From positions 1 through 45,453 of the forward strand of contig CBEVTC010000001.1 of NCBI GenBank assembly GCA_965552715.1: a stretch of 45,453 nucleotides of DNA, given 5' to 3'. The notes under the pieces were generated by a model. That model had not been told where the DNA came from. It was given only the letters and a program-made list of their open reading frames with translations, and did not search any database. The position numbers and the translations under genes are program-made. How positions within the stretch are numbered: position 1 is the first letter of the stretch; each line of letters starts with the position of its first letter. This DNA is from an uncultured archaeon. Its GTDB lineage: Archaea > Aenigmatarchaeota > Aenigmatarchaeia > QMZP01 > QMZT01. This document shows positions 1 to 45,453 of this stretch, piece after piece.

Positions 1-89
1 AATTTCAGGGCGGGCAAAGCCTTATCGAAAGAATATTTCTTTGGGTCAAGCAGGGTTCCGTCAAGATCTGTGAAAATTATAATCTTCAT
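1..89 (-). CDS. HAD-IIB phosphatase N-terminal fragment (mannosyl/glucosyl-3-phosphoglycerate phosphatase-like); runs off the window
   Basis: Minus-strand translation from the ATG at 89-87 gives MKIIIFTDLDGTLLDPKKYSFDKALPALK, which contains HAD motif I (DxDGT). Its start overlaps the stop of the upstream GT gene as ATGA. Confidence 0.5.
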   Translation of the reverse strand, partial: MKIIIFTDLDGTLLDPKKYSFDKALPALK

Positions 90-1078
90 ACGTAAAGCCA
101 CTTGGGATATTTTTTAAACTTTTTCCTGTACTCATGCAAAGTGATCATGGGCGGGCGTTCTCTTTCGGTTATTATTTTATTTTTCAAGTGATATTCGCCA
201 TCACGCCTCTCTATAATTCTGTATTTGTTTTTTATCTTATTAACAAGTATCAGTTTCCCAAGGGTATTCGCTCTCTTAACGAAAACCTGTAAGATTCCGA
301 ATGCCATGTTGCTGAGACCGGATAACTCCTGGTTTCTGTGAACCCTTCTTACCAGATCCACCTGTGCTATGGAGTTGAGGCCGAACTTTTTAACAAGGTC
401 TATCATCATCCCTGTTTCAACCCCGTAACCTGTGAAATATGGTATTTTTTCCAGGGCTGTCCTCCTCGCTGCGGCTTCTCCACTAAGAGGTTGTATGAAA
501 CCTGAAATCCTTGGGAAATACATGTTGAGCAGTGGTCTTATCAAAAGTTCCGTGACCCTCCCTCCTCCCAGAGGCTGGAGTTTATCCCCCACCCTCAATG
601 GTCTTTTGTAGTAGGGCTTTACGAACTTTATTTTCGGATGGGTAAGCAAAGGGCCAAGAGGGCCGTAAACAAACCTCGGATGGATGTTCCGGATGTCGGC
701 ATCAACCCAGCAGACGATGCTCCCATTTGAAACATATAATCCCTTCCATAAGGCTTCCCCCTTACCCTTCCAGTTTCCCCGTTTTTTCAAAACTTTGCTG
801 TCTATGCAGACTGTCGCTCCTGCCTCCTCCGCGACCTCTCTCGTTTTATCAGTGCTGTTGGAATCGATAACGATTATTTCATCAACGAGCCCGTGCTTGT
901 CCATTAAACTTGACTTTAAAACCTTGACCACCTTTCCTATCGTACGTTCCTCGTTTAAGGTGGGAATCAAAACGCTTATCGTTTCTTTCTGCTTCTTTTT
1001 AAATTTGACCAGTCTTCTTATGTGGGAAAAGCTCTTGCACTTGAACCTGTTCTTGGTGAACCATTCTTCTACTTTCAT
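86..1078 (-). CDS. GT-A glycosyltransferase, glucosyl-/mannosyl-3-phosphoglycerate synthase-like
   Basis: 330-aa ORF with motifs ISVLIPTLNEE, VIDSNSTDKT, GKGEALWKG and WVDADI, typical of GpgS-type enzymes. Translationally coupled to the HAD phosphatase. Confidence 0.6.
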   Translation of the reverse strand: MKVEEWFTKNRFKCKSFSHIRRLVKFKKKQKETISVLIPTLNEERTIGKVVKVLKSSLMDKHGLVDEIIVIDSNSTDKTREVAEEAGATVCIDSKVLKKRGNWKGKGEALWKGLYVSNGSIVCWVDADIRNIHPRFVYGPLGPLLTHPKIKFVKPYYKRPLRVGDKLQPLGGGRVTELLIRPLLNMYFPRISGFIQPLSGEAAARRTALEKIPYFTGYGVETGMMIDLVKKFGLNSIAQVDLVRRVHRNQELSGLSNMAFGILQVFVKRANTLGKLILVNKIKNKYRIIERRDGEYHLKNKIITERERPPMITLHEYRKKFKKYPKWLYV

Positions 1079-1132
1079 AAGTTATTAAAATTTCGTTGGT
1101 GGGTATAAAAAAGTTTAATTCCAAGAAAAGGC

Positions 1133-2152
<1,020 letters not shown>

Positions 2153-2189
2153 CTATTTGAATTTATGAAATATCTTCGTAATAAAGGTT

Positions 2190-3266
2190 TCATTTCAAAG
2201 CTATGAGAGCATCCGCAATCGAAGAGGCGTCTCCAATACCCGTTATGACTTTTGGTTCAGGCGTTACGTAAGCTGGGATCAACACGGAATCCTTCCCTTC
2301 AATCTTCTTCACCTCGTATCTATCGAGTTTCGAAACCCTCTCAAGGTTTTCCTTTATCCCCCCGAATAACTTTGCGGCTGGAACCTTCACGGAATACTCC
2401 CCTGCTTTCGAGTTTTTCTCCCTGTCCTTTCGGAAGAAGGTTAACCTGTATTTGATCGAATGGATCGTGAGCCTATCAAGACCGCTACTTTTCATGAATT
2501 CCGAGAAAAACCCCGGATTTTCGAGAGGATCGCCTTCGAAACCTATGAATTTCGTCTCGCATTCGTTCATGCCCAGCGAATTCAAAACCCCTTCATCCGT
2601 TAGTTTCTTGATCGCATATCTTATGGTTTCCGTCCCCTCGCCGAGCTCCAGGTGGACCTTGCATTTTTTCCCCGTCAGGATATCCGAGATTAAATCGACC
2701 TTATTCCTGTATGTAGGGGAAACCAAATGAAAACCGCAGAGCCAGAGCATATCCGCGAAATTTATGTTCTTCCAGAAATGTTCATCCAACCTGCATTCGT
2801 AAGAGGCGGGATCAAAGGTGAATATCTTCCTGTGATCTTTCCTTTCGAAAGATAAATGTTCGAATTCTGGATCGTCCATAATAGTTTCAAGAGGTTCAAC
2901 AAAACCTCTTTTGTTAGCCAATTCTATTCCTTTATGTTTGCTGAGCATTTCCATTATCGATTTAGGTCTTAAAGGACACGACAAAACACATGGAATTCCC
3001 AATTCGTTGAGAACTAGCGCCGCGTTACCTGCATTCCCCCCTATTTTCCTTATCCCTTTGAAATTCCCCTTCAAGAATTCGAAAAGTTCTTTGTCTATCA
3101 AACATTCGCAATCTTTTCGTTCGTTTTCCAGAACGTAAACTATCTCTCCGGGTTTCGAAAGTATCTCCTTTGAGGGTTTCACGGGCTCGATCCCTTCGAA
3201 TTTTTTTGTATCGTAATCGGTTATTATGGAATCCAGATTCGTGAACAAACCAACGAAAATCCTCAT
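2190..3266 (-). CDS. Ribokinase-superfamily sugar kinase, ADP-dependent PFK/GK-like (short form)
   Basis: Motifs FTNLDSII, GGNAGNAALVLNELG, HLELGEG, SLGMNECE and C-terminal TGIGDASS. Start taken at the ATG at 3266 (MRIFVGLF) rather than the ORF-track start. Confidence 0.5.
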   Translation of the reverse strand: MRIFVGLFTNLDSIITDYDTKKFEGIEPVKPSKEILSKPGEIVYVLENERKDCECLIDKELFEFLKGNFKGIRKIGGNAGNAALVLNELGIPCVLSCPLRPKSIMEMLSKHKGIELANKRGFVEPLETIMDDPEFEHLSFERKDHRKIFTFDPASYECRLDEHFWKNINFADMLWLCGFHLVSPTYRNKVDLISDILTGKKCKVHLELGEGTETIRYAIKKLTDEGVLNSLGMNECETKFIGFEGDPLENPGFFSEFMKSSGLDRLTIHSIKYRLTFFRKDREKNSKAGEYSVKVPAAKLFGGIKENLERVSKLDRYEVKKIEGKDSVLIPAYVTPEPKVITGIGDASSIADALIALK

Positions 3267-3364
3267 GTTTATAATTTCATTTTGGTTAATTAAAAACACC
3301 CGTAAAATCGCTCGAAAATACAGGTAAAAAACTTATATTACTAAAATACAATTTCAAAATCACA

Positions 3365-4633
3365 ATGAAAAATAAATTTAAGAACATCGGTTTCATCTCC
3401 ACGAGAATTGCAGGTACGGATGGAGTATCTTTAGAAATAGATAAGTGGGTTAAGGTTCTGGAGAGAAATAGGTATAATTGTTATTATTTTGCTGGAATAT
3501 CCGATAGACCACCCAAAAAATGCTTCCTGGTGAAAGAGGCTCATTTCGAGCATCCAAAAATCATGAAAATAAGGAAAGAATGTTTCGGGAATGAAGAGCG
3601 TTCCCCTAAAATCAGCAAACTGATTGAAAACTTGAAAAATCAGCTCAAGAAAAAAATCCAACAATTCGTTGAGAAGTTCGATGTGGACTTGATCATCCCT
3701 GAGAATGCGTTAGCCATCCCCATGAACATTCCCTTGGGTTTGGCGATTACGGACTTCATTGCTGAAACTGGTTTCCCCACAATAGCGCATCATCACGATT
3801 TTTATTGGGAAAGAAATCGCTTTCTGGTTAATTCTGTAAACGATTATCTGGACCGGGCATTCCCGCCAGATTTGCCATCTATCAAACATGTGGTGATAAA
3901 TTCCATTGCCAGCGAGGAGCTAAGTCACCGAAAGGGGATTTCAAACACCATTATTCCTAATGTCTACGATTTCGCTTCCCCTCCTTCCCGGTCGGACAGC
4001 CATTGCCCGGATCTGCGAAAGAGTATCGGATTAAAAGAAAACGATTTGTTCATCCTCCAGCCCACGCGCGTGGTCCCTCGTAAATGCATTGAAACATCGG
4101 TTGAACTTGTTCATCAAATGAAGCTGAAAAATCCCGTGCTCGTTATCTCCCATGCTAGCGGTGATGAGGGAAGCTCTTATTACGAAAACATCAAAGAATA
4201 CGCGAAAAATCTGGATGTGAAAATTGTTTCTATCAAGAAGATTATTGGACCTAAAAGAATGGAGAAAAGGGGGGGGAAGATTTATACCATAGGAGACGTG
4301 TATCTATGCGCGGATTTGGTAACATATCCTTCAAGTTATGAGGGATTTGGAAACGCCTTCCTTGAGGCAATTTATTATAGAAAACCTGTTGTTGTGAACA
4401 GATACCCGATTTACATCGTGGATATTGAACCAAAGAGATTCGATCTGATCGCCATCAATCGTTTTGTCACGAAAGAAACAATCAAAAAAATCAGAGAGAT
4501 TCTGAAAAACGAAAAAAGAAGGGAGAAAATGGTAGAAAAGAATTACCGTGTGGCGCTCAAGTATTTTTCTTATGAAGTGCTGGAGAATTCACTAAAAGAT
4601 ATCATCGAGGAGCTACAAAAAGAGGGGGAATGA
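3365..4633 (+). CDS. GT4-family (GT-B) glycosyltransferase
   Basis: 422 aa with the C-terminal E-x7-E motif SSYEGFGNAFLEAIYYRKPVVV. Confidence 0.65.
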   Translation: MKNKFKNIGFISTRIAGTDGVSLEIDKWVKVLERNRYNCYYFAGISDRPPKKCFLVKEAHFEHPKIMKIRKECFGNEERSPKISKLIENLKNQLKKKIQQFVEKFDVDLIIPENALAIPMNIPLGLAITDFIAETGFPTIAHHHDFYWERNRFLVNSVNDYLDRAFPPDLPSIKHVVINSIASEELSHRKGISNTIIPNVYDFASPPSRSDSHCPDLRKSIGLKENDLFILQPTRVVPRKCIETSVELVHQMKLKNPVLVISHASGDEGSSYYENIKEYAKNLDVKIVSIKKIIGPKRMEKRGGKIYTIGDVYLCADLVTYPSSYEGFGNAFLEAIYYRKPVVVNRYPIYIVDIEPKRFDLIAINRFVTKETIKKIREILKNEKRREKMVEKNYRVALKYFSYEVLENSLKDIIEELQKEGE

Positions 4634-4634
4634 A

Positions 4635-5885
4635 ATGAAAAAGTTAAACATCGCTTTGCTGCATTACTCATGCCCTCCCGTGGTGGGGGGTGTAGAGGAA
4701 GTCGTTAGCCAGCAGGCCTTCCTATTTCAAAGGTATTTCCAAAAAGTCAAAATCTTTGCGGGTATGGGGGCGCAATTTTCCGATTATTTTCAGGTGGAGA
4801 TCAACCCATTACTTGGGTCGCGAAATAAAAAGATATTACATGCCCACAAGTCGGCAAGAGAGGGGAACCTCAAGCCAATCGAATCACTGACCTTGAAGAT
4901 TTACAAGTATCTAAAGCGTTCACTCCAGGATTTCGATATCCTAATCGCCCACAATGTCCTGACCATGCGCTACAACCTACCATTAACTTACGCCCTCCTA
5001 CGTTTGGCTGAGGAGGATTTTATCCCCATAATTGGCTGGGACCATGATTCTCCTTATTTCTATCATGATTATCCTTCCTACTTGGACGAAGAACCGTGGA
5101 GTATCCTTAAACAATATAATTCAAAGGTATATTATGTGGTTATTTCAGAGAGCCGTAAGAGACAATTCGAAAAGTTATACGGCAAGGGGAATAACATTCA
5201 TGTCGTGCCTAATGGTATTGACCCCATTACCTTTTTTGGATTGAGCCCTTTAACAATTCGGTTAATCCAGGAACAAGATCTCTTTGATGCCGACTTTTTA
5301 ATAGTGCAGCCATCGCGCCTACATCCACGAAAAAATGTGGAATTGTCAATCCGCGTGTTGCGAGCGCTTAAGGATATGGGGATAAACGCACGTTTGTTGA
5401 TTACAGGTACTTATGATCCCCACGAGTCTAGAACGGTCGAATATTATAAGAAAATCCTGTCACTTGCCCGGGAATTGAACGTTAAGAAGGACGTTCTTAT
5501 GACAGCAGAATATAAATTTAAGAGCGGTCAACGCCTCATCCCCAGTCGTATTATAATGCGGGACCTTTACCTTATTTCCGATATTTTATTCATGCCCAGT
5601 ATTCAGGAAGGGTTTGGCCTTCCGTTGCTGGAATCCGGCATGATTAAATTGCCTATTGTTTGTTCTGACATTTCTCCTTTCAAAGAAGTTGGGGGTAATG
5701 AGGTCTGCCTTTTCAAACTAAGTGAAACCCCTGAAGAGATCGCTGAAAAAATTCTCAATTTACTTTCGATTAGAAAATCAAACCGTTTTTTCCGCAGGGT
5801 TATCAAAGATTATACATGGGATAACATATACAAAGAGAAATTGCTTCCTCTTTTGACCGAGATAAAAGAAAAAAACCTGAAATGA
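4635..5885 (+). CDS. GT4-family (GT-B) glycosyltransferase
   Basis: 416 aa with PSIQEGFGLPLLESGMIKLPIVCSD. Starts 1 nt after the stop of the preceding GT4 gene. Confidence 0.65.
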   Translation: MKKLNIALLHYSCPPVVGGVEEVVSQQAFLFQRYFQKVKIFAGMGAQFSDYFQVEINPLLGSRNKKILHAHKSAREGNLKPIESLTLKIYKYLKRSLQDFDILIAHNVLTMRYNLPLTYALLRLAEEDFIPIIGWDHDSPYFYHDYPSYLDEEPWSILKQYNSKVYYVVISESRKRQFEKLYGKGNNIHVVPNGIDPITFFGLSPLTIRLIQEQDLFDADFLIVQPSRLHPRKNVELSIRVLRALKDMGINARLLITGTYDPHESRTVEYYKKILSLARELNVKKDVLMTAEYKFKSGQRLIPSRIIMRDLYLISDILFMPSIQEGFGLPLLESGMIKLPIVCSDISPFKEVGGNEVCLFKLSETPEEIAEKILNLLSIRKSNRFFRRVIKDYTWDNIYKEKLLPLLTEIKEKNLK

Positions 5886-5912
5886 TTTTAAACCTTGGGT
5901 GAAATTTTATTC

Positions 5913-6638
5913 ATGTTATATCTCGTAGGCCTGGGCGTATGGAACGAGAAGGACATCTCACTCCGCGGGATCGAGGTTTGCAAGCGAGCTGATTCTGTCT
6001 ATTGCGAATTGTACACGGCGTACTGGGGAGGAGACCTTAAGAAACTGGGAAAATTAATCAGTAAGAAAATCGAAATCCTTGAGAGGAAGGATGTGGAGGA
6101 GGGATCGGATAAAATCCTAGAGGATGCTAAATCGAAAGATATCGTACTCCTCGTCCCGGGTGATCCCCTCGTGGCGACAACGCATGTTCATCTGATTCTG
6201 GAGGCGAAGAAAGCGAACATACCCATCGAAATCGTTCATTCCTCCTCGATATACACGAGCATCTCCCGAACCGGTCTGCAGATATACAAGTTCGGCAGGA
6301 CGGGAACTGTCATAACCCCGAAAGGGGGGTATGAAAGTCGGGGGTTCTACGATTTGATCAAAGAAAACCTTAAACACGGTCTGCATACGCTTCTTCTCCT
6401 CGACAGGGACATGGGGACGAAAAGAGCGCTCGAAATACTCAAGGGGATAGAAAGGGGGAAGAGAAAGAAGATTTTGAAGCATGCTGTTCTCTGTTCTAAA
6501 CTGGGGTCGGAACACGAAAGGATCGTTTACGGGAAGATTGAGGATTTGCTTGATATGGACCTCGCCCCTCCGGCCGTGATAATCATCCCCGGAAAGCTTC
6601 ATTTCATGGAGAAGGAATTCTTGGAGATGCTGGAATAG
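5913..6638 (+). CDS. dph5: Diphthine synthase
   Basis: MLYLVGLGVWNEKDISLRGIEVCKRADSVYCELYT and VPGDPLVATTH. The ATG at 5913 is preferred over the upstream TTG. Confidence 0.85.
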   Translation: MLYLVGLGVWNEKDISLRGIEVCKRADSVYCELYTAYWGGDLKKLGKLISKKIEILERKDVEEGSDKILEDAKSKDIVLLVPGDPLVATTHVHLILEAKKANIPIEIVHSSSIYTSISRTGLQIYKFGRTGTVITPKGGYESRGFYDLIKENLKHGLHTLLLLDRDMGTKRALEILKGIERGKRKKILKHAVLCSKLGSEHERIVYGKIEDLLDMDLAPPAVIIIPGKLHFMEKEFLEMLE

Positions 6639-6641
6639 AAA

Positions 6642-6869
6642 TTACTGAATCTCCCTGTAAAATGAAACGTCTATCGAAAAGAGCCCGACACCCACGACTA
6701 TCATCAGAACCACTATCAGGACGAGCGTGATGAACGGGTCGAGATTCGCAAAAGAATACGCGATCAGGTAGACGAGGAGGAGGACTGCTATTAAAAAGAC
6801 TATGGAAACTATTATCCTTAACTTCCAAGAGAACTGCTTCACATGAACCTCATCCCTTTTGAATGCCAT
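6642..6869 (-). CDS. Small hypothetical membrane protein (two predicted TM helices)
   Basis: 75-aa ORF, hydrophobic throughout, filling an otherwise unassigned gap. No recognisable family. Confidence 0.35.
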   Translation of the reverse strand: MAFKRDEVHVKQFSWKLRIIVSIVFLIAVLLLVYLIAYSFANLDPFITLVLIVVLMIVVGVGLFSIDVSFYREIQ

Positions 6870-6948
6870 GTTAAAACCTCACAACCAAGTTTCTATATAT
6901 ATTTATAAATTAATTTAACATAAATATTGTCATTCGCGGGGTTTGACT

Positions 6949-7761
6949 ATGCATTCGCTGCCCGTATTCGATTTGAATGGAAAGGAGAAGGGGAGGATTT
7001 CGTTACCCGAAACTTTCTCGGAAAGGGTTCGAATTGATCTTATTCGAAGGGCGGTGCTTGCGGAGGTGAGCAAATCGAGGAAAGCGTACGGAAGCGATCC
7101 TCTCGCTGGGCACAGGAGTTCCGCCCATTACCACGGGAGGAGGTCGAGAAGGGATTCGCAGATGAACAGGGAGCTCGCGAGAATGAAAAGGATTCACGGT
7201 CAGGGTTTTCTCAACCTTACGGTGAGGGTCGTCCCGCAGGCTGTGAAGGGACGAAAAGCGCATCCCCCAAAGCCCGGAAAGAAATGGGCTCTGAAAATAA
7301 ACAAGAAAGAACGGAGGAAAGCGCTAAAATCGGCGCTAGCAGCGACGCTTGACAAGGACCTGGTTTCGGGAAGGGGACACAGGATTTCAGGGGTGAAGCA
7401 TGTCCCGATCGTGATAGAGGACGGTTTCCAGAAAATAAGCAAGACTTCCGAGGTGATCAAAACCCTCGAAAAGTTCGGTCTGGAAGAGGAACTGGAGAGG
7501 TGTGGAAAGAAGAAGGTGAGGTCAGGAAGAGGAAAAATGAGGGGTAGAAAATATCGAACGAGAAGAGGACCTTTGGTGGTCATAGAGAAGGACGAAGGAG
7601 TTCGAAAGGCTCTAGGGAACGTACAGGGAATTGATGTTTCACTCGCGAAAGAGCTGGATGTGAGTTCTCTCGCTCCGGGCACGCACCCGGGGAGGTTCGC
7701 GATATTCACTAAGTCCGCTATAAAGGAGTTGGATTTGAATGGCAGAGAAAAGGGGAAGTGA
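6949..7761 (+). CDS. rpl4: Ribosomal protein uL4
   Basis: Sequence and position at the head of the L4-L23-L2 block. ATG at 6949. Confidence 0.9.
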   Translation: MHSLPVFDLNGKEKGRISLPETFSERVRIDLIRRAVLAEVSKSRKAYGSDPLAGHRSSAHYHGRRSRRDSQMNRELARMKRIHGQGFLNLTVRVVPQAVKGRKAHPPKPGKKWALKINKKERRKALKSALAATLDKDLVSGRGHRISGVKHVPIVIEDGFQKISKTSEVIKTLEKFGLEEELERCGKKKVRSGRGKMRGRKYRTRRGPLVVIEKDEGVRKALGNVQGIDVSLAKELDVSSLAPGTHPGRFAIFTKSAIKELDLNGREKGK

Positions 7762-8047
7762 GAAGGTTACGAAAGGTAGGAAAGAAAAGGATGCGTGGGA
7801 TGTCCTTATATATCCTCATCTCACTGAAAAATCAATGAACATGGTTGAGCTAGAGAACAAATTAGTATTCATAGTTAATAAAAAGGCGGACAAGGATGAA
7901 ATAAAGGAAGCGATTGAGAAGGAGTTCGAGGTGAGGGTTGAACGGGTGAGGACAGAGATAACGACAAGAGGTCAGAAAAAGGCCTTCATAAAGATACACC
8001 CTGACTTTTCCGCGGCAGACATCGCTTCCAAATTGGGGATGATATAA
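7739..8047 (+). CDS. rpl23: Ribosomal protein uL23
   Basis: Contains YPHLTEKSM...FIVNKKADKDEIKEAIEKEFEV. Gene order supports the call. Confidence 0.9.
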   Translation: MAEKRGSEKVTKGRKEKDAWDVLIYPHLTEKSMNMVELENKLVFIVNKKADKDEIKEAIEKEFEVRVERVRTEITTRGQKKAFIKIHPDFSAADIASKLGMI

Positions 8048-8048
8048 C

Positions 8049-8720
8049 ATGGGCAAGAGGATAATCAGCCAGAGGAGAGGAAGAGGTTCGCCCACCTACA
8101 GGGTCCCGAAAAGAGGGGAAGTTATCAGGATTACTTACAAGAACGTGGAAGGCGAAGTCATGGATATCATAAACGATCCCGGAAGAAACTCGCCTGTGGC
8201 GAAGATCAGGTATTCGGACGGGACATCGGATTACCTCATAGCGCCAAAGGGTTTGAAAACAGGGGACAGGATGGATTTCGTTTCGCCCCTTTCAAAAATC
8301 CCGGTTGGCGCTCAGATATTCGGAATTGAAACCTCCCCGTTTTCCGGCCCGAAATTATGTAACGCCCCGGGTTCGTTCGCGACACTCGTTTCAAAGGCAA
8401 AGAAGAAATGCGTCATCCGACTCCCTTCAAAAAAGACAAGGGATCTCAACCTCGAATGCCGAGCGAGTGTAGGGATTCCGGCAGGGGACGGGTCCAAGGA
8501 GAAGCCATGGGTGAAGGCCGGGAAGAAATGGATTGCAATGCACAGGAAAGGGAAATTGTATCCCAGAACTTCGGGCGTGGCGATGAACGCGGTCGATCAC
8601 CCGTTCGGGGGCCCGACCAAACCCGGTAAGCCCATGACGGTCAGCAAGCACGCGCCTCCTGGAGCGAAGGTAGGGTCATGGGGAGCGAGGAGGACCGGAA
8701 AGAGGAAAGGCAAAAGGTGA
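8049..8720 (+). CDS. rpl2: Ribosomal protein uL2
   Basis: MGKRIISQRRGRGS and NAVDHPFGG motifs. Confidence 0.95.
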   Translation: MGKRIISQRRGRGSPTYRVPKRGEVIRITYKNVEGEVMDIINDPGRNSPVAKIRYSDGTSDYLIAPKGLKTGDRMDFVSPLSKIPVGAQIFGIETSPFSGPKLCNAPGSFATLVSKAKKKCVIRLPSKKTRDLNLECRASVGIPAGDGSKEKPWVKAGKKWIAMHRKGKLYPRTSGVAMNAVDHPFGGPTKPGKPMTVSKHAPPGAKVGSWGARRTGKRKGKR

Positions 8721-8731
8721 TGGTGATATAA

Positions 8732-9112
8732 ATGGCGAAGTTTGCGTTCCGCGGGAAATCTTTCGAAGAGATAGAGGGAATGGACCTGGAGGAGTTCAGC
8801 CTTTTGCTGAAATCCAGGCAGAGGAGATCTCTGAAACGAGGGTTGAACGAAAAGCAGAAGAAGTTGCTCGAGAAGATAAGGAAAAATCCTAAGAAATTCC
8901 ACAGGACACGTTGCAGGGAAATGGTAATACTCCCTGAAATGGTGGGCGTGAAGATTGGAGTGCATAGCGGAAAGGAATACATCCCCCTTGATATTAAACC
9001 AGAGATGATCGGTTACAGGCTCGGGGAGTTCGTGATGACGAGGAAGGGCGTGAAGCATTCCGCTCCTGGTTTCGGAGCGACAAGGTCTTCGAAGTTCGTT
9101 CCGTTGAAGTGA
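8732..9112 (+). CDS. rps19: Ribosomal protein uS19
   Basis: GVHSGKEYIPLDIKPEMIGYRLGEF. Gene order supports the call. Confidence 0.95.
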   Translation: MAKFAFRGKSFEEIEGMDLEEFSLLLKSRQRRSLKRGLNEKQKKLLEKIRKNPKKFHRTRCREMVILPEMVGVKIGVHSGKEYIPLDIKPEMIGYRLGEFVMTRKGVKHSAPGFGATRSSKFVPLK

Positions 9113-9501
9113 TGTTTATGGTTGAATACACACTGAACCTGAATCCCAAGAAGTCGGCGATGGCGTACGGAAGAGCGTTAAGAATATCCACCAAAAGCTC
9201 GGTAACGGTATGCCGCACGATTTCCGGTATGAATCTTTTGAAGGGCAAGAGGCTTTTGGGGGATTTGATAATGGAGAAGAGAGGTCTGGACGGGAAATAT
9301 TACACGAATGCTTCCAAGGAAATACTTAACGTTGTAAAGTCGGCGGAGATGAACGCTGAATTCAGGGGTCTGGACACGGGCAGGCTTGTGATATTCGCTT
9401 CCGCTCATAAGGGTTTTTCTTTCATCCGCCCCAGAAGGCTGAAGATGAGGAGAACCAGGAGGAAAATGACGAACATACAAATAGTTTTGCAACAGAAGTG
9501 A
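9109..9501 (+). CDS. rpl22: Ribosomal protein uL22
   Basis: Position between S19 and S3, with a basic C-terminus. At 130 aa it is shorter than typical archaeal homologs. Confidence 0.85.
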   Translation: MMFMVEYTLNLNPKKSAMAYGRALRISTKSSVTVCRTISGMNLLKGKRLLGDLIMEKRGLDGKYYTNASKEILNVVKSAEMNAEFRGLDTGRLVIFASAHKGFSFIRPRRLKMRRTRRKMTNIQIVLQQK

Positions 9502-10133
9502 TTACTATGCTTATGAAAAGCTTTTTTGTGGATTACGCGGTAAGGAAGACAAAGATAGAGGATTTCATAAAAATATATTTCCCTGAGGAAAGTTATTCAA
9601 AAGTCAAGCTGGAAAGGACGCCTTTGGGCGTCAAGATAATTATATACACGGACAGGCCCGGGAGGATAATAGGGGCAGGAGGCAGGAAGATCAACGAGTT
9701 GACCGACAGGCTGAAGGAGGAGTTCAAGCTCGAGAATCCGCAAGTGGATGTTAAACCAATCGAAAAACCCGACCTGGACGCGAAAATCGTTGCGAAAAAA
9801 ATAACCTCAGCGCTTAGAGGTGGTTACAACTACAAAAAGATCGGGAACATAATGCTGAAAAGGGTCATGGGCGCGGGGGCGATAGGGGTGGAAATCATTA
9901 TCTCCGGAAAGCTCGGTGGCTCGAAGGGAAGGACAGGGAAATTCATAGACGGTTATCTTAAGCACTGTGGTCAGCCTGCGAAAGAACTGGTTGACTACGG
10001 ATTCGATGAAGCGAACACGAAACCGGGTAAGATAGGCGTTCAGGTAAGGATAATGGAATCCGTTCCTTTGATAGCAGAGGATATAGAAGAGGAAAAGGAT
10101 AAAAAGAAGGAATCCAAAAATAAAGAAGAATAG
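9498..10133 (+). CDS. rps3: Ribosomal protein uS3
   Basis: KH-domain motif GRIIGAGGRKINELT, plus an acidic/basic C-terminal tail. Confidence 0.95.
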   Translation: MITMLMKSFFVDYAVRKTKIEDFIKIYFPEESYSKVKLERTPLGVKIIIYTDRPGRIIGAGGRKINELTDRLKEEFKLENPQVDVKPIEKPDLDAKIVAKKITSALRGGYNYKKIGNIMLKRVMGAGAIGVEIIISGKLGGSKGRTGKFIDGYLKHCGQPAKELVDYGFDEANTKPGKIGVQVRIMESVPLIAEDIEEEKDKKKESKNKEE

Positions 10134-10141
10134 GGTGTTTT

Positions 10142-10345
10142 ATGGCGATTCTGAGGAAAAAGGACATAAGAAAGATGGATGAAAAGGAACTTGAAAAACA
10201 AATGAAAGAGCTCAATTTGGAACTTTCCAAGGAAAAGGCGAACATACACATAGGAGCCACTGTAACTTCTCCTGGCAAGCTGAAAGAGATCAGGAGAACG
10301 ATTGCCAGGATAAAAACTATCAAGAATGAGAAAAGGGGAGAATGA
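10142..10345 (+). CDS. rpl29: Ribosomal protein uL29
   Basis: 67 aa, with the KELNLELSKEK..IRRTIARIKT pattern. Confidence 0.9.
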   Translation: MAILRKKDIRKMDEKELEKQMKELNLELSKEKANIHIGATVTSPGKLKEIRRTIARIKTIKNEKRGE

Positions 10346-10427
10346 AAGGGTATTTAGAGTTTTCGAAACCTGTATATTCGATTTTTGAAACAGCAAAATT
10401 TGAAATAAAGGAGAGTGAGATCGGAAG

Positions 10428-10733
10428 ATGACGGAGATTTGCCCTAACTGCGGCCTTCCGAAGGACATTTGCGCATGCGAAACGATCGCGAAGGAAGAGG
10501 AAAAGATAAGGATTTCCTCCACGAGAAAGAGGTTCGGAAAGAGGGTGACCTTGATCGAGGGGATAAGCAGGGACGTGAATTCGAAAGGTATCCTGAAGGA
10601 ACTGAAAACCAAGCTCGCATGCGGCGGGACAATGAAAGACGGTGTGATCGAACTCCAGGGAGACCACAGGAGAAGGATAAGGGAGATTCTGGTAAAACTC
10701 GGTTTTTCGGGAGACAAGATCGAGGTTTCGTAA
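10428..10733 (+). CDS. sui1: Translation initiation factor SUI1 (aIF1)
   Basis: N-terminal CPNCG..CAC zinc knuckle, then KRVTLIEGI...LACGGTMKDGVIELQGDHR. Confidence 0.9.
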   Translation: MTEICPNCGLPKDICACETIAKEEEKIRISSTRKRFGKRVTLIEGISRDVNSKGILKELKTKLACGGTMKDGVIELQGDHRRRIREILVKLGFSGDKIEVS

Positions 10734-10788
10734 ATTTAGGGAAAAAGCAAGGGGATAGATTTTTACAATCTGGATTCTATATTTAATT

Positions 10789-11067
10789 ATGAGAACTCCT
10801 GAAAATCTCGTCCGCCACGAACTGATAGGACTGAAAGCGAAAGTAGTTGATAGTTCAAACCCGAAAAACGTTGGGATAAAAGGACGGATAGTGGACGAAA
10901 CGAGGAATATTCTCGTTATCGAAAAAACGGACGGGAAGGAAGTTAAATTGGTAAAAGAAGAGAACGTTTTTGTTTTTGATTTGGGTGGGGAAAGGATTAG
11001 TGTGGACGGGAAGGTTTTGGTTGGAAGACCCGAGGACAGGATAAAGAAGAAGTTTAGAAAGTGGTGA
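10789..11067 (+). CDS. rnp1: RNase P protein component 1 (Rpp29/Pop4)
   Basis: HELIGLKAKVVDSSNPKNVGIKGRIVDETRNILVIE. Lies at the conserved position between SUI1 and S17. Confidence 0.8.
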   Translation: MRTPENLVRHELIGLKAKVVDSSNPKNVGIKGRIVDETRNILVIEKTDGKEVKLVKEENVFVFDLGGERISVDGKVLVGRPEDRIKKKFRKW

Positions 11068-11158
11068 AAGCGCAGTCTTTTTAAATATTTGTTTCTATTA
11101 GTATATCCAAACAGTTAACTGTTAATGTATTTAAATAAAGACTGTCAATTGGATTATT

Positions 11159-11536
11159 ATGAAAAATATGAAAAACGAGAAGACCGGAAAGGCGGGGAAG
11201 GCAAAGGAAAAGGATATAGGTCTGGGTTTAACTCAGCCTAAGGAAGCGTGCGAAGATCCGAAATGCGCCTGGCATGGTAAGCTCGCTGTTCGCGGAAGGG
11301 TTTTCAGGGGGAATGTGAAATCCGCGAAGGCGCACAACACGGTTATTGTGGAGTGGGGATATCACAGGCTCATTAGGAAATACCAAAGGTATGAAAGAAG
11401 GAAATCGTACGTGACGGTACACAACCCTCCATGCATGAAGGCGAATGAAGGGGATTCGGTTGTTATCGCCGAGTGCAGGCCGTTATCAAAAACTAAAAAT
11501 TTCGTTATCGTGAATGTTGAAAGGGGGAGAAAATGA
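11159..11536 (+). CDS. rps17: Ribosomal protein uS17
   Basis: CEDPKCAWHG..VHNPPCMKANEGDSVVIAECRPLSKTK. Confidence 0.9.
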   Translation: MKNMKNEKTGKAGKAKEKDIGLGLTQPKEACEDPKCAWHGKLAVRGRVFRGNVKSAKAHNTVIVEWGYHRLIRKYQRYERRKSYVTVHNPPCMKANEGDSVVIAECRPLSKTKNFVIVNVERGRK

Positions 11537-11931
11537 AGGCTGTATCTTCGAAAATCTCGTATGGTCTTTCCACGAAGTCCCTGATAAAATGCGTGGATAA
11601 CTCTGGGGCGAAGACACTGGAGATAATAGCTGTGAAGGGATACAAAGGAAAAAGAAGGACGAAACCAAAGGCGGGTGTGGCAAGCATGGTTTTCTGCAGG
11701 GTGTACAGCGGGACTGAGAAGGTTCGCCATCAAATATTTCGAGCGGTGGTCGTCAGGCAGAAAAAAGAATTCAGGAGGCCGGATGGGATGCGTGTTCAAT
11801 TCGAGGATAACGCAGCGGTGATAATTGATGAAAAGAACGATCCAAAAGGCTCGCAGATAAAGGGTCCAATAGCGAAGGAAGTGGTTGAAAGATTCCCTAC
11901 AGTTGGTAAAATCGCGACAATAGTGGTGTGA
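11533..11931 (+). CDS. rpl14: Ribosomal protein uL14
   Basis: LIKCVDNSGAK and IAKEVVERFP motifs. Confidence 0.95.
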   Translation: MKAVSSKISYGLSTKSLIKCVDNSGAKTLEIIAVKGYKGKRRTKPKAGVASMVFCRVYSGTEKVRHQIFRAVVVRQKKEFRRPDGMRVQFEDNAAVIIDEKNDPKGSQIKGPIAKEVVERFPTVGKIATIVV

Positions 11932-11932
11932 T

Positions 11933-12349
11933 ATGAAGGAATGGTCAAACAAATGGGTTTCGAGCAGACAACCAAGAAAACAGAGGAAATACAGGTACAA
12001 CGCCCCCCTGCACGTGAGGCAGAAGTTTGTTTCGGCCCACCTTTCAGAGGTTTTGAGGGGAAGGTTTGGTAAACGCTCGCTCCCCTTGAGAAAGGGGGAT
12101 GAGGTTAAGGTTATGAGGGGCTCGGATAAAGGGTTTAAAGGCAAAATAGAAAGAATAAACCTTAAAGAGGGAAAAGTTTACATTGAGGGATTAAACGTTA
12201 AAAAGGTTGATGGATCGGAAGTTTTGAAGCCGAAAGACCCCTCGAACTTGCTCATAACCGAGTCTAAAATGGAGGATAAGAGAAGGCAGATGATCGTTGA
12301 GAGATCAAGGGAAAAGAAAGAGGAGAAAGCAAAGAAAAAAGGTGAATGA
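11933..12349 (+). CDS. rpl24: Ribosomal protein uL24
   Basis: KOW motif RKGDEVKVMRGSDKGFKGKI, followed by a KE-rich tail. Confidence 0.9.
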   Translation: MKEWSNKWVSSRQPRKQRKYRYNAPLHVRQKFVSAHLSEVLRGRFGKRSLPLRKGDEVKVMRGSDKGFKGKIERINLKEGKVYIEGLNVKKVDGSEVLKPKDPSNLLITESKMEDKRRQMIVERSREKKEEKAKKKGE

Positions 12350-12350
12350 C

Positions 12351-13028
12351 ATGCATTTGAAGAGATATTCCATCCCTAAATACTGGAAATTGAGGAAGAA
12401 GGAAGAGGAGTTCGTTGTTTCTCCAAGACCGGGACCGCACAAAAAATCCGAATGCATTCCTTTGCTCGTAATACTCAGGGATGTACTGAAAATATTCGAA
12501 AACGCCAAAGAGGCGAAAAGCACGATTAAGAAGGGGGATATTCTGGTTGACAAGAAGGTGAGGAAAGACCCGAATTACCCAGTCGGGCTGATGGATGTTA
12601 TGGAAATTCCGAAGGTTAAAAAATATTACAGGGTTTCCGTGGATAAACACGGTCTCTTCCTTGAGGAGATGAGTCCTTCGCAAGCGGACAAAAAGCTCTG
12701 TAGGATACAGGACAAGAAAACGATAAAAGGAGGCGTAAATCAGCTTAACCTCCATGACGGGAGAAACATCCTGACCGAGAAGAACGTTCACAAGCCAAAC
12801 GATTCGCTTCTTATTGAAATACCAACACAGAAGATTTTGAAGCACTTCAAGTTCGATAAGAATTCGCCTGCCATCGTAATTTCCGGAAAGAACATCGGGG
12901 TGAGAGGGAAGGTGAAGGAGATTTTCAATCGAAAAACAATGCTCGAGAGCAATCGTGTCGTTCTGCAAACGAAGGAAGGGGAGATAGAAACAGTCAAGGA
13001 ATACGTACTGGTTGGTGAGGTTAAATGA
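12351..13028 (+). CDS. rps4e: Ribosomal protein eS4
   Basis: MHLKRYSIPKYWKL and PGPHK. The ATG at 12351 lies directly after the L24 stop. Confidence 0.9.
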   Translation: MHLKRYSIPKYWKLRKKEEEFVVSPRPGPHKKSECIPLLVILRDVLKIFENAKEAKSTIKKGDILVDKKVRKDPNYPVGLMDVMEIPKVKKYYRVSVDKHGLFLEEMSPSQADKKLCRIQDKKTIKGGVNQLNLHDGRNILTEKNVHKPNDSLLIEIPTQKILKHFKFDKNSPAIVISGKNIGVRGKVKEIFNRKTMLESNRVVLQTKEGEIETVKEYVLVGEVK

Positions 13029-13540
13029 ATCCCATGAGAGAGATAAAACTGGAGAAGGTCACGATCAACATAGGGGCTGGCGAGGCCGGACCGAAACTTG
13101 AGATGGCAAAGAAACTCCTTGAAAAGTTTTCGGAAGGGAAGGTCGTGGTCACGAAAACCCATAAGCGGACGACCTTCGGCGTTGCGAAGAAAAAGCCCAT
13201 AGGCGTGAAGATAACGATGAGGGGGGAAAGAGCGAAAGAGTTCCTCAGGAACGTGCTAAAAGCTAATGAAAACCGTATAAGTCCTGAACAGTTCGACAAC
13301 AACGGGAACTTCTCGATAGGCGTGAAAGAGTACATAAACCTCCCAGGGATAAAGTATGATCCTGAGATAGGGATAATAGGTATGGATGTTTGCGTTACGT
13401 TGGAAAGACCCGGATTCAGGGTCAAGAAAAGGAGGATACGTCCGAAAAAAGTAGGGAATAAACACAGGATAACGAATGAAGAAGCGAAGGAATGGGTGAA
13501 AAACGAATTTGATGCTGAGATTTCAAAAGAGGAGGAGTGA
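13025..13540 (+). CDS. rpl5: Ribosomal protein uL5
   Basis: IKLEKVTINIG and NFSIGVKEYINLPGIKYDPEIGI. Confidence 0.95.
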   Translation: MNPMREIKLEKVTINIGAGEAGPKLEMAKKLLEKFSEGKVVVTKTHKRTTFGVAKKKPIGVKITMRGERAKEFLRNVLKANENRISPEQFDNNGNFSIGVKEYINLPGIKYDPEIGIIGMDVCVTLERPGFRVKKRRIRPKKVGNKHRITNEEAKEWVKNEFDAEISKEEE

Positions 13541-13558
13541 AAGCGAAAAGGTGTTGAT

Positions 13559-13780
13559 ATGACTTTTGAAAACGCGAAAAAGCAGATAGAGAACAAACCC
13601 GTGAAACTCGCGAGGTTCATGAAGTTCAACAAGCCAAAGGACAGGAAGTTCGGAAGGAATGTGAAGCCCTGCAGGAGGTGCGGAAAGACGGAAGGGGTTA
13701 TACACAAATACGGCCTATGTTATTGCAGGCAGTGTTTCAGGGAAAAGGCGAGAGAACTGGGTTTTGAAAAATTTGAGTGA
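13559..13780 (+). CDS. rps14: Ribosomal protein uS14 (zinc type)
   Basis: CRRCGKTEGVIHKYGLCYCRQCFREKARELGFEKFE. A later in-frame Met (MKFNKPKDRKFG) may be the true start. Confidence 0.85.
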   Translation: MTFENAKKQIENKPVKLARFMKFNKPKDRKFGRNVKPCRRCGKTEGVIHKYGLCYCRQCFREKARELGFEKFE

Positions 13781-13790
13781 GGTTTTGACT

Positions 13791-14177
13791 ATGAAGCACG
13801 ATTTGCTCGCTGATATGTTTTCCGTGATAAAAAACGCGGAGAGGATCGGGAAAGGGGAATGCGTGGTCCCGAGTTCTAAGATCATAAAGGAGATCCTCAA
13901 GCTCATGCAGAAGAACAAGTACATCGGTTCGTTCGAGTTCATTGATGACGGGAAGAGCGGAAAATTCCGAGTGGAACTGCTTGGAAGGATAAATGATTGT
14001 GGCGTCATAAGACCGAGATTCTATCTGAAAAAGGACGAGTTCATATCATGGGAAAAGAGATTCCTTCCGTCCGTTAACATCGGACTATTGTTCGTGACCA
14101 CTTCGAAAGGCATAATCGATCACAGGCATGCCAAAAGGGAAGGGGCGGGCGGCGCTCTGCTGGGTTATATTTATTAG
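13791..14177 (+). CDS. rps8: Ribosomal protein uS8
   Basis: MKHDLLADMFSVIKNAERIGK. The ATG at 13791 is preferred over the overlapping TTG at 13764. Confidence 0.9.
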   Translation: MKHDLLADMFSVIKNAERIGKGECVVPSSKIIKEILKLMQKNKYIGSFEFIDDGKSGKFRVELLGRINDCGVIRPRFYLKKDEFISWEKRFLPSVNIGLLFVTTSKGIIDHRHAKREGAGGALLGYIY

Positions 14178-14185
14178 TGGTTTGA

Positions 14186-14449
14186 ATGTCAATAGACAAG
14201 GAAATCAAAGAGGCGATGGAGGAGAAGAAGTTGATAATTGGCAGCAAAAGCGTGGTCAAAAACATTAAACGTAACGATGTTAAGTATGTCATATGCTCTA
14301 CCAACTGCAAGGAAGATGTGATAAACGATTTAAACTACTACAATAAAAACTTTGGTGTTGAGATCAAAAAATTCAAGGGGAACTCAAGACAGTTGGGAGA
14401 GATATGCGGGAAGCCGTTCAACGTGATGCTGCTAGGGATAAAAAAATGA
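14186..14449 (+). CDS. rpl30e: Ribosomal protein eL30
   Basis: KLIIGSKSVVKNIK..VICSTNC..FKGNSRQLGEICGKPFNVMLLGI. Lies ahead of NusA-S12-S7, as in other archaea. Confidence 0.8.
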   Translation: MSIDKEIKEAMEEKKLIIGSKSVVKNIKRNDVKYVICSTNCKEDVINDLNYYNKNFGVEIKKFKGNSRQLGEICGKPFNVMLLGIKK

Positions 14450-14459
14450 GCTGATAAAG

Positions 14460-14864
14460 ATGGGAATAAAGCTAACAACCGAACACGTCCGCGTTGTATG
14501 TGTATTCGAGAGGCTTATAGAAGTGCACGTCAGGGATTGTATTATAAATGACGATACGGTTTACTTCCTCATAGAACCCGGAAAAATTGGAATGGCGATA
14601 GGGAAGAACGGGAGGAACATAAAAAATGTGTGCAGGACATTGGGGAAGAAAGTGAAAATATTCGAGTACGCTGATACGCCAGAAAAACTCGTCCGCAATT
14701 TGATAATGAATATAAACTCCATTGAAATCAACAGTGGTGTGATAACGGTTTCAATCCCCGTCTCCGACAAGTCGACTGTGATAGGGAAGAACGGGAGGAA
14801 CATAAAGATGATAAGGCAGTTCCTTAAAAGACATTTCAACATAGACAATTTAAGGCTTAAGTGA
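14460..14864 (+). CDS. nusA: Archaeal NusA-like protein (two KH domains)
   Basis: Two GKNGRNIK KH motifs, and conserved gene order. Confidence 0.8.
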   Translation: MGIKLTTEHVRVVCVFERLIEVHVRDCIINDDTVYFLIEPGKIGMAIGKNGRNIKNVCRTLGKKVKIFEYADTPEKLVRNLIMNINSIEINSGVITVSIPVSDKSTVIGKNGRNIKMIRQFLKRHFNIDNLRLK

Positions 14865-14885
14865 TAAAATAACGAGTGGATAAAT

Positions 14886-15314
14886 ATGCCTGGAGCGTTC
14901 GCTGCTAGGAATTTGAAGAAGAAAAGGGGGAAGTTCAGGTGGAGCTCTGACCAGAAAAAGAGGAAGATGCTCAAACTCTGGAAGAAGACCCCCATTAGAG
15001 GAGCACCCATAGCGAAAGCGCTCGTCTTGAAGAAGAAAGGCGTTGAGCAAAAACAGCCTCACTCCGGGGTAATAAAGGTCGTGAGATGCCAGCTTATAAA
15101 AAACGGCATACAGGTAACGGCTTTCGTCCCGAAGACAGGAACGATAAAACATATAGACGAGCACGATGAGGTTCTGATCGTAGGGCTGGGAGGTTCACAG
15201 GGCGGGGCGGTCGGGTCCATGCACGGTATTAAATACAAGGTTATCGCGGTGAACGGGATTCCCTTGTCTGAAATTCTGAAGGGCAAGAAAGAGAAGGTGA
15301 AGGAAGGCGGATAG
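14886..15314 (+). CDS. rps12: Ribosomal protein uS12
   Basis: KQPHSGVIKVVRCQL and the expected C-terminal pattern. Confidence 0.95.
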   Translation: MPGAFAARNLKKKRGKFRWSSDQKKRKMLKLWKKTPIRGAPIAKALVLKKKGVEQKQPHSGVIKVVRCQLIKNGIQVTAFVPKTGTIKHIDEHDEVLIVGLGGSQGGAVGSMHGIKYKVIAVNGIPLSEILKGKKEKVKEGG

Positions 15315-15315
15315 G

Positions 15316-15912
15316 ATGAGTGTTCTCCTTTTCAAGAGATGGGATTTTTCGGAAGTTGATGTAAAAGACCCCGGTCTGGAAAAATACATAAATTTACAGC
15401 CGATTATTCTTCCAAAGACAACCGGGAAGTACGGAACCGTTTCTATTCACAAAGCAAAGATGAATGTGGTTGAAAGGTTCATAAACAAACTCTTCGTTCC
15501 CGGTCATAAAGGAAAGAAACATAAGCTGACATCGGGACACATCGTTGGGAATTACCAGAGGCTCTTCAAGGCTGTCAAAGAATCATTTGATATAATCGAA
15601 AAGAGAATGAAGAATAATCCGGTACAGGTTCTTGTAAACGCGATAGAGAACGGAGCACTGTACGAGGAAGTGATGGGATACAGGCTTGGAGGAATAATAG
15701 CTAGGAAATCGGTGGTTGTCTCCCCGCAGAGGAGGCTGGACCTTTCCCTTCGCTTGATCACCCAGGACATATTCTCGAAAAGTTTCAGGAGCAGGAAAAC
15801 CCTCGCCCAGGTGATCGCAGACGATCTCATCGAGATTGCCGGCAACGACCAGAGGAACAACGTAATCCGCGAAAGGAACAGGATAGAAAGAGAAGCGGAA
15901 GGCGCGAGGTAA
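15316..15912 (+). CDS. rps7: Ribosomal protein uS7
   Basis: LFKRWDFSEVDVKDPGL and the IRERNRIEREAEGAR terminus. Confidence 0.95.
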   Translation: MSVLLFKRWDFSEVDVKDPGLEKYINLQPIILPKTTGKYGTVSIHKAKMNVVERFINKLFVPGHKGKKHKLTSGHIVGNYQRLFKAVKESFDIIEKRMKNNPVQVLVNAIENGALYEEVMGYRLGGIIARKSVVVSPQRRLDLSLRLITQDIFSKSFRSRKTLAQVIADDLIEIAGNDQRNNVIRERNRIEREAEGAR

Positions 15913-15958
15913 GGAAAGCGAGCGATAATTTTGATAGAATTTTTCTAGCTCAATAACA

Positions 15959-15966
15959 TTTATATA
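15959..15966 (+). promoter_or_regulatory. Candidate TATA box for the EF-2 gene
   Basis: TTTATATA lies about 43 nt upstream of the ATG at 16009, and a GAGGTG Shine-Dalgarno-like sequence sits just before the ATG. Confidence 0.4.
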
Positions 15967-16008
15967 GATTTATGAACAAATTAAAGGAATTATAATTAGA
16001 GGTGTGAG

Positions 16009-16095
16009 ATGGCAGAAAAGGATGTGGCTTCCGTTATCAAGGAATTGATGAGGAAGCCTGAGCAGATTCGTAACATCGGGATTGTGGCGCACATA
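16009..16095 (+). CDS. fusA: Elongation factor 2, exon 1 (29 codons, ends inside the G1/P-loop motif)
   Basis: MAEKDVASVIKELMRKPEQIRNIGIVAHI, followed immediately by TGA. Confidence 0.85.
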
Positions 16096-16127
16096 TGATT
16101 CAGCTGTTTCTGCTGTTTCAGTGTTAA
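16096..16127 (+). other. 32-nt intervening sequence in the EF-2 gene; candidate BHB-type mRNA intron (equivalently 16095-16126)
   Basis: Not a multiple of 3. Starts with TGA and ends with TAA. Folds into a 4-bp helix flanked by two 3-nt bulges plus an inner hairpin. Removing it restores AHIDHGKTT. Confidence 0.6.
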
Positions 16128-18221
16128 GATCACGGTAAAACCACGCTAACTGATAACCTGCTCGCAGGGGCGGGGATGATCTCCGAGGAGCTCGCTGGAA
16201 AGCAGCTCGCGATGGATTTCGTGGAGCAGGAGCAGGAAAGGGGTATAACGATATATTCCGCGAACGTCAGCATGGTTCATGAGTGGGGAGGAAAGGACTA
16301 CCTGATTAATCTCATCGATACGCCCGGACACGTGGATTTCGGCGGGGATGTGACGCGCGCGATGAGAGCGGTGGATGGGGTTCTTGTCCTGATAGATGCA
16401 GTTGAGGCTGTTATGCCGCAGACCGAAACCGTTATCAGGCAAGCCTTGAAGGAAAGGGTAAAGCCGATTCTGTTCATAAACAAGGTTGACCGGTTGATAA
16501 AGGAGCTGAAGCTCACCCCCGAACAGATGCAGGAGAGATTCAAGAAGATTATAACCGAGGTCAACGTGCTCATGCAGAAATACGGGGAGAAGGAACTCGC
16601 TGACAAATGGATGGTTAACGTTAATGACGGGAGCGTTGCGTTCGGGTCTGCTGTGAGGAACTGGGCGATATCCGTTCCGTACATGCAGAAAACAAACATG
16701 ACGTTCAAGGACATAATAGATCTAACGAACAAAGGACCCGAAGGGGAGAAGGAACTCGCTAAGCGTTCGCCTCTCCACATTATAGTTCTGGATATGGTTA
16801 TTAAACATCTCGAAAATCCTTTGGTGGCGCAGAAATACCGTATACAGAAGATATGGCCGGGGGAAAGCGATTCGGAGATTGCGAAGGACATGGTGGATTG
16901 CAATCCCGATGGGAAGCTCGCAGCGATAGTTACGAAACTCTATCCCGATCCACATGCAGGTTACGTCGCGACAGTCCGTATTTTTTCAGGAAAGATGAAA
17001 ACAGGACAGGAAGTCTACCTTGTTAGCATGGACAAAATACAGAAGGTACAGCAGGTTTCCGTGTATAAAGGTCAGCAGAGGATAGGGATGGACGAGGTGG
17101 ATGCAGGGAACATCGTAGGGATTGTCGGTCTCAGGGAATCCTTCTCCGGTGAAACGATCTGTGACCCGGATTACGTAATCCCTGGCTTCGAAGCCATCAC
17201 GCACATATTCGAGCCTGTTGTTGTTAAGGCGATAGAACCAAAGAAACCACAGCAACTTGCGAAACTCATCGAATTCCTGAGAAGAGTCGCCAAAGAGGAT
17301 CCGACCCTCAGGGTTAAGATAAACGAGGAGACAGGAGAGTATCTGGTTTCAGGCCTCGGAGAACTGCACATAGACGCGAAAATAGAGAGGCCTTTGAAGG
17401 ACGAAGGTTTCGATGTGGATGTCTCGCCTCCAATCGTGATTTACAGGGAATCAGTAAGGGGGATCACGCCAGAAGCGATCGAGGGAAAATCCCCGAACAA
17501 GCACAACAGATTCTACGTCATAACCGAACCTCTGGAAGGGAAGGTTCATCGGGCCATGATAAGGGGGGAAGTCCCGTCTAACATAGAAGTCAAGAAAAAG
17601 GACGTTGAGTTGCAGAACAAGCTGGTTGACCTTGGGTTTGACAGGGATGAATCGAAAAAGGTAAAACTCATACACAACCGTAACGTGTTTCTTGACATGA
17701 CAAGGGGTGTCCACGCGATACTCGAGGTTATGGAGATGCTGAAGCAGTCTTTCACGGAAGCGATGGATGAAGGTCCGCTTGCAAGGGAACCCTGCGATGC
17801 GATAAAGGTCAAACTGATTGATGCGAAGCTTCACGAAGACGCGATACACAGGGGTCCTGCCCAGGTAATCCCCGCTGTACGTTCAGCCGTAAGGGATGCG
17901 ATGGTCTCGGGCAAGGCCTACATTCTCGAGCCTAAGCAGATCATAAGGATTGATGTCCCGACAGACAAGCTGAGCGGGGCGATGAAAGAGGTTCAGAACA
18001 GGCGTGGTCAAATCCTGGAAATGGGAGAGGAAAGGGGAACCACGAGTGTCACAGCGAAGCTTCCCGTTGCCGAGATGTTTGGTTTCAACTCGTCCCTGAA
18101 ATCCTCAACCGGGGGTCAGGGCTTCTACTGGCTGATAGACGTGGTTTACGAACCCCTGCCAAGGGATCTCTCACAAAAGGTAATAAGCCAGATAAAACAG
18201 AGAAAGGGAATAACTGAATGA
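16128..18221 (+). CDS. fusA: Elongation factor 2, exon 2 (697 codons)
   Basis: Begins DHGKTTLTDNLLAGAGMISEELAG, then DTPGHVDF and NKVDR, and continues through aEF-2 domains II-V to the stop at 18221. Confidence 0.9.
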   Translation, partial: DHGKTTLTDNLLAGAGMISEELAGKQLAMDFVEQEQERGITIYSANVSMVHEWGGKDYLINLIDTPGHVDFGGDVTRAMRAVDGVLVLIDAVEAVMPQTETVIRQALKERVKPILFINKVDRLIKELKLTPEQMQERFKKIITEVNVLMQKYGEKELADKWMVNVNDGSVAFGSAVRNWAISVPYMQKTNMTFKDIIDLTNKGPEGEKELAKRSPLHIIVLDMVIKHLENPLVAQKYRIQKIWPGESDSEIAKDMVDCNPDGKLAAIVTKLYPDPHAGYVATVRIFSGKMKTGQEVYLVSMDKIQKVQQVSVYKGQQRIGMDEVDAGNIVGIVGLRESFSGETICDPDYVIPGFEAITHIFEPVVVKAIEPKKPQQLAKLIEFLRRVAKEDPTLRVKINEETGEYLVSGLGELHIDAKIERPLKDEGFDVDVSPPIVIYRESVRGITPEAIEGKSPNKHNRFYVITEPLEGKVHRAMIRGEVPSNIEVKKKDVELQNKLVDLGFDRDESKKVKLIHNRNVFLDMTRGVHAILEVMEMLKQSFTEAMDEGPLAREPCDAIKVKLIDAKLHEDAIHRGPAQVIPAVRSAVRDAMVSGKAYILEPKQIIRIDVPTDKLSGAMKEVQNRRGQILEMGEERGTTSVTAKLPVAEMFGFNSSLKSSTGGQGFYWLIDVVYEPLPRDLSQKVISQIKQRKGITE

Positions 18222-18279
18222 ATTCTTTCTAGTTTTAACTTTTTAATATAATCTCCCAAATAAGTTTGTATCAGTATTT

Positions 18280-18299
18280 GACGTTCGCTTTCGAACGTC
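18280..18299 (+). repeat. GACG/CGUC hairpin copy H1 (GACGTTCG-CTTT-CGAACGTC)
   Basis: Perfect 8-bp stem. Including the flanks, 22 of 24 nt are identical to copy H5 inside RNase P RNA. Confidence 0.7.
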
Positions 18300-18316
18300 T
18301 CACGAAACTAGCGATT

Positions 18317-18345
18317 GACGACTTGGATTTAATTATCAAGTCGTC
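18317..18345 (+). repeat. GACG/CGUC hairpin copy H2 (GACGACTTG-11 nt AT-rich loop-CAAGTCGTC), 10 nt upstream of tRNA-Pro
   Basis: Perfect 9-bp inverted repeat. Shares the 11-mer TGACGACTTGG with H3. Confidence 0.7.
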
Positions 18346-18355
18346 GCTCGAAAAT

Positions 18356-18552
18356 GGGGCCGTGGTGTAGCTTGGTTTAGCCTTTCATTTGAAAGAAATG
18401 GTGCCATAAGCATTCATGCTTCGGGCCACTCTTCGTGAACACGAAGCGTGCGAAACGGCATGCGACCTGAGTTCAAATGACCCTTTTACTCAAAAGCGTC
18501 AACGGAAAACCAGCAGCTGACGCTTGCGGTCATGAAACTCTCAGCGGCCCCA
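18356..18552 (+). tRNA. tRNA-Pro(CGG) with three introns: D-arm about 18381-18410, 37/38 at 18426-18456, 59/60 at 18478-18538
   Basis: Acceptor stem GGGGCCG/CGGCCCC. Anticodon stem CATGC/GCATG with loop TTCGGG+G. T stem CTGAG/CTCAG with loop TTCAAAT. The spliced length is 75 nt. No encoded CCA. Confidence 0.85.
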
Positions 18553-18594
18553 TTCACCGATTTGATTTATATTTGGAAGGCCGAAATAATTATT

Positions 18595-19431
18595 ATGTTC
18601 GAATTCGTTCTCCTTGCAATCGGCCTTGTTGGATTTGGTCTTGCGGGATACTGGGATCTAAGATACACGGAATTCCCTGACTGGCTTCCATACTCAATGA
18701 TAATCCTCGCCCTGGTTGTAAAGGGGGTGTTCTCCTACATTGAAAATAACTGGTGGGTCCTCGGGAATTCTGTATTTATCGGTGTGGTCTTTCTTTCTTT
18801 GGGTTTGCTGCTGTATTTCTCGAAACAATGGGGCGATGGTGATGCCTGGTTGTTGGGAGCATTAGGATTTCTGTTCCCCATCCAGCTGGATTTGGGAGCG
18901 ATAACTTTCTTCCCCTTCCCCCTAACGCTTCTTTTCAATTTCCTGTTTGTTTCCCTTGTCTATCTTATCATATATTCGATCGCATTGGGGATAAAAAACA
19001 GGGGCGTGAATAAGAAATATCTCGAATACCTGAGGAAAGAGAAGTATAAGTTCATGGGGTTTGGCGTTTTTTTCTTCGCTGTTTCATGGGGTTTCGCATT
19101 GGTTATGTATTTCTGGTTTTCCTTTGGAATCGATAATATAATGCAAATGCTCATGCTCCCGTTCCTTCTCACGTTCATACTCTTCTTCTCTTATTACGCG
19201 AAAATGGTGGAGAAAAACCTTTTCAAGAAGAGGATAAAGACTTCTCAACTGAAAGAGGGCGACGTTATTCTCGATGGTAGGTGGAGAGGTCTCACCAAAA
19301 ACGAGATAAAGGAGATGAAGAGAAAAAACAAATACGTGTGGGTAAAGGAGGGTGTTAGATTCGCTCCCGTGTTCGTTATCACAATGTTAATAAGCATTTT
19401 TTATGGAGATTTGATATTAATACTCATTTAA
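18595..19431 (+). CDS. A24-family prepilin/preflagellin peptidase (FlaK/PibD-like) with a C-terminal extension
   Basis: Polytopic membrane protein with catalytic Asp contexts GYWDLRY and QWGDGDAWLLGALG (GxGD). Start moved to the ATG at 18595 because the longer ORF overlaps the tRNA. Confidence 0.7.
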   Translation: MFEFVLLAIGLVGFGLAGYWDLRYTEFPDWLPYSMIILALVVKGVFSYIENNWWVLGNSVFIGVVFLSLGLLLYFSKQWGDGDAWLLGALGFLFPIQLDLGAITFFPFPLTLLFNFLFVSLVYLIIYSIALGIKNRGVNKKYLEYLRKEKYKFMGFGVFFFAVSWGFALVMYFWFSFGIDNIMQMLMLPFLLTFILFFSYYAKMVEKNLFKKRIKTSQLKEGDVILDGRWRGLTKNEIKEMKRKNKYVWVKEGVRFAPVFVITMLISIFYGDLILILI

Positions 19432-19466
19432 AATCATTATTTTAGAAAATAAACAGATTTAAAGTC

Positions 19467-19522
19467 TTTTGGAACAATAAAAATATGTTTTAATGTTTTT
19501 TGGAACGATAAAAAATGTTTTA
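19467..19522 (+). repeat. Tandem imperfect ~26-nt direct repeat upstream of the S-layer gene
   Basis: TTTTGGAACAATAAAAATATGTTTTA (19467-19492) and TTTTTGGAACGATAAAAAATGTTTTA (19496-19521). Confidence 0.6.
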
Positions 19523-19662
19523 TAATTTTTTTTACATATACACGTGACTGTTTCACATAAATTATATATACCCCCACCGGCATAACTATTCATTAAGCAT
19601 CAAGTCCTTACCGCCGAAAAAATCAGGGCTTGACATATATAAATATAAATGGGAGGTAAAAT

Positions 19663-22023
19663 ATGAAAATTAAGAGACTAATTGTCGGTAGTGCAGCAGC
19701 ACTAGCAACAGGAGCAGCACTTTTAGTAGGTGGCTTGGCAGCAACAACATTCAGTGACGGAATGGGAACGGCCTTCTTTGAAAAAACGGACTCCACTTAC
19801 AAGTCTCCATTAATAGTGATAGGAGACACAGCAGGCATAGTGGACGTTGTTGGAGCAACAGACATAGCAGCAAGTTTTGTTTCAAACTATGCTGTTGATG
19901 AAAGAACCGTTCCGGCAGCAGGGGCAGAAACAAGTGCCACGAACGGCGTTCTCGTAGATAGCGACTTGAACAAGACCTATATCGGACAGGGGTTGAATCT
20001 AGTGAAATCGGTGATAACGGAAAACGATCTTCCGGACCTTTTGAAATCGAAGACTTTCACTGACATGAACGCGACAACATCAACCTACACCCAGAAAATA
20101 ATTCCAGGAGGTGTTTCGGCTACTTTCAACGTACCGAGCGGGGAAACAGTACCTTCTTTGAACGTCCCCGTGAGCACGACCATTACACCCTACAACCTTA
20201 CGATAACATTCATAGGTGGTCTTGACCCGACAGCAGTTGACACAACATACAAGCTAACGATGTTCGGGAAGGATTACACGTTTGGAAACGTGCACACGAA
20301 CACGACGCTGGAATTCTATTCCTCTGCAGGTGCTCAGATAGTGGATCTTAGCGGAGCAGGAGATGAGGAATCAGTTGAGGTTGGCACCCAGACATTCACG
20401 ATTAAGTTGAATGGTTGGGATACTGGCGGAACAAAGGCGTACATGGCGGTTAACGGCGAATCATACACATGGAATGAATTGGGTACGTACACCGTCTCGG
20501 GTGTGAAGTTCTACGTTCAGTCGGTGGATGTCATATACACAGGCGCTCAGGAAGCAACAGGAATGGTAAAGATATTCGTTGGTACGGACAAGCTTTCCCT
20601 GGTTAACGGACAGCAGATCCAGAAAAACGATGTTACCAAGAACACGTATGTGTACATAAGTTCTCCGTCAGCAAACAAGATAAACTCGATAACATTCGAG
20701 GTTTACCCTGATGACGACTTGGTTGTGAACTATAACCCAGATGCGGACCCAGAGACTGTAGCAATGGCGGACCCCGTCTTCGGTTCATTCAAAACCGTTC
20801 TCAAAGACATGACACCTGGAATGACCGATGACTCAAGGGATCTTGTAAAGGTAGCCTCTACTTCCTCAAACGTGAGGCTGACCTTCACGAACAAGGACGG
20901 GATGGAGTACACGAACATACCAGTGTTCTACGCTAACTCCACGGGTTTCTTCAAGCAGACAAACAACATATACAAGTTCTGGACACAGGAATGCAACACT
21001 TCGGTAGATACGAACAACATCACCAAGGGCGATTACTTCGTGGTTTCAAGCGCGGATTACTCTTACATCCTGAAGTATACGTCCTACAACTACGACGTTG
21101 CCGATCCGTCAAAGACATACGTGACCCTAACCGATCTTTCCACCAGCACCGCTTACAAGGTTTACCCGAACGTTGGTGAGAAGTTGACGATCGGTTCGTT
21201 GGAGTTCCCGATTAAGTGGAACGGCAACGCGATCAAGACAATTTGCGTCAGCCTTAACGGAGATGCAGACTACGAACTGGATCAGGTGAACATAACGACC
21301 GGAGGCAACGCAAAAATAGACTTGACGAATACAGGTGACGTGTTGGTAACCGAAGATGACCTTTACACCATTACTGACAGCAACGATCCAGCTGGTGTCA
21401 CGATGAACGTTTCAGGGAGTTACAGTACAACGGCAGGCGTCAGGTTCACCGTGAGCCCGAATCCGCTTCAGGTTGGTACGGAAAACACATGGAAATACGT
21501 GACGAACTACGGTAGCTACATATACACGATTGGTGACAACAACGGTAAGAACAACGTAGAGATATACAACCCAGGACAAAGGCCGGCACCAGCAAACATC
21601 GCTATCGGTACCAACCCGGTTATAACAACGGTAGCTGGAGCTGGTGGTGGAACGTACAACGCAGCCATTCCAATCACGAACCCGATAACAAAGTTCGCGA
21701 GCGAAATAACGGCGGATTCCACATTAGACAAGAACATCGTACTTGTGGGCGGTCCGTGTGTGAACACCATAGTGAAGACTTTGCTCAATGAGGATTGGAA
21801 CGTAACAGATTCCTGCAGCCATTGGCTCAACGACCACGAAGACCTTAAGGGCACCGGAAACGGCTTGATAAAGATCGTAGAGGACGTTTTCGGATCAGGC
21901 AAGAAAGCGCTGATAGTTGCTGGAACATCGGGGTCTGACACGAGGAACTTGATAGCCAACAAGGTCATTAAGCCGACAGTGTACACAGGGTTGTCAGGAT
22001 CTGAATACGCAGGAGCTGTCTAA
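19663..22023 (+). CDS. S-layer/surface protein with an N-terminal signal sequence
   Basis: Signal-like MKIKRLIVGSAAALATGAALLVGGLAA. Thr/Asn-rich with many N-x-S/T sites. C-terminal IVLVGGPCVN motif as in euryarchaeal S-layer proteins. Strong GGAGGT Shine-Dalgarno sequence and a long leader. Confidence 0.7.
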   Translation: MKIKRLIVGSAAALATGAALLVGGLAATTFSDGMGTAFFEKTDSTYKSPLIVIGDTAGIVDVVGATDIAASFVSNYAVDERTVPAAGAETSATNGVLVDSDLNKTYIGQGLNLVKSVITENDLPDLLKSKTFTDMNATTSTYTQKIIPGGVSATFNVPSGETVPSLNVPVSTTITPYNLTITFIGGLDPTAVDTTYKLTMFGKDYTFGNVHTNTTLEFYSSAGAQIVDLSGAGDEESVEVGTQTFTIKLNGWDTGGTKAYMAVNGESYTWNELGTYTVSGVKFYVQSVDVIYTGAQEATGMVKIFVGTDKLSLVNGQQIQKNDVTKNTYVYISSPSANKINSITFEVYPDDDLVVNYNPDADPETVAMADPVFGSFKTVLKDMTPGMTDDSRDLVKVASTSSNVRLTFTNKDGMEYTNIPVFYANSTGFFKQTNNIYKFWTQECNTSVDTNNITKGDYFVVSSADYSYILKYTSYNYDVADPSKTYVTLTDLSTSTAYKVYPNVGEKLTIGSLEFPIKWNGNAIKTICVSLNGDADYELDQVNITTGGNAKIDLTNTGDVLVTEDDLYTITDSNDPAGVTMNVSGSYSTTAGVRFTVSPNPLQVGTENTWKYVTNYGSYIYTIGDNNGKNNVEIYNPGQRPAPANIAIGTNPVITTVAGAGGGTYNAAIPITNPITKFASEITADSTLDKNIVLVGGPCVNTIVKTLLNEDWNVTDSCSHWLNDHEDLKGTGNGLIKIVEDVFGSGKKALIVAGTSGSDTRNLIANKVIKPTVYTGLSGSEYAGAV

Positions 22024-22051
22024 ACCACCGGAACAAAAATCCAAAAACCCC

Positions 22052-22068
22052 TTTTTCTTTTTTATTTT
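22052..22068 (+). terminator. Oligo-T tract after the S-layer gene
   Basis: CTTTTTCTTTTTTATTTT lies 29 nt after the stop, which is the archaeal intrinsic-terminator style. Confidence 0.5.
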
Positions 22069-22114
22069 AACCCTTTACAGACGTGAGTCTAGAGAACGTA
22101 TTATTTTCGAAAAT

Positions 22115-22777
22115 TCATTCGCAGAATGATAACTGATTATTCACACCGCAGAATATTTCTATCAGTTCTTCCTTGTTCCTGAATCCTTCATATTTTTCTC
22201 CGCTCACGACAATCGCAGGTGCTTCATAGATGCCGTAATGCTTGACTATCAGCTGTATAACAGGCTCGCCCAGATCCTTGTCTATAGCGAAAATGTGAAG
22301 ATTCTCTTTCTCTTCATTTTCAACCAGATAATCAAGAACGTAACCCTGAGATTTGGAGATATCCGAATCCATTTCGAAAAAGTACAAGACATTCACCCTG
22401 TTTGTCTCGCATCTTTCTGCCAGTTCTTTGGAAAAAAGCCAGTCCTCGATAAGGGAGATCGAATATCTCCTTTTGAGGATGTCGAAGTATTTTTCATTTA
22501 TGCCTTCGGGGTTGACGATCTTGTTTCCGAGTTCCCACGCTTTCTTATCTATATACCTAATCCTTTCGGTAAGATAGGGACAGATTGTATCGTTCCCTAG
22601 CATGTCGAGAAATATTAGTTCAAGCTGTATGTTGCGCAATTCCAGCTCGTTCTTATCCATTTCCCATTTAAGCTCCTCCAGCTGGATGTCAAGCATAGTG
22701 AAACCCAAAAGAAATCCTATCAGGAATATCGCCAAAGAAACAACTCCTGCGACAAAATAAGGTTTATTCTTCACCAT
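22115..22777 (-). CDS. Hypothetical membrane-anchored protein (N-terminal TM helix, coiled coil, possible thioredoxin-like C-terminal fold)
   Basis: 220-aa ORF overlapping the stop of the upstream GT2 gene by 7 nt. No firm family assignment. Confidence 0.4.
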   Translation of the reverse strand: MVKNKPYFVAGVVSLAIFLIGFLLGFTMLDIQLEELKWEMDKNELELRNIQLELIFLDMLGNDTICPYLTERIRYIDKKAWELGNKIVNPEGINEKYFDILKRRYSISLIEDWLFSKELAERCETNRVNVLYFFEMDSDISKSQGYVLDYLVENEEKENLHIFAIDKDLGEPVIQLIVKHYGIYEAPAIVVSGEKYEGFRNKEELIEIFCGVNNQLSFCE

Positions 22778-24006
22778 TTGTATTCACTTCTCCTGATCTC
22801 ATAATAGAAAACGCACAGCCATATCATTACGTTAATCAATGGATAAAGGGGTATGTACACTACGTATTCCAGTTTATTGATGTTTTCCTTTATCTGCCTG
22901 CTCCCCAGTTTTATCAGAAGTGCAAGCGCTATCAAAGTAACAACGAAAAGACTCACGTTGAAGTAATTTAAATTAAAATTACCGAGGTGTGTCAGTATAT
23001 ATGGAATATCAAAGCCTATATGGTAATAGCTGAATAAGGTGCTGTAAACGGCGTTAATTAAATTGTAAAGACCGTAAAGCAGGACGGGGATTGTGAGGAG
23101 TACGAGAATGTATTGGGACGGGAGCACGAACCATCCCAGATGGCTGAACTTCCTTCCAAAAAACAAACTGGTGTATTTTTTCGAATTGTAAATAAAACCC
23201 CTTGTCCACCTTATCCTCTGGGACCAGAAATTTGAGAATGATTCGGGGGTATTCGTCTTTACCACGGCATTCAAGGACGTCTCTATCTTGTAACCTTTGC
23301 TTTGCAAATGCATGCCCATTTCAAGGTCTTCCGTGAAGTTGTTTTCATCCCAGCCCCCGAGCTGTTTTACCACGCTTGTCCTGTAAAGCGCAAATGCCGG
23401 GGTCATGTACAGCGCCCCGAGGAAAGTGAGCAGTTTCCTGACCAACGCCGTGAAGGTGTATTCCACCTTCTGGAGTTTCTGGGGAAAGGTTTCCGAATAC
23501 ATGGGTTTTATTGTGGCTATAACGCTTCCTGTATTTTTTTTGTTGAAGTATGTTATGGAGTTCATTAAGGAGTTGTTTTCCAGAATGGAATCACCGTCAA
23601 TGAATCCCACAAGATCGGTTTTCACGTGTCTGAGAGCGGTATTCAAGACAGCAGCCTTCCTCCTGTTTTCCTTGTGCCTTAAAACCTTGATGTTTTTGTA
23701 TTTTTTAGCATAGGATTCCGCTATCTTTGCGGTGTTATCAGTAGAGGCGTCGTCAACCACTATTATCTCTAGCTTGTTTTTAGGGTAACCCTGATCCAGA
23801 AGGGATTCTATGGTTTTTCCAAGTGTCTTCTCCTCGTTGTAAGCTGGTATTATCATCGTAAGGGTGGGGGCTTTACTGGGTTTTTCAGGATCCTTTTCCA
23901 TTTCCTCTTTCTTCTCAAAGAATACCATGAACCAGAATACCGAGATAAATAGAGTTACGTATATCAAAATATAGTACAGGATGTCGAAAAAAATATACTG
24001 AGGCAT
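22771..24006 (-). CDS. Processive membrane GT2 glycosyltransferase (cellulose/chitin/PNAG-synthase-like)
   Basis: IIPAYNEE, VVDDASTDNT, IDGDS, TEDLEMG and QRIRWTRG (QxxRW), plus flanking TM helices. Start taken at the internal Met (24006), because the longer ORF would overlap the divergent gene. Confidence 0.75.
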   Translation of the reverse strand: MPQYIFFDILYYILIYVTLFISVFWFMVFFEKKEEMEKDPEKPSKAPTLTMIIPAYNEEKTLGKTIESLLDQGYPKNKLEIIVVDDASTDNTAKIAESYAKKYKNIKVLRHKENRRKAAVLNTALRHVKTDLVGFIDGDSILENNSLMNSITYFNKKNTGSVIATIKPMYSETFPQKLQKVEYTFTALVRKLLTFLGALYMTPAFALYRTSVVKQLGGWDENNFTEDLEMGMHLQSKGYKIETSLNAVVKTNTPESFSNFWSQRIRWTRGFIYNSKKYTSLFFGRKFSHLGWFVLPSQYILVLLTIPVLLYGLYNLINAVYSTLFSYYHIGFDIPYILTHLGNFNLNYFNVSLFVVTLIALALLIKLGSRQIKENINKLEYVVYIPLYPLINVMIWLCVFYYEIRRSEYKW

Positions 24007-24085
24007 AATTATATCTTTAATTTTGTTTATTAAATCTTTAGAGTACGAAATTTGATTATAAATATATTCCGAAAATAATCTTATT

Positions 24086-25609
24086 ATGAAAAAATTGGTT
24101 TTTCTGCTTCTTATAATTGTGGTTTTTTTGACATTCTTGATTCTCCCTACCATCACCGAAATCGGTGGGTTTGATGCCGACCCTTACGGGAAAAATTACG
24201 ATTTTGAATTCGTGTTGAAAGCGACCGGTTCGGACAAGGAGACTTTCATCGGAAACCTCACGAGTTTGCTGAAAACGAACATAAGCGATTTTGCAAAGGG
24301 GGATATCCTCCTGATTCTTGGAAGGATTGAGAGGAACGAAACGAAAATATGCAAATCCTTCGAATACTATAAGAATTCCCTTTCAGATGATCAGGAGAAA
24401 AACGCGGTTATATACGAAACTCTCGCTTCCCTGGGCTGCGGGAAGGGTAAGAAAGGTTATCTGCTGAATGCCTCGAGTATCTGGAAATCCATGGGGAACG
24501 AATTCCGTTCGAAACTAGACGAGTCCCTCGCTTTGGAAGAGGAGATCGATTTCGAAATGGATACGAGTGAACTGCCTGAATTCAATCTCGAGGTTCCCGA
24601 GAACGCCACAAAATTTGTCATAGGGAATTCGATAATCAGACTGGGAAAAGACGATATTCTGGTTTCCCAGGCCGACAGGGTTGTGAGGGACTGGCTGAGC
24701 TATCAGATTTACGATATCCGGAGTGAAGATTTGCTCACGACGTTTTCAGAGAGGCTGACATACGATAAGAATGAACTTCTTCCTGAAATAGGATGGCATG
24801 AAGGCGCGAGAATCTCTGAGATGAGGAATACGGGCCTCAAACACTTAACATCGTATGGAACGATCGCTAAGAAGTTCGAAGGTAAATGGTATGCGCCCGA
24901 TGAAAGGGGGGTTTTCAGGTTCGAGGTTCCGATAGATAAGATCCTTTACCCGACCACGCGTTTCCTCAGGAATGATATAGCCGTGATAATCGATACGCAC
25001 GGCATAAACACGCTGGTGGAACAGGCAATAAGGCTAAATGCAAGCGTGGTTGTCGGTTGTTGCGATCATCCTGGTAAAATAAAGGCAGCCCTGTATCTAA
25101 ATGAAATGGGAATAAAATCGATATGCCTCACTGACAAATACCTGCCGCTTGCCCTGGGGAGCGGAGCGAATATTCTCGGATCCCCGCCGATAAGGAAGGA
25201 CGGGGAACGCGTGATTCTCGGAAATAGACCGTTAGAGTTCGGGATGAACGAAACGTTCGTTGTAATGGATGTTTCAGGCGAGAAGTTCGGTCTGAATTAT
25301 TACGAAACCCCGAAAATCTATTTCAGGCAGCTTGAAGGGTTTCTTAACATTGATGTGCATTATGCCTTGATATATGATTTCGGTCAGATGGAGAATGTTA
25401 TAAACCTCTCCGAAACATACGAAGCGAACACGATAGCCGTCAGGGTTTTCAATTCGGATGATTACAGGAAAGTAAAAGGATGGTTGGAAGAAGATGAGAA
25501 TCGCAAGGCGATACTTTTCCATTCGGTTTCGTATCCCTATGGTTACAAGTTGTTGGAAGAATTCCCGGAGCAAACCACTTTTGATGACATCAAGCCTGAG
25601 TTTTCCTAA
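24086..25609 (+). CDS. Hypothetical secreted or membrane-anchored protein
   Basis: 507 aa with an N-terminal hydrophobic anchor (MKKLVFLLLIIVVFLTFLILP). No recognised domain. Divergent from the GT2 synthase. Confidence 0.5.
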   Translation: MKKLVFLLLIIVVFLTFLILPTITEIGGFDADPYGKNYDFEFVLKATGSDKETFIGNLTSLLKTNISDFAKGDILLILGRIERNETKICKSFEYYKNSLSDDQEKNAVIYETLASLGCGKGKKGYLLNASSIWKSMGNEFRSKLDESLALEEEIDFEMDTSELPEFNLEVPENATKFVIGNSIIRLGKDDILVSQADRVVRDWLSYQIYDIRSEDLLTTFSERLTYDKNELLPEIGWHEGARISEMRNTGLKHLTSYGTIAKKFEGKWYAPDERGVFRFEVPIDKILYPTTRFLRNDIAVIIDTHGINTLVEQAIRLNASVVVGCCDHPGKIKAALYLNEMGIKSICLTDKYLPLALGSGANILGSPPIRKDGERVILGNRPLEFGMNETFVVMDVSGEKFGLNYYETPKIYFRQLEGFLNIDVHYALIYDFGQMENVINLSETYEANTIAVRVFNSDDYRKVKGWLEEDENRKAILFHSVSYPYGYKLLEEFPEQTTFDDIKPEFS

Positions 25610-26710
25610 TTATCTGTTTACCTTATACCAATACAATTTTACCAGATGTTTCAGATAATTCATGTCCTCTTTTGGGCCCAGTTTACTCTTCCCAGCCCTC
25701 CGATTAACAAACGTGTACGGAATTTCCCTTATTTTAGAATACTCTCCCTTTACAAAAATTTCCAGTCCTATTTTGTATCCATGAGGTTTCAGAACCTTAT
25801 TTTTTATAATATCCCTTTTGAAAAAGAAAAATCCAGACAGCGGATCTTTTACAGTAGTAAGGAGTTTTGCCAAGAGTCTCGCACCCCTCGAGATGATTTT
25901 TCTCTTGAAAGGCCATTCCTTTATTCTCCCTCCTTTCACGTACCTGCTCCCTACCGTGAGATCTGCCTGATTCGAAATTATTGGTTTAACAAGATCTGGG
26001 ATCAGTTCTGGGGGGTGGGATAGGTCGGAATCCATCACTCCGATTATTTCCCCCTCTGCCTCTTTAATACCCTCAACAACGGCAGATGAAAGACCAAGTT
26101 TCATTTTCCTGTGAATTACCTTCATTCTATATTTTGCCTTCATTTTTTCAGCTATTTCTCCCGTTCCATCCTGGGAGTTGTCATCCACCACCACAACCTC
26201 GCTTCTTATCCCGCTCTTTTTAAAAACCCCGAAAATCTCAGGGATCAGCACCCCTATGTTTTCCTTCTCGTTATACGTCGGGATCACTATTGAAACAAGC
26301 GGGTTCTTATGAACCCTGGGGGTTTTTATGTGTTTTTCGTACCTCCATGTCTTTTTGAGGTTGATGAAATAATTCCAGTTGAAAACAACAAGGGCTGCAA
26401 GTATGTTGGAAATCAGATAATGTGTCCCTAAAAATTCGGTGAACGCGAAGAGGAGGATTATGTTCATCGCCATCCCTGCAAGAGAAATCACATTGTATTT
26501 CAAAAGTCTTTCGAACCACCTCCCTTTCTTTTCCCTGTCTATGAAAGTCCATCTCTCGTGCATGAAGAAGGTGAGTACCACGCAAAACTCTACCGCTATA
26601 ATGCCTGAAAAAACGTAGAAAATCCCGAAGAATTCTGTAAAAAAATACAACAGGATCTCTCCTGTTATAAGACCCGTAAGACCAACAAGAGCGAATTTCC
26701 CTATCCTCAT
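25610..26710 (-). CDS. GtrA-like membrane domain fused to a dolichyl-phosphate sugar (mannose/glucose) synthase GT2 domain
   Basis: The N-terminal 4-TM GtrA-like region ends in HERWTF. The GT2 domain then carries VSIVIPTYNEKENI, VVVDDNSQDGT and MDSDLSHPPE. Confidence 0.7.
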   Translation of the reverse strand: MRIGKFALVGLTGLITGEILLYFFTEFFGIFYVFSGIIAVEFCVVLTFFMHERWTFIDREKKGRWFERLLKYNVISLAGMAMNIILLFAFTEFLGTHYLISNILAALVVFNWNYFINLKKTWRYEKHIKTPRVHKNPLVSIVIPTYNEKENIGVLIPEIFGVFKKSGIRSEVVVVDDNSQDGTGEIAEKMKAKYRMKVIHRKMKLGLSSAVVEGIKEAEGEIIGVMDSDLSHPPELIPDLVKPIISNQADLTVGSRYVKGGRIKEWPFKRKIISRGARLLAKLLTTVKDPLSGFFFFKRDIIKNKVLKPHGYKIGLEIFVKGEYSKIREIPYTFVNRRAGKSKLGPKEDMNYLKHLVKLYWYKVNR

Positions 26711-27799
26711 TTAACCACTTCTCCTACCTGATACCTCGTTCACGAGGACGGTTGCATACGACCCCCTTGGGATTTCGAATTCCAAGATGCATTTTAGCTT
26801 GTTCTCATTCATTTCATCATTCCCGAATCTCCATTTCATTCTTTTCGCTTTCACTACCCTCTCCCTTTCTACTCCCTCACTCGAAAGCTCCGGCATGGAT
26901 TTTATTTTGAAGTTGGATTTTCGTATGTTCTCCTTTTTAAGGATTTTTTCTATTTGTTTCTTTATTTTATATTTGGAAAAATCCGTCTGAAAACCTATTA
27001 TTGGAATGCAAAGTTCTTTCGAAACCCTCGCTATCTCATTCCACAGATATGATTGGTAGGCGTGAACGAACATCCTCCTGAACTTCTTTGGTATTTTTCT
27101 TAACGCCCCTGCATAATCATTCGGGTTTTTAACCAAATGATTGAGTAGAGCGAGCTCGTTACGAAGTAATCCCGGGCATTCTTTTAAACCGAGTTTCAAA
27201 TCCTTTGTCTTCCTCAGATTTTCCCTAAACCTCCTCATTTCCTCTTTCTCATCCCCTTCATGAGTTAGGTATGTCCAAACTGCTTCTTTCAAATTGTTTT
27301 TAAGGATTTCCTTCCCTACTAAATGCGTGTTGTTTCGGATTCCGAACCTCTGCTCACCGAAATAATTCACGAACCCGTTCTTTTTCACAATCTCCAGGTT
27401 TTTTTCCATTCTGTTTTTTTCCTTCTCCCCTATATCTCTTATTACAATCTCGAAGGAGTTCGCTTTCAGATCCCCGAGGTTTATCCGCTCCCCTTTATTC
27501 TCAAATCTCGAAAGCTCGATATCTTTAATCCTTATCTCCTTCAGTCTTTCAACAGGTACACTCCAGGCTGAAACTCTCTGGTACGTGATCGCCCGCTTGT
27601 CCTTAACGCCAGCGTATCCGAATCTCTTAATCGAAACGCCCAGTTTTTTGGATATTAGTTTCAGAGCACGGAAAAGATCCCAGTTCGTTTTCTTGAGCGT
27701 GAACCATATGTAAAATCCCTTCTCCTCTTTCCCTTTCGTTTGCTTTTCAAAAATCTCCCTGACTACGAAATCCTCCGGGATTTGCTTTATCTTCGGCAT
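26711..27799 (-). CDS. truD: tRNA pseudouridine synthase TruD/Pus7 family
   Basis: IPEDFVVREI, GYAGVKDKRAITYQ and NYFGEQRFG. Confidence 0.85.
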   Translation of the reverse strand: MPKIKQIPEDFVVREIFEKQTKGKEEKGFYIWFTLKKTNWDLFRALKLISKKLGVSIKRFGYAGVKDKRAITYQRVSAWSVPVERLKEIRIKDIELSRFENKGERINLGDLKANSFEIVIRDIGEKEKNRMEKNLEIVKKNGFVNYFGEQRFGIRNNTHLVGKEILKNNLKEAVWTYLTHEGDEKEEMRRFRENLRKTKDLKLGLKECPGLLRNELALLNHLVKNPNDYAGALRKIPKKFRRMFVHAYQSYLWNEIARVSKELCIPIIGFQTDFSKYKIKKQIEKILKKENIRKSNFKIKSMPELSSEGVERERVVKAKRMKWRFGNDEMNENKLKCILEFEIPRGSYATVLVNEVSGRRSG

Positions 27800-27810
27800 A
27801 AACAGTTTTT

Positions 27811-29106
27811 ATGTTTTATATTTTTAATTTAGTTATGGAATTCGAAAGGGATTTCGACCTCGAAATATCCGATTTCGGGGTTCAAAAAACGTATTCCCTC
27901 ACCTGGGATCACGAATACGGGGGAACGGTTGCATGCCTTCCTGAGATAGATGAAGGGATAGTTTACTTTGGATGTGACAACTACTATCTCTATGCACTTG
28001 ATGTTAAAACGGGGAAGGAAATATGGAAATTCAAGGCAGGGGGGTGCGCGGGAAATTATCCTCCCGTTGTCGTTGGTGATATTGTTTTTTTCGGCTCTTA
28101 TGATGGGTATTTGTACAAACTGAGGAAGAAAACAGGAAAACTAGTATGGAAGTTCAAAACAGGTGGGAAGGTAGTTTCCGGAGTAGCCTATTCGGATGGT
28201 AAAATAGTGTTCGGTTCAAGGGATTCTTACGTTTATTGCCTTGATACGGAAGGGAACGAGAAATGGAGGTTCAGGACCGGGGGTGAGATAATATCAACCC
28301 CAAGCATAATGGACGGGGATGTGTACATAGGAAGCTATGACAGCTGTATGTACTGCCTAGGGATTGAAACAGGGAAGGAGAAATGGAGGTTCAGGACAGG
28401 CGGAGCGGTCGGTAGTTTAGCCCCAATGAACATAAAGGGTGATAAGCTGTTTTTTGGCTCATGGGATTTCAACATGTACTGCCTAGACAGGCATACGGGC
28501 AAGGAGATATGGAGGTTCCGCGCAGGCAGAGGTTCTATGAACTGCGGTGAAGTCCATGATGGTGTTTTGTATTTCGGGGCGAAGGACGGGTTTCATGCAA
28601 TAGACGTTTCTAACGGGAAGGAATTGTGGACTAGGAAGCTTGGATACAATACTCACAGCTCCCATGTATGCATTTATAATGACAAAATATACGTTGGCGG
28701 GGGAGAGGACGGTTACGAAAGAGGGATACTGGCGTGTTTTGACAGGGAAGGGAACGTTCTGTGGAGATTCATCACAAGCGGTCCATGCTGGCTCGGGCCG
28801 CAAATCAAGGAAGGGAAACTCGTTACAGGATCATGGAATTGCTATTTCTACAGGCTTGACCCCGAAACAGGGAAAGAGATGTGGCGTTTTAAAACAGGCG
28901 GAGAACCTTCGAAAGAAAAGGTTATAGATCACAGCGAAATCGCGCTGGTAACGATTATAACAGGCGAGGGAGTTTTCGAGGATGAGGATAAGGAGGGGAA
29001 ATATTCGCCAACCCCTGAGATACAGATTTCAGATAATGTTTACGTCACGAAAAGCGAATATTCAGCGGGGTCGAAAACTTATAAATCAGAAACGGGATAT
29101 AAATAA
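27811..29106 (+). CDS. PQQ-like repeat beta-propeller protein
   Basis: Repeated G.VYFGS.D..LYCLD..TGKE.WRF.TGG units. The start may instead be the Met at 27835. Confidence 0.7.
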   Translation: MFYIFNLVMEFERDFDLEISDFGVQKTYSLTWDHEYGGTVACLPEIDEGIVYFGCDNYYLYALDVKTGKEIWKFKAGGCAGNYPPVVVGDIVFFGSYDGYLYKLRKKTGKLVWKFKTGGKVVSGVAYSDGKIVFGSRDSYVYCLDTEGNEKWRFRTGGEIISTPSIMDGDVYIGSYDSCMYCLGIETGKEKWRFRTGGAVGSLAPMNIKGDKLFFGSWDFNMYCLDRHTGKEIWRFRAGRGSMNCGEVHDGVLYFGAKDGFHAIDVSNGKELWTRKLGYNTHSSHVCIYNDKIYVGGGEDGYERGILACFDREGNVLWRFITSGPCWLGPQIKEGKLVTGSWNCYFYRLDPETGKEMWRFKTGGEPSKEKVIDHSEIALVTIITGEGVFEDEDKEGKYSPTPEIQISDNVYVTKSEYSAGSKTYKSETGYK

Positions 29107-29159
29107 ACTCTCATAAAGAGGGTGATCTTACGGATATTAGGAAAGAGCTGGAAGGGGTT

Positions 29160-30770
29160 TTGAAAAAACACAAAGATGTGAGAAGGAATCCGAAAAGGGA
29201 GGATCTTATAAAGGATTCCGTGGAAAACAAGGAAGCTGTGGTTTCGAAGAACGGGGCGTTAGCGACACGGACACCTCCTGAATCGACAGGGAGGAGCCCG
29301 GCTGATACGTATATCGTGAAGCGGGAGGGGAGCGAAAAGAACATTGACTGGGACTCCCCAAACAACAACCCTATTGAACCGGAGACTTTCGAAATGGTTC
29401 TGGAAGATACATTACGGAAACTCAAAACAAAAAAGAGGATTTACGTCACGGAAAGGGTTTTGGGGGCGGATGTTTCCTACGCTTTGCCTGTGATGACCGT
29501 CACGGACTACGCGTTGACTTCGCTTTTCACGTACAACATGTTCAGGCCAGTTCCTAACGATTTGCGAAAGAGCATATTCGCGGGGAAGGGATTTGTTTTG
29601 CTCGCTTTACCATACGATAAGCTTGACCCGAAAAAATACGAGGGGAGGTTAAGGAAAGTGAACGGGAGAACCTCGGATATGATTATCGCAATGGATTTTG
29701 ACAACAGGATAGGGGTAATTTACGGGTCAGCGTATATGGGAAGCGTTAAGAAGCTCATGTTCACCGTGATGAATTACCTGCTCCCAGGGGAAGGTATCCT
29801 TCCCATACACTGCTCCGCTAATGAAGGGGGAAGAGGGGATGTCGCTTTGCTTCTTGGACTTTCAGGGACGGGGAAAACCACGCTGTCCGCCGACCCTACG
29901 CGATCTTTATACGGGGATGACGAGCACGGGTGGGGCAAGAAGGGGGTAGCGAATTTCGAATACGGGTGTTACGCGAAACTCATCAACCTCGATCCAAAGA
30001 AAGAGCCGGAGATATACAACGCTATCATGCATAAAGATACGTATGAAAAACACGGGGCGATAGTTGAGAACGCAATGATATATCCTGACGGGAGTTTCGA
30101 TTTCTACGATGACAGGTTCACACCGAACTCAAGGGGTTCGTACCCTCTGTCTTACTTAACAAACGTAAAAGAATCCTCAACGGGGGGCCACCCCAAAACC
30201 ATCCTCTTCCTTACAGCAGATGCTAACGGCGTTTTGCCTCCGGTATCCAAGCTCACGAAAGAGCAGGCAATGCTCTGGTTTTTGGTTGGGTACACGAGCA
30301 AACTCGCCGGGACGGAAACAGGGATAATAGAACCGAAAACCGCGTTTTCGCGATTCTTCGGGGAACCATTCATGCCGAGGAACCCTGATGTTTACGCCAA
30401 AATGCTGGGGGAGAAATTGAAAAAACACAAAACCAAAGTTTACCTCATAAACACGGGATGGAGTGGTGGTCCGTACGGAATTGGAAAGAGAATAGATATT
30501 GATCTAACGAGAAAGATGGTTCACGCCACGCTAGAAGGCGAATTGGAAGGGATGGAATACGAGGAAAACGAAACATTCCACATAATGGTTCCTAAAAGCT
30601 GTCCTGGCGTGCCTAGCGAGATACTCGACCCCAGAAACACGTGGAAGGATAAAAATGCATACGAAGAACGAAAGAAAAAGCTTGCGAAAGAATTCTGCGA
30701 GCATTTTGACAAGGCTTATGGAAACAAGGGGATAGACAAAGCGATAGAAAGAGAATGCCCTGGAAAATAA
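29160..30770 (+). CDS. pckA: Phosphoenolpyruvate carboxykinase (ATP-dependent)
   Basis: TGRSPADTYIV, the kinase-1a motif GLSGTGKTTLS and NTGWSGGPYG. TTG start as given by the ORF track. Confidence 0.9.
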   Translation: MKKHKDVRRNPKREDLIKDSVENKEAVVSKNGALATRTPPESTGRSPADTYIVKREGSEKNIDWDSPNNNPIEPETFEMVLEDTLRKLKTKKRIYVTERVLGADVSYALPVMTVTDYALTSLFTYNMFRPVPNDLRKSIFAGKGFVLLALPYDKLDPKKYEGRLRKVNGRTSDMIIAMDFDNRIGVIYGSAYMGSVKKLMFTVMNYLLPGEGILPIHCSANEGGRGDVALLLGLSGTGKTTLSADPTRSLYGDDEHGWGKKGVANFEYGCYAKLINLDPKKEPEIYNAIMHKDTYEKHGAIVENAMIYPDGSFDFYDDRFTPNSRGSYPLSYLTNVKESSTGGHPKTILFLTADANGVLPPVSKLTKEQAMLWFLVGYTSKLAGTETGIIEPKTAFSRFFGEPFMPRNPDVYAKMLGEKLKKHKTKVYLINTGWSGGPYGIGKRIDIDLTRKMVHATLEGELEGMEYEENETFHIMVPKSCPGVPSEILDPRNTWKDKNAYEERKKKLAKEFCEHFDKAYGNKGIDKAIERECPGK

Positions 30771-30782
30771 TATCGACAGAAT

Positions 30783-30803
30783 GACGCACACATTGTATGC
30801 GTC
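30783..30803 (+). repeat. GACG/CGUC hairpin copy H6 (GACGCACAC-ATT-GTATGCGTC) in the pckA 3' region
   Basis: 9-bp stem with one mismatch. Flanks are AT on the 5' side and TATCG on the 3' side, as in H7. Closely resembles H4. Confidence 0.6.
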
Positions 30804-30810
30804 TATCGCT

Positions 30811-31470
30811 TTATACAAAACCAAATGTTTCTGAAGCTATCCCTAGTTCCGGACCGCTTGTTTGGTCTCCTGCCAGGAAACCGTTCGAATTGACTATTAA
30901 ACCCGATTTCACCCAAGGGTTTCCGAAATTCACTGATCCAGGGGAAACCGAGACGTCCAAGATTCTCTCTATTAACTTCTTCTCCTTCTCGGTTACCCAT
31001 TTGTGAACCAAACACCCATTCGAATTGCATGTCGCTAGCGATCCCACCAGATCCATTCCCCCTATCGTTCCAACCCTTGTTCCAACCCCTAAAAATTTCC
31101 GGATGTCCTTCCTGTGTTTTTCGAGATCCCTCGAAACTATGCAGCCATGATCGTTAGAAAGGATGAGGTTACCGAAGGCCGTGTGTTTCGTTTCGAGAAC
31201 GAGGACATCGAAATTCCTCTGCATCTCCTCGATCTCTTCGTTGTATATCCTGTCGGAAATGACGATTCCCTGCGAATTTCCCGCGGTGAAAATTCCTATC
31301 AGCCCCGTCCCGAGCACGCTAGTTTGATAAACAGGGACCTTCAGAACCTTCTTAATCGGGTCCATGTCCTTCTTTTGAACGAACCTGTTTACAAGACAGA
31401 ATTTATCAGTGGAAAAGGCGAAAAGCCCTATATTCGGGTCCTTCTGGAAATTGAGTTTTGCGAATTTCAT
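30811..31470 (-). CDS. eif6: Translation initiation factor 6 (aIF6)
   Basis: MKFAKLNFQKDPNIGLFAFSTDKFCLV and the pentein repeat pattern. Confidence 0.9.
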   Translation of the reverse strand: MKFAKLNFQKDPNIGLFAFSTDKFCLVNRFVQKKDMDPIKKVLKVPVYQTSVLGTGLIGIFTAGNSQGIVISDRIYNEEIEEMQRNFDVLVLETKHTAFGNLILSNDHGCIVSRDLEKHRKDIRKFLGVGTRVGTIGGMDLVGSLATCNSNGCLVHKWVTEKEKKLIERILDVSVSPGSVNFGNPWVKSGLIVNSNGFLAGDQTSGPELGIASETFGFV

Positions 31471-31515
31471 ATAGTTAATATTGAAAATCTATTATATTAA
31501 ATTCCAGAATTATGT

Positions 31516-31971
31516 TTATTTTTTCTTTTCCTTAGGGTTTTCCTTGCTTTCTTTCTTCTCTGGTTCCTTCTTTTCCTCGGTTTTTTCTTCTTTTTCTTCG
31601 GTCTCTTTCTCTTCTGCTTCTTTCTTCTCCTCTCCGGGTTTTCCGGTTAACCTTTCCTTAATGCCTGCTATGCCCTTCTTCTTTTCCTTTTTCTCTATTA
31701 TGACCTCTCCCGGAAGTTTAACCTTAACACTTTCGAAATCCCCCTTCACCTCGACCTTTATCCTTCCGGGAGGCTTTTTGAAGCCCCGCGAAAATAAGAG
31801 TTCGTTAACACCCTTCGAAACCTTTATCTCCTTAACTTTTGTGTGTTTCCTAACGAATTCCTTTACAGTCCTAAGCGCACGGTTGCTTCTCTTTGATCTC
31901 GGCTCCTTCAACCATTCCCTTCTCAAGGGGATAGTGTAAATCCTTTCTATCTCGTTCGCCTTTTCCGCCAT
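31516..31971 (-). CDS. rpl31e: Ribosomal protein eL31 with a ~60-aa Lys/Glu-rich C-terminal extension
   Basis: The core is RIYTIPLRREWLKEPRSKRSNRALRTVKEFVRKH...PPGRIKVEV. The tail is KKEKKKG...KEKKK. Confidence 0.85.
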   Translation of the reverse strand: MAEKANEIERIYTIPLRREWLKEPRSKRSNRALRTVKEFVRKHTKVKEIKVSKGVNELLFSRGFKKPPGRIKVEVKGDFESVKVKLPGEVIIEKKEKKKGIAGIKERLTGKPGEEKKEAEEKETEEKEEKTEEKKEPEKKESKENPKEKKK

Positions 31972-31981
31972 CCCTGATCAC

Positions 31982-32152
31982 CTAAACTTTGAGTTTCGAA
32001 CCTCTTCTCCAGTCCTTTGTTCGCACGCGGACCCTCCTGGTTCTCGCCCTTTTCAAACCGAACTTCTTTATATCTGCCCAGCGGGGAGCCGACCTGAGTT
32101 TACCCTTCGCGGACAGCCTCAACTTCTTCCCACCTGACTTGTTCCTGCTCAT
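31982..32152 (-). CDS. rpl39e: Ribosomal protein eL39 (56 aa; below the ORF-track cutoff)
   Basis: Manual minus-strand translation gives MSRNKSGGKKLRLSAKGKLRSAPRWADIKKFGLKRARTRRVRVRTKDWRRGSKLKV. Confidence 0.85.
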   Translation of the reverse strand: MSRNKSGGKKLRLSAKGKLRSAPRWADIKKFGLKRARTRRVRVRTKDWRRGSKLKV

Positions 32153-32164
32153 ATACATCAACCT

Positions 32165-32446
32165 TTACTTTTTCTTTATCCTGAATTCCCTTTTTTCCGA
32201 AAGTAGCTTAAGGATTTCCTTCATCTGCTCGTCAGCAACGTTCTCCTTAAGCCTCCCAGACTGGTATATCTGGAGCAAATAAAGCTCGGCCTGGGCAGCG
32301 AGCTCCGGGTTTGCGTAACGCACGCGCCCTAACCTTTCATACGCCTCCTTCGAAAGTATTTTTCCAAGTACCTTCTTCTTCATGGCCTCTAACTGCTGCA
32401 TTTGCTGAATCTGTTGCAGCTGGTTCGGGTCCATGTATTCAACCAT
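32165..32446 (-). CDS. PDCD5/TFAR19-like dsDNA-binding protein
   Basis: ILSKEAYERLGRVRYANPELAAQAELYLLQ. Lies at the conserved position between S19e and L39e. Confidence 0.8.
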   Translation of the reverse strand: MVEYMDPNQLQQIQQMQQLEAMKKKVLGKILSKEAYERLGRVRYANPELAAQAELYLLQIYQSGRLKENVADEQMKEILKLLSEKREFRIKKK

Positions 32447-32463
32447 ATAAAATCACGTTTTTA

Positions 32464-32874
32464 TCATTTCTCGATTGTCTTCGCGATCTCGTTCAAGAAG
32501 AGCTTGCCCTTCGCTGTTATGCTCCTCCCCTTTCCCTTCTCCGTCTTAGCGAATCCTGCTTTCTCGAGCTGCTGGAAGATCTCGCGGATTATCGAACCGG
32601 AAGCGGGGTATTTATGTCCTGGTTTGTGTCCCCTTCTCTTCCTCCCGCCGTAGACCTTTCTGATCCTCGACACGCCGATTGGTTTGCCAAGGGAAAGCTT
32701 TCTAAGGATAGAAGCCGATCTAATGTACCACCAGTTATTCTGGGAAGGAGGCCTTTCCTTGCATACCCCCGTCTTAACGAATCTCGCCCATTCGGGGAGT
32801 TTGATCTCCTCCGTCTTCTCCAGTTCCTTTGAAACCCTTTCTATCAGTTTATCGGCTTCCGTTTGCTTTATCAT
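32464..32874 (-). CDS. rps19e: Ribosomal protein eS19
   Basis: WWYIRSASILRKL, IRKVYGGRKRRGHKPGH and GSIIREIFQQLEKAGF. Confidence 0.9.
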   Translation of the reverse strand: MIKQTEADKLIERVSKELEKTEEIKLPEWARFVKTGVCKERPPSQNNWWYIRSASILRKLSLGKPIGVSRIRKVYGGRKRRGHKPGHKYPASGSIIREIFQQLEKAGFAKTEKGKGRSITAKGKLFLNEIAKTIEK

Positions 32875-32953
32875 ATCAGCACCTAGTGGTTATATACAAT
32901 AAGTAATATTTATATTGATTTGCCTTTTTTAAGCTTTCTAAAAAATATCTAAT

Positions 32954-33979
32954 ATGACAATGGAGTGGCAAAGAGAAGCGAATGTAATAGCAGAGAGATT
33001 CAAAAAAAACGAAATTCCTGGTTTTCTGGCAAAAGAATTTCTTGCGAAGGACAACGAATTCGTTGTTGTGGAGAGAGGGGGGGAGATATACAGGGAGAGG
33101 GGCCCTGGGAAATTCGCTATAAGCGGTTTTGTAAGCGATTTGACAGATTTACTTTTGGTGGACAAATCGGAAAAAACATTCGAAAGCGAGGTAAAGAACG
33201 TGTGGCTTGCGGATGAGAATAAGATTGATATCAAATTTGTTATCAAGTTCAGGATATTCCATTCTGACCATTTTTCCAAAAACCTCATGGGCGAACGAAA
33301 GAAATTCTCTCTACAGGATGTTTGGGATGAGACTCTCTCGAAGATATTATACAAGAGCAGCCTCCCGGAATTGCAGAAGAAATCAGCGAACGAGTTCCTA
33401 AAGGAAGATTTCAGGGAGGATGTTAGGGAGGATATCGAATCTGAAATGAAAAGGGCCTTCAAGGAATGGGGGTTGATCCTTTCCTCGTTATCGATTGATT
33501 TCAAAGTTCCCGAGGGAATCGAAGCTGAGAAAACTGAAGCTGAAGGGGGTGAGGAGCTTCAAGAGGAGGGAACCGAAGTGGAAGAGCCTACAGATGTTGG
33601 AAAGTACGGAACTTCCGGGATTACAAGGGAGGAGGAGCTGTCAGAACTCGAAAAGGAGAGAGTTGAAAAAGAGGTTGAGATGGAACTCGGAAAGAAACAG
33701 GCCCAAAAGGACACGGAAGAAGCTCTGGAGGCGATGGAGTTAAAAGATATCAAGGACAAAGAAAAAATGCTTGAGGAGATGGAAAGAAAGGATTTGGAAG
33801 AAACCGGGGGGAAGGATAGATTGAAGGAAAAGCTCGAAGAGCTTAAGAGGGCAAAAGAGATAACGGAAAAGAAATTCTACAAGAAGGAGTTGTCTGAAGA
33901 AGCGTTTCAAAGGATGATGGAGGATTTTGAAAAGAAGATCATAGAGATAGAGACGAAATTAAAGGGGAAAGAGAGCTAA
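32954..33979 (+). CDS. Hypothetical protein with a possible SPFH/band-7-like N-terminal region and a Glu/Lys-rich coiled-coil C-terminus
   Basis: 341-aa ORF. The C-terminal half is a heptad-like EK-rich sequence. The family call is tentative. Confidence 0.4.
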   Translation: MTMEWQREANVIAERFKKNEIPGFLAKEFLAKDNEFVVVERGGEIYRERGPGKFAISGFVSDLTDLLLVDKSEKTFESEVKNVWLADENKIDIKFVIKFRIFHSDHFSKNLMGERKKFSLQDVWDETLSKILYKSSLPELQKKSANEFLKEDFREDVREDIESEMKRAFKEWGLILSSLSIDFKVPEGIEAEKTEAEGGEELQEEGTEVEEPTDVGKYGTSGITREEELSELEKERVEKEVEMELGKKQAQKDTEEALEAMELKDIKDKEKMLEEMERKDLEETGGKDRLKEKLEELKRAKEITEKKFYKKELSEEAFQRMMEDFEKKIIEIETKLKGKES

Positions 33980-35004
33980 TCACTTGTTTCTAGAGCTATC
34001 GCCATAAACGCTAGGACGAAACCCAACGCTATCGAAAGTATGAAGTTGAACGTTGAAATTTCCGGGTTCAAAATCAGTTCCGAGGCATTGGAGATGACAA
34101 GAGTCGCTGCTAAACCAAACAAGGGGAGCGAAGCTATTCTTGAAGTCTTCTTCTCCCTAAGGCTCATGCTCCTCCCGAGCCAAGCGACCGTTCCGGAAAT
34201 CCAGAAAAAGTAGACGGATGATATGAGGAATGCTGCAGTTGCCTCAAAAAAGCCTAGGTTTATGAAATCCGCAATGGAGTTATAACCCCTGTATATAGCG
34301 AGAGCTGTCACAACGATTGCGACAACGTACATGAAGAAGGCGAGCCTTCGTCCTGTGAAAGATTCCTTTAGTTCGTTGAATGCCCCCAGTATATAATCCT
34401 CGAGCCTGAATCCCCTTATGAAGAGATACGCCCCCACAACGCCTACTATGATCCTCCATCCGGTGTCTCCGAACGCCGCATACAGCAAAAGAGCGATTGC
34501 GGGTAATCCAAAAACGAGCCTTGCGAATTTGGGGTTTTCAAGGGTCTCCTTTATGAAATCCTTTATCTTGTAATAACTCGATTCGAGTCTTTCTGACTGC
34601 CTCACAACGATTCTTCTAACAGATAGTATGGGAATGTGTGATTGGATTATAGGAATCACATGTTCGTCATCTGCCCCATCCGTGACGAGAACGACGAAGT
34701 CGCTCGGGTTTTTATTGAGGACTTCATTCAGCTGTTTCGATATCTCCCTGTCCGCGTCTATGCCCCTGTTCTTATGTCCTGTTAAGACAGCGACCTCTAA
34801 TGTGTATTTGTTCTTGAGCTCCTCGAATACTTTAACCGCCCCGAAGATCGCGTTGCTGTCGCTGTCCTCGGGGTCTTTGAGACCTAGTTCTGTCGCTGTT
34901 TTCAAAACCTTGTCCCTCCCTATCACAGGACCTCTTATCCGTAACTTCTGGCCTATGTCGTTGTCACGGTCTACACTCATCACCAGTATCCTATCTTTCG
35001 GCAT
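33976..35004 (-). CDS. DUF373-family archaeal membrane protein
   Basis: The N-terminal soluble domain has ILVMSVDRDNDIGQK..GLKDPEDSDSNAIFGA, followed by about six TM helices. Confidence 0.65.
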   Translation of the reverse strand: MPKDRILVMSVDRDNDIGQKLRIRGPVIGRDKVLKTATELGLKDPEDSDSNAIFGAVKVFEELKNKYTLEVAVLTGHKNRGIDADREISKQLNEVLNKNPSDFVVLVTDGADDEHVIPIIQSHIPILSVRRIVVRQSERLESSYYKIKDFIKETLENPKFARLVFGLPAIALLLYAAFGDTGWRIIVGVVGAYLFIRGFRLEDYILGAFNELKESFTGRRLAFFMYVVAIVVTALAIYRGYNSIADFINLGFFEATAAFLISSVYFFWISGTVAWLGRSMSLREKKTSRIASLPLFGLAATLVISNASELILNPEISTFNFILSIALGFVLAFMAIALETSD

Positions 35005-35066
35005 GAAATCACTTTATTTAATTAATGGTTTGATTTTTAAAGTATTGTTCGAAATTAAATGATATC

Positions 35067-35855
35067 ATGAAGGCTGAAATAGGGGTAGTGGGGGGAACAG
35101 GAATCTATTCAGAGGGAATGTTGAAAAACGTTAAAGTTATGAACGTTCAAACACCTTACGGCAAACCCTCGAGCGAAATAAGGATCGGGTCTTTCAAGGG
35201 AAGGAAAATCGCCTTTTTGTTCAGGCACGGGGAATCTCATTCGATTCCTCCGCACAAGGTCAATTCCAAAGCGAACATATACGCATTGAAAAAACTCGGT
35301 GTTGAGAGGATCATCGGCATAGCTGCTGTGGGTTCGCTGAAGGAGGAAATGAAACCCGGGGATATCGTTATCCCCGATCAGTTCATAGACATGACGAAGC
35401 AAAGGGAGCCAACGTTTTATGATGGCCCGAAAGTCGCGCACATCTCAATGGCAGATCCATTCTGCAAAGAAATGAGAGATTTGGTTTATAAAACCATTAA
35501 AAATCTGAACATCCGTTTTCATGGAAAGGGAACGTACCTCTGTATAGAGGGTCCGAGGTTTTCAACGAGGGCCGAGTCGAATCTCTGGAGGATAATGAAA
35601 GCCGATATAATAGGTATGACGCTGATCCCGGAAGTCGTTCTCGCAAGGGAGAAGGAGCTTTGTTATCTCTCGATCTCGAGCGTGACGGATTACGATTGTT
35701 GGAGAGGGAAAGAGGCAGTCTCCGCTGATGACGTTATTAAAACCATGAAAAAGAATACAGAAAATGTGAAGAAAATCTTGGAGAGTGTGATACCCAATAC
35801 CCCGAAAGAAAGGGTATGCGTATGTAAGAAAGCGTTAGAGAACGCGTTTATATGA
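35067..35855 (+). CDS. mtnP: S-methyl-5'-thioadenosine phosphorylase
   Basis: IGVVGGTGIY, FRHGESHSIPPHKVNSKANIYALKKLGV and GMTLIPEVVLARE. Confidence 0.9.
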   Translation: MKAEIGVVGGTGIYSEGMLKNVKVMNVQTPYGKPSSEIRIGSFKGRKIAFLFRHGESHSIPPHKVNSKANIYALKKLGVERIIGIAAVGSLKEEMKPGDIVIPDQFIDMTKQREPTFYDGPKVAHISMADPFCKEMRDLVYKTIKNLNIRFHGKGTYLCIEGPRFSTRAESNLWRIMKADIIGMTLIPEVVLAREKELCYLSISSVTDYDCWRGKEAVSADDVIKTMKKNTENVKKILESVIPNTPKERVCVCKKALENAFI

Positions 35856-35916
35856 TCAGTTTTCAATCCTGAAGATGTATAAAAACTAGAATGGTGAAAA
35901 GAAACGGGGTGAAAGA

Positions 35917-36159
35917 ATGGAGGAGAAAAAGAAAGTAAAGATTTATTCAACACCGACGTGCCCTTACTGCAAGATGGTGAAGGAATTCCTAAAAGAAAAG
36001 GGAGTCGAATTTGAGGACGTAGATGTTTCAACGGATCAAGAGGCTGCGAAAGAGATGATCGGGAAATCAGGGCATACTGGTGTCCCGCAGATCGAAATCA
36101 ACGGGAAGATCATAATCGGTTTCGACAGGGAAGCGCTGGAAAAGGAACTGGGTTTGTGA
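35917..36159 (+). CDS. Glutaredoxin-like protein
   Basis: 80 aa with the YSTPTCPYCKMVKEFL CxxC motif and GVPQIEING. Confidence 0.85.
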   Translation: MEEKKKVKIYSTPTCPYCKMVKEFLKEKGVEFEDVDVSTDQEAAKEMIGKSGHTGVPQIEINGKIIIGFDREALEKELGL

Positions 36160-36171
36160 ACCAAGAAAGGG

Positions 36172-36324
36172 ATGGAAATGCCTGATAAGAAATTTTGGAG
36201 ATGTAACGTTTGCAACGACATACATTACGGCATAGCCGGGCCTGAAATATGTCCGACATGCCAGGCTAAAAACGCGTATGTCGAAGTAGACAAGGAAGAA
36301 GCGATGAAGGTGATGGGACTATGA
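36172..36324 (+). CDS. Rubredoxin-like zinc-ribbon protein (50 aa; below the ORF-track cutoff)
   Basis: Manual translation gives MEMPDKKFWRCNVCNDIHYGIAGPEICPTCQAKNAYVEVDKEEAMKVMGL, with CxxC...CxxC. Its stop overlaps the next gene's start as ATGA. Confidence 0.65.
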   Translation: MEMPDKKFWRCNVCNDIHYGIAGPEICPTCQAKNAYVEVDKEEAMKVMGL

Positions 36325-36587
36325 ACAAGGAAGAGCTGATAAAGATATGGGAGAGATTCACAGAGAACAACGACTTCATATTGAACCCTGATGAAAAACA
36401 TATAGACATGGTTACAGAGGGTGTGCTAGAAAATGAAAAGAAATACGGCCTCAGGCTTTGTCCTTGCAGGTTGAGGGACGGAACGAGAGAGGGAGATTTG
36501 AAACTCATATGCCCATGCAACTTCAAAGCACAGGAAAACTGGAAAACCAGGGGGGAATGCTGGTGCGGGCTGTTTGTTAAAAGATGA
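36321..36587 (+). CDS. Ferredoxin:thioredoxin reductase catalytic-subunit-like protein
   Basis: CPC...CPC...CWC cysteine pattern (LCPCRLRDG, ICPCNF, ECWCGLF). Confidence 0.75.
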   Translation: MNKEELIKIWERFTENNDFILNPDEKHIDMVTEGVLENEKKYGLRLCPCRLRDGTREGDLKLICPCNFKAQENWKTRGECWCGLFVKR

Positions 36588-36614
36588 ATCATGTTATTAA
36601 GGAGGTTGGTAAAG

Positions 36615-37118
36615 ATGTCAAAAACGGATGAGAACCTGAAGAAGGCTTTTGCCGGGGAGAGCCAGGCCAATCGAAGGTATCTGGCATTCGCGAAAAAATC
36701 GGAGGGAGAGGGCTTTAAACAGATCGCAAAACTTTTTAGGGCTGCTGCCGATGCGGAAACTGTACATGCCATGAACCATTTGAGGGTCATGAAAGGTGTG
36801 AGAATCACGAAAGATAACCTTCAGGAAGCGATCAACGGGGAAACGCATGAATTCACAGAGATGTATCCTGAAATGATAAAGCATGCCGAAGAGGAAAGAA
36901 ACGAAGCCGCCAAAACAACTTTCAGTCAGGCCAACGAGGTCGAGAAAATACACGCGGAACTCTATAAGAAGGCGCTTGAGGGCGTGGAAACAGGGAAAGA
37001 CCTGGAAGCGAACGAAATCCACGTTTGCCAGGTCTGCGGGAATACGTTCTTAGGTGAAACCCCTGACACATGTCCCATCTGTGGGGTAAAAAAGGATATG
37101 TTCAAAAAAATAGAATGA
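36615..37118 (+). CDS. rbr: Rubrerythrin
   Basis: NLKKAFAGESQANRRY, a ferritin-like diiron domain and a C-terminal CQVCG...CPICG rubredoxin-like domain. The ATG at 36615 follows a GGAGG Shine-Dalgarno sequence. Confidence 0.9.
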   Translation: MSKTDENLKKAFAGESQANRRYLAFAKKSEGEGFKQIAKLFRAAADAETVHAMNHLRVMKGVRITKDNLQEAINGETHEFTEMYPEMIKHAEEERNEAAKTTFSQANEVEKIHAELYKKALEGVETGKDLEANEIHVCQVCGNTFLGETPDTCPICGVKKDMFKKIE

Positions 37119-37127
37119 GGTGATGGT

Positions 37128-37646
37128 ATGGTGAAATTGTGGAGATGCGAAATTTGCGGGGATCCTTACATAGGGGAATCCGCCCCTGACAACTGCCCTT
37201 TCTGCGGGGCGCACAAGAAACACATGAAGGAAGCGAAGGAAGCGAACGTGAACTTCAATGTCGAACTCAACGAGAAGGACAAGGCTAACGCTGAACACGC
37301 TCTTCAAGTGGAGATAAGCAACGCCGCTTTCTACTTCTGCGCTGCTGAGAAAACGGATGACGCAGAAGGGAAGCTTTTGTTCAAGGCGTTGGGAACGGTG
37401 GAAGCAGAGCACGCGAGCGTTTGGAGGAAGATTCTGAAATTAGACAGCATTCCGAAAGGTGATGATCAGTGCCACGTGAGCAACAGAGAAAACCTGGAGG
37501 ATTCCCACGCGAGGGAAACGATGGCGATAGAATTCTATAAAAGAGCAGCAGAGGAATCAGAAAACCCTCGGGTTAAACAGATATTCGAGGCGTTTGTTGA
37601 TGTGGAGACAGACCACCTAAAACTTTCAGAGGAGAGGTTGAAATGA
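37128..37646 (+). CDS. Reverse rubrerythrin (N-terminal rubredoxin-like domain plus ferritin-like domain)
   Basis: WRCEICG...CPFCG at the N-terminus, then a diiron four-helix pattern ([16 protein letters not shown]). Confidence 0.8.
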
Positions 37647-38017
37647 CGAATGTAAACGAAGTGTATAAGTGTAACGTGTGCGGTAACATTGTCGAAGTCT
37701 TGCACGCAGGTTCGGGCGAACTCGTATGCTGCGGGCAGCCCATGGAGTTGCTGAAGGAAAAGACAGAGGACGAGGGACAAGAGAAACATGTTCCGGTGAT
37801 CGAAAAAACAGATACCGGGATAAAAATCAAGGTCGGTTCGGTCCCGCACCCGATGGAAGAAAACCATTACATAGAATGGATAGAAGTGATAGCCGGTGGG
37901 AAGGTCTACAGGAAGTTCCTGAAACCAGGCGAGAATCCTGAGGCAGAATTCGAGATAAAGGCTGGGAATGTCGAAGCGAGGGAATACTGCAACGTCCACG
38001 GGCTATGGAAAGCATGA
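37643..38017 (+). CDS. dfx: Desulfoferrodoxin (2Fe superoxide reductase)
   Basis: [32 protein letters not shown] and CNVHGLW. Confidence 0.9.
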
Positions 38018-38078
38018 TTTCGTTCGTTAAGTTCGAGTTAACGGGCTAATTTTTAAGCAATGATATTAATAGATTAAC

Positions 38079-38942
38079 ATGCCAAGAAAGAAAGCCACTA
38101 AAGGGAAATCAAAAAGCAAAGAGAAAGACGTTTTGGATCAAAGGATGGAACACTTCGGTGAAGAGGTCGGGAAACTGGGAGAAAAATTCGGCAAAAGGAT
38201 GGGAGAAGGGGGGAAGGAATGGGAAAGCTGGTTCCACAGGACTTTCGGGTTGGTCGGACCGCTGATCTCGAGCATATTCGGCATCGTAATCCTTGCCCTG
38301 GTAAGCTGGGTAATATATTTGGTGAACATCCCGATAGGAAGCGGGTTTATTCTGAACGTGTATTATTTCCTTACGGATAACATGGGTTTGTTTTTCCTGA
38401 TATTTATGTTTTTTTCGTACACTTCCTATTTTTCCAAAGCTTCATCAAGGGCGTACAGACCTTTCTCTCCCATTGCGACAGCAATCGGGATCATAATAGG
38501 TTTCTGGATGGCCATACAAACGATAAACATCGCAAATCTTTCTTTGGGGTTGCCTTTCCTCTCGATCATGACGTTTTACATCGAGATGAATCTTATCTGG
38601 ATATTCTGGTTCTTCCTTTTTCTCGGTTACCTGGTTCTCGCGATAAAGATTGCCACAGAGAAACCGGTAGAAAGGGCAGTGAAGGGTGTTGAGGAGGAGG
38701 TTGTTATGAGAAAGACTGAACAAAAAACAAGAGCGGGTGAAATCCATAGGCTTTACAGGTCAGGCAAGGACCGCATACTCGGAGGGGTGTGCGGAGGGGT
38801 AGCGGAATATCTCGGAGTGGACCCCGTGATAATACGACTACTCTGGATTGTAGGAACGCTTGCCTGGGGATCCGGGATTATACTTTACATAATATTCTGG
38901 ATAGTGATACCAAGAAACCCGAAACACAAATGGGAAGGTTAG
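38079..38942 (+). CDS. PspC-domain membrane protein
   Basis: C-terminal RLYRSGKDRILGGVCGGVAEYLGVDPVIIRLLWIV. Confidence 0.75.
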   Translation: MPRKKATKGKSKSKEKDVLDQRMEHFGEEVGKLGEKFGKRMGEGGKEWESWFHRTFGLVGPLISSIFGIVILALVSWVIYLVNIPIGSGFILNVYYFLTDNMGLFFLIFMFFSYTSYFSKASSRAYRPFSPIATAIGIIIGFWMAIQTINIANLSLGLPFLSIMTFYIEMNLIWIFWFFLFLGYLVLAIKIATEKPVERAVKGVEEEVVMRKTEQKTRAGEIHRLYRSGKDRILGGVCGGVAEYLGVDPVIIRLLWIVGTLAWGSGIILYIIFWIVIPRNPKHKWEG

Positions 38943-38990
38943 AATCGATTTCAATTTGTTTTTTAATATTTAACCCGTTATAATCTAGAC

Positions 38991-39617
38991 ATGACGGGCA
39001 TACTGGAATGCGCGGGGAAACTGAAAGGGACGGAAGTGGAGAAATTGGTGGACTCCCGCATAAAGGAATTCAAGGAACTCGGCGAACAATCAAGCGATGA
39101 AATCTTTAAGGAACTCTGCTTTTGCATATTGACCGCGAACTTCACCGCCGAAGGGGGGATAAAAATCCAGAAGGAGATCGGGAATGGTTTTTTAACCCTC
39201 ACGGAAGCACAATTAGTGAAAAAATTAAAGGAACTCGGCCATCGATATCCAAAAACAAGAGCCGGATACGTTATAGAAGCAAGGAAGTACAAAGATTCGC
39301 TGAAAGAAACTATCAGATCTTTTGAAGATGAACACAAATTAAGGGAATGGTTGGACAAGAACGTGAAAGGTCTTGGGTACAAGGAAGCGAGCCATTTCCT
39401 GCGAAACATAGGTTTTGAAAACCTCGCTGTCATAGATTTCCACATAATCGATATTCTAGCGAATTATAACGTGATAGAAAAACCGAAGACGCTCACAAGA
39501 AGGAAATACCTAGAAATAGAAGAACTGTTAAGGAAGATCGCGGGGAAACTGGGACTGAACCTCGCTGAACTTGACCTGTACTTGTGGTATGCGGAAACGG
39601 GGAAAATTCTTAAATAA
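38991..39617 (+). CDS. ogg: 8-oxoguanine DNA glycosylase/lyase, archaeal Ogg2-type (HhH-GPD)
   Basis: CFCILTANFTAEGG, VKGLGYKEASHFLRNIG and AVIDFHI. At 208 aa it matches the length of methanogen Ogg. Confidence 0.75.
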   Translation: MTGILECAGKLKGTEVEKLVDSRIKEFKELGEQSSDEIFKELCFCILTANFTAEGGIKIQKEIGNGFLTLTEAQLVKKLKELGHRYPKTRAGYVIEARKYKDSLKETIRSFEDEHKLREWLDKNVKGLGYKEASHFLRNIGFENLAVIDFHIIDILANYNVIEKPKTLTRRKYLEIEELLRKIAGKLGLNLAELDLYLWYAETGKILK

Positions 39618-39638
39618 ATCACGAACTTAAGCACTGTT

Positions 39639-40070
39639 ATGGAAAAACATGTTTTAACTGGAATCTTTTTGGTTGTAATTCTTGCGAGCGGCTGCATTGG
39701 CGGAGGAGAGACAATGGTATGTTTTGAGGATAAATGCTTTATGGTCGAGATTGCTGATACGCCAGAAGAAAGAGCAGAAGGTTTGATGTTCAGGGAATCA
39801 TTAGAACCGGATAAAGGCATGCTCTTTGTTTTCGGTCAAGAATCCGAATACGGTTTCTGGATGAAGAATACGATTATCCCTCTGGATATAATATGGATAA
39901 ATTCGGATGGAGAAGTGGTTTTCATCAGCAAAGAAACACAGCCCTGCGATGAATCATGCCCGTCCATAAGGCCGGACAGAAAGGCTAAATATGTTCTCGA
40001 GTTAAATGCGGGGGTTTCGGATGAAATCGTACTGGGAATAGGTGATAAGATAAAAATAAAGAACCTGTGA
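39639..40070 (+). CDS. DUF192-family protein with a signal or lipobox-like N-terminus
   Basis: EERAEGLMFRESLEPDKGMLFVF and FWMKNTIIPLDIIWI. Confidence 0.75.
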   Translation: MEKHVLTGIFLVVILASGCIGGGETMVCFEDKCFMVEIADTPEERAEGLMFRESLEPDKGMLFVFGQESEYGFWMKNTIIPLDIIWINSDGEVVFISKETQPCDESCPSIRPDRKAKYVLELNAGVSDEIVLGIGDKIKIKNL

Positions 40071-40138
40071 ATTCGAGCTTCTTGGTTAATTACAATATTT
40101 AAATATATAATCACAAAGATAATCCTATCGGTGTTGGA

Positions 40139-40492
40139 ATGAAGATAAGAAAAAGGGCTTCAAAGCCCCTGATAGAAAAGATGTACAAAGAGGGGATTGA
40201 GAAAAAAGCGAACGTGTGGAAGGCGGTGGCAAAAGACTTGAACAGACCAAGGAGGAAGGGGTTTGAAGTCAACCTGACAAGGATTGAAAAACATTCGAAA
40301 CCGAAGGAAACCATAGTTGTTCCGGGGGTTGTGCTCGGAAGCGGGGACATAAAGAAGCGTGTGGTCATCGCCGCTCAGAGGTTTTCAGGGAAGGCGAAGG
40401 ATAAGATCGAAAAGGCCGGCGGGAAATGCTTATCGATTGAGGAACTCTACGAAAAAAACCCGAAAGGCAAGGGTTTAAGGATAATGGGATAG
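40139..40492 (+). CDS. rpl18e: Ribosomal protein eL18
   Basis: VVPGVVLGSGDIKKRVVIAAQRFSGKAKDKIEKAGGKCLSIEEL. Confidence 0.9.
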   Translation: MKIRKRASKPLIEKMYKEGIEKKANVWKAVAKDLNRPRRKGFEVNLTRIEKHSKPKETIVVPGVVLGSGDIKKRVVIAAQRFSGKAKDKIEKAGGKCLSIEELYEKNPKGKGLRIMG

Positions 40493-40493
40493 T

Positions 40494-40901
40494 ATGAATG
40501 TGATAAATGCTGAGAACTGTGTTGCGGGGAGGTTAGCGTCTTTTGTAGCCAAAAGGCTGTTAAAGGGGGAGGAGATCGTTATCGTGAACGCGGAGAAGGC
40601 GATAGTTACGGGGAATCCGAAAGTTATTGAAAATTTTTTCGGGGAGAAGATCAAGAGGGGCGATCCCTACCACGGACCCTTCTATCCCAAGAAACCTGAG
40701 AACATATTGAGGAGAATCGTGAGGGGCATGCTCCCTTACCACAAGCCAATGGGGAGGAACGCGTACAAGAAATTGAAAGTATACAGGTCGGTTCCGGGGG
40801 AATTCAAGAACACGGAATCAGAAGTTATAGGCAAGGCTAAAAGCAAATCCGAATGCAAATTCGTTTACCTCGAGGACATCTCGAAAAAATTTGGTGGTTG
40901 A
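40494..40901 (+). CDS. rpl13: Ribosomal protein uL13
   Basis: GRLASFVAKRLLKGEEIVIVNAEK and RIVRGMLP. Confidence 0.9.
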   Translation: MNVINAENCVAGRLASFVAKRLLKGEEIVIVNAEKAIVTGNPKVIENFFGEKIKRGDPYHGPFYPKKPENILRRIVRGMLPYHKPMGRNAYKKLKVYRSVPGEFKNTESEVIGKAKSKSECKFVYLEDISKKFGG

Positions 40902-41375
40902 ATGGTAAAGAAAAAAGGGAAGGCAAAGAAGAAGACGGGGAAAAGCGTTAAGAAGGAAAGGGGGAAGAAAGGGAAAGGCGTGATATTCAAAACAGGGAAG
41001 AGGAAAAGAGCGGTAGCCAGGGCTTCAATAAAGCCCGGTTCGGGGAAAATCCTCATAAACGGGGAACCTTTGGAGAATTTCAAGAATGAGGTTTTAAAGC
41101 TCAGGCTGGAGGAGCCTTTCATCCTCACAGGAAAAGAATGGAAGTCATATGATTTCATCGTTAACGTGAAAGGTGGAGGAATACTAGGCCAGACTGATGC
41201 TGCAAGGCAGGCGTTTGCAAGGGGCCTGGTTGAGATTTTCGGGAATGAACTCAAGCAGAAATTCCTGGATTACGACAGGAATCTGCTCGTTTACGATCCG
41301 AGGAGAACAGAACCGCACAAACCACCGAGGTCTTCTCAGGGTCCGAGGAGGTACAAACAGCGTTCGAAAAGATAA
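40902..41375 (+). CDS. rps9: Ribosomal protein uS9 with a Lys-rich N-terminal extension
   Basis: GKRKRAVARASIKPGSGKILING and a C-terminal PRRYKQRSKR. Confidence 0.9.
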   Translation: MVKKKGKAKKKTGKSVKKERGKKGKGVIFKTGKRKRAVARASIKPGSGKILINGEPLENFKNEVLKLRLEEPFILTGKEWKSYDFIVNVKGGGILGQTDAARQAFARGLVEIFGNELKQKFLDYDRNLLVYDPRRTEPHKPPRSSQGPRRYKQRSKR

Positions 41376-41402
41376 AATTTAAATAATTAAATAAGAAATG
41401 TG

Positions 41403-41726
41403 ATGATTATGGAATACGCAAGGATCAGGCTGGCGGGAAGAGATTACAAAAAGCTAGATGAAATTTGTAAACAAATCAAGGAGATTGCGAGCAAATACGG
41501 TGTTTCGACACGCGGCCCGATCCCCTTACCGACGAAAAAAATGAAGGTCACAACCCTCAAAACCCCCTGCGGTGACGGGACAGGGCACGGCAACGCGACG
41601 TATGACAGGTGGGAGATGAGAATCCATAAAAGGATCATAGATATTGGTTCTAACGAACGCGCTCTACGACAAGTAGTTCGTATCCCTTTACCAGAAGACG
41701 TTAAGATTGATATAGAACTGAGATAG
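41403..41726 (+). CDS. rps10: Ribosomal protein uS10
   Basis: ARIRLAGRDYKKLDEICKQIKEIA..GPIPLPTKK..WEMRIHKRIIDI. Confidence 0.9.
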   Translation: MIMEYARIRLAGRDYKKLDEICKQIKEIASKYGVSTRGPIPLPTKKMKVTTLKTPCGDGTGHGNATYDRWEMRIHKRIIDIGSNERALRQVVRIPLPEDVKIDIELR

Positions 41727-41727
41727 T

Positions 41728-42114
41728 CTACTTCTCTTCCAAGAGAACCCCGTTAACTATCCCGTCCTGGCCCGGTCTTGAAGTTACTTTCGCTGTGCCT
41801 ATCTCTGTCTTCACGACCGCTCCCTTTGATATCACATTCCTTCTCACGAAATGCGGGTTGGCCGGGTTCTTCTCAACAGAAATTATCTTCACCCTTTTAA
41901 TCTTTCTCGTTTTCGGGTCCGCGACGTTTATCTTCTCGACGAAAAGGAGTTTTAGTTTCTCATTCCCTCCCCTTTCTCTTTTCACCTTCACGTTTCTCTT
42001 GCCTATTCTCGTCTCCAGGAATTCGTTCCCCCTGTCCATCTTCCTTTTCTTTCTGACCCTTCTCAGCCTTTTTCCCGTGAGCGTCCTTCTCGAACGCAAA
42101 TGCCATTTCACCAT
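41728..42114 (-). CDS. rps8e: Ribosomal protein eS8
   Basis: MVKWHLRSRRTLTGKRL and AKVTSRPGQDGIVNGVLL. Confidence 0.9.
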   Translation of the reverse strand: MVKWHLRSRRTLTGKRLRRVRKKRKMDRGNEFLETRIGKRNVKVKRERGGNEKLKLLFVEKINVADPKTRKIKRVKIISVEKNPANPHFVRRNVISKGAVVKTEIGTAKVTSRPGQDGIVNGVLLEEK

Positions 42115-42234
42115 ACGAGCACCGATTCTATATATTTGACAGATTTACATTTAAATAGATAACAAATGCTTTTAAATCAGCGAATTCAAATAAAATTATC
42201 AATTTTACCCGATTTTAAATTGGGTGAAGGGGGT

Positions 42235-42468
42235 ATGAAAATGCAGCAAAGACCGTTGGACGTTTTAGGAAGTTCGGAGAACAAGAGGATAATAATACAG
42301 GTTAAAAACAGGGATAAGATAACCGGAATTTTGAAGGCCTTTGATTCCCACCTGAACATATGGCTTGATGATGCGGAGGTTTCGAGCGCAGACGGAGAGA
42401 ATTCAGTGAAACTTGGGACAGTTCTTGTGAGAGGAGATAATATCGTTCTCATTTCTCCTGGGAAATAG
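42235..42468 (+). CDS. Sm-like archaeal protein (SmAP/LSm)
   Basis: [44 protein letters not shown]...[13 protein letters not shown]. The ATG at 42235 follows a GGGGG Shine-Dalgarno sequence. Paired with L37e, as is usual. Confidence 0.9.
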
Positions 42469-42506
42469 GAGTTAAAGTTTTTAAATATTCAATTTCAAGG
42501 GATACC

Positions 42507-42695
42507 ATGACGAAGGGAACCCCTAGTTTTGGCAAGAAGCAGAAGAAGACGCATGTTTTGTGTAGGAGATGCGGTCGCCATTCTTTCCACGCTTCGGGGG
42601 GCGTGTGTTCTGCCTGCGGTTTCGGGGGGTCGAAAAAAATCAAAAAATTCAAATGGCAGTGGAAACCGATCGAAAGAAACAAGAGAATGAAGTAA
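42507..42695 (+). CDS. rpl37e: Ribosomal protein eL37
   Basis: [32 protein letters not shown]. Confidence 0.9.
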
Positions 42696-42739
42696 AACCC
42701 ATATAAATATAACCACTTATTTATATGTTATTAGCACAT

Positions 42740-42768
42740 GACGACTTGGCTTTATGTTTCAGGTCGTC
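42740..42768 (+). repeat. GACG/CGUC hairpin copy H3 (GACGACTTG-11 nt AT-rich loop-CAGGTCGTC), 11 nt upstream of tRNA-Lys
   Basis: Same 11-mer TGACGACTTGG, loop length and spacing as H2. The single arm difference would be a U-G wobble in RNA. Confidence 0.7.
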
Positions 42769-42779
42769 TCCCTAAATAT

Positions 42780-42990
42780 GGGCCCGTAGCTCAATCGGCA
42801 GAGCACCAGACTCTTAAGAGCGTATGATGCAGGAACTAAAGGATGACGTACACAAAGTGTACGTCGATTGGAACTTCCTGCGTCATTCGAACCTCGGATA
42901 TTATGAAGGTTTCTAGAACCTTGTGATTGAGGGATATCTGGGGGTTGCGGGTTCGATACGTAGCTTTACGTGAAAATCCCGTCGGGCCCA
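42780..42990 (+). tRNA. tRNA-Lys(CUU) with two introns: 37/38 at 42817-42935 (119 nt) and 59/60 at 42958-42976 (19 nt)
   Basis: Acceptor stem GGGCCCG/CGGGCCC. D arm GCTC-AATCGGCA-GAGC. Anticodon stem CCAGA/TCTGG with loop CTCTTAA. T stem GCGGG/CCCGT with loop TTCGATT. The spliced length is 73 nt. Confidence 0.85.
42845..42865 (+). repeat. GACG/CGUC hairpin copy H4 (GACGTACAC-AAA-GTGTACGTC) inside the tRNA-Lys 119-nt intron
   Basis: Perfect 9-bp stem preceded by AT. The left arm differs from that of H6 at one position. Confidence 0.65.
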
Positions 42991-43018
42991 TACACCACTC
43001 AAAAAATAAGGATTGTAT

Positions 43019-43039
43019 GACGCAGGTCCCACCTGCGTC
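43019..43039 (+). repeat. GACG/CGUC hairpin copy H7 (GACGCAGGT-CCC-ACCTGCGTC), 29 nt downstream of tRNA-Lys
   Basis: Perfect 9-bp stem. Flanks are AT on the 5' side and TATCG on the 3' side; the 3' flank matches H6. Confidence 0.65.
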
Positions 43040-43049
43040 TATCGAAAAT

Positions 43050-43703
43050 TTACACTTCTTCGACCACAGAACCCATGATATTTTTTATCACTTTGTCCCC
43101 GCTTTTAAGAACAGGTTCCCCGTGCCCTGGAAGGATTTTATCGATCCTGAGGGAGGAGAGCCTTTCAAGCGATTTCTCGATATCCTCTTCACTCCCTCCC
43201 GGAAGATCTGTTCTCCCCACACCGTCAGCAAATATTGTGTCACCAGATAACAGGATATTGTCTTTCGAATCAAACAGGCATATCGAACCGGGGGTGTGTC
43301 CTGGCGTATGTAAAACCTTGAACCTGAAAACATCATCCCCTTCCTTCAGCTTCCTTTCGACTTTCATGGGTCTCATGTTCCCGTTGAAGTAGTGGGCATT
43401 GCTCATTTCGCTGTCCCCTTTCTCGAGAACATTCGAGTCCTTCTCATGTATGTGGACCTTCGCGTTCTTGAAGAAGCCGTTACCTCCTATGTGGTCCCAG
43501 TGCATGTGCGTGTTAACGATGTTCTTTATGTTGTCGAAATCGAGATTCATCTTCTTGAATATTTCGTAAAGGCGAACAAAATTCAATCCCGTCCCAGAGT
43601 CGACAATCGTGTCTCCGTCTATGAGGTATATGTTCGAATCCAGATCAGAAAGATGTACCATTGTTATCCTGCTGTTAATCTTGGTGACTAAATCCAACCC
43701 CAT
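43050..43703 (-). CDS. MBL-fold metallo-hydrolase (glyoxalase II-like)
   Basis: HMHWDHIGGN (HxHxDH) and HTPGHTPGS. The ATG at 43703 is preferred over the upstream TTG. Confidence 0.8.
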   Translation of the reverse strand: MGLDLVTKINSRITMVHLSDLDSNIYLIDGDTIVDSGTGLNFVRLYEIFKKMNLDFDNIKNIVNTHMHWDHIGGNGFFKNAKVHIHEKDSNVLEKGDSEMSNAHYFNGNMRPMKVERKLKEGDDVFRFKVLHTPGHTPGSICLFDSKDNILLSGDTIFADGVGRTDLPGGSEEDIEKSLERLSSLRIDKILPGHGEPVLKSGDKVIKNIMGSVVEEV

Positions 43704-43811
43704 ATTAATTATTTCTCCGCAAACAAATTTAAAGAGATATTGAAACTTGTGCAAGAATAAAAATCAATTCTGTTCCATGAATAACTCGGAGATGGTTAAA
43801 ACAAGAAAAAC

Positions 43812-43976
43812 CTATATAAAAACCATGGTCTTTAGGATGATTTCAATTATTATTATGACCACCGCAATCCCGATCACATGCTCTGGTTTCAGCTTGATCG
43901 CTTCCTCTGATTCCTCAAAGTAACGTATAAGGCCTGCGGTCGACTGCGGCATCATTGCTTTCGGTTTTTTCGGCAT
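43812..43976 (-). CDS. secG: Preprotein translocase subunit Sec61beta (archaeal SecG), 54 aa; below the ORF-track cutoff
   Basis: Manual minus-strand translation gives MPKKPKAMMPQSTAGLIRYFEESEEAIKLKPEHVIGIAVVIIIIEIILKTMVFI, which has the SAGLIRYF motif and a C-terminal TM helix. Confidence 0.8.
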   Translation of the reverse strand: MPKKPKAMMPQSTAGLIRYFEESEEAIKLKPEHVIGIAVVIIIIEIILKTMVFI

Positions 43977-44042
43977 GCTATCAATAAAGAATTAATAATC
44001 TTTCATTTATAAGCTTTTGACCCATTTGAGAAAATAAATGTT

Positions 44043-44368
44043 GTGCTGGGCATAGCCCATTTTCTGTCATCTCGCAGGCTTTGACGCCTGAACGAGGCGA
44101 TAGCATTTTTCTAACTCGTCCCTTTATTTTTCGGGACTTTCACCCGCACGACCCGAACTCTTTCACCCTCCTGCTTCTTCGATGCTTTCCCTTTCGGGAT
44201 CATCGCTCCAAAGCGAAGGTTTATTTCTGCGTCCGGACAGGTCCTCTCGGACCCTGCCTTGCGACAGCGTACCTTTCGAAAGACGTTCGCAAGCGAACGT
44301 CAATCTATCGGGTGCCTGGAACTTACCTCCCCGAGTCGCCTCAGGGCAAGCTATCTGCCCAGCTCAAC
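44043..44368 (-). ncRNA. rnpB: RNase P RNA (compact archaeal type, about 325 nt)
   Basis: On the minus strand: P1 is GCUGGGCA(5')/UGCCCAGC(3'); the P3 hairpin is CCCUGAG-GCGA-CUCGGGG; the CR-I-like element is GGAGGUAAGUUCC; the CR-II-like element is AGGGUGAAAG; the CR-IV/V-like element is GAGAUGACAGAAAAUGGGCUAU. A TATA-like TTTTTAAA lies at 44398-44391. Confidence 0.8.
44282..44301 (-). repeat. GACG/CGUC hairpin copy H5 (GACGUUCGC-UU-GCGAACGUC) forming a helix of RNase P RNA
   Basis: Read on the minus (sense) strand it is UUGACGUUCGCUUGCGAACGUCUU, near-identical to H1. Confidence 0.65.
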
Positions 44369-44439
44369 AAGATTTTTTAGGTTTTGGGGGTTTAAAAAGG
44401 TTATTTCGAGAGAATTCCGGCTAAACCGTTAAAAAATAA

Positions 44440-44548
44440 GAAACGAGCACCAAGACCTTTTGACCAGGACTGAATAAAGATTTACTGTCCTGACTCTTGG
44501 GGCTTAACAGCCTTACCTTTCGGCCAGACCTTGGAACCCTCAATTAAG
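44440..44548 (-). ncRNA. Candidate small structured RNA (about 95-110 nt, three-way junction; possibly a divergent 5S-like RNA)
   Basis: On the minus strand: a closing helix CCAAGGUC/GGUCUUGG; an arm containing CCGAAAGGUAAGGCUGUUAAGCCCC; and an 8-bp arm GUCAGGAC/GUCCUGGU. A TATA-like CTTAAAAAG lies upstream and an oligo-U run (UUUCUUAUUUUUU) downstream. No ORF. Confidence 0.3.
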
Positions 44549-44672
44549 AGTTGAAAATAGGCTTTTTAAGCATTTCCGTGGGGGAAAATAGATTTTGGGG
44601 AATATATATGTCAAAAAATTTTTCTCCAAGCCCTCATATAAATACGTCCTTACCCAATTTAAAGTAAGGGGG

Positions 44673-44945
44673 ATGCGAACAATCAAATTCAATAAAAAGG
44701 GCAGTATCGCCAAATCAAAAGAAGGTGACCTTCTTCTCGTAAATGAGGACAAAAAGGCGTACAAGGTTGACGAGGTCGTGATCCTTATATGGACCATGTG
44801 CGACGGGAAACACGACAACAAGGAGATAGTAGAGGAGTTCTGTTCAAAACTCGGCAAGAATGTCCCGAAAGAAGAGATCGAGAAAGCAGTCTCAGACATA
44901 ACCCAGAAGTTGGAAAAATTCGGTCTTCTTGAGAAGTGCAAGTGA
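44673..44945 (+). CDS. PqqD-family protein (RiPP-recognition-element-like)
   Basis: KVDEVVILIWTMCDGKHDNKEIVEEFCSKLGKNVPKEEIEKAVSDITQKLEKFGLLE. The ATG at 44673 follows an AAGGGGG Shine-Dalgarno sequence. Confidence 0.6.
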   Translation: MRTIKFNKKGSIAKSKEGDLLLVNEDKKAYKVDEVVILIWTMCDGKHDNKEIVEEFCSKLGKNVPKEEIEKAVSDITQKLEKFGLLEKCK

Positions 44946-45084
44946 GATCGGAAATGTATTCTGATTAATGATCTGTTTATAGCTTGGACTAATACTTTTT
45001 CTTTGGTCAACCGATTTCTTGAATAAGCGGAAGCTATCGTAAAGAAAGTGGTTGGCGAGTTGTCCTTTTAACTAGGATCTGTCA

Positions 45085-45453
45085 GGGTATTGGGTAACGT
45101 GGGCTGAATACCTCGCCGAAGCTTGGTACTTACACCCCGTTTCCATCAACCTTGTCGTATACAAGACCTTCCCCAGCGCACCGATACTCGCGTATCAGGT
45201 TGCTGGATGGTTACCTATTTTCAGGAGAGGCTTCGGGCTTAGATGCTTTCAGCCCTTATCCTCAATGGCGTAGCTACCCGGCAATGTTTTACGCAACCGG
45301 TACACCAGAGGCCACAACGCACTGTTCCTTTCGTACTGAGTGCTTTTTCCCCTCAAGTAACCAACACCTTCAGCAGATATAGACCGTACTGGCTCGCACC
45401 GTACTTAACCCAGCTAACGTGGCTCTTTGATGGGTGAACACCCCCACCCTTGG
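45085..45453 (-). rRNA. 23S rRNA 3'-terminal region (domain V/VI), partial; continues beyond the window
   Basis: The minus strand reads ...GAGCCACGUUAGCUGGGUU..., then the sarcin-ricin region CAGUACGAAAGGAAC, then GGGCUGAAAGCAUCUAAGCCCGAAGCC. The 3' end is approximate. Confidence 0.9.

What the first reader, a model, noticed from the sequence alone, without database searches (positions are those of the whole stretch)
16095..16127. 32-nt BHB-like intron splitting the P-loop codons of elongation factor 2
Seen in sequence: the ORF from the ATG at 16009 encodes MAEKDVASVIKELMRKPEQIRNIGIVAHI and stops at the TGA at 16096. Thirty-two nt later, in a different frame, reading resumes with DHGKTTLTDNLLAGAGM and runs about 697 codons to 18221. 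Deleting exactly 32 nt (16096-16127, or equivalently 16095-16126) recreates the universal GTPase G1 motif AHIDHGKTT and a normal-length aEF-2 of about 726 aa. The insert starts with TGA and ends with TAA, so neither frame can read through. It folds like a bulge-helix-bulge motif. The central 4-bp helix is GCAC (16089-16092) paired with GUGU (16121-16124). Two 3-nt bulges, AUA (16093-16095) and UAA (16125-16127), lie on opposite strands. The inner stem is UGA/UCA plus CAGC/GCUG, closed by a 7-nt loop. Cuts after the second bulge nucleotide give the in-frame junction. The outer exon-exon helix is weak, so this would be a relaxed BHB. The tRNA introns in this window use the same geometry. Established knowledge: BHB introns are excised by the archaeal tRNA splicing endonuclease, and known mRNA cases are essentially limited to cbf5 in Crenarchaeota. 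Inference: production of an essential translation GTPase would depend on endonuclease and RtcB splicing of its mRNA.
Basis: partly seen in the sequence, partly recalled or inferred. Interest (0 to 1): 0.9.

Follow-up and report, generated by a model that had tools for sequence, protein, structure and literature searches.

The report
Splicing-endonuclease intron inside archaeal EF-2 gene
The gene for the essential translation factor EF-2 in this DPANN archaeon is interrupted, in its GTP-binding-loop codons, by a 32-base intron of the type cut out by the tRNA-splicing enzyme, and related introns occupy the same spot in many other DPANN archaea, although only one archaeal protein-coding gene (cbf5) was previously reported to carry such an intron.

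Summary
EF-2 (window 16009-18221, +) is broken by 32 nt between AHI and DHGKTT, and neither reading frame can pass the insert. Removing 16095-16126 gives a normal 726-aa EF-2.

Structure alone is not significant for this one sequence (z = -1.0; the BHB register lies 2.6 kcal/mol above the MFE). Comparative data carry the case:
- 25 distinct 28-34-nt inserts sit at exactly this codon in Aenigmatarchaeota and Woesearchaeota/Nanoarchaeota EF-2 genes, from many independent assemblies.
- All fold as a 4-bp helix, 3-nt bulges and an abutting inner stem, with strong covariation (88.9% paired vs 30-43% when slid; score 0.575 vs 0.20; 0/500 shuffles).
- RNAalifold finds the same register de novo.
- Relatives carry further BHB introns at DHG|KTT, GHVD|FGG and GGDV|TRAM, leaving 11-15-nt micro-exons. 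One cut rule restores the frame every time.
- dN/dS is 0.03, so these are not pseudogenes.

A 97.5%-identical relative lacks the intron, so it is gained or lost quickly. No RNA-level evidence was available, and endA/rtcB are not in the window. I found no published report, and file it as a new member of the BHB pre-mRNA intron kind (cbf5).

The parts
16009..16094 (+). EF-2 exon 1: ATG through the first two bases of the Ile29 codon; encodes MAEKDVASVIKELMRKPEQIRNIGIVAH + AU
   Evidence: the N-terminus aligns with 726-aa EF-2 relatives
16081..16088 (+). 5' strand of the imperfect exon-exon outer helix (h). It pairs with 16128 and 16130-16136, with A16129 bulged.
   Evidence: BHB-constrained fold. 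Only the C16088-G16128 pair is invariant across the family.
16089..16092 (+). 5' strand of the central 4-bp helix (GCAC). It is exonic: the last base of the Ala codon plus the His codon.
   Evidence: columns 7-10 pair with 42-45 in 25/25 sequences
16093..16095 (+). 5' bulge AUA; predicted 5' cut between 16094 and 16095
   Evidence: unpaired in the RNAalifold consensus
16095..16126 (+). The intron as excised under the canonical rule (32 nt). Removing 16096-16127 gives the same product.
   Evidence: 27/33 positions identical to the introns of L037, L128 and L058
16096..16120 (+). Inner helix h' and loop: UGA 16096-98 with UCA 16118-20, a UU/UU mismatch, CAGC 16101-04 with GCUG 16112-15, and the 7-nt loop 16105-11
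   Evidence: all 9 inner pairs covary in the family
16121..16124 (+). 3' strand of the central helix (GUGU); intronic
16125..16127 (+). 3' bulge UAA; predicted 3' cut between 16126 and 16127. A16127 becomes the third base of the Ile29 codon.
   Evidence: this position is A or U in 25/25 sequences, which keeps Ile
16127..18221 (+). EF-2 exon 2: the third base of Ile29, then DHGKTT... through the stop codon

Best explanation
The 32 nt at 16095-16126 are a bulge-helix-bulge (BHB) intron in the pre-mRNA of the single, functional EF-2 gene of a Candidatus Aenigmatarchaeota (DPANN) archaeon.

Proposed mechanism:
1. In the transcript, exon bases GCAC (Ala/His codons) pair with intron bases GUGU to form the 4-bp central helix.
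2. Two 3-nt bulges, AUA and UAA, flank that helix on opposite strands. An intron-internal hairpin abuts one side, and an imperfect exon-exon helix abuts the other.
3. The archaeal RNA-splicing endonuclease EndA cuts after the second nucleotide of each bulge.
4. An RtcB-type ligase joins AU|A-GAU, recreating ...AHI-DHGKTT... and a 726-aa EF-2. The intron is released, probably as a circle.

Shown here: the interruption, the conserved BHB geometry with covariation, exact frame restoration, purifying selection on interrupted genes, and recurrence in many independent assemblies.

Inferred: the enzymes, the actual cleavage and ligation, and any regulatory role.

The intron belongs to a family that occupies conserved GTPase-motif codons of EF-2 across DPANN and is gained or lost on short time scales.
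For: 1. Same site, many lineages. A pattern scan of metagenomes plus the genome scan gave 25 distinct 28-34-nt inserts exactly between AHI and DHGKTT. They occur in EF-2 genes of Aenigmatarchaeota-like and Woesearchaeota/Nanoarchaeota-like organisms that are only 53-56% identical in protein.

2. Structure.
- On alignment A1, 88.9% of cells pair, against 30-43% when partners are slid by 1-3 columns.
- The covariation score is 0.575 against 0.20 for shuffles (0/500 reach it).
- 9 of 9 inner-helix pairs change on both sides.
- RNAalifold predicts the same register de novo.
- Internal control: 23/23 real EF-2 inserts have at least 3 contiguous inner pairs starting at the bulges, against 8/66 chance matches to the same search pattern.

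3. One cut rule restores the frame in six independent cases: the window, three introns in L036 and two in lineage B. The chance of a BHB at a given register is about 0.001. At site 2, a C-G to U-A compensatory change links the His codon to the intron.

4. All eight introns whose length is a multiple of 3 carry in-frame stops, and the rest shift the frame. So none can be translated through.

5. The genes are functional. dN/dS is 0.032 (window vs L037) and 0.039 (L037 vs L128) with synonymous sites near saturation. The gene sits in the conserved S12-S7-EF-2 context.

6. It is not an artefact. Lineage B shows identical junction DNA in 8 samples from ENA, JGI and Logan. The marine allele P0242 is on at least 24 contigs. 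The window's intron is 27/33 identical to those of L037, L128 and L058.

7. DPANN EndA enzymes are reported to carry loops associated with broad substrate specificity (PMC5829648).
Against: - There is no transcript-level evidence, either a spliced junction or a circular intron.
- endA and rtcB are not in the 45-kb window, so their presence and type in this genome are unverified.
- For the window sequence alone, the BHB conformation is not the MFE (-17.0 vs -19.6 kcal/mol), and the fold is no more stable than shuffles. Only 11 of 25 family members have the exact BHB as their own MFE.
- The outer exon-exon helix is interrupted and not conserved in register, so the motif is not a textbook hBHBh'.
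- The central helix and the 3-nt 3' bulge were imposed by my metagenome search pattern. For the 22 introns ascertained only by that scan they are therefore not independent evidence. They are independent for the window, L036 and lineage B, which were found by protein similarity.
- The closest relative, L001, lacks the intron. The intron is therefore dispensable, and its history is unclear.
Confidence: 0.85

Rival explanations
1. Translational bypassing (hopping): the insert stays in the mRNA and the ribosome skips it. Known examples are the 50-nt gap of phage T4 gene 60 and the 'byp' elements of Magnusiomyces mitochondria.
For: - The insert is short and contains a hairpin.
- In the Aenigmatarchaeota-type sequences a stop codon directly follows the Ile codon: 'I*' in 11 of 25 sequences. 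This resembles the gene 60 take-off site.
Against: - Bypassing needs matching take-off and landing codons. The codon before GAY is UAA, AGA, UUA, UUU, AGU, CUA, UGA, UAU or UGU, and matches an Ile codon in only 1 of 25.
- The conserved features are the exon-intron 4-bp helix and the two 3-nt bulges at fixed spacing. Bypassing has no use for these, and they are exactly what EndA recognises.
- The stop directly after Ile is absent in the Woesearchaeota-type introns.
- Two or three such elements lie 11-15 nt apart, which would require consecutive hops.
Confidence: 0.04
2. A decaying or inactivated EF-2 gene: the insert is a disabling insertion and EF-2 function comes from another copy.
For: - The gene cannot be translated as written.
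- The rest of this genome was not available, so a second copy cannot be excluded directly.
- A near-identical relative has an intact gene.
Against: - dN/dS is 0.03-0.04 between interrupted genes whose synonymous sites are saturated. They have been kept functional for a long time while carrying the insert.
- Apart from the BHB inserts, no other frame disruption occurs anywhere in the 690+ codons in any of the full-length interrupted genes I reconstructed (window, L036, L037).
- The gene occupies the canonical S12-S7-EF-2 position.
- The genome scan found only one EF-2 locus per assembly, including for L036.
- Random disabling insertions would not show a conserved, covarying BHB at one codon in 25 lineages.
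Confidence: 0.04
3. An RNA-level removal that does not use EndA and RtcB, for example another structure-specific nuclease and ligase, or an unknown editing or repair pathway that recognises the hairpin.
For: - The enzymes were not identified in this window.
- The outer helix is non-canonical.
- The BHB is not the MFE for 14 of 25 sequences.
Against: - The conserved elements (a 4-bp helix, two 3-nt bulges on opposite strands, and symmetric cut positions that restore the frame) are the defining recognition features of EndA. No other pathway is known to need them (established knowledge; PMC7714728, PMC5829648).
- Every archaeon studied so far has EndA.
Confidence: 0.05
4. An assembly or sequencing artefact: a spurious 32-nt insertion in this contig.
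For: The 97.5%-identical contig L001 lacks exactly these 32 nt.
Against: - The insert is homologous (27/33 positions) to inserts at the same codon in independently assembled contigs from other samples and assemblers.
- It has the family's conserved structure. An artefact would not reproduce a covarying RNA motif.
Confidence: 0.01

Closest known systems
cbf5 pre-mRNA intron of Crenarchaeota (Desulfurococcales and Sulfolobales; Watanabe 2002, Yokobori 2009, PMC2738675)
   Same: - Both are short BHB-type introns inside a protein-coding ORF of an archaeon.
- Both interrupt a codon of a functionally essential motif: the catalytic residue in Cbf5, the P-loop here.
- Both are presumed to be removed by the tRNA-splicing endonuclease and ligase.
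- Both show lineage-specific presence and absence, with secondary loss.
   Different: - The host gene differs: EF-2, an essential translational GTPase.
- The lineages differ: the DPANN groups Aenigmatarchaeota and Woesearchaeota/Nanoarchaeota.
- One gene can carry up to three introns, separated by 11-15-nt micro-exons.
- Presence or absence varies between genomes about 97.5% identical, and between alleles within marine populations.
- cbf5 splicing was shown by RT-PCR. This case is supported only by comparative sequence analysis.
Archaeal tRNA and rRNA BHB introns (EndA substrates; canonical hBHBh' and relaxed forms)
   Same: - The core is the same: a 4-bp helix flanked by two 3-nt bulges on opposite strands.
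- The cuts fall at symmetric positions in the bulges.
- As in tRNA introns at position 37/38, the central helix is formed by 5'-exon bases pairing with 3'-intron bases.
   Different: - The host is an mRNA.
- The exonic half of the helix is fixed by the Ala-His codons.
- The outer helix is one invariant C-G pair followed by an interrupted helix.
- The introns are very short (27-35 nt) and carry no ORF.
BHB intron in the 5' UTR of Haloferax volcanii HVO_1309 mRNA (PMC7714728)
   Same: It is an mRNA substrate of EndA, and removal of the intron matters for expression.
   Different: That intron lies in the untranslated leader and does not interrupt the reading frame. It is a single case in a euryarchaeon.
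Inteins in the EF-2 P-loop (for example L032, P0073, P0113 and P0196 found here)
   Same: They are intervening elements inserted in the same conserved GTPase G1 motif. The L032 intein sits at AHIDHGK|C...HN|TT, one nucleotide from the site-2 intron. They have the same patchy distribution, which is typical of selfish elements that target conserved sites.
   Different: Inteins are translated and removed at the protein level. They are about 500 aa long and carry a LAGLIDADG homing endonuclease. The BHB introns are about 30 nt, non-coding and removed from RNA.

Membership tests
Archaeal BHB intron (EndA substrate) | Two 3-nt bulges on opposite strands, separated by a 4-bp helix | tested here: met
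   Window: GCAC/GUGU with bulges AUA and UAA. Family: 100% of the central-helix cells pair, and the bulge columns are unpaired in the de novo consensus. Caveat: for the scan-derived sequences, the helix and the 3' bulge length were imposed by the search pattern.
Archaeal BHB intron (EndA substrate) | An inner helix (h') directly abutting the 5' bulge and the 3' strand of the central helix | tested here: met
   The inner helix starts at the first position in 25/25 and has at least 3 contiguous pairs in 24/25. Among scan-derived sequences this holds for 23/23 EF-2 inserts against 8/66 chance matches. All 9 pairs covary.
Archaeal BHB intron (EndA substrate) | An outer exon-exon helix (h) abutting the 3' bulge, as in the canonical hBHBh' | tested here: inconclusive
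   Only one invariant C-G pair lies in strict register. In the window a 7-bp continuation follows a 1-nt bulge. In other members the register differs. This amounts to a relaxed or imperfect h.
Archaeal BHB intron (EndA substrate) | Cuts at symmetric bulge positions yield a functional ligated product | tested here: met
   In silico only. Cutting after bulge nucleotide 2 restores AHIDHGKTT and a full-length ORF in the window, in L036 (3 introns) and in L037 (2 introns).
Archaeal BHB intron (EndA substrate) | Actual cleavage by EndA (2',3'-cyclic phosphate and 5'-OH ends) and ligation by RtcB, with a circular intron released | not testable with these tools
   This needs RNA-seq, RT-PCR or an in vitro assay.
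Archaeal BHB intron (EndA substrate) | The genome encodes EndA and an RtcB-type ligase | not testable with these tools
   Neither gene is in the 45-kb window (Pfam scans of 20 ORFs). The rest of the genome was not available. The literature reports EndA in the DPANN genomes examined (PMC5829648).
cbf5-type pre-mRNA intron | A BHB intron inside a protein-coding ORF that interrupts an essential motif codon | tested here: met
   It lies between the second and third base of the Ile29 codon of the P-loop motif AHIDHGKTT.
cbf5-type pre-mRNA intron | The host gene is cbf5 and the host lineage is Crenarchaeota | tested here: not met
   The host is EF-2 (Pfam GTP_EFTU, EFG_III, EFG_IV and EFG_C in relatives). 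The organism is Aenigmatarchaeota. It is therefore a different intron family of the same mechanistic kind.
Translational bypass element (T4 gene 60 / mitochondrial byp) | Matching take-off and landing codons flank the skipped segment | tested here: not met
   The landing codon matches an Ile codon in only 1 of 25 family members. In the window the pair is AUA vs UAA.
Self-splicing group I / group II intron | A catalytic core of hundreds of nucleotides that is recognisable by covariance models | tested here: not met
   The insert is 32 nt, and Rfam gives no hit at E <= 0.5 in this region.

The most novel reading that the evidence does not exclude
These are not isolated relics. They form a family of tiny (27-35 nt), ORF-less BHB introns that behave as mobile elements across DPANN phyla.
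- They repeatedly occupy the most conserved GTPase-motif codons of EF-2: G1 at AHI|DHG and DHG|KTT, and G3/switch II at GHVD|FGG and GGDV|TRAM. There the exon sequence itself supplies half of the recognition helix.
- They are gained and lost by recombination between alleles. The window carries the intron while being nested inside an intron-less clade. Its intron is about 82% identical to those of relatives whose synonymous sites are saturated. Clusters of differences, or recombination breakpoints, lie next to the insertion site.
- They can pile up until exons of only 11-15 nt remain.

This would make EF-2 synthesis, and so translation capacity, depend on the tRNA-splicing machinery in many DPANN archaea. 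It would also give a living example of protein-dependent mRNA introns spreading in a prokaryote.
Probability: 0.35. Interest if true: 0.88.

Novelty: new member of a known kind. Interest (0 to 1): 0.78.

Why it matters
- For more than twenty years the literature has listed a single archaeal protein-coding gene (cbf5, in Crenarchaeota) with a BHB intron in its reading frame, plus one 5'-UTR case. A second, widespread family in the universal and essential EF-2 gene of DPANN archaea would show that endonuclease-dependent mRNA splicing is not a crenarchaeal oddity.
- With up to three introns per gene and 11-15-nt micro-exons, it gives a tractable system for asking how protein-spliced introns arise, spread and are lost in prokaryotes. 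That question bears on theories of intron origin.
- The strain-level presence/absence variation makes gain and loss directly observable.
- There is a practical consequence. Gene callers currently output truncated or chimeric EF-2 proteins, and orphan mini-ORFs, for these genomes. EF-2 is a standard phylogenetic and completeness marker, so DPANN annotations and marker sets are affected.

Tried and rejected
- Single-sequence folding as evidence: not significant (z = -1.04), and the MFE uses a shifted helix. I relied on comparative data instead.
- A window-wide scan for BHB motifs that fuse ORFs: far too permissive (3,264 hits) and uninformative. I replaced it with a codon-usage gene map, which showed no other obviously split gene. 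Neighbouring genes in syntenic loci are uninterrupted.
- A hunt for a spliced transcript. The full-length protein P0121/L152, identical to the intron-bearing L123 product, turned out to be a different genomic allele: it differs at the DNA level and in exon 1. P0243 and P0242 both lie on long genomic contigs. So no RNA evidence was obtained.
- LepA-like loci (L066, L069, L105) with an insert at the same codon. These are eukaryotic GUF1 genes with GT-AG spliceosomal introns, matched my pattern by chance, and are unrelated.
- A test of whether the window acquired a donor-like tract together with its intron. The 8 clustered differences from L001 at +20 to +53 mostly look derived in L001, not in the window. 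That hints at loss in L001, but the direction stays unresolved.
- Looking for endA or rtcB in the window: absent.
- Frameshifting, an intein and self-splicing introns were considered and rejected. There are stops in all frames, the insert is too short, and it has no Rfam match.

Full report
**1. The observation**

The window comes from a Candidatus Aenigmatarchaeota (DPANN) genome. The nearest public contig, JAGMCY010000160.1 (L001), is 97.3-97.9% identical over 8 kb.

The sequence shows the following:
- The ATG at 16009 opens a 29-codon ORF (MAEKDVASVIKELMRKPEQIRNIGIVAHI) that ends at TGA 16096-98.
- From 16128, in another frame, DHGKTTLTDNLL... runs to the stop at 18221.
- The intervening 32 nt (TGATTCAGCTGTTTCTGCTGTTTCAGTGTTAA) start with TGA. 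They end with TAA directly before GAT, and the third frame stops at 16136-38. So no read-through or frameshift can produce the protein.
- Deleting 32 nt gives a 726-aa protein that matches 726-aa EF-2 proteins end to end, with 92% identity to the best cluster representative.

One side remark fails. There is no detectable tRNA gene in the window, with or without introns.

**2. Is the structure more than chance?**

For this sequence alone it is not.
- The 81-nt region folds no better than shuffles (z = -1.04).
- The MFE uses a helix shifted by one position. With the BHB pairs enforced, the fold is -17.0 vs -19.6 kcal/mol.
- That constrained fold shows that an exon-exon outer helix can form: C16088-G16128, A16129 bulged, then 16081-87 with 16130-36.
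- A given pair of cut positions forms a BHB (4/4 helix pairs and 3 inner pairs) with probability about 0.001 in this window. Two registers restore the frame, and one of them is a BHB.

**3. Comparative evidence**

Among 36 species-representative relatives, 35 read AHIDHGKTT without interruption, including L001. Several lines then point the same way.

*Other interrupted lineages found by protein similarity:*
- L036 (JAUWZW010000005.1, about 74% identical) has a 33-nt insert at the same codon. The sequence differs but the design is the same: GCAC/GUGC, bulges AUU and AGA, and an inner stem AUUAGC/GCUAAU.
- A lineage 85% identical to the window (P0026/P0032; loci L037-L044) has a 33-nt insert that is clearly homologous to the window's. 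Its junction DNA is identical on contigs from 8 independent samples in ENA, JGI and Logan.

*A targeted metagenome scan* (exon anchor, gap, 3' helix strand, 3-nt bulge, DHGK) brought the total to 25 distinct introns of 28-34 nt at exactly this site. They fall into two host groups:
- an Aenigmatarchaeota-like group;
- a group only 53-56% identical in protein, whose relatives are annotated Woesearchaeota or Nanoarchaeota.

*Pairing and covariation on the MAFFT alignment A1*:
- 88.9% of cells pair, against 30-43% when partners are slid by 1-3 columns.
- The covariation score is 0.575, against 0.20 ± 0.02 for shuffles (0/500 reach it).
- All nine inner-helix pairs change on both sides.

*Independent checks:*
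- RNAalifold predicts the same structure de novo: a 4-bp helix, three unpaired nt, and the inner helix abutting it.
- The central helix and the 3' bulge were imposed by my search pattern, so I used the inner helix as the independent test. All 23 scan-derived EF-2 inserts have at least 3 contiguous pairs starting at the bulges, against 8 of 66 chance matches to the same pattern.
- The base that becomes the wobble position of the Ile codon after splicing is A or U in 25/25.
- All eight introns whose length is a multiple of three contain in-frame stops, and the others shift the frame.

**4. More introns in the same gene**

Relatives carry further inserts, always in GTPase-motif codons:

| Locus | Site | Length | Central helix | Other features |
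|---|---|---|---|---|
| Lineage B (L037) | DHG\|KTT | 35 nt | ACGG/CCGC, 3 of 4 pairs | leaves an 11-nt micro-exon |
| L082, L091, L137 (Woesearchaeota-type) | DHG\|KTT | 31 nt | AUGG/CCAC, 3 of 4 pairs | compensatory C-G to U-A change between the His codon and the intron |
| L036 | GHVD\|FGG | 35 nt | GUCG/CGAC | bulges AUA and AGU |
| L036 | GGDV\|TRAM | 27 nt | GACG/CGUU | bulges UAU and AAA; 7-bp inner and 5-bp outer helices |

The two extra L036 introns are separated by a 15-nt micro-exon.

Applying one rule, cutting after the second bulge nucleotide, to every insert yields uninterrupted ORFs with all motifs intact: about 730 codons for L036 and 726 for L037. Flanking genes in syntenic loci are not interrupted.

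**5. Rivals**

*Pseudogene.* dN/dS is 0.032 (window vs L037) and 0.039 (L037 vs L128) with synonymous sites near saturation. There are no disruptions other than the BHB inserts. The gene sits in the canonical S12-S7-EF-2 position. Each assembly in the genome scan contributed a single EF-2 locus.

*Assembly artefact.* This is excluded by recurrence across samples and assemblers, and by the intron's homology (27/33 positions) to those of L037, L128 and L058.

*Translational bypassing.* The landing codon matches the take-off Ile codon in only 1 of 25. What is conserved is the EndA recognition geometry, which bypassing does not need.

*Self-splicing intron, intein or frameshift.* These are excluded by size, by stops in every frame and by the lack of any Rfam match.

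What remains unproven is the RNA-level event itself and the identity of the enzymes. Neither endA nor rtcB lies in the window. My attempts to find spliced transcripts turned up only intron-less genomic alleles.

**6. Dynamics**

- The window and L001 differ structurally only by the 32 nt.
- In 90 nt upstream they differ at one position. At +20 to +53 nt downstream they differ at eight synonymous positions. Across the next ~125 nt they differ at one. At most of those positions L001 looks like the derived sequence, which hints at intron loss through recombination. The direction is not settled.
- On an EF-2 tree, the window is nested inside an intron-less clade, and its nearest intron-bearing relatives (L037, L128) belong to a different clade. 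Vertical inheritance would need at least five losses, against one lateral gain. One caveat is ascertainment: intron-less sequences came from species representatives, and intron-bearing ones from a targeted scan.
- The introns are about 82% identical between hosts whose synonymous sites are saturated.
- In marine Woesearchaeota, intron-bearing (P0242, at least 24 contigs) and intron-less (P0243, at least 13 contigs) alleles encode identical exon-2 proteins. Their sequence identity switches from about 75% to 100% roughly 90 nt 3' of the insertion site, and the upstream gene context differs.
- Taken together, this fits an element that moves or is removed by recombination. That reading is inference.

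**7. Comparison with what is known**

The literature I could search names a single coding-region BHB intron in Archaea, in cbf5 of Crenarchaeota, plus a 5'-UTR intron in Haloferax HVO_1309 (PMC7714728, PMC2738675, PMC12397907). Searches combining BHB or intron terms with EF-2, DPANN or Woesearchaeota found nothing relevant. Subscription-only literature was not covered.

Like the cbf5 intron, this one interrupts an essential motif codon and shows lineage-specific loss. It differs in host gene, in phylum, in the number of introns per gene, in the micro-exons and in its strain-level polymorphism.

DPANN EndA enzymes are reported to carry an extra loop associated with broad substrate range (PMC5829648). 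That would accommodate the imperfect outer helix.

I therefore classify it as a new member of a known mechanistic kind.

**8. Verdict**

- The BHB-intron interpretation is supported with high but not experimental confidence (0.85).
- The tRNA remark is unsupported.
- The finding deserves follow-up with transcript data and an EndA assay.

Noticed in passing
L036:3078-3110, 3322-3356, 3372-3398: One Aenigmatarchaeota MAG (JAUWZW010000005.1) has three BHB introns in EF-2, of 33, 35 and 27 nt. They sit at AHI|DHG, GHVD|FGG and GGDV|TRAM. A 15-nt micro-exon (TTTGGCGGGGACGTA) lies between the last two. Splicing all three gives an intact ORF of about 730 codons.
   Followed up: yes
L037:3001-3033 and 3045-3079 (identical in L038-L044 and L052): A lineage 85% identical to the window has two introns in the P-loop codons, separated by an 11-nt micro-exon (AGACCACGGAA). 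The same junction DNA is seen in 8 independent samples. Woesearchaeota-type loci L082, L091 and L137 have the same two-intron arrangement.
   Followed up: yes
window 16128-16181 compared with L001: Eight synonymous differences from the 97.5%-identical, intron-less relative cluster at +20 to +53 nt from the insertion site, while the flanks are almost identical. This may be a recombination tract linked to intron gain or loss. The direction is unresolved.
   Followed up: partly
L153 (P0243, no intron) vs L157 (P0242, intron); L152 vs L123: Marine Woesearchaeota populations hold intron-less and intron-bearing EF-2 alleles with identical exon-2 protein and identical downstream genes. The upstream genes are different. 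Sequence identity jumps from about 75% to 100% roughly 90 nt 3' of the insertion site.
   Followed up: partly
L032:1369-5085 (also P0073, P0113, P0196): Some EF-2 genes carry a LAGLIDADG intein inserted at AHIDHGK|C...HN|TTLTDNLL. That is one nucleotide from the site-2 BHB intron and three codons from site 1. The P-loop codons therefore attract both inteins and BHB introns.
   Followed up: partly
P0026, P0032, P0242, P0183, P0191 and others; 48-aa and 30-aa ORFs upstream in L037 and L157: Public gene calls for these loci are wrong in a systematic way. EF-2 is truncated to about 681 aa starting at an internal Met, or given a chimeric N-terminus (P0026). Exon 1 is called as an orphan mini-ORF. 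About 11 of the 120 best Woesearchaeota-type hits are such truncated calls.
   Followed up: partly
L066, L069, L105: LepA/GUF1-like genes with an insert 2 nt from the same codon position matched my search pattern. They are eukaryotic genes with ordinary GT-AG spliceosomal introns, so this is a coincidence and not related.
   Followed up: yes
window 44041-44367 (-): An archaeal RNase P RNA matching the full-length model at 73 bits, below Rfam's gathering score of 84, with E = 1.5e-19. The 3' end of the 23S rRNA lies at 45070-45453 (-).
   Followed up: no
window 42144-43050: About 900 nt with no convincing ORF by codon usage and no Rfam match. The content is unexplained.
   Followed up: no
window 1-45453: No tRNA gene is detectable anywhere in the window by ARAGORN (with or without introns) or by Rfam at relaxed thresholds.
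   Followed up: yes

Follow-up and report, generated by a model that had tools for sequence, protein, structure and literature searches.

Short hairpin modules in stable-RNA genes of an Aenigmatarchaeota lineage are related to archaeal mini-introns and are apparently mobile

What are the short, similarly closed hairpins that recur in and around the stable-RNA genes of an archaeal genome: RNA signals, introns or mobile sequences? The window analysed here is a single stretch of 45,453 nt from a Candidatus Aenigmatarchaeota archaeon (DPANN), and a first-pass annotation of its sequence had described seven hairpins with stems opening with GACG and closing with CGTC (H1–H7; Table 1). All seven are found by sequence reading at the positions given there, each has T before it and T or G after it as had been claimed, and H1 and H5 are indeed alike, with 22 of 24 positions identical when the flanks are counted in. 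Beyond these seven there are two extra copies (H8 and H9) and a conserved longer flank.

Table 1. Hairpin modules and associated features of the window.
Feature	Coordinates	Strand	Stem and loop	Sequence	Location or content
H1	18280-18299	+	stem 8 bp, loop 4	GACGTTCG-CTTT-CGAACGTC, then TCA-CGAAAC	tRNA-Pro 5' leader
H2	18317-18345	+	stem 9-10 bp	GACGACTTGG..CAAGTCGTC, flanks CGATT / GCTCGAAAA	tRNA-Pro 5' leader
H3	42740-42768	+	10 pairs, G.U among them		tRNA-Lys 5' leader
H4	42845-42865	+	stem 9 bp, loop 3	GACGTACAC-AAA-GTGTACGTC	nested in loop of H8
H5	44282-44301	- (sense)	stem 8 bp, loop 4		RNase P RNA
H6	30783-30803	ambiguous	8/9 pairs; C.A mismatch on + is G.U on -		pckA/eIF-6 gene spacer
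H7	43019-43039	+	stem 9 bp, loop 3	GACGCAGGT-CCC-ACCTGCGTC, then TATCGAAAA	between tRNA-Lys 3' end and stop codon of convergent MBL-fold hydrolase gene
H8 (extra copy)	42826-42884	+	GAUG..CGUC	GATGCAGGAA..TTCCTGCGTC, flanks CGTAT / ATTCGAAC	5' end of tRNA-Lys 37/38 intron
H9 (extra copy)	18479-18500	+	GACC..CGUC	GACCCTTTT-ACTC-AAAAGCGTC, then AACGGAAAAC	5' part of tRNA-Pro T-loop intron
Double-module insertion, ~80 nt	18275..18354	+			tRNA-Pro 5' leader; holds H1 and H2
tRNA-Pro(CGG) gene	18356..18552	+			three BHB introns: 18379-18408, 18426-18456, 18478-18538
pckA/eIF-6 gene spacer	30771..30810				40 nt between convergent stop codons; essentially the H6 module
tRNA-Lys(CTT) gene	42780..42990	+			BHB introns 42817-42935 (119 nt, position 37/38) and 42958-42976 (19 nt, T-loop)
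RNase P RNA gene	44041-44367	-			contains H5

The hairpins constitute a genuine family that sits in transcribed non-coding sequence. The window has eight perfect hairpins (at least 8 bp, loop 3–12), five of which are closed by GACG..CGTC, with the stem ending exactly at that box in each of the five, and all other 4-mer closing boxes have three hairpins at most; in 500 dinucleotide-preserving shuffles of the window the mean number of perfect GACG..CGTC hairpins is 0.10 and the maximum 1. GA-closed hairpins are also enriched in 649 kb of related DNA (56 loci), where, among 152 perfect hairpins, 32 have stems beginning with GA and 14 have stems beginning with GACG. The positions conserved in the flanks (41 copies, from a curated list chosen partly by pairing and flank motif and biased to that extent) are C at -5, G at -4 and U at -1 on the 5' side, and U at +3, C at +4, G at +5 and AAA at +6 to +8 on the 3' side. 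The resulting consensus, (R)CG-WWU-[GA..stem 8-10 bp, loop 3-11..UC]-NWU-CGAAA-C, describes a module of about 35–47 nt in which a hairpin of 20–29 nt is accompanied by asymmetric flanks. The sequence CGTCNNTCGAAA was rejected as a motif by itself, as one of its four exact matches (at 6668) lacks a hairpin and TCGAAA is enriched throughout the window (104 occurrences vs 65 expected), so that the hexamer alone is weak evidence. The differences between stem interiors had been read as covariation, but they lie mostly between paralogous copies of a few sub-types (CAGGT, TTCG, ACTTG and CATAC) that reappear at unrelated sites, and do not represent compensatory changes at one conserved site.

The first-pass annotation did not recognise the hairpins as a described motif. 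However, in the 23S rRNA and tRNAs of relatives (designated here by L numbers) these hairpins serve as the inner helix of canonical bulge-helix-bulge (BHB) mini-introns, and such mini-introns are already known from the 16S rRNA of Thermoproteales, where hairpin-forming BHB introns are <50 nt long (Jay & Inskeep 2015, PMC4496867). A BHB consists of a 4-bp central helix with two 3-nt bulges on opposite strands at the splice sites (PMC4090602). Hairpins of the window's types are present in the 23S rRNA genes of relatives as exact insertions of 35–47 nt. The L001 gene has five, of 35–38 nt, all missing in L007, L008 and L009, and for four of the five a perfect 4-bp BHB can be drawn in the register whose excision leaves a colinear 23S; the L080 gene has 12 insertions, of which nine show a perfect BHB, one of these being a 670-nt LAGLIDADG intron taken as a positive control. 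The predicted spliced 23S rRNAs are identical to or colinear with the intron-less 23S of L007. At a site common to L001 and L080 the exon/intron helix is CUCU/AGAG in the former and CUUU/GAAG in the latter, which is a compensatory change. Splicing of these 23S insertions is thus predicted from sequence, and the same geometry is found in a T-loop intron of L003 and a D-loop intron of L007.

The two tRNA genes of the window are similarly interrupted. All five of their introns have a canonical BHB, and in four of the five a tRNA stem provides a 5-bp outer helix; the 4-bp central helix and 3-nt bulges are present at 3/3 tRNA-Pro junctions, and both tRNA-Lys introns fit the BHB arrangement, their outer helix of 5 bp being supplied by the tRNA stem. 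Removal of the inserts restores the host RNA: ARAGORN calls tRNA-Pro(cgg) and tRNA-Lys(ctt) only after the introns have been cut out manually, and neither ARAGORN nor Rfam detects a tRNA in the unspliced window.

The six hairpins H1, H2, H3, H5, H6 and H7 are differently placed, and no BHB with supporting inner or outer helices was found for any of them in either arrangement with up to 22 nt on each side. Weak or AU-rich matches at free-standing copies were judged to be chance (e.g. AUUU/AAAU, with the exon side within a TATA box), and a 3-of-4 match at H1 (GUAU/AAAC; CUAU/AAAG in L031) was noted but not accepted as a BHB. Since six of the seven lack a BHB, the intron label fits the copies in relatives and not the processing of these copies themselves, which, judged by sequence, are kin of the intron family and not introns.

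The hairpins are variably present among close relatives, with an empty orthologous site for each of the seven in at least one. Upstream of tRNA-Pro, near the EF-2 (fusA) gene named in the first-pass annotation and confirmed by Pfam, the double-module insertion folds into two hairpins (z = -3.87), and H2 ends 10 nt before the tRNA +1. It is missing in a relative with 93% identical EF-2; L029, L032 and L036 read ..TATCAA-N directly followed by GGGGCCG with nothing inserted, L033 has one module, and L031, like the window, has two. At the tRNA-Lys leader, where H3 ends 11 nt upstream of +1, the hairpin is absent from L003 and L007, L002 and L079 have a different stem, and L005 and L008 have two hairpins each. 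The H8 module is an insertion within the 37/38 intron, which consists of a 37-nt core alone in L007, L008 and L009; at the position of H8, L001 has a simple 21-nt hairpin, and H4 is absent from L001, where the hairpin loop is only TTC. The H7 site is empty in L001 and has another stem in L002.

The RNase P RNA and pckA contexts of H5 and H6 are likewise borne out, by Rfam (E = 1.4e-19) and by Pfam respectively. H5 is an insert relative to Rfam RF00373 that lengthens a small peripheral hairpin of RNase P RNA; only a native 3–5 bp hairpin is present at this site in L002, L003, L005 and L007, and other GACG hairpins are present in L001 and L004. No convincing BHB was found at H5, and because none can be drawn it is probably retained in the RNA. 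Between pckA and the eIF-6 gene, both identified with Pfam, the window has 40 nt, compared with just 2 nt in L075 and 8 nt in L078; L076 and L077 have 37 nt there, with a GATGCGTA-type hairpin. An exact-sequence look-up of the eIF-6 of the window gave no match. The strand of H6 is ambiguous: the flanks favour the pckA-sense (+) orientation given in the first-pass annotation, whereas the G.U pair favours eIF-6 sense. No target-site duplication is visible in the filled and empty site pairs, and some empty sites could reflect loss instead of gain.

The same unit also occurs at unrelated sites. The H1 stem GACGTTCG is present in the tRNA-Pro leaders of the window and L031, in the tRNA-Lys introns of L003 and L004 (the 37/38 intron), and at two different RNase P RNA sites, that of H5 and another in L080. 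The H2 stem type is also that of H3, of the tRNA-Lys leaders of L001, L004 and L009, of L005 RNase P RNA and of an L080 23S intron, and TAACTGACGATT[GACGACTTG..CAGGTCGTC]NGTCGAA is common to this last pair of hosts. The H7 stem GACGCAGGT, in the tRNA-Lys trailer of the window, is also in an L001 23S intron and the L003 tRNA-Lys T-loop intron. Modules can be nested, as with H4 and H8 and with L005:3411, which is inside a T-loop intron. Copies are found in stable-RNA genes, leaders, trailers, an rRNA spacer or tiny gaps between genes, except for three hairpins within protein-coding sequence that were judged to be chance matches, although the loci sampled lie next to RNA genes (the MBL/rRNA and EF-2/tRNA-Pro loci), such that the association with stable RNAs is partly an ascertainment effect. 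The family is strand-oriented: of 49 scored copies, 43 carry the flank motif in the sense direction of the RNA gene that hosts or adjoins them, three are ties and three are antisense. Stems read on the sense strand contain 16 G.U pairs and six A.C mismatches, the latter being G.U if read on the other strand.

Taken together, the hairpins are probably the cores of short, lineage-specific insertion modules that have spread among the stable-RNA genes of this Aenigmatarchaeota clade and the non-coding bases adjoining them. The module is lineage-specific, sense-oriented, related to archaeal hairpin mini-introns and apparently mobile, which is close to one of the two possibilities raised in the first-pass annotation, a small palindromic mobile repeat tolerated in stable RNAs. 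The behaviour of a copy would be set by its location, a spliceable mini-intron where its flanks pair with the host RNA and otherwise passenger-like. Within an essential RNA (23S rRNA or the body of a tRNA) the surviving copies would be those whose flanks pair with the upstream exon to form a BHB, in which the four module bases that directly follow the hairpin on its 3' side pair with four exon bases, each strand has a 3-nt bulge and the module hairpin serves as the inner helix. This geometry is present in the sequences; by analogy with established BHB introns, the archaeal splicing endonuclease would excise these copies and RtcB, an RNA ligase, would join the exons. H4, H8 and H9, carried inside tRNA introns, would leave with them. 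H1, H2 and H3 lie between the predicted transcription start and the tRNA +1, so that RNase P would remove them together with the leader; H6 and H7 in 3' spacers would remain in the transcript tail, and H5 enlarges the peripheral hairpin of RNase P RNA. The CGAA-AC tail of the module complements a UUCG loop, as pairing of a BHB intron needs, and both the T-loop (UUCGAAU) and the tRNA-Pro(CGG) anticodon loop contain UUCG. Because the tail is what a BHB intron in such a loop needs, the family most likely descends from the intron of a UUCG-containing tRNA loop.

A more far-reaching reading, tentative and with the odds against it, is that the modules represent an undescribed archaeal mobile element, a non-coding hairpin of ~37–47 nt that transposes in a transcription-strand-specific manner, either via an RNA intermediate or into single-stranded non-template DNA, and lands anywhere in highly expressed RNA genes, becoming a BHB intron only where its tail pairs with the exon. 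If true, the mobile hairpin would be both a REP-like repeat and a seed of new archaeal introns, with the birth of an intron caught in the act. A search of IMG/VR for viral carriage with two stem patterns gave one unrelated terminator-like match and nothing else.

Bacterial REP/BIME sequences are imperfect palindromes of about 35 nt whose stems have a short conserved sequence at the base, the GTAG box (a GT(A/G)G tetranucleotide 5' of the palindrome), and are linked to RAYT. They are dispersed extragenically, often at gene 3' ends, vary from strain to strain and form RNA hairpins when transcribed. A comparable DNA-level repeat, moved as a single-strand hairpin by a tyrosine HUH transposase (RAYT or IS200/IS605 TnpA type) that prefers genes whose very high transcription leaves the non-template strand exposed, with BHB copies as the survivors in essential RNAs, is an unlikely but conceivable alternative. 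The modules resemble REPs in palindrome size (about 35–45 nt), conserved hairpin foot with short flanks, dispersal to extragenic and stable-RNA sites, and presence/absence polymorphism without target duplication; moreover, the flank of a tRNA-Ala D-loop intron fits the antisense strand better in two of three orthologues (L001 and L080, with a tie in L007), which a DNA-level insertion would explain more readily. However, no GT(A/G)G box is present, and what is conserved instead is CG at -5/-4, U at -1, the GA/UC pairs and CGAAA at +4 to +8. Module orientation follows transcription, with a strong sense bias even among leader and spacer copies, the sense strand has an excess of G.U pairs, and the tail of the rRNA copies is complementary to the host exon. 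To our knowledge REPs have not been found as spliceable inserts within rRNA or tRNA genes.

The other possibility raised in the first-pass annotation, a functional RNA signal in which a hairpin recognised by a protein or nuclease directs 5' or 3' processing or shields stable-RNA precursors and mRNA tails from exonucleases, accords with the sense orientation, the G.U pairs and the conservation of the closing G-C and A-U pairs and the CGAAA tail. It would also accord with the leader copies, 12 of 13 of which end 10–13 nt upstream of the tRNA +1 despite differing stems, a constant spacing that the insertion-module account does not explain and that could reflect either function or an insertion-site preference. 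The hairpins are not conserved, however, and empty orthologous sites in close relatives with the same tRNA, RNase P RNA or gene pair mean that no copy can be essential; the same hairpins also lie within introns, where they are expected to be discarded, and form excisable inserts in 23S rRNA. A dedicated signal is accordingly quite improbable.

That these are unrelated generic hairpins (terminators or chance palindromes) sharing GACG by accident deserves almost no credence: H6 and H7 are at gene 3' ends and a T-run lies 13 nt downstream of H7 on the opposite strand, but the shuffles, the hairpin counts at related loci and a common flank consensus reaching 5 nt upstream and 9 nt downstream already contradict it, the stems have no directly adjoining U-tract, and copies are also found in leaders, introns, RNase P RNA and 23S rRNA.

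Several more specific identities were also rejected. The modules do not resemble intrinsic terminators, with NWU-CGAAA instead of a U-run after the stems and many copies upstream of or inside RNA genes, nor MITEs, having a single hairpin with asymmetric flanks and no duplicated target. K-turns, including those of box C/D RNAs, have tandem sheared G.A pairs beside a 3-nt bulge, with GA on both strands; by inspection GA pairs with UC as Watson-Crick in 37/37 tabulated copies, which were collected using GA..TC closure as a criterion. A hammerhead-like arrangement (UGA..stem..GAAAC) is not supported at the core positions, and between the stem and GAAA there are six bases too many. The hairpin does not mark a transcription start with a T/G initiator, as H2, H4, H5 and the 23S copies cannot be starts and the TATA box in intron-less relatives is about 23 nt from the tRNA +1. 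A role in substrate recognition for pairing of the identical stems of H1 in the leader and H5 in RNase P RNA was dismissed, as the sub-types of RNase P and leader hairpins differ in L001, L004 and L080.

The clade offers filled and empty site pairs, nested insertions and one unit at both spliceable and non-spliceable sites, so that the order of events, insertion followed by BHB selection or the reverse, can be examined. The modules also have consequences for annotation, completeness estimates and rRNA-based phylogeny of DPANN genomes: they hide tRNA genes, push the RNase P RNA below the Rfam gathering score (73 bits vs 84), and add up to 12 insertions to a 23S gene.

Among known systems the modules resemble the Thermoproteales 16S rRNA mini-introns in being single-hairpin rRNA insertions of a few tens of nucleotides with a BHB at the junction, in encoding no protein, in varying in presence among relatives and in sometimes lying beside LAGLIDADG introns (here in L080). 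They differ in their DPANN host (Aenigmatarchaeota), in that the characterised rRNA copies are in 23S, and in occurring also at non-BHB sites (tRNA leaders and trailers, RNase P RNA and gaps between genes). The Thermoproteales introns at different 16S loci are too dissimilar for mutual comparison (PMC4496867), whereas the copies here are recognisable as one sequence family by their CG flanks, the GA/UC closure of the stem and the CGAAAC tail. Transposed tRNA introns known from Thermoproteales (Fujishima et al. 2010), as far as the summary in PMC4090602 describes them, are likewise present in multiple copies per tRNA with the BHB as the sole structural requirement and are read as intron gain by transposition, the mechanism of which is described as still unknown (PMC4090602). 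Unlike the introns of that summary, the present copies are also located outside tRNA bodies and spliceable positions (23S rRNA, RNase P RNA, leaders, trailers and an mRNA spacer) and can nest. Insertions in the rRNA genes of CPR bacteria (PMC11270868) provide a further parallel, with small-genome episymbiotic lineages and insertion-rich rRNA genes that confound RNA-gene detection; those insertions, which are bacterial and non-BHB, are for the most part longer and frequently code for homing endonucleases, whereas those described here are mostly 35–47-nt hairpins with BHB junctions.

All seven GACG..CGTC hairpins (H1–H7) reported by the first-pass annotation are present at the coordinates in the table, and two copies that it overlooked (H8 and H9) are added. 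The window contains eight perfect hairpins (at least 8 bp, loop 3–12 nt), five of which have the GACG opening and CGTC closing, and the stem limit coincides exactly with this box in each of the five. Shuffled windows contain a mean of 0.10 such hairpins with a maximum of 1 (500 dinucleotide-preserving shuffles), and no other tetranucleotide box exceeds 3 in this comparison. The H3 stem requires one G.U pair, and in the H6 stem a single plus-strand C.A mismatch corresponds to G.U on the minus strand. The hexamer TCGAAA is over-represented on both strands across the window (104 observed vs 65±8 expected), often lying within the palindrome TTTCGAAA in coding sequence, and is thus weaker as stand-alone evidence.

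Coordinates of hairpin copies and other features in the window
Feature	Position	Strand	Description
EF-2 ORF	16176–18221		
H1	18280–18299		tRNA-Pro leader
H2	18317–18345		tRNA-Pro leader
tRNA-Pro gene	18356–18552		3 introns
H9	18479–18500		added copy
H6	30783–30803		eIF-6/pckA gap
Palindrome	42700–42727		upstream of tRNA-Lys
H3	42740–42768		tRNA-Lys leader
tRNA-Lys gene	42780–42990		2 introns
H8	42826–42884		added copy; GAUGCAGGAA..UUCCUGCGUC, H4 within loop
H4	42845–42865		
tRNA-Lys intron core	42886–42935		
H7	43019–43039		
RNase P RNA	44041–44367	minus	
H5	44282–44301	minus	RNase P RNA
23S/RNase P RNA spacer	44368–45070		
Spacer ORF	44540–45010	minus	156 aa, no Pfam match

The same kind of hairpin is found in ten related loci around the MBL-fold hydrolase (MBL) gene beside tRNA-Lys and in at least six of 45 related loci fetched around EF-2, with variant stem closures in some copies (GAAG..CTTC, GATG..CATC, GAAT..ATTC). 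The flank consensus over 41 copies is C at −5 (25 copies), G at −4 (29), U at −1 (32), U at +3 (32), C at +4 (37), G at +5 (35), and A at +6, +7 and +8 (31, 31 and 36). Of 49 copies scored, 43 have this motif in sense orientation to the RNA gene that they lie in or next to, three are ties and three are antisense calls (two being orthologues of a single tRNA-Ala D-loop intron), and the stems contain 16 sense-strand G.U pairs vs six A.C mismatches, both lists being partly curated so that the ratios are indicative, not exact. The hairpin in this spacer tRNA-Ala intron (database loci L001:477–497, L080:1353–1373 and L007:3087–3107) has a better flank consensus on the antisense strand (9 vs 6 in L001), and the sense-strand BHB (bulge-helix-bulge splice motif) is still formed (GCGG/UCGC); it is possibly an inverted insertion, which bears on whether mobility is at the DNA or the RNA level.

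Comparison with relatives identifies the copies as insertions rather than conserved signals. The tRNA-Pro leader is empty in L029 (EF-2 93% identical), L032 and L036 (..TATCAA-N/GGGGCCG), and at that same point (slash) the window (H1, H2) and L031 carry two modules, each a hairpin with its conserved flanks, of ~80 nt in total; in L033, L038 and L039 other hairpins occur that share the NNUCGAAAC tail. At the H3 site in the tRNA-Lys leader there is no hairpin in L003 or L007, different stems in L002 and L079, and two hairpins each in L005 and L008. H7 is missing from L001 (MBL 95% identical), with another stem there in L002. H4 is a nested insertion: the window has H8, with H4 inside the H8 loop, at a position where L001 has a simple hairpin of 21 nt, and L007, L008 and L009 have nothing at this site beyond the 37-nt core tRNA-Lys intron. 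The RNase P RNA (73 bits vs a gathering score of 84, E = 1.4e-19) aligns to its family model with the H5 region as an insert; this site has a native 3–5 bp hairpin in L002, L003, L005 and L007, and other GACG hairpins in L001 and L004, and family members occupy two other positions in the RNase P RNAs of L005 and L080. The convergent eIF-6 and pckA stop codons are 2 nt apart in L075, 8 nt in L078, 40 nt in the window (H6), and 37 nt in L076 and L077, where a GATGCGTA-type hairpin lies between them.

Individual units are also shared between unrelated locations. The window tRNA-Lys trailer, L001 23S rRNA and an L003 tRNA-Lys T-loop intron all contain GACGCAGGT..ACCTGCGTC; GACGTTCG..CGAACGTC occurs in the tRNA-Pro leader of the window and L031, in the tRNA-Lys 37/38 intron of L003 and L004 and, at two different positions, in the RNase P RNAs of the window and L080; and a 90-nt L080 23S intron and the L005 RNase P RNA have in common the longer unit TAACTGACGATT[GACGACTTG..CAGGTCGTC]NGTCGAA. 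This recurrence indicates that units have apparently been copied between sites rather than arising independently. Of the two earlier proposals, that of a mobile palindromic repeat which stable RNAs tolerate comes close; a processing or stability signal is unsupported, as each of the seven copies is missing from its site in at least one close relative.

The modules in 23S rRNA are predicted mini-introns. The L001 23S has five exact insertions (38, 38, 38, 35 and 38 nt), none of them in L007, L008 or L009. For four of the five, BHB pairing arises in the very register that gives a colinear 23S: four bases of the exon face four complementary bases of the module, with a 3-nt bulge per strand; we estimate the chance of a 4-bp match per register at ~0.02, counting G.U as a pair. 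The L080 23S gene (L080:1896–6136; ena ERZ27256783 k141_2264904) is 4241 nt long vs ~3100 nt in relatives and has 12 insertions relative to L007–L009, eleven of 35–90 nt and one of 670 nt. Nine of the 12 have perfect BHB geometry, including the 670-nt intron, which encodes a LAGLIDADG protein and serves as a positive control. At a site common to L001 and L080 the hairpins differ, and a compensatory change separates the exon/intron helix of L001 (CUCU/AGAG) from that of L080 (CUUU/GAAG).

The window is archaeal and contains a 23S rRNA 3′ end; its closest protein homologues carry the name Candidatus Aenigmatarchaeota, a lineage of DPANN archaea. Both tRNA genes escape ARAGORN, which calls zero tRNAs on the raw window, and Rfam, even at a permissive E-value threshold, because of the introns that they carry in the D-arm, at 37/38 and in the T-loop; after manual removal of these, ARAGORN calls tRNA-Pro(CGG) and tRNA-Lys(CTT). 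All five introns have a canonical BHB junction (4-bp central helix, 3-nt bulge per strand), and in four the 5-bp outer helix is a tRNA stem. Standard tools will thus badly underestimate tRNA inventories for this clade.

Several other features accompany these genes. The 28-nt perfect palindrome CATATAAATATAACCACTTATTTATATG contains two inverted TATA-like boxes, of which only the distal is plausibly spaced from tRNA-Lys in relatives lacking the leader insertion; it is kept in L001 and L002, with a diverged yet recognisable counterpart in L007 and L009. The tRNA-Lys intron core (GAUAUUAUGAAGG..CCUUGUGAUUGAGGGAUA) is common to all ten genomes, is seen around the L007 37/38 intron, and has UGA-rich boxes that may recall a box C/D guide RNA. 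The EF-2 ORF begins at position 39 of 188 of the Pfam GTP_EFTU profile, so the true N-terminus is probably upstream of its first ATG. L001 (4183–6060) has ~1.2 kb more spacer sequence than the window between the 23S 3′ end and RNase P RNA, even with adjoining genes 95% identical to those of the window.

In the window tRNA-Pro 37/38 intron, UUCG of the anticodon loop pairs with CGAA, AC lying between the latter and the 3′ splice site, and T-loop introns pair UUCG or UUCA with CGAA or UGAA. This pairing suggests that the family tail CGAA-AC may be a requirement of an intron in a UUCG loop; in rRNA copies the CGAA bases would be replaced by bases complementary to the respective exon. In free-standing copies CGAAAC is retained with nothing to pair with, and no BHB could be constructed around H1, H2, H3, H5, H6 or H7.

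H4, H8 and H9 lie within tRNA introns of observed BHB geometry and would be removed with them by presumed enzymes. Since the TATA box is ~23 nt from tRNA +1 in intron-less relatives, H1/H2 (segment folding z = −3.87) and H3 would lie immediately downstream of the predicted start of transcription and form a structured leader of the transcript, putatively taken off by RNase P. H5 is probably retained as an extension of a peripheral RNase P RNA helix, and H6 and H7 would be fillers of 3′ gaps. The distance from leader hairpin to tRNA +1 is a constant 10–13 nt in 12 of 13 leaders; survivorship alone does not explain this, and it is the main loose end.

Full-text literature searches found no description of this hairpin family or of BHB mini-introns in Aenigmatarchaeota rRNA. 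The novelty lies in the host lineage, in a density of up to 12 insertions per 23S, in a shared sequence that can be recognised, and in finding one and the same unit at non-spliceable sites too; the family makes archaeal intron gain directly testable. It belongs with the archaeal hairpin mini-introns and transposed introns. Thermoproteales 16S rRNA is already known to contain hairpin BHB introns shorter than 50 nt (PMC4496867), and transposition of introns among Thermoproteales tRNA genes, by an unknown mechanism, has been proposed (PMC4090602); the hairpin introns described here are similar to those proposed to transpose.
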